Assembly: GCF_000014265.1 (NCBI RefSeq) | Contig: NC_008312.1 | Location: forward strand, 7,230,001-7,262,000 | Reading direction: 5' to 3' | Length of the DNA stretch: 32,000 nt | Source of the DNA: Trichodesmium erythraeum IMS101 | GTDB taxonomy: Bacteria; Cyanobacteriota; Cyanobacteriia; Cyanobacteriales; Microcoleaceae | Part shown: one piece after another, positions 1-32,000 of the stretch | Position numbering within the stretch: the stretch's first letter is position 1 | How the letters are laid out: every line of letters begins with the position of its first letter | Position numbers and translations under genes: made by a program | The notes under the pieces: generated by a model | The model's database searches: none | What the model saw: only the letters and a program-made list of their open reading frames with translations | What the model was told of the DNA's origin: nothing

Positions 1-10
1 GGAAAAATTA

Positions 11-49
11 AAATTATCAAAAGCTTAATCTAGAAAGGTTTGATAATTT
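11..49. repeat. Perfect 11-bp inverted repeat AAATTATCAAA / TTTGATAATTT with 17-nt spacer, upstream of the DUF2808 gene
   Basis: Read directly: 11..21 is the reverse complement of 39..49. Function (operator, or terminator of an upstream gene) is unknown. Confidence 0.5.
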
Positions 50-240
50 TAGATCGATCAGATTACTATAAACCTCATAAGGGTTAGGGTTTTAGCCATT
101 TTTTTTCCTTAATTCCCATTCCCAACAACTCTAATATGGTTAAGCAATTTCCTTGTATACCTATTTATTTATTAAATCTTGTTTATTTATCAAATCTTGA
201 TAAAGTCTTAATAAGGAGATTTTCAAGTAAAAAAAAATCT

Positions 241-768
241 ATGAAACGTATACTTTCTACATTGATGGTTAGCAGTTGCTTATTAACAGGCTTCTCAATG
301 GCAAGTTTAGCTCAGGGAATGCCAGGCTTTACACTCTTTGGTGGGCCAGAACAGAAAAATCAGTTAAACTTCCGTTTAGATTCTGGTAAATCTGGGAGTT
401 GGGATCGTTATCGACTAAGAATACCAGCCAAAAAATTAAATTTAGCTGTTGCTCAGTTATCAATTTCTTATCCTAATTATTATAAAGGTATATTTGATAC
501 TGATAAAATAGAAATTCGTGTTGGGACAGGAAACTCTAAAAAACCAGAGTCAATACCTATAGATGATGTAGTATGGAACCAAGAAGATAATTTTATAGAA
601 ATTTATCCTTCTGAACCAATTCCGGCTGGTAATAAAATCGAAGTAGTTCTCCACAATGTCAAAAACCCCAGATTTGGGGGAATGTATCACTTTAATGCTA
701 ATATTAGGACTCCTGGAGATGTACCTTTACTACGTTATATTGGCACATGGCTTTTGAGTATAGAGTAA
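241..768 (+). CDS. DUF2808-family secreted protein (cyanobacterial)
   Basis: ORF 136..768. The internal ATG at 241 gives a signal-peptide-like N-terminus (MKRILSTLMVSSCLLTGFSMASLAQG). The FGG..LNFRLD..DRYRLRI...NVKNPRFGGMYHFN...PLLRYIGTWLLSI pattern is typical of DUF2808. Confidence 0.7.
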   Translation: MKRILSTLMVSSCLLTGFSMASLAQGMPGFTLFGGPEQKNQLNFRLDSGKSGSWDRYRLRIPAKKLNLAVAQLSISYPNYYKGIFDTDKIEIRVGTGNSKKPESIPIDDVVWNQEDNFIEIYPSEPIPAGNKIEVVLHNVKNPRFGGMYHFNANIRTPGDVPLLRYIGTWLLSIE

Positions 769-885
769 ATAAATACTTCAGCAATAGAAGTTATGGTTAA
801 GAATTAACTTGATCTAGATATTTATGCTATGATTAGGGATCGTGAATTTGAAATTATTATATTGATGGTTAAGGAGTAGAGAAAA

Positions 886-1026
886 ATGACTCAGCGGACT
901 TTACATGGTACCTGTAGAAAGAGGAGAAGAGTATCTGGTTTTAGGGTAAGGATGCGTACGAGAAATGGCCGAGCAGTAATTAGAGCTCGTCGGAAAAAAG
1001 GGCGTGAGCGTCTGGCAGTATATTAG
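886..1026 (+). CDS. rpmH: 50S ribosomal protein L34
   Basis: Not in the ORF track (46 codons). Manual translation gives [46 protein letters not shown], the canonical L34 sequence. A GGAG lies upstream, and the gene sits directly upstream of rnpA as in most bacteria. Confidence 0.93.
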
Positions 1027-1075
1027 AAATTTACAGAAAATTCTGATTGGTGGAAAAATATTAGAAAATCTTACC

Positions 1076-1483
1076 ATGTTGCCAGATGAAAGTAGGCTTC
1101 GTCATCATAAAGACTTTAGTGCTGTATATCAGAAAGGAATTCGTAAGAATACTTCTCATCTAAGTTTAAGGGCTCTGCGTCATATGCAACAGCCTCAATT
1201 AATTGAACACTCAGATCAATTATATCCTGACAGACCTACCCGCATAGGAATTTCTATTAGCAAAAAGGTGAATAAAGGAGCAGTAGTCAGAAATCGAATT
1301 AAACGCCAAATTAGGGCAGCTTTACGACAAATGTTGCCGTATATATCAAAAGGATGGGATCTAGTAATAGTAGTAAAACCAACAGCCAAACAGTGCAATT
1401 ATTATGAATTTCTGCAACAATTAGAGAAGTTATTGGCACAAGTGGAGGTGTTGCATGGGTATTCGAGAGGAAGCCTTCTATGA
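1076..1483 (+). CDS. rnpA: Ribonuclease P protein component
   Basis: ORF 1004..1483. Contains the RNR-type motif KKVNKGAVVRNRIKRQIRAALRQ and follows rpmH. The GTG at 1004 overlaps rpmH, so the ATG at 1076 (MLPDESRL...) is the more likely start. Confidence 0.88.
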   Translation: MLPDESRLRHHKDFSAVYQKGIRKNTSHLSLRALRHMQQPQLIEHSDQLYPDRPTRIGISISKKVNKGAVVRNRIKRQIRAALRQMLPYISKGWDLVIVVKPTAKQCNYYEFLQQLEKLLAQVEVLHGYSRGSLL

Positions 1484-1844
1484 GGGCGGCCCCCATATAG
1501 GAGATTTAATCTTTAATTTATTAATTGGCCTGACAATCATTGGCCTTCCTCTAACGGTTGCGGCTGTTGTTCGGGCCTTATGGTTAAGATATCGGATTAC
1601 TAATCGCCGAGTTTCAGTCACAGGTGGCTGGATGGGACAAGATCGTACAGATATTATTTACTCAGAAATTATAAAAGTTGCAAAAGTACCTAGAGGATTA
1701 GGTGCTTGGGGTGATTTAGCAATTACTCTGAGAAATGGTACTCGCTTAGAATTAAGGGCAATACCAAGATTTAGAGAAATTGAAGATTACATAACTGAAA
1801 AAATAGTGGCCAAAACTCAAAAAGCGGATAGTACTACTAATTGA
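1455..1844 (+). CDS. PH-domain (bPH_2/YdbS-like) membrane protein conserved between rnpA and yidC in cyanobacteria
   Basis: Starts EEAFYEGGPHIGDL, followed by one hydrophobic hairpin and a basic C-terminal domain. Overlaps the rnpA 3' end by 29 nt. Sits in the rnpA-yidC synteny. Confidence 0.7.
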   Translation: MGIREEAFYEGGPHIGDLIFNLLIGLTIIGLPLTVAAVVRALWLRYRITNRRVSVTGGWMGQDRTDIIYSEIIKVAKVPRGLGAWGDLAITLRNGTRLELRAIPRFREIEDYITEKIVAKTQKADSTTN

Positions 1845-2028
1845 TAGGAATTTAACTAATTATTAGTAGATAAATTTTTCAATTAGCTACTATAATATTA
1901 ATCCAGATAAAATACTGATAAATTATTGGATTTACAGATAGTTAACTAGATATTGGGATTAGTAGTAGTAAATAATTTAAAATCGTCAAAATTAGAAATA
2001 TAACCAGCCCCAAGGTAAACATAAAATA

Positions 2029-3177
2029 ATGGATTTTGGTATAGGATTTATTTCCAACAACATAATGCTACCGATCTTAGACTTTTTCTATGGGATCGTA
2101 CCAAGCTATGGTTTAGCAATTGTAGCCTTAACTCTTGTAATTCGTGCAAGTCTCTACCCATTAAATGCTGGGTCAATTCGGAATATGCGTAAGATGAAAG
2201 TTACGCAACCTTTGATGAAGAAAAGACAAGAGGAGATTCAAAAACGTTATAAAGATGATCCCCAAAAACAGCAGGAAGAAATGGGTAAACTGATGAAAGA
2301 GTTTAATCCATTAGCAGGATGTTTACCTCTGCTATTTCAAATGCCTATACTTTTTGCTTTATTTGCTACTCTGCGTGGCTCACCTTTTACTAATATTAAT
2401 TATACTGTAGATTTACAAATATTTCCTCAAGAACAGTTAGAACGAATTCAACCACAAGCTTATACAACTTCACCTCAAAATATATATATTAATGATGGTG
2501 TTCACTACCAAATTTTGGCTTTGAGTCCTAATGGGGATAAGTTAATTGTTGGAGATAAAACTAAAGTTGAATTTCAAACAGTAGAGGGTAAGTCTTTAAA
2601 TACTCTCATGGAGGAATATAATCAATCTGAAATTAAGCCTTTATGGACTGTAACCAAAGGTGCTGAAAGAGTTCAAATAGATCAAGATGGTAGTTTAGTA
2701 GCTTTAGAACCAGGGGAAGCTACAATTCAAGGTACAATACCAGGAATTGCATCAAATAAAGGATTTCTATTTATTAAAGCTTTGGGTCGTGTGGGCGCCT
2801 TTGATGAGAATGGGAACATTCATTGGGATATATTAATTATGGTGATTGGTTTTGGAGTTAGTATATATGCTAGCCAAACAATATCAGGTAAAGGACCTGG
2901 AGCTAACAATGCTAATCCAAATCAAGACTCTATAAACAAAATTACTCCAATTTTATTTTCAGGAATATTTCTGTTTACTCCTCTTCCTGCAGGTGTCTTA
3001 CTTTATATGCTGATAGCTAACATATTTCAAACTATTCAGGCATATATCTTATCCAAAGAACCATTACCTGAAAATCTTCAGAAATTAGTAGAAGAGTCAC
3101 AACCAAAAACAACAAAAATAGGAAAGGGAAGACAAGCACTGCCCTTTGAACCAGGACGTTCTAAGAAGAAAGCTTAA
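2029..3177 (+). CDS. yidC: Membrane protein insertase YidC/Oxa1/Alb3 family
   Basis: 382 aa. N-terminal TM, the [40 protein letters not shown] motif, multiple C-terminal TM helices and a basic tail. Conserved rpmH-rnpA-yidC-jag order. Confidence 0.92.
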
Positions 3178-3677
3178 TGCTAGTAATGAGCGATATTTAT
3201 AATTATCAAGGGTTAGATGAAGGACAGCAATGGCTAGAGAAACTGCTAAATTTAGCAAAAATTCCCGCAAAAGTCATAGCTCAACAACAAGAAGATTCTT
3301 ATTGGCTGACTATAGATCAAACTAACCTGACACAAGAACAAGTTTCTGTTTTAGTTGGAGTTGATGGTAAAGTAATCGATGCTATCCAGTACCTCACCAA
3401 TACAATTCTGAATATAAATAATGATAATTCAGAACAACATTTGGCTTATACTGTTGAAATAGCAGGCTATCGAGCTCGTCGCCAAGAAGAACTATTATTA
3501 ATGGCTGAGTATGCAGCTAAAAAAGTACGTTTGACTGGTCAGGAGTATGAATTAACATCTCTATCTTCTACGGAACGTCGTCAAATACATACTATGCTTA
3601 AGGACTGTGAAGACCTAGAAACTTACAGCCATGGACAGGAACCGGACCGTCGTTTAGTAGTGAAAATTAGAAACTAG
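3177..3677 (+). CDS. jag: Jag/KhpB-type RNA-binding protein (KH + R3H domains)
   Basis: The start overlaps the yidC stop (TAATG). The C-terminal LSSTERRQIHTMLKD...SHGQEPDRRLVV is an R3H signature. Confidence 0.85.
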   Translation: MLVMSDIYNYQGLDEGQQWLEKLLNLAKIPAKVIAQQQEDSYWLTIDQTNLTQEQVSVLVGVDGKVIDAIQYLTNTILNINNDNSEQHLAYTVEIAGYRARRQEELLLMAEYAAKKVRLTGQEYELTSLSSTERRQIHTMLKDCEDLETYSHGQEPDRRLVVKIRN

Positions 3678-3741
3678 TAAAAAATTATAATAATTGGGAA
3701 AAAAATATGATTTGTAAAGATTAAAATTATTAATTTGAGTA

Positions 3742-3782
3742 CAGAAAATTCAGAATTCTGTATTAAGAATTCTGAATTTCTG
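3742..3782. repeat. Strong near-perfect hairpin CAGAAAATTCAGAATTCT-(6 nt)-AGAATTCTGAATTTCTG between jag and the DUF177 gene
   Basis: Read directly: roughly 17-bp arms with one unpaired A. There is no clear T-tract after it, so calling it an intrinsic terminator is only tentative. Confidence 0.5.
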
Positions 3783-3809
3783 GTTATGAATTGAGTGAGG
3801 TGAAGCTAA

Positions 3810-4319
3810 ATGGAATTAATATCTATTCCCAGTCTATTGAAAAAAAACAATCAGACTGAATTTATCAGGTTTGAAGAGTTTATATTAGATTTGGAAACAC
3901 TGAGTCCAGTTAGGGGTTATTTACAAGTAACTCATTGTGGAAATTATCTGGAAGTTAAAGGAAAATCAGAAACAATTATTACCCTCACTTGTGATAGATG
4001 TTTAAAACAGTATAACTATAAATTAGTGATTAATCCAAAGGAGTTAATTTGGTTAAATAAAGTTACAACTCAAAAAGAGTTATTCCACATAGAGGCGGAA
4101 AATTCTGTGGAACATTTAGTAGAAACTTTGCCTCCAGAGGGAAATTTTAACCCCAAAAAATGGGTATATGAACAGGTTTGTTTAGAAGTTCCTTCAAGAA
4201 AGTTATGTAAGAATAATTGCCAAGGGATAAAATTATCTGGTACGAATACTTCATCATCGGTTTTAGATAGTCGATGGGCAGCTTTAGAGGCGGTAAAAAA
4301 ACAACTGAATAATAGTTGA
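3810..4319 (+). CDS. YceD/DUF177 family protein
   Basis: Cys pairs CDRC...CKNNCQG and a C-terminal DSRWAAL motif, typical of DUF177. Confidence 0.78.
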   Translation: MELISIPSLLKKNNQTEFIRFEEFILDLETLSPVRGYLQVTHCGNYLEVKGKSETIITLTCDRCLKQYNYKLVINPKELIWLNKVTTQKELFHIEAENSVEHLVETLPPEGNFNPKKWVYEQVCLEVPSRKLCKNNCQGIKLSGTNTSSSVLDSRWAALEAVKKQLNNS

Positions 4320-4578
4320 TAGTTTAATATTAAAGTTGCTTGTTAATTATGAAATTAAAAGGAAGGCAGGAAACAGAAAAAAAAGGTGAGAAGGGAGATT
4401 TTTTTGATAACTAATTATTGGGATATCAGATTAGTTAGTATTGTAGAAAACAGGCTGTACAAATGTTTTGTGAACTCCCAACAAGCTAAATTTATCTGAG
4501 TATTTGTTTCATATAGTATGAGCTCAACCGATGGTGAGCAATATCTTAATAAATTAAAGACTTTATTATTAATATTTA

Positions 4579-4611
4579 CTGCAACTTACCTGCAACTTAC
4601 CTGCAACTTGC
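4579..4611 (+). repeat. Three tandem 11-bp units (CTGCAACTTAC, CTGCAACTTAC, CTGCAACTTGC) ending 26 nt upstream of the ycf46-like start codon
   Basis: Read directly from the sequence. Confidence 0.9.
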
Positions 4612-4637
4612 TGTAAATAGCGACTGAAAAAAATATT

Positions 4638-6137
4638 ATGAATTTTCAAGCAGAGTTTGAACTACTATTACGTTCGTGCTATTCAATAATTTATGTCCAG
4701 ACAAGGGAGGAAGAACGAGTAGAAAAGACAATTGCTGAATTAGCGAAAAAACAAGGTAACAGAGCAGTATATATTTGGGATTTTGTAGAAGGATATGAAA
4801 ATAATCCTAATGATATAGGTTGGGGAAAAAGAAATCCTCTTCAAGGTTTAGAACTTGTGGAAAAGTTGCCGGAGTCAGCTCCGGCAATATTTATATTGCG
4901 AGATTTTCAAAGATTTTTGGAGGATATTTCTATTTCAAGGAAGCTGAGGAATTTGGCAAAAAAGTTAAAGTCTCAACCTAAAAATTTGGTAATCTTAGCT
5001 CCTAAAATATCTATTCCAGAGGATTTAAATGAAGTTATTACAATTATAGAATTCCCACTACCAAATAGTCAAGAAATTTCCCAAGAGGTAGAACGTCTTT
5101 TAGTGGCTATGGGTCAATATGTGGAAAAACGTTTATTAGATGAAGTAGTTCGGGCTTCTCTTGGATTATCTCTAGAACGAGTTAGAAGAGTTTTGGCTAG
5201 GGCGATCGCTACTCACGGAAAATTAGAGCTTGATGATGTTGATTTAATTTTAGAAGAAAAACGCCAAACTATTCGTCAAACTCAAATATTGGACTTTTAT
5301 CCTGCTCATGAAAATATTTCTGATATTGGGGGTTTGGATAACCTCAAAGATTGGTTATTGCGACGGGGAGGGGCGTTTTCTGAACGAGCTAGGCAATATG
5401 GTTTGCCTCATCCTAGGGGTTTACTTTTGGTAGGAATACAGGGTACTGGTAAATCTCTTACTGCTAAGGCGATCGCTCATCATTGGCATTTACCTTTATT
5501 ACGTTTGGATGTGGGCCGTTTATTTGGAGGTTTGGTGGGAGAGTCGGAGTCTCGTACCCGACAGATGATTTCTATTGCTGAAGCTTTGGCGCCTTGTGTT
5601 CTCTGGATAGATGAAATTGATAAGGGTTTTGCTGGGTTTAAAAGTCAAGGGGATGCAGGTACTACGAGTCGAGTTTTTGGTACTTTTATTACTTGGTTAG
5701 CTGAAAAAATATCTCCTGTTTTTGTGGTAGCTACTGCTAATAATATTCAATCTTTACCGCCAGAAATATTACGAAAGGGTAGGTTTGATGAAATATTTTT
5801 TGTGGGTTTACCTAATCAGAAGGAAAGAAAATCTATTTTTGAAGTACATTTATCTCGGTTACGACCTTATAATATTAAGAGTTATGATATGGAGCGGCTA
5901 GCTTATGAAACTCCAGATTTTTCTGGTGCAGAAATAGAACAGTCTTTAATAGAAGCTATGCATATTGGGTTTAGTCAAAATCGTGAGTTTACTACTGAGG
6001 ATATTTTGGAGTCTGCTAGTCAAATTATTCCTTTAGCTAGAACTGCTGAAGAACAAATTAAGTTTTTACAAGATTGGGCTGCGGCTGGTAAGGCCCGTCT
6101 TGCTTCTAGATATGATGGCTTTAAAGGTAAGTTTTAA
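4638..6137 (+). CDS. ycf46: Ycf46-like AAA+ ATPase
   Basis: 499 aa. Walker [16 protein letters not shown], Walker [26 protein letters not shown], and an N-terminal non-ATPase domain. Length and motifs match the cyanobacterial/plastid Ycf46 family. Confidence 0.85.
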
Positions 6138-6157
6138 TAGAAAGACACTGAAAAATT

Positions 6158-6601
6158 ATGAATTTGTATGCATTTTTTAAGTTTTTAGTAGGCTTTATTT
6201 TAGCAATACTTTTACTAGCTGGAGCTAGTGCAACAGCAGTTCTCTATTTTGCGGCTAAACTCACAAAAATACCTGAAAAACCAATCTTTGAAAATGAAAA
6301 ACCTGTAGTGGAAAATGTTGCTAAGTCTTCTCAACCAATTTTAGCTACTAGCAATGAAAAATCAGAAAATCAAAATGAGTTAGAGACTGGAACTTATAGA
6401 GCTGTTGTAGTAGAACCTATTGGTTTAATTCTTCGCGATACTCCTAGTAGAAATGCTATTCGTATTGGAGGTATTTCTTATAAGGAGAAAGTTATAGTTC
6501 TTGAAGAGAGTTCTGATAAGAGATGGCAAAAAGTTCGGGTAGATGATGGGAGCGATCGTATAGGTTGGGTTTCAGGAGGTAATACTAAAAAGTTGGATTA
6601 G
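6158..6601 (+). CDS. Membrane-anchored bacterial SH3-domain protein
   Basis: N-terminal TM helix (FLVGFILAILLLAGASATAVLYF) and a C-terminal SH3b-like segment (YRAVVVEPIGLILRDTPS...WQKVRVDD...GWVSGGN). Confidence 0.6.
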   Translation: MNLYAFFKFLVGFILAILLLAGASATAVLYFAAKLTKIPEKPIFENEKPVVENVAKSSQPILATSNEKSENQNELETGTYRAVVVEPIGLILRDTPSRNAIRIGGISYKEKVIVLEESSDKRWQKVRVDDGSDRIGWVSGGNTKKLD

Positions 6602-6888
6602 ATTATTAATAAATTGCTCTATAAATAATGATTTTGAAAGATTTATTTAAGGATTTTAATAATTTTTTCGACAAACTTCTCTTGATATTTTCTCAAAAAA
6701 TTAGATTGAATAATTAATCACTATATTAATCAGATTTTGATATTTATGAGATTAAATAAGGCAGAATATCCCCTGTAAGACTAATTTGTAGCTTTCAGTA
6801 ATGATAATTTATACTCAAGTTACTTTTAGTCATTTCCTAATTTCCATTGCTCAAAAATTTTTTTTACTTTTGGCTTCTGACTTTATTA

Positions 6889-7209
6889 TTAAGAAACCAT
6901 ATCTTCTTGATAAAGTTTATCTTTTTGGTGGATTATTTTGATGATTCCATCATTTTTTAAATCTTCAATATATTCTAACAAATCATTTTTGAACACCTCG
7001 GGATCGACTTCTTCTAATTCTAAAATATCTTCATAAGCTTCTTGAATAGAATCAGATCCTACTAAGGCAAATAACATTTGAGCTGCTACATCATCTAACA
7101 GAAAATCTTGACCTTCCTGTTGAGCATTAACTATAAAAATTCCTCCTTCATCTTCTGCTAGAAAAAAATTATCTGTTAATACTACTTTTTGAGTGAATGA
7201 AATGTTCAC
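6889..7209 (-). CDS. Small acidic protein with a PqqD/RRE-like pattern
   Basis: 106 aa with a GTG start and GAGG 7 nt upstream. The pattern ...GGIFIVNAQQEGQDFLLDDVAAQMLFALVGSDSIQEAYEDILELEEVDPEVFKNDLLEYIEDLKNDGII resembles PqqD-family peptide chaperones (x-LN-xxA-xxI/L-xL-xG-xSxxEIxxxL...D-xxxFlxxLxxxGli). Recognised by eye only. Confidence 0.45.
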   Translation of the reverse strand: MNISFTQKVVLTDNFFLAEDEGGIFIVNAQQEGQDFLLDDVAAQMLFALVGSDSIQEAYEDILELEEVDPEVFKNDLLEYIEDLKNDGIIKIIHQKDKLYQEDMVS

Positions 7210-7320
7210 AACTTACCTCGAATACCAATTAAATTAATTTAAATAATACTATTTTACCTTTAAAAAATTATATCATACAATAGTTAAATAATTATTTTCT
7301 ATTAGGTAATAGTTAAGAAT

Positions 7321-7818
7321 ATGAACGTTCGTATAGGTAATGGCTACGATATTCATAAATTAGGGCCAGAAAGACCATTGATTTTGGGAGGAATTAAAAT
7401 TGACCATGAAATGGGGCTGATTGGCCATAGTGATGCGGATGTTCTGACTCATGCTATTATGGATGCAATGTTAGGGGCTCTAAGTTTGGGAGATATTGGC
7501 CATTATTTCCCTCCCAGCGATCCACAATGGGCTGGGGCTGATAGTATAGATTTATTGAAGCGTGTTAATGATTTAGTTAGGGGTGTTTGCTGGCGAATTA
7601 GTAATATTGACTCGGTAGTGGTGGCAGAGCGTCCTAAGTTGAAACCACATATAGAGAAAATGCGATCGCGCTTGGCTACTACTTTAGAGCTAGAAGCAGA
7701 TCAGGTTAGTATTAAAGCTACTACTAATGAAAAATTAGGTCCTGTGGGCAGAGAAGAAGGTATTGCTGCTTATGCGGTGGTTTTGCTACAGAAATATACT
7801 GAGATCAGAAAAGCATAA
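7321..7818 (+). CDS. ispF: 2-C-methyl-D-erythritol 2,4-cyclodiphosphate synthase
   Basis: [11 protein letters not shown]...[19 protein letters not shown]...[14 protein letters not shown] are canonical IspF motifs. Confidence 0.95.
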
Positions 7819-7876
7819 TAATGAAAATACTAGAATGATCTGGAGTTCTTTCGTCAAATTTTAAAGTTAAAACATA

Positions 7877-9160
7877 ATGGAATATCTAAGAAATCCTTTC
7901 ACTGTAGGTCAGCCAGTTGCTCCAGAACATTTTGTGGGGCGCAAGAGTTTAATCGCGATCGCATTTGACTAAATATATCGTCGCAGTAATTTGGCTGTTT
8001 GGGGCGGTCCTGGTATGGGAAAAACTTCTTTCCTTCAGCTTCTGACGTCTGAAGAAGTCTGGCTTTCAAAAAATATAAATCCATCTGAAGCGGTAATTAT
8101 TTATCTAAATTGCCAAGAAATTAATCCTTTCACGCCTGCTAGTTTCTGGCGCAGGATTATTAATTTAATTAGAGAAAAAACTAAAGATAATTCTATCCTA
8201 CAACCTATAATTCAAGATTTACTAAAAAAGCCAAAAATAACTAAAGATTACCTACGTTTTGTGTTGAAAAAATTAGGTGAGCAAAATAAATTTTTAGTGC
8301 TACTTTTAGATGATTATGATGCGACTTTTCGTTTCCATTCTCAGTATAGTGAAACTGAGGTAGAAATATTTTTAAGTGAGTGTCGGAATTTGGCATATCA
8401 TTGCTCAGAGAGAAAGTATCTATCAATGATTGTGACTTCATTGCGACGCCTAAGTGAAACTGGTCCTGGTCTGACACCAGAGAAATCTCCTTGGCATAAT
8501 CATTATGCATTTCAACCATTAAAACCATTGAATCAAAAGGAGGTCGAGATTTTGCTTAGTAAAATGGACATGCCACCTGGACTATGTGATGGGATTCAAG
8601 AAATTGCTGGCGGAAATCCACTATTACTACAAAATGCTGGATTTCTTTATTATGATAAAGTGCGGTCTGAAGAAACACTTAGTGCTGAGAAATTTACCAG
8701 GGATTTGATAACAGCAACAGACCATATTTTTCAAGGCACATGGCAACTTGCTAATGAGTTAGAACAGACTTTATTAATGTTAGTTTCTTTATCTAATTTA
8801 GAAGGTCGCGTACAAAATAAACGCTATAATTTAGGTGATATTAATGTTATTTTTAGTCAGAAATCTCGAGAATTAATAGATTTAGAGGAAAGGGGAGTTA
8901 TTAAAGGAAATAGAGAACAAGAAAATACAGGTTATTTATTTTCTTCAACAATTATGGAGTGGTGGGTAATTAAAGAAGTTGAAAATACTAATGTAGAAAC
9001 ACTTAAAGAGAGAGAGAAAGTATTTCTCAATTTGATGAGTCATAAACAAGTAAAAAAAGTAACAAGTGTGATTAAGTATTTGTCAGAAAACAAAGAAGCT
9101 ATAAAATCTGTTGTGAAATGGGTAAGTAAGCTAGCAACGTACTGCGCAAAGTTTTTATAA
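7877..9160 (+). pseudogene. STAND/AAA-like P-loop NTPase interrupted by a single in-frame TAA (7970..7972)
   Basis: The ATG at 7877 encodes MEYLRNPFTVGQPVAPEHFVGRKSLIAIAFD, then TAA, then the same frame continues IYRRSNLAVWGGPGMGKTS (Walker A) and LVLLLDDYD (Walker B). The NPF..G.....F.GR N-terminus matches the N-terminus of the neighbouring NTPase (9247..). The ORF track only shows the TTG-started remainder at 7991..9160. Confidence 0.6.
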
Positions 9161-9246
9161 TTACTTAATTTATATATTGTTAGATGTTGAAAAAAAAATT
9201 ATGTTAATTGGTAATGGTAAAAATATAATCGGGATAAAAATTAATA

Positions 9247-12200
9247 ATGAATATGACATCTACAGAAAATTGGCGAAATCCTTATAATATTGGTGGTTCT
9301 ATTGATGAACCAAAATTGTTTTTTGGTCGAGAAAGTTTGTTTCGTGTTATTGAAGATAATTTGAATAATAATCAACGAATTATTCTTCTACATGGTCAAA
9401 GACGTATAGGTAAATCTTCTGTATTAAAGCAAATTCCTAAACAGGTACGTTTGGATAATCAATTTGTTTTTATTCTGTTAGATTTTCAAGATAAATTCCA
9501 ATGGTCTCTCGATCAAATTTTCCATTATATTATCCAAAAAGTTGCTCAAGAAATTTTTGAGAATTCGGAAGATACCACACATAGTATTGATTTAGTTTCA
9601 CTTGAAGGCTTAGAAAAAGATCCCAATGAATTCAGAGAATTATTGCATTCGATAGTCCAAAAATTGGGGAGTAAAAATTTAGTATTATTACTGGATGAGT
9701 TTGATGTATTTGCAGGCAACAATAATGACTCAACATTTGAAGATTTCTTTGGATACTTAAAGACAATTGTGTCTGAGGAAAAGCAACTTTTTATTATTCC
9801 TGTTGTGGGAAGGCGACTAGATGATATGCCGAAACTTCTAAGATTGTTTAAGGGTGCGCCTAAGCAGGAAATAGGATTACTAGAAAGAGTAAGTACGAAA
9901 AGGTTGATTACACAACCTGCTAGAAAATTTCTGCAATACAATGAGGGAGCAATAAACGAAATTTTTCGACTTTCAGCGGGCCATCCTTACTTTACACAAG
10001 CTATATGTTACGCTGTGTTTGTACAAGCACGGGAAGAGGAAAAAAGTGAGATTTTGGAGAGTGATGTAGGCAGGGCGATCGAGAAGGCTATGGAGTTAAG
10101 CGAAGGAGGGTTGGATTGGTTTCGGGGAGGTTTGCTGAGACTAGAAAGAGTTTTATTTTCAGCAGTAGCAGCAGCTCAAGAGAGTGTTAAGCAAATTCAG
10201 TCACCTCCGGAAAACTTCTTCAATTTGCTTGAAAGATATGGAGTTCAAATAAAACAACTACTTCGTGAGCAACTACTTCAGGCACAACAAGCTTTGAGTG
10301 AAAATGATTTTTTAGATCCATCTGGGTACAAAGTTACAGTTGAGTTTGTTCGTCTTTGGTTAATCAAATATTATCCACTACGCTCAGAAATATGGGAATT
10401 GGAGAAGCTTGATGATGAAGCTAATAATTATTACGAAGGAGCTGATAAATGGCGGATACGAGGGGATATAGATCGTGAGTTAGAGCATTATAATATGGCT
10501 TTAGAACTTAATCCTAACCACTTTAGTGCTTTATTCCGGTTGGCTGCACGATACAAAAAAAAGCAAAGATTTCAGGCAGCATTAGAACTATACGAGAGAG
10601 TTTATAAAATTCATTCACAACGTGGGAAAGAGGAATACATAGAGTTATTGTTTGGTTATGGTGATCATTTAATTCAAGAAAATGGTTCTATAGAGACAAA
10701 GTTAAGTGCAGTTAAAAAGCTATACGAAACGGTCCTAAAAATCGAACCATACAATATGGAAGCTCAAGAGAAACTTAAAGATATTAAAGACAAGGAAAAT
10801 GCTCTATTTTCTGTCAGTAAGAAGTCTAAAACAATTCCAATTCGTAATGTATTTTTGACAGCAGCTTTAGCAGCTCCTCTGCTGATTGGAATAGGAATAT
10901 TTTGGGGATTAAAAACTAAACAAGATCCAGATTTTATACTCGGAAAATCAGAGCTGGATCAGCTAGAAATAGAAAGATTTAGCAGTGGCGAAAAAAGAAT
11001 GTTTGATTGGTATAACAACACAGATGATAATATTAAGTTTATAAGTTGTAATGTAAAATTTAAAGTTTCTAATTACAAAGAAGCAGTTAGTTGTTTTCAA
11101 GAATTTGTAAATTCTAATCGCAACGACCCAGAGCCATTGATTTACTATAACAATTCTCTAGCTCGCGAGAATAATAATAATCCTTTAAAAATAGCTGTAG
11201 TTGTACCAGCAGATAAGAACAGTCAAAGAGCTAAAGCAATTTTGCGAGGTGTTGCTCAGGCACAAAATGAATACAATAAAAACTACTATTTCTCAGGAAA
11301 TAGTAGATTACTGGAAATTATTATTGTCAATGACAGTAATGATGATGAAATATCTCCAAAAGTAGCTCAAGGAATAGTCAGAGATAAAGAAATTTTAGGG
11401 GTAATAGGACATAATTATAGTGATGCTACTAAGGCAGCATTAGAAGTATATCAAAAAGAAAAATTGGCAGTTATTTCTTCTACTAGCACAAGTATAGAAT
11501 TAAAAGGTGATACTTTTTTTAGAACGGTGATTGATGACTCTGTAGCAAGTAAAAAGCTAGCTGAATATGTCAAATTTCGATCTATAGAAAAGATTGTGAT
11601 TTTTTATAACAAAGAAAGTTCATTTAGTAAAAGTATCAATGGTTTTTTTGATTTTTACTTAACAACTTTGAAGCCTGACATAAAGGTTAAAAGTATAGAT
11701 TTGAAACAATCGTCTTTTGATCTCAATAAGGAAGTTCGGGTGGCAGCCAATAACCAAGTTGAAGCTGGAGCGCTATTTGCAAACATAGGAACAATTGACT
11801 TAGCAATAGAGGTTGCTAAAGCTAATTTTAAATTGCCAGAAAGCCAAAGATTAAAATTAATTGCTGGTGATAGTTTTTATAATTGTGATATCTTAGACAA
11901 AGGTGGGGAACCACTTAAAGGTTTGATTTTATCAATACCGTGGCATAAACAATTAGATACAGCAAAAGAGTTTGTAGCTAGAGCAAAAGAGCAGTGGGGA
12001 GAGGAGGAGGAGGTTGGCTGGCGCACTGCTACTAGTTATGATGCAACTAAGGCTTTTATTTCTGCGTTATCTAATTCTGGCGATGATCCCACCAGGTCTA
12101 AAGTGTTGGAAAAACTTAAAGAGGTAAATGTTCCAGCTAATGAAACCTCTGGAGAACATCTTAAATTTAATCCAGAAGGAGAAATTGCTGGTCAAGCAGT

Positions 12201-12270
12201 TCTTGTGGAAGTTGTGGAGTCTCAAAACCCAGCTTGCTCTAGTTTAGATTTTAGTTTAATAAAAGAGTAG
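9247..12270 (+). CDS. Multidomain STAND-type NTPase: TPR repeats, a single TM helix and a periplasmic type-1 (LivK/Peripla_BP_6-like) ligand-binding domain
   Basis: N-terminus NPYNIGGSIDEPKLFFGRE...LLHGQRRIGKSS (Walker A) and LVLLLDEFD (Walker B). TPR-like helices (YNMALELNPNHFSALFRLAARYKKKQRFQAALELYERV). A hydrophobic helix VFLTAALAAPLLIGIGIFWGL at about 10850..10912. The C-terminal KIAVVVPAD...ILRGVAQAQNEYN...LEIIIVNDSNDDE...VIGHNYSDATKAA...ISSTSTS...FFRTV pattern matches branched-chain amino-acid-type binding proteins. Confidence 0.8.
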   Translation: MNMTSTENWRNPYNIGGSIDEPKLFFGRESLFRVIEDNLNNNQRIILLHGQRRIGKSSVLKQIPKQVRLDNQFVFILLDFQDKFQWSLDQIFHYIIQKVAQEIFENSEDTTHSIDLVSLEGLEKDPNEFRELLHSIVQKLGSKNLVLLLDEFDVFAGNNNDSTFEDFFGYLKTIVSEEKQLFIIPVVGRRLDDMPKLLRLFKGAPKQEIGLLERVSTKRLITQPARKFLQYNEGAINEIFRLSAGHPYFTQAICYAVFVQAREEEKSEILESDVGRAIEKAMELSEGGLDWFRGGLLRLERVLFSAVAAAQESVKQIQSPPENFFNLLERYGVQIKQLLREQLLQAQQALSENDFLDPSGYKVTVEFVRLWLIKYYPLRSEIWELEKLDDEANNYYEGADKWRIRGDIDRELEHYNMALELNPNHFSALFRLAARYKKKQRFQAALELYERVYKIHSQRGKEEYIELLFGYGDHLIQENGSIETKLSAVKKLYETVLKIEPYNMEAQEKLKDIKDKENALFSVSKKSKTIPIRNVFLTAALAAPLLIGIGIFWGLKTKQDPDFILGKSELDQLEIERFSSGEKRMFDWYNNTDDNIKFISCNVKFKVSNYKEAVSCFQEFVNSNRNDPEPLIYYNNSLARENNNNPLKIAVVVPADKNSQRAKAILRGVAQAQNEYNKNYYFSGNSRLLEIIIVNDSNDDEISPKVAQGIVRDKEILGVIGHNYSDATKAALEVYQKEKLAVISSTSTSIELKGDTFFRTVIDDSVASKKLAEYVKFRSIEKIVIFYNKESSFSKSINGFFDFYLTTLKPDIKVKSIDLKQSSFDLNKEVRVAANNQVEAGALFANIGTIDLAIEVAKANFKLPESQRLKLIAGDSFYNCDILDKGGEPLKGLILSIPWHKQLDTAKEFVARAKEQWGEEEEVGWRTATSYDATKAFISALSNSGDDPTRSKVLEKLKEVNVPANETSGEHLKFNPEGEIAGQAVLVEVVESQNPACSSLDFSLIKE

Positions 12271-12306
12271 AGTGCACCTGTTTAATTTTCAGCCTCAAAC
12301 TTAGCT

Positions 12307-12410
12307 AAGATAATACGAATTCCTAATAGCTTTAAAGACGTTTTCAAAATCGGTAAAAGTGATGCTTTAACAACAGTAAAAAAAATTAATAATCTCCGCA
12401 TCACAATTTT
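12307..12410 (+). pseudogene. About 100-bp relic of a family-5 ABC substrate-binding protein gene
   Basis: Aligns by eye with 13473..13572 of the intact gene. The core ATCGGTAAAAGTGATGCTTTAACAACAGTAAAAAAAATTAATAATCTCCG vs ATTGGTAAAAGTGGTGCTTTACCAACAGTAAAAAAAATTGATAATCTCCG has 4 mismatches in 50. Confidence 0.7.
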
Positions 12411-12447
12411 AATTGACTAATTATCTCCTGGAGAACTTGCCCTTGGG

Positions 12448-12648
12448 TTAAATAATTTCATTAGTGGCATTCTTCACCTGAGCAACAATATCAACGAATT
12501 CAGGATCACAGCTATCTGCCATACTAACTATTATCCAATTTTTATTATGGTCATTGTTGGCTACATTGAGAAATTCATGAGTACAAAAGATTAATTTCGA
12601 GTCATTATACCGAAGGGCTGATAGAGCAACATCGTTGGTGAAAGACAT
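12448..12648 (-). CDS. Hypothetical small protein (no recognisable family)
   Basis: ORF only, with no motif recognised. It lies in relic-rich DNA and may not be a real gene. Confidence 0.2.
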   Translation of the reverse strand: MSFTNDVALSALRYNDSKLIFCTHEFLNVANNDHNKNWIIVSMADSCDPEFVDIVAQVKNATNEII

Positions 12649-13091
12649 CAACTCTAAAGAAAATAATTATCTCTTCATTTTTTTCAGTTTCAAATAAATT
12701 ATTCTGCCTAATATTATTTCTGTAAACTTGAACTAATAAAAAAAATAATTGTAATTCTTATTAAGAAAACAGCTATATTTGCTAGTAGTTTCACCATACT
12801 AAATGCAGTTTTGAGAGTATATTTATATCGATGAAAAGATTGGCTATACTATAAATATGAGATAGGCTTAGAGAGAATAAAAGATAGCTTTAAGTCACCA
12901 TACTTGGTATTACTTATTATCAAGAGTGACAAAATAGTGCTAGAATATGAATTTAGGAAGTAAGCCTTAGAAAATTTCATATTATAAACTTGTTTCCAAA
13001 TGATATTATGATAAATAAAAAAATCAAATGCGCAATTAAAACAGACTTTAGCTATAAGTAAATTAATAAATAAACTGACAGTTACTTAAAG

Positions 13092-14867
13092 ATGATTCAA
13101 CTTAATATTAAACAAAACTATTTTCGTAAATTAGCAATTTTATTCACAGTTATTTTAATATTTTTCCTGAGTTCTTGTAGGCAAGCAACATCAAATTATC
13201 AATCTCGTTTTGTTGTTTCTACTCCAAGTGATACTTCTACTTTTAACTATCCATTAAATCAGTCAGCATATAGTGTTTTTGGTTATATTTATGAGGGCTT
13301 AATTATTGAAAATGGTGTGACAGGAGAATTAGAACCAGCCTTAGCTGAATCTTGGGAAGTTTCCGAAGATGAACAAACAATAGTTATCACTTTAAAAAAA
13401 GATTTAAAGTGGTCAGATGGAGAACCTTTAACTGTTGATGATGTGGTATTTTCCTATAACAAAATATATCTGAATGATAAAATTCCTAGTAGCGTTAAAG
13501 ACATTCTTAGAATTGGTAAAAGTGGTGCTTTACCAACAGTAAAAAAAATTGATAATCTCCGTGTAGAATTTTCTACGCCCGAACCTTTTGCTCCTTTTCT
13601 CAGATATGCAGGAGGGTTAAATATTTTACCTGCTCATGTTTTAAAAGAATCAGTTAGTACTACTAACTCGGAAGGAGAATTAAACTATCTAACAAAATGG
13701 GGAACTGATACCCCAGTCACAGAAATTGTTGGTAATGGTATGTATCGCCTCAAAAGTTATGCTCCAAATCAACGAATTATTTTAGAAAAAAATCCTTTTT
13801 ATTGGCGCGAAGATGACCAGGGAAATAATCTGCCTTATATTGAAAATATTGTTTGGCAAGTAATCGAAAATACAGATAATCAACTATTAAATTTTCGTTC
13901 TGGAAAACTAGATACAATTAAGGTAGCAGCAGAAATGTTTCCTCTGTTAAAACGAGAAGAAAATCGAGGCAAATATACTATATATAATGGTGGTCCGACA
14001 TCTACTTCTAGCTTTATTTGTTTTAATATAAATCAAGGGAAAAATGCTCAAGGAAAACCATTGGTAGACCCGATTAAATCTCGATGGTTTAATAATAAAG
14101 CCTTTCGACAAGCGATGGCCTATGGTATTAATAGAGAGGCTATGACAAATAATATATATCGTGGATTAGGTGCGCCCCAGTATTCTCCAATTCCTGTTAC
14201 AAGTCCTTTTTATTTATCTCCAGAAGAGGGTTTAAAAATTTATAATTACGACCCGGAAAAAGCTAAAAAACTTTTGCTTAGTGCTGGTTTTAAATATAAT
14301 CAAAATGGTGAGTTATTAGATAGTGAAGGTAACCAAGTAGAATTTACTTTACTCTCAAGTGCAGGGAGGAAAGTCAGGGAACAAATGGCAACACAAATTA
14401 ATCAAGATTTGGCAAAATTAGGTATTAAAATAAATATGCAGTTTTTAAGTTTTAATACTTATGTAAGAAAGCTCACATTATCCAAAGATTGGGATGCTTA
14501 TCTCGGAGGTTTTACAGGAGGAAGTATCGAACCTCATGGTGGTTATAATATTTGGTCTGTAAATGGTAGATTACATACTTTTAATCAAGGACCTCAACCG
14601 GGAGATGAAAAAATAGAAGGTTGGAAAGTAAATGACTGGGAACAACAAATAGATGATCTTTATATTCAAGCATCTCAAGTTTTTGATGAAGATAAACGAA
14701 AGGAATTTTATGGTCAAGCACAACAGATTATTGCTGAGGAATTACCTTTTATATATATGGTAAATCCTCTGGAATTTGATGCTATAAGAAATAGAATTAA
14801 AGGTATTAATTATACTGAGCTAAGTGGAGGATTTTGGAATTTATATGAGTTGCAAATTTCTGATTAA
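13092..14867 (+). CDS. ABC transporter substrate-binding protein, family 5 (OppA/DppA/NikA-like), probable lipoprotein
   Basis: 591 aa with a signal/lipobox-like N-terminus (LIFFLSSC). Typical SBP_bac_5 blocks (GELEPALAESWEVSEDEQTIVITLKKDLKWSDGEPLTVDDVVFSY; NPFYW; FRQAMAYGINREAM). No permease or ATPase genes are adjacent. Confidence 0.9.
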   Translation: MIQLNIKQNYFRKLAILFTVILIFFLSSCRQATSNYQSRFVVSTPSDTSTFNYPLNQSAYSVFGYIYEGLIIENGVTGELEPALAESWEVSEDEQTIVITLKKDLKWSDGEPLTVDDVVFSYNKIYLNDKIPSSVKDILRIGKSGALPTVKKIDNLRVEFSTPEPFAPFLRYAGGLNILPAHVLKESVSTTNSEGELNYLTKWGTDTPVTEIVGNGMYRLKSYAPNQRIILEKNPFYWREDDQGNNLPYIENIVWQVIENTDNQLLNFRSGKLDTIKVAAEMFPLLKREENRGKYTIYNGGPTSTSSFICFNINQGKNAQGKPLVDPIKSRWFNNKAFRQAMAYGINREAMTNNIYRGLGAPQYSPIPVTSPFYLSPEEGLKIYNYDPEKAKKLLLSAGFKYNQNGELLDSEGNQVEFTLLSSAGRKVREQMATQINQDLAKLGIKINMQFLSFNTYVRKLTLSKDWDAYLGGFTGGSIEPHGGYNIWSVNGRLHTFNQGPQPGDEKIEGWKVNDWEQQIDDLYIQASQVFDEDKRKEFYGQAQQIIAEELPFIYMVNPLEFDAIRNRIKGINYTELSGGFWNLYELQISD

Positions 14868-14965
14868 GTAACTATAAAAATGAAAAAGATGTGGAAATTA
14901 ATTGATAATTTATTTTTTCCTTTGACTACTTAAAACTAAATATAGTATTTCTCTGTTTAATGAGG

Positions 14966-15147
14966 GTAAGCATTTAGCAATGCTGCAGTCAGCTCGAGCG
15001 CTTTTCCTAGATCATGCTGTGCAAAAATATCCATGAAAGTAATAAATTATAAAGGAATTGCTGATCATCTTTTTCGTGTGGGACTTTTAATTCTTCTTGG
15101 AGGTTAAATTTTCCAACTAGGCTGATAGCTGACAGCTAAATGCTTAC
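14966..15147. mobile_element. 182-bp MITE-like element with 13-bp perfect terminal inverted repeats and an 8-bp target-site duplication
   Basis: GTAAGCATTTAGC at 14966..14978 is the reverse complement of GCTAAATGCTTAC at 15135..15147. TAATGAGG directly flanks both ends (14958..14965 and 15148..15155). No ORF inside. Confidence 0.7.
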
Positions 15148-15641
15148 TAATGAGGCATATTTTATCCTCCTAGACTTAAATTACACAGCCACCAACATAT
15201 ATAGTAGGGATTTTCATGTTGTGGAGCACTCCGGTGGTTAACCCCTAATTTTGGTATATAACTTTATCTTTTGTGTAAGTCCTGTGCTTCTTAAAAAAGG
15301 GGAGTTTGAAGGCTCTCCTCTTTTTAAGCCATGGTTTATAAAGATATTTATTAACATAAAATGTGAAAAAAGAGAGAAGTTATAATTAGGCAATTTAATA
15401 AATATTTCGGAAGAGTAGATGTATTGTAAAAATAGGTTTTTTGATAATTTCGTAATTTAGCGCTTATTCTCTCCTCAAAGGATAGCTTTTTAAGGGGGGC
15501 GAGGAAGACATAAAAATGTACTTCATATATTTAAAGAAATGCTATATAAGAGTATCTGATGGTCAAGAAATAAAGTTAAGATTATCAACTACTCACTAAA
15601 TATTGACTACCCTATAGCAATAATCTTAAGTTACAATTATT

Positions 15642-17343
15642 GTGGTAATTATACTTAAAAGATTTCAACGAATACCATCAAATTATCAATCTTTTCTATT
15701 TATATCTATACATAGTAATACTTCTAATTTTAACTATCCATTAAATCCTTCAGTATATAAATTTTTTAGCTATATTTATGAACCATTAATTATTGAAAAT
15801 GTTGTCACAGGAGAATTAGAAGCAGATTTAGCTTAATCTTGGGAATTTTCTAGAGACGGACAACAAATAATTATTAAATTAAAAGCATGATTAAAATAAT
15901 AAAATGGAGAAACTGTAACTTCTAATGATGTGGTATTTTCCTATAATAAAATCTATCTAAGTTAGCAAATTATTGCCAGATTTCAAGATTCTATTAAAAT
16001 TGGTCAAAGTTGTGCTTTACTAAATGTCAAAAAAATCGATAATTACCGTATAAAATTTTATACAGTAGAACCTTTTTCTCCTTTGATTAGATATGCTGGA
16101 AGACTACCAATTTTACCTGCACGTGCCCTACAAGAATCAGTTCGTACTATTAACTCTAAAGAAGAATTAAACTATCTAAGAAAATGGTTAACTGATACCC
16201 CGGTAAAAGAAATTATTATTAATGGTATGTATAGACTCAAAAGTTATACTCTACATCAACGAATTATCTTAGAAAATAACCCTTTTTACTGTCGTAAGAA
16301 TGAGCAAGGAAATACTCAGCCTTATATTGAGAATATTGTCTGGCAAGTTATCTCAAATAGAGATAATCAAATCTTAAATTTTTGCTCTGGGGAGCTAGAT
16401 ACAATTAAAGTATAACCAGAAATTTTTAATTTATTAAAAAGAGAAGAAAAACGAGGTAAGTATATTATTTATAATGGTTGGTTTTCATCAGTTTTATCTC
16501 TTTTAATCTGAATCAGGGTCGTAATGCTCAAGGTAAGTCATTTATAAATTCGATTAAGTCTAAATGGTTTAATAAAAAATTTTTAGACAAGGGATAGCTT
16601 ATGCTATTAACAGGAAAACAATAGTAAACAATATATATCGTGAATTAGGTGCCCTTTTATTCACTAATTCCTGTTAAAAGTAATTTTTATCTATCCCCGA
16701 AAGTAGGTCTGAAAGTCTATAAATATAATCTATAAAAAGCAAATGCACTATTAGTTAGTGCTGGTTTTAAATATAACTAAAATGGTGAATTATTAGACAG
16801 TCAAGATAATAGAGTATAATTTACATTGCTATTAACTGCTGGTAGAAAATTCGCAGAAAAAATGGCAATACAAATCAATCAAGATTTAGCAACAATAGGA
16901 ATTAAAATAAATCTACATTTTCTTAGTTTGAATACCAAAGTGAAACGACTAAATTTGTCTAGAAACTGGGAAGCTTATCTAGGTGTTTTTGTAGGAGGAG
17001 GTGTAGAACTTCATGGTGATTATATGATCCGGTCTGTAAATGGCAGACTACACACTTTTAATCAAGGAAGCCAACCTGGAGAAAAAGTAATAGAAGGTAG
17101 AAAGGTAACAGAATAGGAACAATAAATAGATGATTTATATGTCAGAGCATCTCAAGTCCTAGATAAAAAAAACGGAAACAACTTTATACTAAAGCAGAGC
17201 AAATTATTACAGAATAGTTACCTTTTATCTATATGGTAATTCCTTTATAATTTGAGGCGATAAGAAATAGAGTTAAAGATATTAAGTCTGGTAAATATGG
17301 TAGGGGATTCGGGAATTTATATGAATTGCAAATCTCTGATTAA
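15642..17343 (+). pseudogene. Decayed full-length tandem paralogue of the family-5 substrate-binding protein gene
   Basis: ORFs 15642..15836, 16083..16415 and 16826..17116 and the DNA between them are colinear with 13190..14867 through to the shared ending ...ELQISD*. There are many in-frame stops (e.g. GAA->TAA, CAA->TAA, TGG->TAG relative to the intact copy). At least one frameshift lies between 16415 and 16826. Confidence 0.9.
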
Positions 17344-17432
17344 CTCTAATTTTTATATCTAAGAAGTTAGCTATTATTTTTGTCCGAAAATACTTATAAT
17401 TATAATTATCAACTTATAATCAAACTTTTTCC

Positions 17433-18218
17433 ATGGAATCTAAAGCATTAAAAAAACTATTAGAGGCAATTGCTCTAGGTGATGTAACTCCAGAGGCAGC
17501 TTTTGAAAAATTCAAGAATTTTGATTTTGAAAAGGTCGAAGATTTTGCCAAAATTGATCACCATAGAAATATTAGAACAGGTTTTCCAGAAGTTATTTGG
17601 GGGCCAGGCAAAAAAACAGAACAAATAGTTAAAATTATGGAGGTTATGAGACAACATAATCCCGTAGTCATGGCAACTAGAATTGAACCAGAAATATATG
17701 AACAATTGCAAGATAAAGTTTCTAATCTTTATTATTATCAGGATGCCAAAATATGTGTAGTTATGTCAGATTTTCCTAGGCAAAAATATGAAGGTATAAT
17801 TACAATTTTAAGTGCTGGTACTGCTGATTTACCAGTGGCAGAAGAAGCAGCAGTTACGGCGACTCTTTGTGGTTTTCAGGTTAAGCGTCTTTGGGATGTT
17901 GGGGTAGCAGGAATTCATCGGTTATTGAGCCATCAACATTTAATTGCGGAAGCTGATGTATTAATTGTAGTAGCAGGAATGGAAGGTGCTTTACCCAGTG
18001 TAGTGGCAGGTTTAGCAGATTCTCCTGTTATTGCAGTACCTACAAGTGTAGGTTATGGTGCTAACTTTAATGGTTTGGCTTCCCTATTGACAATGTTAAA
18101 TTCTTGTGCACCGGGAATAGGTGTTGTGAATATTGATAATGGTTTTGGGGCAGCTATTTTGGCAGGACAAATTATTAGAACGGCTGAGAAGTTAGCTAAT
18201 AGAAATTTAGCAGAATAA
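17433..18218 (+). CDS. larB: Nickel-pincer cofactor biosynthesis protein LarB (PurE-like AIR carboxylase family)
   Basis: DHHRNIRTGFPEVIWGPGK, SAGTADLPVAEEA and VVAGMEGALPSVVAGL...PVIAVPTSVGYG are characteristic LarB motifs. Confidence 0.88.
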   Translation: MESKALKKLLEAIALGDVTPEAAFEKFKNFDFEKVEDFAKIDHHRNIRTGFPEVIWGPGKKTEQIVKIMEVMRQHNPVVMATRIEPEIYEQLQDKVSNLYYYQDAKICVVMSDFPRQKYEGIITILSAGTADLPVAEEAAVTATLCGFQVKRLWDVGVAGIHRLLSHQHLIAEADVLIVVAGMEGALPSVVAGLADSPVIAVPTSVGYGANFNGLASLLTMLNSCAPGIGVVNIDNGFGAAILAGQIIRTAEKLANRNLAE

Positions 18219-18831
18219 TAAGTTGTAATTCTCATTTTTGCTCCTGACTCTATAGTGGGGGCATCTTACCTAGTAATATAGAACGCGTGTTAATTGATAG
18301 CTTTTATAACAGTTAATTTGAAGGGAAAACACCTTGAAAATTGTTAAAATTATGACTACTTACTCTTGAGTTCTAACTATCACAAAAATATTACAATTTT
18401 AAGATTGCTATAGTGTGCTTGAGTGATATTAAATTCTCTATATTTATTAATTTTAAGGCTGGCTGAACTTTAGCTGTATCGCAGGTAGACGACTAATTGG
18501 TTACAATATAGCTCGACTATACTCAAGGGTAACACTTAATTTGACTAGAAGTAAGCTTTCTTGAAATATTCTTTATGGATCAGCTGTGAAGATAGGTGAC
18601 AGCCATGGGATAGTGGTATTCAACAAAAATAGGAAGCTTGTATTAAGGGCTAAAATATCGTTTTGGGTAGGTTCAGCAGAGCGGTATAATTCTGGTTTCC
18701 TACTCCTAGGGAGGAAGAAATAATAAATGCTATAATTATATGTTTTAGCTATGTTGCTAAAAATTATTAAAACTATAATAGTGCTATTATAATGGAATAT
18801 ATAGACTAAAACAAATTGTCAGGTTTTAATT

Positions 18832-19701
18832 ATGTCATTATCTTTCAAAAAAGTCGCTGCTGCTCAAAAAAATCTGGAAAGAGGCAAAGAGCTTAAAAAA
18901 AAGGGTTCGTTTCAAGAAGCGATCGCCAAATACAATATGGCTCTTAAACTGATACCGGACAATATACCGGCTTTGATCCAGTTGGCTTCAGCTTATGAAG
19001 CTCAAAAAAACTGGAAAGAAGTGGTTAAATGTTGCAGAAAAATTGTGGCTTTCCAGCCCAATAATGCTAGAGCTTATCTACAACAGGCCAGAGCTCTGAA
19101 GCAACAAAATAAACTATATGGGGCAATAGCTGCATTTCAAGAAGCTATTGAAATAAATAAAAATGTACTGAGAGCTCGAAATTACAAAGAATTAGGAGAT
19201 TTGTTTATTCAACTAAAAAGCTCCAAAAACCAAAAAGCTCGGACTAATGATGCGATCGCAGCTTATCAAAAAGCTGTGGAACTGAGACCTAATTTCCCCC
19301 CCCAGGTTCATATTAGACTGGCTGACACTCTGCAAAAACAGAAACGCTTTGAAGAAGCTATTGTTTCATATCAAAAAGCGTTAGAAGTAAAACCAAATTT
19401 GGGTGCAGGAATTTATGTGAAGTTAGGGAAAGCTCAACTCAAACAGGGGCAACTAGAGGAAGCGATCGCTACTTATGGAAAAGCCGTTGAATTAGATCCG
19501 AATTCTGTAGCTGCCCACAAAAATATGGGGGATGCTTTAAAACAAAAAAGATTATTCAATGATGCAATAAATTGTTATAACAAGGTGATAGAAATTAATC
19601 CAAATTCTCCCAGTTTATATCGTTTAATAGGTGATATTTTAACAGAACAAAATCGGACTACGGAAGCTGCTCAATATTACCAAAAAGCTGCTTTAATTTA
19701 G
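18832..19701 (+). CDS. Tetratricopeptide (TPR) repeat protein
   Basis: Eight or so 34-residue repeats with the A..Y.KALEL.PN consensus. Confidence 0.85.
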   Translation: MSLSFKKVAAAQKNLERGKELKKKGSFQEAIAKYNMALKLIPDNIPALIQLASAYEAQKNWKEVVKCCRKIVAFQPNNARAYLQQARALKQQNKLYGAIAAFQEAIEINKNVLRARNYKELGDLFIQLKSSKNQKARTNDAIAAYQKAVELRPNFPPQVHIRLADTLQKQKRFEEAIVSYQKALEVKPNLGAGIYVKLGKAQLKQGQLEEAIATYGKAVELDPNSVAAHKNMGDALKQKRLFNDAINCYNKVIEINPNSPSLYRLIGDILTEQNRTTEAAQYYQKAALI

Positions 19702-19905
19702 AATATCGCTTTGATTTCCCTCTAAAGAATACCGTTTTACAGGAGTTATACATTCATGCATTTATACATTAATATTTTAATTTTTTAAAACTTTGAAGCC
19801 CTCATTAATTTGAGGAAATTATTTCACGTCTAAAGTTTTAAACTGTTTGTAAAAATTTTCAAGTGAATTGATAAACCATATAAAGGTTCAATAAATTTTT
19901 GCTGT

Positions 19906-19963
19906 AACTCTCATTTTTCCTACTTAGTTTTTAACAAAAATTAGGAGGTTAAAAACGAGAGTT
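19906..19963 (+). terminator. Long imperfect hairpin followed by a T-rich tract (possible intrinsic terminator or small RNA 3' end)
   Basis: The outer stem AACTCTC/GAGAGTT plus TTTTT/AAAAA pairing was read directly, followed by TTTCTTTATTT. It lies about 200 nt downstream of the TPR gene stop. Confidence 0.35.
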
Positions 19964-20024
19964 TTCTTTATTTATAATTGTCTTTATTCTAATTAATCTC
20001 AAAACTTTAATAATTCAGATGTAA

Positions 20025-21238
20025 CTTGCTGAAACTTACTTAGAATATGCTAAAAACTATTCTGATAAAAGAAAATGGGAAAAGGTTATATCCTATTATA
20101 AAAAATTGGCTAAACTGCAACCTAATAACTGGGAAGTTTACCAAAATTTAGGAAATGCTTTGTTTGAGATCAAAAGTTGGTAAAATGCAGTTACTTCTTA
20201 CCGTCATGCTATTTAACTTAACCCAAATTTCGATTGGTTTCATTATCAGTTAGGGGAAACATTGATTAAATTAGGACAGTGGCAATAGGCGATCACTACT
20301 TACCAACGCGCTTTAGAACTTAACCCAAATTTACCTAATATCTATCAAAAACTAGGTGATGCATTTCATCAAAAATTTACCGCATATCCGGTAGTAATGC
20401 TAAATACTTATAGACAAGAAACTCAAGAAAACCCTGACAATATTCATATTTATAATCTAGCTTGAGAAATTCAACCTAATGATGTCAAATTATGTTTTAG
20501 TTTGGCTAATACTCTAGAGAAAAAGGGAGAAATTCATCAGGGAATTAACACCGACAAAAAAGTACTTTGAATAAAACCCACTCACTCTGAAGTAGCTTTA
20601 AAATTAGAAACCCTATTAAACATACAAAAAAATATCTATCATCTTCAAGTTAACCAACTATTTCCACTATAATAATCTAAAAAATATCTAGATAAATTTA
20701 GTTAAATAGCCTTAGAAGCATGTTTAAATACAGATTAAAAAATTACTTTTACTGAAATATATAATCCAGTAGTTAGTATTATTCTGATTTTACATAATCG
20801 TGCAGAGTTAACCTGAAGCTGTTTAAATTCAATTCTGACAAATAGTTTTAGCTCCTTTGAAGTAGTTATTTTTGATAACTGTTCTACAGATAGAACTCAG
20901 CAACTACTGTCACAAATTAAAGGAGTAAATATTATCTTTAATCCTGAAAATTATCATTATATTCTAGCCTGTAATCAGGCAGCTAAGTTAGCGAAAGGTA
21001 ATTTTCTCTTATTTTTAAATAACGATGATCAGATTTTAGGAAATAGTATTACTGCGGCAGTTGAAACCATAAAATCTTCAGACAATATTGGTGCTGTCGG
21101 TGGCAGAATTATTTTCCCCAATGGCACTCTTCAGGAAGCAGGAAGTATTATCTGGCAAGATGGTTCTTGTTATTGTTATGGAAGAGGTGACTATCCAATA
21201 GTACCACAATATATGTTTAGGCGATCGGTTGATTATTG
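20025..21238 (+). pseudogene. TPR + family-2 glycosyltransferase fusion gene, decayed and 3'-truncated by an IS insertion
   Basis: One reading frame (phase identical at 20073, 20457, 20562, 20766 and 21228) gives TPR repeats (AKLQPNNWEVYQNLGNALFEIKSW*NAVTSYRHAI*LNPN...). It then gives GT2 motifs (PVVSIILILHNRAELT*SCLNSIL...VVIFDNCSTDRT...FLLFLNNDD...GAVGGRIIFPNGTLQEAG). About 10 in-frame stops. The homology ends abruptly at the IS inverted repeat (21239). Confidence 0.8.
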
Positions 21239-21370
21239 GGTAGTGCACCAGTAAAGTGTGGGATAAGTATAATAGTCGTTCCAACTCCAAGGAGCGATCG
21301 CCAACTCAGCTCCTTGTGCAGCAGTATTTTCTTTGCGACTATGAACCCAAATTCAATTGAAATAGGCGAT

Positions 21371-21484
21371 CGCTAACCTCACTGTTATCTCACCGAGTGT
21401 GCCCAGACCTTACCAAATTTATTCTATCGCTAACCTCACTGTTATCTCACCGAGTGTGCCCAGACCTTACCAAATTTATTCTGT
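21371..21484. repeat. Tandem duplication of a 57-bp unit inside the 3' part of the IS1-like transposase gene
   Basis: CGCTAACCTCACTGTTATCTCACCGAGTGTGCCCAGACCTTACCAAATTTATTCT.. occurs at 21371..21427 and again at 21428..21484, differing only in the last few bases. It creates the artefactual + ORF 21397..21660. Confidence 0.9.
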
Positions 21485-21785
21485 CGGCGGTGCCATCTAC
21501 CTATCTGCTGTCTGAGAATACCGTTAATTCGCTCCTTATGCTGCGTCTGGTATGCCCCAATGATGTGCTTGACTTCAGGAGGGAGCACTCCCTCGTACCC
21601 ACCCCAATCATCAGTATACCAATGTTTACAGTTAGTTTTCCCTTCTGTGTTGGCAATTAATTCTGCGATGAACTGGTCAGTGTGTTTGCCGACACGAGTG
21701 GCCAAAATCAATCCACTTGATGATGCTTGAGTCATCCCAATCCAATAATCACCTTCTGTCAATTCATTCATCTGACAGTGTTTTT

Positions 21786-21792
21786 GTTTTTT
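21786..21792 (-). promoter_or_regulatory. A AAA AAC slippery heptamer at the insA/insB frame junction (IS1-type -1 programmed frameshift site)
   Basis: On the minus strand the frame encoding DQFWSFVQKN reads CAA AAA AAC and stops 5 codons later. The -1 frame reads AAA AAA CAA AAA CAC = KKQKH and continues into the DDE domain (ORF 21442..21807). The same heptamer is used by E. coli IS1. Confidence 0.5.
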
Positions 21793-22334
21793 TGGACGAA
21801 TGACCAAAATTGGTCACTACTGATTTGTGAGGTTTCTATGTTTTGTACATGGGCATTATGAATTATTTGCCCTTTTTGAGAGGCTGCTCTACTCCAAACT
21901 AACTACTGTATTATAAGCCTTGTTAAATGTGGGACTAATTCCTCTCAAGGTAGCTGCCCTCAACATGAGCTTGTAGCAACCTAGGGCATTTTTTCTGGTT
22001 CAATTTGCCGACGATACTATAGAGTGTCAAAAGTAGAGCTTGAAAGTTTGTCCACATTCGGGACAATAGTATGGTTGAGTTCCTTTACTGGTTTTTCCGT
22101 GCTTATGGGGTTTATGATGACCACACAGAGGAAATTCCATAATTATTTCCACAATAATGGGACTATATTCATCAAATCATTCCCACACTTTCTTGATGGA
22201 CTACCAACACATCAACAAAAAACTAAAATTATAAAGATAGGGTATTCCCTACGGAACCCTACGGGAACGACAGTCAAGAAAAAAGATTAATTAACGGAGT
22301 AGTCGGGAAAAAAAAGGTTAAAAGTCAAATAAAA

Positions 22335-22490
22335 ATCATCTTAACTTTATTTTATTCACCTCATATGCTCACATTTGCTCATACTAGGAATATCTTTTGG
22401 TATCAGTGAGTCAACAGCAAATAATATCTTTCATTATTGGATAGATATATTACAATATTTATTACCTTGTAGTTTATTCAAACAATACCG
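22335..22490 (+). pseudogene. N-terminal fragment of an IS5/Harbinger-type (DDE_Tnp_4) transposase
   Basis: Translates (with one frameshift) to LTLFY..H.LTF / LLILGISFGISESTANNIFHYWIDILQYLLPCSLFKQ. This resembles the HTH region found at the N-terminus of these cyanobacterial transposases. No DDE domain follows. Confidence 0.45.
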
Positions 22491-22982
22491 AGAAAAAAAA
22501 TGTGTGAAATCTATTGAATATTTAAATTATTTTTTCTTCTGATTAAGGTATTTTGATACTGTACATCATTGATTTTTCAATTCCTATATTGCTATTGATA
22601 AATTAGAAAACAAACTGACTAATCTAAATTTAGTATTTGTTGAAAGTAGCAGTTATCTCCTAGCAGTAACTTTTAGCCCTGAGTTAGTATATTTAACCAT
22701 TGATATTATTGATGTAGCTGCTTGGTATAAAATACCTATAAAAGGAGAATTTAGAGATTACTAAATCTTGCCTACTTGTGATTAACAGGATTAACTTAGA
22801 TTCTTATATAGGAGCTAACCTTGATATTATGGAAAAAGATGCTAGAAAAACTCTCGGCGATCGCCCTTTTGTTTTTATATTTCTTGAGTACAAAAGTCGG
22901 TTTATATCCAAGGTTATATTGTATCCAAAAGTATCTAATTTCAGATAAACTTTATTTTCTTAATCATACAAATCTAAAACCA

Positions 22983-23396
22983 ATGAATAATATTTGGCAA
23001 CATTTGAAAAAATTACCTTGGCCAGAACTATTTTTAGTTAGTTTTATTGCTACTTTAACAGTCTTAGCTTCAGAAGTATTATTAATTCTCAGCTATACTT
23101 ATTTTTTGGTGATTATTAAACCATTAAATATGTTACTTTTATCTCCTATTTTTGGACTATTAATACCAATAGTAGTAGGAGTGGGAATGGGAGCATTAGC
23201 AGTTTATTTATTGGAATGGTGGCAGAAAAAATGGTTACTAAACAATTCTAGTCTTTGGGCCCTAGTTTTATGTTTATTTATCGGTTTATTATTAAAATCT
23301 TTATTTCCTTTGCCTAGTATATTAGTAGCTGCGTCTAAAGCTTCATTAATAAGTTTAGCTATAGGGGTTTTTTGGAAAGGACGACCTTATTGGTAA
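22983..23396 (+). CDS. Small integral membrane protein (about 4 TM helices), unknown function
   Basis: ORF 22821..23396 begins with TTG. The ATG at 22983 (MNNIWQHLKKLPWPELFLVSF...) is a more plausible start. Hydrophobic throughout. Confidence 0.5.
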   Translation: MNNIWQHLKKLPWPELFLVSFIATLTVLASEVLLILSYTYFLVIIKPLNMLLLSPIFGLLIPIVVGVGMGALAVYLLEWWQKKWLLNNSSLWALVLCLFIGLLLKSLFPLPSILVAASKASLISLAIGVFWKGRPYW

Positions 23397-23717
23397 GGTT
23401 GAAATATTCCTAGCCGTTAACCCTCAAGGATGATGAATTTTGACACAAAAAAATCAACCATGATTAAGTGAGGGAGACAATATTATCAACTATCAGAATT
23501 AAAAGTAAATGTCGGTGAAGCCCAACTATTATTGAATCAAAAAATCATCTGTAATAGAGAGCATATAATTTACTCGTATATAAAAAGCAGAAATATTGTC
23601 AAAAATATTCAGAAAAATTTTTGTGGCATAAATCAATAATAAGTTAAACATCGCGTAAAAATCATATTTTTGATCTCCAAAGTCCTAGGATAGCTATATT
23701 AAATTCGCACAAGTAAT

Positions 23718-25013
23718 TTAATCCACTTTACTAATAGTAGATAATCCTTCTACAATTACATGAGGAGTGTAACAAGATCCATTCCATTCCCCATCATTTC
23801 CTAACTCTACTAATTGCTTTAATGCTGTATAAACATTACCCGTAATCATAGTATTTTTTACTCTACCAACTATTTCACCTTTTCTAACACGATACCCAAG
23901 TTCAACACTAATAGAAAATTCACCAGAAATACCGGCACCACTACCTAGAATTTGATCCACTATAATTCCATCATCTAACATCCCTATTAGTTCATGTAGC
24001 GATCGCTTCCCTGGCTTAACTATAAAATTAAATAATTCTGGTGTAGGATATCTACCTAAGTCCGGGCGAAACCCATTACCAGTAGTCCCACTACCTAATA
24101 ATCTCCCAGTAGTTGTGTCTGTATAAAACAGTTGTAAAACACCCTTTTGAATAAATTCTATAGAGCGGGTTGGAGTACCTTCATCATCAAAAGGACAACT
24201 AAATGGTCCTTTGTCTGGTTGTTGAGAAATAGTAATTTGCTGATTAGTGACAAGTTTCCCAAGGTGTTTGCTCCAAGGAGAAGCACCTTCTAGTACCTGT
24301 TTGCCATTCAAAGCTCCAGATATAGTATTCCATAATAAATCTGCGGCTTTAGCTGTAAATAAAATAGGTAACCTACCACTAGGGGACGTTACATTCTTAT
24401 GTGCCCAATTTAATCGTTGTAAGATTCGGTTAGCGACCTTCTTAGGATCGAGGCTATTTCTTTGGATTTGACCATCAGATATATTTAATAAATCATCACC
24501 CCTTACCCAATTAGCCTCTACATAACCACTTAAAGTTGTATCTATATGATTACAATCTAGTCCTAATGAGTTAATCAAACGGGTAGATTCAATTTCATAA
24601 TCCCATTCTCCATTACAAATCACATCTGGATAAAATTCTCGAATTAATGCAATTGCCTCTTTCCCCCACTTGATCAGTTGTTCTATGGGTACATATATAC
24701 CTTGGCTAGGATAATGACGATTTTTGGCTTTTGAGACTAATTCAATATATTCTGGTTCATTCAAATTACTTATAGACATAGCTCGTTCTACTAAAGCTGT
24801 TGTTTCCACGGGTCCATAAGCTACAGCTAGTCCTGGACGTCCATTTCGCCAAAGTCTCAGTGCTATTCCTTCTGACTGGATACTTTCTAGTTGCTTGAGT
24901 CTATTACTCTCAAAAAATATGGGCCGGGAGTATAATCGCGCTTGAAATACTTCTGCTGCCTCAGCCCCTCCTTTAGCCGCTAGTTCTAGCAGTTGTTCTG
25001 CTAATTCGGTCAT
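23718..25013 (-). CDS. TldD/PmbA-family metallopeptidase
   Basis: ORF 23718..25079 (TTG start); the likely ATG start is at 25013 (MTELAEQLLELAAKGGAEAAEVF). The C-terminal GxxGNGF / ...SGEFS... blocks are typical of PmbA/TldD. Confidence 0.85.
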   Translation of the reverse strand: MTELAEQLLELAAKGGAEAAEVFQARLYSRPIFFESNRLKQLESIQSEGIALRLWRNGRPGLAVAYGPVETTALVERAMSISNLNEPEYIELVSKAKNRHYPSQGIYVPIEQLIKWGKEAIALIREFYPDVICNGEWDYEIESTRLINSLGLDCNHIDTTLSGYVEANWVRGDDLLNISDGQIQRNSLDPKKVANRILQRLNWAHKNVTSPSGRLPILFTAKAADLLWNTISGALNGKQVLEGASPWSKHLGKLVTNQQITISQQPDKGPFSCPFDDEGTPTRSIEFIQKGVLQLFYTDTTTGRLLGSGTTGNGFRPDLGRYPTPELFNFIVKPGKRSLHELIGMLDDGIIVDQILGSGAGISGEFSISVELGYRVRKGEIVGRVKNTMITGNVYTALKQLVELGNDGEWNGSCYTPHVIVEGLSTISKVD

Positions 25014-25093
25014 AACATTCTGTTTGGAATTTTTGATTTTAAAAAATCGAATTACTAGTAGGATTGTATCAGTGTCCAATACCCAAAGCTTAA

Positions 25094-25954
25094 CTAAACA
25101 TTAATTTCTTGTAATAACCAAAAACCAGCAAATGATTCTGATTCTGGATTTGACTGTACTGCCAGAAAATGAACTTCTTTGGCCTTTGACTTGGCTTCGG
25201 AAAATCTTTTAGCTTCGGCAATAGTAGATGGATTACTCAGATTAGCTAAAATCCAACAATCATTACCTCCAGTATTTAATAGTAACCTAGCTGGAGAGGC
25301 AGGTGAAAATTTGATAAAAGCTAACTCTAATCCTGACATCCAAGCTGCTAAAGCTTGTGCCCTAGATGAATAGATTATTAAACCAGGAATAGCAGATAAT
25401 GGTGCTAGATTCATCATACTGAGGGGAAAAGCTTCCCCAAAATCAATATCCCACTCTGACATTTCCGTAAAGGCCCCTGCTTCTAAACTAACAAATGTCC
25501 ACCTCTCTCCAATTAATGCATCTGGTAAAGGTTGTGGTGCAGAATTCATATATTGACCTGAAGGATTTGTTCCTGGTTGATAACCGGGGTAAGTTGGATA
25601 AACTTCTTCCATTCTTTGTTCTAGCCACTGATTAAGTAAATAAGTGCGACGACTTAAGGCTATCGGTATGGCCAGTTCTCCACAAGCTTTGGTAATCATG
25701 TTATTCATTTGGCGACGGAAGAACCGTATTCTTTCAGGGGGTTCGGGAGCTTGAGCGATCGCTTTTTCAATAGCACTCCGTAGCCAAATGGAGTTGACTT
25801 CTTGGCTATTTGTAAACTCTGAATAACGATATAAAGAGTCTGTAGTGTCATTAATACCTATGGGACTTTGGCAAATTAATAGTTCCCAAAGTTTTTTTTG
25901 TCTCTCATCAAGTATTGGACGACTGTAAAAGTCTAGTTCCCAAATAGTTGTCAT
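25094..25954 (-). CDS. Tab2/ATAB2-family RNA-binding protein (DUF1092)
   Basis: The N-terminal WELDFYSRPILDERQKKLWELLIC and overall length match the cyanobacterial Tab2 homologues. It lies 14 nt upstream of the PmbA-like ORF, so they are probably co-transcribed. Confidence 0.8.
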   Translation of the reverse strand: MTTIWELDFYSRPILDERQKKLWELLICQSPIGINDTTDSLYRYSEFTNSQEVNSIWLRSAIEKAIAQAPEPPERIRFFRRQMNNMITKACGELAIPIALSRRTYLLNQWLEQRMEEVYPTYPGYQPGTNPSGQYMNSAPQPLPDALIGERWTFVSLEAGAFTEMSEWDIDFGEAFPLSMMNLAPLSAIPGLIIYSSRAQALAAWMSGLELAFIKFSPASPARLLLNTGGNDCWILANLSNPSTIAEAKRFSEAKSKAKEVHFLAVQSNPESESFAGFWLLQEINV

Positions 25955-26849
25955 GCCTTAATCTTAGAATATATTATGCTAAATCTAGTTAGTTATTATT
26001 CTCAAACTACCAGAGTTTGTGAAGAGTTTGGAGGGAGAAGATATTTTTACAATGAATTGAAAAAAGAAGTAAGTGAGTAGAGGAGTTTATATCATATTTC
26101 TTTAAATACCCACTTTGGGAAAATTTTAGGGAATTGGGAATTGGGAGCAATTGATGTGAGAAATGTATTTTTATTATGGCTAATTAATGAGACTTAATAT
26201 TACAAAAGTATGTTTTTTACTTTTCTTCTAAAATTTTATCAAAAAATCTTGAATATATTAATTTTTGCATTAATTTCCACACATCTATTATCTTAAAAAT
26301 CAGGCTTTTTTTTGATATTTTATACTAAATAAAAATGATTCCTCTCCCCTTTGTTCAAAACTTATCTCTGTAAGGAGTGGGATAGGGGTCAAGAAGTAAA
26401 CATAAGAATAATTAATATATTACTAGCTCGTAATTATCAAGAAAATTATTTGTACCGTCTTAATTACTTATAATACTTTTGAGGATGGTTAGGTGTAGTT
26501 TAATACTTATCTTTATTCTCTATTCCCTAAATTCTTAAAACCTTTGTACCTGATTAACTCTGCTCTAAACTAATGAAGTAAGTTAGTGTTGAAATTAGTG
26601 TTGAAATTGGTTACTATGTAACAAAATATAAATTTATCTCAAATCAAATCTGTAGAAGAGAATATCTTAAACTCAGTCTACAAATCTTAATAGCTAATTT
26701 TTTTCATGGCTATTTACTTAACTCCAGAACTACTATAAGAATTAAAGCATCATATCAGTATACATTTTTTTGGGGAATTACTATTAGTTTAGTATTTAAG
26801 TAATTTTTCTAGGCTAGATATAATTGTTGATTACAAATAAAATATTCAA

Positions 26850-27710
26850 AGTCAAGTAATGCGACTATAGAAGCTTTTAATTTTAATATTTACGATGATA
26901 CTATAAAATCTCAAATATCTAAATAAGTAATTAATATAAGCACTTAAAAAAAATTGTTTACCTACCTAATTTCATGTGAGATATGTAGTATAAGAGACTC
27001 CCTTTGATAAAATGTGTAATTAATTGTGTCTACCTACTCAGATATTAGATGTAAATTTCAGATTTATTCAACAAGACCCATATCCCAACTATGAAAGATA
27101 AATTAACTCAAACAAATGTCGCAAAAGTTCTAAGGATAGCTTTTCAGAGGGTTCATACTCTCAGAAAAATTTTTTTACCTTAACAAAAAGGCTTGACTAA
27201 CATAACAATAATATTTTCAGACATATATTAATCAGAGAGGAAAAAAGAGTAGCACTCAGTATTCAAAATAGAGTTATATATAGAAATTTATTGAAGGGGT
27301 GACAAGCTAGTTGAAAGTTATATGTAGAGAATGATTTGCCTGTTGAAAGCAAGGAACACTTAAACAGAAAGGGAACGCTTATTGAGAATATATGTGAGTG
27401 TAGTGCGGTTGGACAGCGTTGCATTACCAGCATCATATCACACCTACTGCTTGTATTAAATAAATTTTCAAGTATAATCGCCAACAATATTAGAAAAAAA
27501 GTTACTTTTATTAATTTTAATTAATCCTAAAAAGTCAACAATTGTACAGCTTTTTAATCTTTGACATAGCTTTAATTCTTGTTCAATATTTTGTATATAT
27601 TTTCCCTTACTTTCAGATTTGATTGGTAGCTGAAAGTAATTAGTTAACTTTGAAATTTGTATAGTTTTAGATCGGGAAATTAAATATAATAATAATTGTA
27701 ATCTTATCAA
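26850..27710 (-). pseudogene. Heavily decayed IS4-family transposase relic
   Basis: Minus-strand fragments RLQLLLYLISRSKTIQISKLTNYFQLPIKSESKGKYIQ, DMMLVMQR...ISVPFLFKCSLLSTGKS and VGIWVLLNKS (27061..27100) resemble a cyanobacterial IS4-like transposase family (..LPILFESRRKKIQRFL.., ..IDRTRW..IPVYFELLPKLGNS.., ..GIWLELN..). The blocks sit in the correct order. Numerous stops and frameshifts; the lower boundary is uncertain. Confidence 0.4.
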
Positions 27711-28390
27711 AAGCTCGACTAAACCAAAAAGTGCTTGAGGAGATAATCAAAGAGATTGACTTCAAGATCAATGATGAAATTTAAGCTAAGAAATGAGAAC
27801 AAAATAAAGCCATAAAAATTAATTAAGCTCAAGAAATTTCCCAGGCAAAAACTACAAATTTCCGGTATTATTTAATTTACGTTCCTAACCTAAAAATAAA
27901 ATAGGAAGAAGAAAAACTCTGTGATATTAGTCTGGCTGTGAAAAATATAAATATTTAGTTGAATATAATCAAAATCATTTTAGCAATAGTCAATTATATG
28001 ATTGGTATGTTAACAATATTAGAAATATTTACCGTTCCTCCTAATTGACTGAAATAGGGAAAATGGTGCATTAATGGTGCATTATAATAGTAAGTCATAG
28101 ACCTCTCTAAAAGAAAAATCAAGGTAAAATTATAGTTGCTAATCATAAAGCGAAGTGATAATCTTTAGAGATTTTAATCATTAGAAGAGTTCGGGGTATT
28201 GAAGGTATCTCTGAAGATAGAACCAAAAGATAATCTAGAAAAAATTACTCCTTAAATAGTTTAAGTTAGATGCATAGTATACTATAATTATTTATTTGAT
28301 GACAAAAAATTATAACTAATATATACTTTTAATGACTATTAATGATTAACTAGTATAAATTTGTAGTAAAAGTTACAAAACTTAGTATAA

Positions 28391-28426
28391 GCGATCGCTC
28401 CTCAACTGATGAAGATAAGCGATCGC
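28391..28426. repeat. Direct repeat ATAAGCGATCGCT x2 (two HIP1 octamers 28 bp apart)
   Basis: GCGATCGC at 28391..28398 and 28419..28426, both preceded by ATAA and followed by T. It lies 60-100 nt beyond the 3' end of intron 1. Confidence 0.9.
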
Positions 28427-28538
28427 TAATTTTAAAATTCCTAATTAAATAGGAAGTAATGGGTAAAGTTAATCTACCCTTTCTAATTGCCAGAGAAGTT
28501 AAACTAAGCAATTCTATCACCAGAACTGCTCGTCTTCA

Positions 28539-28572
28539 GAACCGGACGTGAGACTTTCACCTCATCCGGCTC
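28539..28572 (-). ncRNA. Group II intron domain V (catalytic hairpin) of intron 1
   Basis: The minus strand reads GAGCCGGAUGAGGUGAAAGUCUCACGUCCGGUUC. It has the same 34-nt layout as classical domain V (AGC triad, 2-nt bulge, GAAA tetraloop). Confidence 0.9.
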
Positions 28573-28753
28573 CTCAGTGATTAGGCCCTGATTAAAAGAG
28601 TACCTCCACTGTCATAATAAACAGTTTTTACATCGTAGTAATGTCCATAAATTGCAGTTAGCACTTTGTCTTTTTATAGCAGTCATCAGGGAACTTAGGA
28701 AATTCTCACACTCTCAAATTTATTCACAGTAAGAATTTTATTTCTGACTTCTG

Positions 28754-30103
28754 CTATGCCAATTCTATGCTCCAATAAATCAAGTTTGCGTGCCTCAATA
28801 ATCTAACTTGACTGCCATTCTTGTCACTACCAAAAAATTCTCTCTTGTTTTCCCCAATACTTTGCCAATATTTTTGATAAATCCAATGATTATTTTGATT
28901 AGGGTGTCTTCTTTTTGCCCAACCCCAGAGTTTTTGGAATATTAAATTATCCAAATCCTGGAAAATTTTCTTACTCACAAATAATTTCGAGTAATAGTTT
29001 ACCCAACTTTTAACAATAGGGTTGAGTTTTCTGATTAAGACAGCTTGTGATGCAGACTTATATTTATCTATCACCTCAGCAATGTGACAATAATGACTTC
29101 TGATCATCCCCGTACTTGGTTTGATTTTGGTTTTAAAACCCAGCTTACTTTGGTTTTTACTAACCTTATGTTGTCTAATATTAAACCCCAAGAAATCAAA
29201 TCCAGGTTCTTCTTCACCACACCTATATAGTGTGTGATAAATAATAATTTGACTAGGTTTTAATTCCAAACATAAGTCAGATAAGCACTCTCTAATTATA
29301 TATTGGCATTTTTGAACTACCTCAATATTTTTGTGAGCGATCACCAAGTTACCTCCATAACGAATCAAACTTAAACCTTCACATTGATCACTCAGTGCTT
29401 TAGTGTAATGTTTGATTTTTTCTTCTGTATCATGGAAAGCTATATTTGCCAGTAGTGGAGAAATGACTTCCTCCCATTTAAACAAGTCTTTACCATTGAT
29501 CAAACCATCTTTTAACCAAACTCGAATTTGTTTGCGTAAAGTGGGATAGGTATCTAATTTTTTTAATAGTTGTTCATGATCAAAACACTTAAAGCATTGA
29601 CTTATATCAGCTTTCAGTAAATATTTCGGATGAAACTTAACACAATTAACAATTGCTTTCATAGCGTCCTGACATGACTTCGGTAGCTTAAACCCATAAG
29701 AAGAAAGTTCAAACTTTGCTTCCCATTGGTTCTCTAGAGACATCTTGACAAGTATTTGCAAGGGTTGGTCCTTAACAGTACTTATCATTGGTTTAACTTT
29801 GCTATTTAGTTTTAATCTTTTAGCCAAGGCAAAACATTTGTCTGGAGACAATAATTGAACACCACCAACTTCTATTATTTTCTCACCCTGGTTAATTTGA
29901 CTAAACCTACGCACCGCCAACAACCTCCCATACCAAGATTTTATCAGCATTTTTTGGAGCTTACGAACTGCAATAACATCACCACGTTGAGAGGCTCTGT
30001 AGATTCTTTTCTGTAACTTGAAGACCCGACGCTCAACTTTTGTCCAATTAATCTCACGCCACTCTTTCCATTCCCCCGTAGTCTTTAAACTCGTATTAGA
30101 CAT
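28754..30103 (-). CDS. Group II intron-encoded protein with degenerate reverse-transcriptase domain and retained maturase (X) domain
   Basis: 449 aa with no internal stops. RT blocks are recognisable (SYGFKLPKSCQDAM; ADISQCFKCFDHEQLL; ISPLLANIAF) but the active site reads IRYGGNLVI instead of RYADDFVI. The segments corresponding to ..IPKxxGKxRPLGIPT.. and ..GTPQGG.. are missing. The maturase region KLNPIVKSWVNYYS...LWGWAKRRHPN is intact. No HNH/En domain. Confidence 0.85.
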   Translation of the reverse strand: MSNTSLKTTGEWKEWREINWTKVERRVFKLQKRIYRASQRGDVIAVRKLQKMLIKSWYGRLLAVRRFSQINQGEKIIEVGGVQLLSPDKCFALAKRLKLNSKVKPMISTVKDQPLQILVKMSLENQWEAKFELSSYGFKLPKSCQDAMKAIVNCVKFHPKYLLKADISQCFKCFDHEQLLKKLDTYPTLRKQIRVWLKDGLINGKDLFKWEEVISPLLANIAFHDTEEKIKHYTKALSDQCEGLSLIRYGGNLVIAHKNIEVVQKCQYIIRECLSDLCLELKPSQIIIYHTLYRCGEEEPGFDFLGFNIRQHKVSKNQSKLGFKTKIKPSTGMIRSHYCHIAEVIDKYKSASQAVLIRKLNPIVKSWVNYYSKLFVSKKIFQDLDNLIFQKLWGWAKRRHPNQNNHWIYQKYWQSIGENKREFFGSDKNGSQVRLLRHANLIYWSIELA

Positions 30104-31046
30104 TTATATTACTTACTCAAACTCTACATTCCAAATCACCGTGTGTCCGTCTGCATATCCCATTAAATTAACAAAGGGCTTTTGCTTGTGACACAATCCC
30201 TCCCAATCAAACATACGGTTAGCACCTACTTGAATTTACTATCTCAGTTATCAGTTATCAGTACCTCAGTTGATTTTTGTTATTCCCTTAAAATGCTTTA
30301 TTATATAAACATCTTTCTTAAAAAAACTTGGGCAAAATAGACAAGTTATCTTTAAGTCTTTGAGAGACTTTTTCAGGAGAACAAAGTGCATTGAAAAATA
30401 CATTTTTTTGATAAATTAAGTAGTTTTGCAGCAACCTGCCAACCTACTATACTCTTTCTCCCTTTTGCGCTGCTCCCTTTTGCATTGCTCCCCACAATAT
30501 TTTCAGAAGTTTCTGATAACAGATAACTTCAAATAGGAAGCTTAAAAGCTTATTTTTTACTCAAGTATTGCACTAAAAAAAAGAATTATAGCACTTCCCA
30601 GAGTAATTGAGATTCTCGCGCCTCTCAAATATTGTCATAACAAGAATGTACGGGGTAATGGCCAGAAAGCCCCTACTTTTTAATTGTGACTTCTGTGGCT
30701 GAGTGTTAATAAATAGCTATTCAAGAGTTTTTCATGGGTTACTTCGTTCCAAATGACCTTATCTATATACCTTTAGGATGATGCTTTGCGCCGGGTTTAG
30801 GGGAAGTGCTTGTTAGTCGAACCAAATCTCGCTAACTCCCTATCCTTTGCCTTTTGGCTCCAGTGTCACAGCTTATTTCACTGGTTGAACGTAACGACGC
30901 TTCACTCACATCTTCGCACTATAGCTATCCAATGGGTATTTTGCTCGATGGGAACCAACCTAAGCTGTCAGTTGTACCACCTTTTCACCCCGCTTTACGG
31001 ATTGGTTGGGTAGGAGAAAGTACGTCGCCGTATCTCTCCCCCCTAA

Positions 31047-31081
31047 GAACCGGACTTGACAGTTGTCCCATCATCCGGCTC
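31047..31081 (-). ncRNA. Group II intron domain V of intron 2
   Basis: The minus strand reads GAGCCGGAUGAUGGGACAACUGUCAAGUCCGGUUC. It folds as lower stem GAGCCGGAU/GUCCGGUUC, an AA bulge, a 5-bp upper stem and a 5-nt loop. Confidence 0.75.
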
Positions 31082-31362
31082 AAGCCTCTTGCCTTACAGA
31101 ACATTTGCCTGTGTATATATATTTGTGACAACATTTATACAAGTGGACTAGGCCATAAATTTTGTCCATGCCACCGTCTTTCACCCTTATTTTTTTGATG
31201 GGTGTGCAGTTTCTCTCAGTTAAATAAGTGTTCACCACTCATAGGAACATTTCCAGCTCTGAGCTTAGGTAATTTTGTAGTATTTTGAACCTTGACCCGA
31301 TGAGCTTTGTCATATTTTGTATAACGTTATTTCAAATATTTGGTTAAAGAGGGGTTCTCCGG

Positions 31363-32000
31363 CTATGCCGTGCCTTTAATTTTTACATGACGTTGAATGG
31401 GAACTTTTCCTAGTCGGCAGATGGCTATTGTTTCCTTCTTGCCATACCTATTGCTTATGTTTGTTGCGAAAGTCCACTTGTTTCCGTTGACGGTTTTGAA
31501 GTATTTCTTTCGCACCCATTCCTTACCTTTTCCTTTTTGTTTCCCCACTCGCTTCGAGTGTCTTCTTAATGACCATTGCCAGAGTGATTTCCAAATTTCG
31601 TGGTCAACATAGGAAAATATTCGTTGACTTACACCATGTCTGTAGTAGTTCCCCCATCCTCTAATAATTGAATTAAGGTTTGCAATTACTGCTTCTTGTG
31701 TACTGGTCGGGTGTGCTTTGAGCCACCCCCGAATTAGTGTGAGAAATTCCTTAACTTTCTCTTTTTGTGGAACTATGAAGCAGCTACCGTTGAACTGGCG
31801 GACATTGAACCCTAAAAAGTTGAATCCTTGTTCAATATGAACTAAGTTGGTTTTGTCCTTATTAAGTTCTAATCCTCTTTCTGATAGCCATTTTTCAATA
31901 GTGGGGATTATCGCTTTGATGTCTTCCTCACTTCGAGCGGTGATTATGAAGTCATCAGCGTATCGGATAAATCCGTATTTATCTAACTTCTTTTTCTTGG
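31363..32000 (-). CDS. Group II intron reverse transcriptase/maturase, C-terminal part (5' end outside window)
   Basis: My translation of the minus strand is open from 32000 down to the TAG at 31363. It reads ..KKKLDKYGFIRYADDFIITARSEEDI...GFNFLGFNV...IIRGWGNYYRHGV...LWQWSLRRHSKR...IQRHVKIKGTA*. YADD is intact, the X domain is present and there is no En domain. The ORF track lists only its last 61 codons (31363..31548). Confidence 0.9.
   Translation of the reverse strand, partial: KKKKLDKYGFIRYADDFIITARSEEDIKAIIPTIEKWLSERGLELNKDKTNLVHIEQGFNFLGFNVRQFNGSCFIVPQKEKVKEFLTLIRGWLKAHPTSTQEAVIANLNSIIRGWGNYYRHGVSQRIFSYVDHEIWKSLWQWSLRRHSKRVGKQKGKGKEWVRKKYFKTVNGNKWTFATNISNRYGKKETIAICRLGKVPIQRHVKIKGTA

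Follow-up and report, generated by a model that had tools for sequence, protein, structure and literature searches.

The analysed region almost certainly covers the 3′ two-thirds of Tr.e.I7/Tr.e.I8, a published group II twintron, which resides in Tery_4732 of Trichodesmium erythraeum IMS101. The twintron is already known and was described in full by Pfreundt & Hess (Sci Rep 2015, PMC4649490). The window, i.e. the whole stretch of 32,000 nucleotides that was analysed, covers the twintron only from position 32000 downward; genome coordinates minus 7,230,000 give window coordinates. Neither 5′ splice site is contained in the window. The locus beyond its end was retrieved by exact-protein look-up, and the positions of both sites were taken from two sequences (L001 and L002) that continue the window with 99.99-100% identity. 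The published splice sites are 7263622r/7258498r for the host intron and 7263468r/7261005r for the inner intron (PMC4649490). Window positions 28498 and 31005 coincide with the published 3′ splice sites 7258498r and 7261005r, and the host 5′ splice site mapped via L001 equals 7263622r. The first base of the inner intron, placed by the empty site and the GUGCG motif, is 33468 here, which is 1 nt off the published wording ‘after 7263468r’. The spliced 89-aa protein and the lengths of the two IEPs (449 and 489 aa) are the same as in the published account (PMC4649490). Compared to Tr.e.I7/Tr.e.I8, the locus is the same and its biology shows no difference.

A preliminary description of the window had reported two group II introns on the minus strand, arranged head-to-tail and separated by an 85-nt ‘mini-exon’. 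The two introns are confirmed, each by a domain V/VI (28498-28574 and 31005-31083), but they are nested. The nesting had been missed, as neither of the true 5′ splice sites falls inside the window. With these sites outside the window, a nested intron mimics two introns placed head-to-tail, and a GUGCG motif present by chance leads to a false ‘mini-exon’.

The host gene is located on the minus strand and encodes an 89-aa protein that is kept across cyanobacteria; in some species a fusion of this protein to RNase HI is seen. The gene is interrupted in codon 81, behind the first base. Its 5′ exon lies outside the window and is an 80-codon ORF with one additional base, which stops at the GTGCG of L001:1863. 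The last base of this exon, 33622, also outside the window, opens the Ile codon. The host gene (Tery_4732+) continues, in its 3′ exon (28468..28497, minus strand), with TT CTC TGG CAA TTA GAA AGG GTA GAT TAA, i.e. (I)LWQLERVD followed by a stop. Translation of exon 1 joined to window positions 28497..28468 gave ...REGNQ/ILWQLERVD and a stop, exactly the ending of the protein family, whose homologues (1202 matches) end in REGNQ ILWQLERVD. Since the ligated exons restore this conserved C-terminus, everything between them is removed, and taking out the whole unit restores the conserved 89-aa protein. The downstream intron had originally been placed with its end at 28488; it ends at 28498, and the real 3′ exon begins with the surplus 10 nt. 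With corrected boundaries the exons form a continuous conserved ORF. This is the outcome that the preliminary description itself had named as speaking against its proposal of a non-coding spliced host or a landing pad. Its observation that no long ORF follows the second intron was correct. In a terminator/promoter scan 3′ of the 3′ exon, the sole ‘terminator-like’ hairpin was domain VI of the host intron.

The host (outer) intron Tr.e.I7 comprises 2660 nt (window-equivalent positions 33621..33469 plus 31004..28498). Its first 153 nt (33621..33469, minus strand; L001:1863-2015) are outside the window and begin with GTGCGATTCG at L001:1863 (window-equivalent 33621), directly after ...AACCAAA. 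This 5′ end carries the GUGYG motif, which is invariant in all orthologues. The second, larger part (28498..31004, minus strand) contains the remainder of domain I, domains II-IV including the IEP ORF, and domains V and VI, and is collinear with the uninterrupted orthologues of Okeania and L017. The 3′ end was set by Rfam RF00029 together with the published splice site 7258498r. Domains V and VI (28498..28574, minus strand) matched the full-length RF00029 model with 59.9 bits (E = 1.5e-9), and domain V matched RF04357 with 64.9 bits. Domain VI has its bulged branch A 8 nt before the 3′ end, and the last bases of the intron are ...UUUAAC, an AY-type ending (AAC) at the 3′ splice site. The Rfam D1-D4 families gave no match across the whole twintron at E ≤ 1. 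EBS1 of the host intron, UUUGGUU (30820..30826, minus strand), is located in the hairpin GUUAGCGAGAUUUGGUUCGACUAAC and forms 7/7 Watson-Crick pairs with the 5′-exon end AACCAAA. It is the only 7/7 complement of AACCAAA within the first 600 nt of the host intron and is invariant in 7/7 aligned host-intron sequences (the T. erythraeum composite and six orthologues). For EBS2, UUCCC (30954-30950) is a candidate that pairs with GGGAA of the exon in T. erythraeum; it is not claimed here, as covariation with the Gly-codon wobble base is only partial across orthologues. Domain II has been described as atypically large, with 536 nt, and the host and inner introns have been classified as IIB2 and IIB1-like, respectively (PMC4649490). 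In our comparison, domain II contains about 450 nt of extra sequence (30263..30718, minus strand), recognised by BLAST gaps against the Okeania and T. thiebautii-like loci and limited to the T. erythraeum copy. Facing this sequence are 135 nt in L014 and about 110 nt in the T. thiebautii-like loci.

The IEP of the host intron (449 aa; 28754..30103, minus strand) shows the Pfam domains RVT_N, RVT_1 and GIIM (maturase) and thus corresponds to a domain-IV RT/maturase. The catalytic YADD of the RT is replaced by YGGN (29348-29359). In an alignment with the orthologues, every lineage of the host intron carries YGGN, YAGN, YAGD, YGSS or YASN at this position, so that the IEP is RT-dead in every lineage, Okeania included. 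Because the YADD motif is lost, RT activity of this protein is unlikely. We infer that the host IEP probably serves as a maturase only, and that the host intron would be immobile and vertically inherited.

The inner intron Tr.e.I8 comprises 2464 nt (33468..31005, minus strand; L001:2016-4479), and the end of the window cuts through it. It interrupts domain I after the first 153 nt of the host intron and parts the host 5′ end from the host EBS1 and the remaining ribozyme. Its 5′ end is GTGCGATG at L001:2016, again a GUGYG motif. The 3′ part inside the window (31005..32000, minus strand) is exactly the segment that is absent from the empty site of Okeania. Domains V and VI (31005..31083, minus strand) matched RF00029 with 48.9 bits (E = 7e-7), and the intron ends exactly at 31005, as initially placed. 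The inner EBS1, AUGGCU, forms 6/6 pairs with AGCCAU of the host immediately 5′ of the inner intron, which is a unique match. In a T. thiebautii-like copy the inner IBS1 is AGUCAU, and pairing is kept through G-U. The inner IEP (489 aa in full; ORF L001:2652-4121) carries RVT_N, RVT_1 and GIIM (Pfam). Its C-terminal part lies within the window (31363..32000, minus strand) and includes the maturase domain and, also in agreement with the preliminary description, an intact YADD (translation FIRYADDFII). The two IEPs share just 33% identity; as had been stated before, they represent different lineages, and the inner and host introns are unrelated.

The arrangement of the two introns was resolved by orthologous loci. 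Three Okeania loci (L012, L014 and L016) carry the host intron, placed at the same codon, but lack the inner one, and the sequence GCCAT/CAATCC is contiguous across the insertion site; L017 (GCA_022822685.1) is likewise continuous, as GCTAT/CAATCC. In all four, BLAST links the sequence up to L001:2015 straight to L001:4480 and onward, and the orthologues of Okeania and L017 are collinear with L001:1863-2015 plus 4480-6986 without a gap at the junction. Judged from this comparison, the inner intron is enclosed by host domain I and is not in head-to-tail arrangement with the host intron. Since the orthologues read straight through this site, the supposed mini-exon (30920..31004, minus strand) is host-intron sequence, namely the part of domain I immediately 3′ of the inner insertion site. 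An exact search of the genome collection with a 46-nt ‘mini-exon’ sequence gave no match.

The alternative of two complete head-to-tail introns with a real 85-nt non-coding exon, in which the host would be a spliced ncRNA or a landing pad, was suggested by the GTGCG at 30919 and by the stop codons in all three frames of 30920-31004, both of which are indeed present. Also in its favour, independent splicing at these sites would yield ...REGNQ-TIRKAG and a stop on translation. Against it, the flanking exons encode a conserved protein. The GTGCG pentamer (30915..30919, minus strand), proposed as an intron 5′ end (GUGCGAAG), is a chance motif in host domain I: GTGCG occurs 10 times in the window compared to 9.1 expected, and in 4/6 aligned orthologous introns (L011, L015, L016 and L017) the bases corresponding to 30915-30919 are AAGCG or GAGCG. 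The true start is 33621. No EBS1 for GCUAUA, which precedes 30919, was found in host domain I, and the EBS1 downstream of 30919 fits the distant true exon 7/7. Additionally, both the exon1-exon2 junction and a continuous host intron are seen in the published cDNA sequences (PMC4649490). With the 85 nt contiguous with the host intron in the orthologues that lack the inner one, retention of this stretch as an exon after splicing is already refuted by the empty-site comparison, and we give the head-to-tail reading practically no weight.

That both introns are nested in a third, larger outer intron, forming a three-component array, seems hardly conceivable. Three GTGCG motifs do occur between the exons (L001:1863, 2016 and 4565), and the host intron has an unusually long stretch 5′ of its ORF. 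However, an Rfam scan of the whole twintron revealed two domain V/VI cores only between the exons, even at E ≤ 1, and the introns of the Okeania orthologues, although their 5′ and 3′ ends are the same, possess a single IEP and a single domain V/VI. Conservation is lacking for the third GTGCG. An additional intron beginning at 30919 was rejected, as it has no third domain V, no conserved motif and no EBS1 match. The suggestion of a twintron-like array was therefore right in its nesting, but a third outer intron is not found.

On the basis of the sequences, the two-intron twintron would be spliced in two steps. The inner EBS1 (AUGGCU) would recognise host AGCCAU, and the inner intron would excise itself and thereby re-join host domain I. 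The restored host EBS1 (UUUGGUU) would then pair with the exon end AACCAAA, and splicing of the host intron would join ...CAA A to TT CTC..., giving ...REGNQ-ILWQLERVD and a stop. Direct observations cover the boundaries and nesting of the introns, the restoration of the ORF and the EBS1/IBS1 pairings. In vivo, sequential splicing, inner first then outer, and the mature mRNA were reported from RT-PCR and northern blots, and circular inner-intron products were also reported (PMC4649490). A dead relic, in which the small gene is pseudogenised and the introns decay and no longer splice, is thus scarcely credible: it would agree with the shortened IEPs of T. erythraeum (489 vs 596 aa and 449 vs about 520 aa), with the loss of YADD in the host IEP and with a pseudogene-rich genome (PMC4649490), but the exons, splice motifs, EBS1/IBS1 and domain V/VI are kept in the T. 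erythraeum, T. thiebautii-like and Okeania copies, intact maturase domains are present, and mature mRNA as well as splicing intermediates were detected in vivo (PMC4649490).

The closest comparison to the T. erythraeum twintron is a single intron in Okeania spp. and one relative (L011-L019), with the same host gene, insertion codon, intron ends, EBS1 and RT-dead IEP, and a domain I that is 90-97% identical to that of the Trichodesmium host intron. These copies have an empty site and no inner intron, and some carry other small insertions within domain I's basal stem. In 2015 it was stated that the host gene has no intron outside Trichodesmium (PMC4649490). The sole increment of our analysis is that in later Okeania genomes the host intron occurs by itself at the same codon, which corrects this statement. 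It also gives the order of events: the host intron came earlier and the inner intron later. One might go further and see an old, vertically inherited, RT-dead and ‘domesticated’ host intron, fixed before the split of Trichodesmium and Okeania, with an inner intron that invaded the Trichodesmium lineage only and a twintron that might control expression of an RNase HI-associated protein by splicing. Taken as a whole, we regard this as unlikely; its supported part is the phylogenetic distribution, and the regulatory role is speculation.

The T. erythraeum twintron has been claimed as the only bacterial twintron known in a protein-coding gene with demonstrated sequential splicing (PMC4649490). The twintrons of Thermosynechococcus elongatus are likewise cyanobacterial group II introns within group II introns, and their flanking exons do not encode an ORF (PMC4649490). 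The T. erythraeum twintron, in contrast, interrupts a conserved protein-coding gene. With the group II/III twintrons of Euglena chloroplasts it shares the logic that the inner intron needs to be removed before the outer intron folds and splices. The Euglena twintrons are organellar, mostly without ORFs and dependent on trans factors, whereas in the T. erythraeum twintron each component carries its own IEP.

Exactly two group II intron domain V/VI regions were found in the window with Rfam, both on the minus strand and both full-length model matches: 28498-28574 (RF00029, 59.9 bits) and 31005-31083 (48.9 bits). The two minus-strand group II introns of the preliminary description are thus borne out, while the downstream intron end shifts from 28488 to 28498 according to Rfam. 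A complete intron-encoded protein (IEP) ORF of 449 aa (28754-30103) lies between the two regions, and 31363-32000 holds the C-terminal portion of another IEP, which is cut by the window end. The 85 nt at 30920-31004, proposed earlier to be a mini-exon between head-to-tail introns, were confirmed to contain stop codons in all three frames, as was the adjacent GTGCG at 30915-30919.

Two contigs that continue the locus beyond position 32000, L001 and L002, were found by exact-protein look-up with the 449-aa IEP and are 99.99-100% identical to the window over its final 13.2 kb (window position x equals L001 position 3484+(32000-x)). There, the second IEP is present in full with 489 aa (L001:2652-4121). 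Upstream of it, an ORF starting at L001:1622 meets GTGCGATTCG at L001:1863 after 80 codons and one base, and a further GTGCGATG is located at L001:2016. A homology search with the small protein of this ORF gave 1202 relatives across cyanobacteria. Relatives without the interruption have about 92 aa and the C-terminus ...RREGNQ ILWQLERVD; all Trichodesmium and Okeania entries are annotated with 86 aa and the read-through end ...NQSAIRFC. Joining the 5′ exon (ending in ...CAA A) to the sequence directly 3′ of the downstream intron (28497..28468, TT CTC TGG CAA TTA GAA AGG GTA GAT TAA) yields ...REGNQ-ILWQLERVD*. Everything from L001:1863 through window position 28498 must therefore be removed, and the 85 nt are thereby ruled out as an exon.

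Loci from Okeania (L011-L016) and from another relative (L017-L019), retrieved via look-ups of the orthologous small proteins, carry the same gene, split at the identical codon by an intron with a single IEP. In BLAST alignments, the sequence ending at L001:2015 is placed directly beside that beginning at L001:4480 in L012, L014, L016, L017 and L019. The junction GCCAT|CAATCC is literally found in L012, L014 and L016, and L017 reads GCTAT|CAATCC there, a variant that is likewise uninterrupted. These host introns without an inner intron span L012:8237-11150, L014:8237-10515, L016:8237-11457 and L017:8252-10536. A Trichodesmium composite, made of the first 153 nt of the host intron and its part from 31004 downward, aligns collinearly with the uninterrupted introns in a multiple alignment, at 90-97% identity. 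According to this empty-site comparison, the YADD intron is exactly L001:2016-4479, or 33468..31005 in window numbering (2464 nt), and is nested in domain I of the host intron, which comprises 33621..33469 plus 31004..28498 (2660 nt). As judged from these alignments, the supposed mini-exon is domain I of the host intron; the restored conserved ORF and the empty-site orthologues both speak against an exon. The earlier suspicion of a twintron pointed in the right direction, but the head-to-tail interpretation is largely wrong.

The intron 5′ end that had been placed at 30919 was not upheld. The window contains 10 copies of GTGCG compared to 9.1 expected from shuffles, four of six orthologues have AAGCG or GAGCG at the aligned position, and for these boundaries no pairing of exon-binding and intron-binding sites (EBS/IBS) comparable to the following was found in domain I. 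In the host intron, UUUGGUU (30826-30820) is the one motif that can form Watson-Crick pairs with all seven nucleotides (AACCAAA) at the end of the true 5′ exon (7/7), and it is invariant across all orthologues. Likewise, the inner intron carries one 6/6 complement, AUGGCU, to the host AGCCAU directly before its 5′ end. T. thiebautii-like copies have AGUCAU as inner IBS1 with an unchanged EBS1 (AUGGCU), and pairing is kept via G-U. A third intron was excluded: with permissive Rfam settings, no more than the two domain V/VI cores were found over the whole unit.

In the host IEP, the YADD motif (29348-29359, minus strand; same column in L012, L014, L015, L016, L017 and two further aligned loci, L020 and L022) is lost in every lineage, reading YGGN, YAGN, YAGD, YGSS or YASN, and the GIIM maturase domain is retained. 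The inner IEP retains YADD. The altered host motif together with the kept GIIM domain suggests a maturase-only protein and an immobile intron. Together with the Okeania copies that lack the inner intron, these features fit an old and immobile host intron, inherited vertically and invaded later by a mobile intron in the Trichodesmium lineage.

Domain II of the host intron contains about 450 nt (30263-30718, minus strand) found only in T. erythraeum; copies from Okeania and T. thiebautii-like loci have about 110-135 nt here. Part of this extra sequence (143 nt), which may be a small mobile element, matches Okeania L016:11621-11764, downstream of the gene, in reverse orientation with 77% identity. 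Some Okeania copies have an additional 110-180 nt in basal domain I (L011:8275-8384, L012:8276-8382, L016:8266-8446), with tandem CAGAAGG heptamers in L011 and L016. A 62-nt insertion at the same place has been described in Trichodesmium (PMC4649490), which makes this part of domain I a possible hot spot for insertions.

The roughly 2.5 kb (25955-28467) that separate the 3′ exon from the neighbouring downstream gene, which is Tab2-like (25094-25954, minus strand), contain no ORF of at least 100 aa, in line with the high share of non-coding DNA in the Trichodesmium genome. Elsewhere, offset self-hits revealed a tandem duplication of ~57 bp at about 21369-21486. It overlaps an ORF at 21442-21807 (minus strand) and lies in or beside an IS1-family DDE transposase fragment. 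A 46-nt stretch of the twintron locus had no exact match in a one-genome-per-species collection, although the coordinates of the window agree with T. erythraeum IMS101; it may be masked there, or the species may be represented by another genome.

The twintron is a genuine and unusual object, but one that has been described in detail before: Pfreundt & Hess (Sci Rep 2015; PMC4649490) reported it from T. erythraeum IMS101 as Tr.e.I7/Tr.e.I8, >5.4 kb long and located in Tery_4732. That study gives host splice sites after 7263622r and 7258498r, inner splice sites after 7263468r and 7261005r, IEPs of 449 and 489 aa, the missing C-terminus (I)LWQLERVD and a spliced protein of 89 aa, to which our translation is identical. 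By these coordinates, the window corresponds to genome positions 7230001-7262000. RT-PCR with sequencing and northern blots detected mature mRNA, re-joined host intron, the inner-intron-free intermediate and circular inner-intron RNA (PMC4649490). Taken together with our boundary, empty-site and EBS/IBS results, these in vivo data support a mechanism in which the inner intron is excised first, restoring host domain I, and the host intron then splices and restores the ORF. Judged by GUGCG and the empty site, the inner intron begins at 33468 (boundary 33468/33469, L001:2015/2016), whereas 'after 7263468r' implies 33467 by the convention of the other three sites, a discrepancy of 1 nt. The gene was also reported to lack any intron outside Trichodesmium (PMC4649490); contrary to this, later Okeania assemblies and L017 have the host intron at this site with no inner intron. 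No paper on the Okeania copies was found in the literature searched, and they represent a modest, incremental addition to the published twintron.

Follow-up and report, generated by a model that had tools for sequence, protein, structure and literature searches.

An intron-encoded protein with a degenerate reverse transcriptase domain is under purifying selection in the outer intron of a Trichodesmium twintron

The window, i.e. the whole stretch of 32,000 nucleotides of Trichodesmium erythraeum IMS101 DNA analysed here, contains on its minus strand an uninterrupted ATG-to-TAG reading frame of 449 codons at 28754..30103. An open frame at this position had been reported, with no strand given, in an earlier interpretation made from the letters of this DNA (the sequence-only reading). 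Its product, an intron-encoded protein (IEP) of 449 aa, corresponds to ABG53691.1/WP_011614008.1, and the locus tag is probably Tery_4730. Translation of the plus strand gives many stops, and the coding strand is the minus strand. The remaining five frames of the same segment contain 25 to 54 stops each, and the probability of 450 open codons calculated from base composition is 4e-15 to 2e-17.

A Pfam scan of the IEP returned RVT_N (residues 15-97, 2.9e-25), RVT_1 (101-309, 8.2e-17) and GIIM (337-413, 2.5e-19), i.e. the RT0 extension, the RT domain and the X/maturase domain in the order typical of group II RT/maturases. The sequence-only reading had proposed alignment to RVT_1 and Intron_maturas2/GIIM; RVT_1 and GIIM were found, but neither Intron_maturas2 nor MatK_N was returned at E values up to 1. 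The NCBIfam equivalog model for group II RT/maturases, TIGR04416, scored 168.8 bits against a cutoff of 300, which is consistent with a degenerate member of the family. The protein can be divided into RT0 (1-97), degenerate fingers/palm (98-309), X/thumb (310-413) and a truncated remnant of the D domain (414-449). It thereby keeps RT0, the palm/fingers scaffold and a well-conserved X/thumb domain. The ORF is part of domain IV of a group II intron, with domains V and VI (D5/D6) 178 nt downstream on the same strand and conserved D1-D3 sequence upstream.

All features of this intron and its host gene lie on the minus strand. The 3' exon of the host gene Tery_4732+ (28469..28497) provides two bases completing an Ile codon, followed by LWQLERVD and a TAA stop, and a tblastn search with the published spliced protein (PMC4649490) matches 28498..28472. 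Eleven orthologous loci share the splice junction UUUAAC/UUCUCUGG without any change. The outer (host) intron Tr.e.I7 has its domains V and VI at 28498..28575, the 3' splice site following 28498. They score 59.9 bits with Rfam Intron_gpII (gathering score 40) and 64.9 bits with the D5 model; the corresponding D5/D6 score 56-60 bits in 11 of 11 orthologous loci, with a nearly invariant D5. Permissive Rfam searches with models for D1-D4 yielded nothing besides D5/D6. The non-coding segment from the ORF stop to D5 (28576..28753) is the 3' arm of domain IV, whose length ranges from 83 to 693 nt across the orthologues.

In front of the ORF, a conserved segment (30104..30261) representing domain III and/or the 5' arm of domain IV matches single-intron orthologues at 89-93%. 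About 50 nt immediately before the ATG of the IEP are nearly invariant, and this stretch is a candidate for the IEP-binding (DIVa-like) region that might serve as the primary binding site of the protein. Around the start codon no DIVa-type stem-loop was detected as a significant local fold (z = +1.55) or by covariation, the latter because the sequence is nearly invariant, so that the role of this segment is inferred. Further upstream lies an AT-rich expansion of about 456 nt (30262..30718), corresponding to what the published model describes as an "atypically large domain II" (PMC4649490). BLASTN searches with this expansion gave no match in the orthologous loci L001, L009 or L004, where the intervening segments comprise about 75-134 nt.

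Domain I of the outer intron is present with its 3' portion (30719..31004), which begins at outer-intron nt 154 and is 97% identical to positions 154-439 of the L001 intron. A second intron, Tr.e.I8, is placed after outer-intron nt 153 and is thus nested in domain I. Its domains V and VI (31005..31083) score 48.9 bits with Rfam Intron_gpII; apart from the window, a second D5/D6 of this kind was detected in the Trichodesmium MAG locus L004 and in no other locus. The C-terminal 211 codons of the inner-intron IEP (31363..31998, Pfam RVT_1 and GIIM) are cut by the window edge. This protein retains YADD (FIRYADDFII) as well as GIIM and stops before any endonuclease domain. The window ends before it reaches the first 153 nt of the outer intron and the 5' exon. 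At the 5' end of the outer intron all orthologues show GUGCGAUUC; the 5' end of the window copy is off the edge. A GTGCG near 30919 had been considered as the 5' splice site of a second intron in tandem, but is internal to D1 according to the alignment with single-intron orthologues. Taken together, conserved D5/D6, the GUGCG 5' end of the orthologues and the inner intron in domain I characterise the outer element as a IIB ribozyme in a twintron.

The outer intron is the same element as Tr.e.I7 described by Pfreundt & Hess (2015, PMC4649490), with agreement in the 3' exon, the IEP length of 449 aa, the large size of domain II and the placement of the inner intron inside domain I. These authors showed that the outer intron of the Tery_4732 twintron splices in vivo, and a failure to splice, which the sequence-only reading had named as contrary evidence, is therefore not the case. 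The loss of YADD and other RT motifs is not mentioned in that paper, the term "YADD" being absent from its text. Its authors write that "no conserved domain is lost" and report the location of the twintron as absent outside Trichodesmium. The sequence-only reading had not recognised the ORF as part of a twintron that was already known, namely of its outer intron.

The IEP has lost its polymerase-specific elements. The catalytic YADD is replaced by YGGN at residues 249-252 within the degenerate fingers/palm (TAT GGA GGT AAC), as seen directly in the sequence and when the protein is aligned with the T.el4h RT (6me0_C). In-frame deletions were called against 40 intact relatives. They comprise 17 aa of RT1-2 (VWIPKPGTEEKRPLGIP) after residue 108, 6 aa of RT4 (GTPQGG) after residue 212 and 19 aa of the D domain. 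The replacement of YADD and the loss of RT1-2 and RT4 had been described correctly in the sequence-only reading, and so had the degenerate tail after X, which is the least conserved part of the protein. Furthermore, the whole C-terminal HNH endonuclease (En) domain is absent; intact relatives carry PF01844, whereas the proteins of this clade stop before it. Thus, the IEP does not possess complete RT motifs 1-7 with a catalytic YADD; its RT catalytic motifs are lost and domain X is retained, as in degenerate splicing-only IEPs.

We detected this IEP in Trichodesmium, Okeania, Dapis and Hydrocoleum (12 orthologues with DNA, 23 proteins in all). Every member shares the RT1-2 deletion and the loss of the En domain. 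One subgroup has a mutated RT4 (MARGG), whereas the other has lost RT4 by deletion, so that the erosion looks stepwise. The Asp of RT3 is substituted by N, E or K in some members. The YADD position reads YGGN, YAGN, YADN, YAGD, YGDS, YGNS, YGGS, YASN, YGSS or SAGN, and this free variation indicates that there is no constraint on catalysis. An intact YADD at this locus, the sign of recent damage according to the sequence-only reading, was present in none of the 23 clade proteins from four genera; the damage to the RT is therefore ancient rather than recent.

The intron interrupts the identical host codon in every copy with flanking DNA, i.e. in 11 genome loci from several genera, in at least 5 metagenome loci and in the loci L198 and L199. 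In Okeania, Dapis and Hydrocoleum the outer intron occupies this site alone, without the inner one. It follows that the outer intron is fixed and vertically inherited, as an immobile element at one site in a cellular gene. The synonymous divergence (dS) of the host gene correlates with that of the IEP (Spearman 0.78, p = 3e-12), and the host gene is strongly conserved (exon omega 0.023). Fixation of the outer intron in this conserved cyanobacterial gene predates the divergence of Trichodesmium, Okeania, Dapis and Hydrocoleum. In some orthologues the ORF carries an in-frame insertion of about 147 nt, in which no significant MITE-like hairpin was found (z = -0.73).

The IEP ORF is under purifying selection and its frame is preserved. 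All 12 of the 12 orthologous ORFs are open (441-520 aa). For 66 pairs of these orthologues dN/dS was 0.20-0.56 with a median of 0.31 (NG86). YN00/ML gave 0.32-0.51; the bootstrap 95% confidence intervals cover 0.20-0.49 and are all below 1, with upper bounds not exceeding 0.49. The purifying selection claimed in the sequence-only reading for an ORF without RT active site was hereby confirmed, values near 1 not being observed. That reading had relied on the contrast to pseudogenes of the window, e.g. at 15642..17343 and 20025..21238, with stops spaced by a few dozen to 150 nt; this was somewhat overstated, because ORFs of 96-110 aa occur inside 15642..17343. In place of the window pseudogenes we used stronger controls, namely dN/dS between orthologues, the phase of the indels and the remaining frames of the segment. 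In the ORF 91% of the indels are multiples of 3, compared to 25% and 35% in the non-coding flanking intron RNA, the latter value applying to the 3' arm of domain IV (region 28576..28753).

Constraint is distributed unevenly over the protein. Omega is lowest in X (0.21-0.29) and highest in the tail. Residues conserved in the ancestral state are retained to 62% in X and to 37% in fingers/palm, the best retention being found in X/thumb and RT0. These are the parts that touch intron RNA in solved IEP-intron complexes. Intact IEPs exhibit a median omega of 0.17 in the same columns. The clade omega is about twice as high, which indicates a relaxed constraint as expected once one of two functions has been lost. 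In an AlphaFold model of the IEP, confidence peaks in X (pLDDT 85-92) and is lowest where the finger elements have been deleted. Its top Foldseek matches are group II IEPs, the best ones being two structures of the T.el4h IEP in complex with its intron (8fli_B, 2.6e-19; 6me0_C, 9.1e-17).

These data probably reflect a domesticated, RT-dead IEP in an immobile, vertically inherited intron, kept by selection as a splicing maturase; the selected function would be maturase activity in cis. After shedding the RT1-2 finger hairpin, the RT4 loop, YADD and the D/En domains, the protein would no longer polymerise DNA and, as a consequence, would no longer mobilise its own intron. It may still bind the intron RNA and aid its folding and splicing, and selection would keep the IEP because this binding helps the intron to fold and splice. 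Splicing of the outer intron would in turn be required for expression of the host gene Tery_4732+. Alternatively it might be that the outer-intron ribozyme splices itself in vivo without the protein.

Purifying selection indicates that the protein is used, without indicating for what. The IEP could be selected for a role other than or beyond the splicing of its own intron, either as a general splicing factor in trans or as an RNA-binding regulator of host-gene expression. T. erythraeum possesses 10 ORF-less introns that splice in vivo (PMC4143802; PMC4649490), and the chloroplast protein MatK has followed such a trans-acting route (PMC4424553). We nevertheless regard this role as unlikely, since all copies of this intron type among the matches listed lie in one host gene, no ORF-less paralogues bearing the D6 of the clade were found among the metagenome matches listed, and the protein is also kept in Okeania and Dapis. 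D5 had been considered as a specific probe for paralogues in metagenomes, but the same D5 occurs in many cyanobacterial introns, and the matches listed speak only weakly against paralogues. The trans-maturase demonstrated by experiment in T. erythraeum is, as summarised in PMC12584367, a full-length RIR-intron RT acting on closely related introns. The suggestion of the sequence-only reading that the IEP could serve ORF-less introns in trans thus found no support. Still somewhat less probable is the more far-reaching idea of a host-controlled general splicing factor that acts, in Trichodesmium and its relatives, on its own intron and on some of the about 10 ORF-less introns in housekeeping genes. 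If true, this would be an example from a free-living bacterium of a selfish retroelement becoming shared splicing machinery. To our knowledge, this step is otherwise documented in organelles only, and it has been invoked for the origin of the spliceosome.

It is very unlikely that selection acts on the translation of the ORF, e.g. on ribosome transit through domain IV, or on RNA structure, with an idle product. The ORF does sit inside a structured ribozyme, and the flanking intron RNA is better conserved (84-88% identity) than the ORF itself (81%). However, an idle product predicts dN/dS near 1 instead of the observed 0.2-0.5 with the lowest values in X and the highest in the tail, and it accounts neither for the domain-specific retention of ancestral residues nor for a model that folds as an IEP.

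We give hardly any credit to the view that the ORF is a relic in decay, still open by chance or owing to recent inactivation. Omega is relaxed compared to intact IEPs and the C-terminal ends vary, the 449-aa form of T. erythraeum being prematurely stopped in comparison to metagenome copies (PMC4649490). But the lesions are common to four genera whose orthologues reach a dS of about 0.9, indels preserve the frame in the 12 open ORFs, and the chance of such an open frame is about 1e-15. Two shortened database copies could be taken as signs of decay, but they are uninformative: P0018 has an internal stretch duplicated exactly, with a change of frame, and the divergence of P0020 coincides with a contig end. 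Both look like assembly or very recent events, although there may be real decay in some lineages. Residual polymerase activity via a non-canonical active site in a still mobile intron, as suggested by the very low mobility kept by native T.el4h with YAGD (PMC2882425) and by two clade members with YAGD or YADN, is just as improbable, because every member lacks the RT1-2 finger segment, RT4 has been lost or altered, some members carry another residue instead of the RT3 Asp, the En domain is absent, the YADD position shows free variation and a single insertion site was found among the matches listed.

A domesticated cis-maturase would resemble several known systems. As in MatK, RT catalytic motifs and endonuclease are lost and domain X is kept, and purifying selection acts on the protein of an intron that does not move, is inherited vertically and interrupts a conserved gene (PMC4424553); plant MatR and the nMat maturases belong to the same group of comparison systems. 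Beyond the general IEP fold there is no family-level homology. The Trichodesmium IEP belongs to a cyanobacterial IIB intron and aligns across RT0 and RT2a-7, whereas MatK belongs to IIA and aligns across motifs 5-7 only. The term "MatK-like" used in the sequence-only reading is hence appropriate as a functional analogy but not as a family assignment, as only RVT_N, GIIM and RVT_1 were matched and the closest protein is that of T.el4h; the resemblance would be one of function and not of descent within the MatK family.

The T.el4h IEP of Thermosynechococcus elongatus (PDB 6me0, 8fli) is closest both in solved structure and in sequence (E = 7.7e-54). Its intron interrupts a tRNA gene that is essential, and in its native form the protein has YAGD and very low mobility (PMC2882425). 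T.el4h, however, keeps RT1-2, RT4 and D/En, and a single G-to-D change renders it highly mobile, whereas the deletions of the Trichodesmium clade are irreversible. In T. erythraeum itself, the IEP of the RIR intron also acts as maturase and provides an experimental precedent for a test in E. coli (Meng, Wang & Liu 2005, as cited in PMC12584367). It is another protein in another intron, namely a full-length RT that, as summarised in PMC12584367, splices related ORF-less dnaN introns in trans.

Bacterial group II introns are regarded as mobile retroelements that persist by movement, and introns that are stable, only splice and encode degenerate maturases are seen as peculiar to organelles. The review of Zimmerly & Semper (2015, PMC4424553) lists one bacterial case of an intron with a degenerate maturase, O.i.I2 of Oceanobacillus iheyensis (ML class, in radC), as "the only known example" in bacteria. 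Like the element studied here, it lies in a cellular gene and encodes an IEP that lacks YADD and other motifs but is still open; it differs in IEP class and phylum. For O.i.I2 the inference was drawn from the open ORF of one copy and its host gene (PMC4424553), whereas dN/dS, indel phase and site conservation from 12-23 orthologues are available here. The outer intron of Tery_4732 is a second, much better documented bacterial case, and its protein a rare counterpart of chloroplast MatK. These results correct two published statements, one denying the loss of any conserved domain and one restricting the insertion to Trichodesmium. The bacterial system can be tested in E. coli for the parts of an IEP that splicing alone requires. 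A contrast is built into the locus itself, where a younger inner intron with intact YADD lies inside the older, RT-dead outer intron.

On the minus strand of the window, positions 28754..30103 form a single ATG-to-TAG ORF of 449 codons. The plus-strand translation of this stretch contains many stops, the remaining five frames carrying 25-54 stops, and the probability of 450 codons remaining open by chance, given the base composition, is 4e-15 to 2e-17. Pfam assigns RVT_N (residues 15-97), RVT_1 (residues 101-309) and GIIM (residues 337-413) to the intron-encoded protein (IEP), which reaches 168.8 bits with the NCBIfam group II RT/maturase equivalog, below the cutoff of 300. In a residue alignment to the solved T.el4h RT (6me0_C, E = 7.7e-54) the RT1-2 segment and GTPQGG are missing and YADD is changed to YGGN (codons TAT GGA GGT AAC). 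Comparison with 40 intact relatives set the exact limits of the deletions: 17 aa (VWIPKPGTEEKRPLGIP) after residue 108 for RT1-2, 6 aa after residue 212 for GTPQGG and 19 aa in the D domain; the HNH domain is wholly missing. This confirms the sequence-only reading of a 449-codon ORF with a ruined RT site, both segments having been lost in frame. From the sequence, loss of polymerase function is as good as shown: finger hairpin, RT4 loop and the two aspartates of YADD have either disappeared or are no longer under constraint.

The protein is identical to ABG53691.1 / WP_011614008.1 of Trichodesmium erythraeum IMS101, annotated as 'Group II intron, maturase-specific'. Downstream of the ORF, at a distance of 178 nt, Rfam detects group II domains V/VI (D5/D6; 28498..28575), with a second pair at 31005..31083 on the same strand. 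The DNA immediately after D6 encodes (I)LWQLERVD and then a stop codon, which is the C-terminus of the spliced host protein printed by Pfreundt & Hess 2015 (...NQILWQLERVD, PMC4649490), so that the window holds the 3' part of the 5.4-kb twintron of Tery_4732. That this twintron splices sequentially in vivo was demonstrated in the same study, contrary to one of the refuting results named in the sequence-only reading, an intron that does not splice. The outer intron Tr.e.I7 was described there as a IIB2 intron whose domain II is unusually large and whose IEP has 449 aa, with Tr.e.I8, the inner intron, inserted in its domain I (PMC4649490). Alignment to single-intron orthologues places the inner intron after outer-intron nucleotide 153; a GTGCG near 30919 was rejected as splice site, as it is internal to domain I in this alignment. 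In domain II of the outer intron, about 456 nt of AT-rich sequence (30262..30718, minus strand) form an expansion without BLASTN match in three orthologous loci (L001, L009 and L004), whose corresponding segments comprise about 75-134 nt.

The inner-intron IEP (31363..31998, minus strand, cut by the window edge) has kept YADD (FIRYADDFII) and the X domain. As the outer IEP has lost YADD, one twintron holds an RT-intact and an RT-dead protein. The inner IEP stops (…KIKGTA*) before any endonuclease domain, in agreement with its published truncation in T. erythraeum compared to metagenome copies. Pfreundt & Hess 2015 (PMC4649490) do not mention YADD and report no conserved domain as lost; our literature search found no further paper discussing the outer-intron IEP.

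A protein search yielded about 22 relatives (438-520 aa, 57-78% identity) from Trichodesmium, Dapis, Okeania and Hydrocoleum, all Microcoleaceae, and from marine cyanobacterial MAGs. The next matches below this clade are full-length IEPs of roughly 50% identity possessing YADD and HNH. The 17-aa RT1-2 deletion is common to every clade member, and YADD is absent from all of them, its position being occupied by YGGN, YAGN, YADN, YAGD, YGDS, YGNS, YGGS, YASN, YGSS or SAGN. Most members have lost GTPQGG (one subgroup has MARGG or MAQGE), the RT3 aspartate is substituted in a few, and all proteins terminate ahead of the endonuclease domain. The damage is not recent: an intact-YADD allele at this locus, one of the refuting results named in the sequence-only reading, was looked for across the four genera and none was found. 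Of two shortened database copies, one is shifted in frame and exactly duplicated internally, the other diverges at a contig end; both were judged uninformative and no evidence of decay.

Some orthologues carry an in-frame, stop-free insertion, about 147 nt (48-50 aa) in length, directly after the RT0 motif LLAVR (approximately L004:4180-4330 and L006:4190-4340; proteins P0011, P0012, P0015, P0016). It is found at the identical position in a Trichodesmium MAG and an Okeania MAG and shows no significant hairpin fold (z = -0.73). The ORF of Hydrocoleum sp. CS-953 (L198:3486-5005) exhibits an exact duplication of the segment of residues 97-160 together with a frame change, which stems either from a tandem duplication of very recent date or from misassembly.

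The ORF is intact in all 12 orthologues for which DNA is available (441-520 aa). Pairwise dN/dS among these was 0.20-0.56 by NG86 (66 pairs, median 0.31), with bootstrap 95% intervals within 0.20-0.49 that never reach 1, and 0.32-0.51 by YN00 and ML. These values, well below 1, bear out the purifying selection proposed for the ORF. Intact relatives gave a median of 0.17 (0.10-0.26) over the same columns, indicating that the constraint is about half that of a working RT-maturase, yet clearly present. Within the clade, X/thumb has the lowest omega (0.21-0.29) and the C-terminal tail the highest (0.29-0.54). Of the positions conserved to 90% or more among intact IEPs, X retains 62%, RT0 56%, fingers/palm 37% and the tail 20%. 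Multiples of three account for 91% of pairwise indel events in the ORF, compared to 25% and 35% in the flanking non-coding intron segments.

In 11 genome loci, codon 80 (...REGNQ) and LWQLERVD of one host gene flank the clade ORF, with identical junctions (AACCAAA|GUGCGAUUC ... UUUAAC|UUCUCUGG). The same host gene was found in five further metagenome loci and at the two shortened copies, where flanks were present; no intact-RT intron locus occurred among the loci searched with these host exons. Among the loci compared, only the window and one Trichodesmium MAG carry the inner intron, so the outer intron by itself predates the twintron and has a wider distribution. This extends the 2015 statement (PMC4649490), which limits the arrangement to Trichodesmium, the outer intron alone being present in other genera. 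The host 5' exon has an omega of 0.023, and host-exon and IEP dS are correlated (Spearman 0.78) at similar magnitudes, in keeping with joint inheritance of the intron and a gene under strong constraint.

The proposal that the protein also serves other introns in trans finds no support, since all copies among the matches listed reside in one gene and the demonstrated T. erythraeum trans-maturase is a different protein, the full-length RIR-intron RT, as summarised in PMC12584367. An immobile intron passed on vertically, with a protein reduced to an RNA-binding and splicing role, explains these results best; the IEP would have been kept for these functions after losing its polymerase parts, and probably acts as a maturase.

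D5/D6 reach 56-60 bits in every orthologue, D5 being nearly invariant. About 50 nt preceding the ATG are nearly identical in 12/12 sequences, a conservation above that of the ORF. As this stretch shows neither a significant local fold nor covariation for a specific stem-loop, we infer its role and regard it as a candidate IEP-binding site. The AlphaFold model of the IEP (mean pLDDT 71.8) reaches its highest confidence in X (85-92) and its lowest around the deleted finger elements; in the PDB it best matches the T.el4h IEP in complex with its intron (8fli_B, 2.6e-19; 6me0_C, 9.1e-17). Basal domain I contains tandem repeats differing between orthologues, e.g. (GCAGAAG)n in L007:3160-3260 and L008:3020-3080 and (TTTTGAA)n-like repeats near intron nt 90-130 in L003, L005 and L006. 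They coincide with the site of a 62-nt insertion reported in T. erythraeum, and the region looks like a hotspot of simple-repeat expansion within a working ribozyme.

Degenerate, splicing-only IEPs include MatK, MatR and that of Euglena psbC intron 4. According to Zimmerly & Semper (2015, PMC4424553) such degeneration is rare in bacteria, O.i.I2 of Oceanobacillus being the only known example cited. The earlier label MatK-like does not extend to sequence, as Pfam does not place the Trichodesmium IEP in the MatK family; it belongs with the cyanobacterial IEPs and is closest to T.el4h, the native YAGD form of which already has very low mobility (PMC2882425). While the element itself and the category of degenerate, splicing-only IEPs were already known, it is new that the IEP is recognised as RT-dead, judged by its sequence, with comparative evidence that both this state and the selection on it date back to before the divergence of Trichodesmium, Okeania, Dapis and Hydrocoleum.

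Just downstream of the host-gene stop (28395..28445, minus strand) there are two copies of the HIP1-type palindrome GCGATCGC, about 22 nt apart inside a short imperfect direct repeat (AGCGATCGCTTAT). In two Okeania loci (L008:42-205 and L009:630-795, on their minus strands), cobalamin riboswitch hits that narrowly exceed the gathering score lie some 2.5 kb upstream of the host gene; they are unrelated to the intron. Elsewhere in the window, genes encoding DUF2808, YidC-like, AAA ATPase, family 5 solute-binding (SBP_bac_5), TPR, PmbA/TldD and Tab2-like RNA-binding proteins look ordinary. NTPase domains of the NACHT/STAND type are encoded by two adjoining ORFs at 7991..12270 (plus strand); in the second, of 1007 aa, they are combined in an unusual way with TPR repeats and, at the C-terminus, a periplasmic-binding-protein domain.
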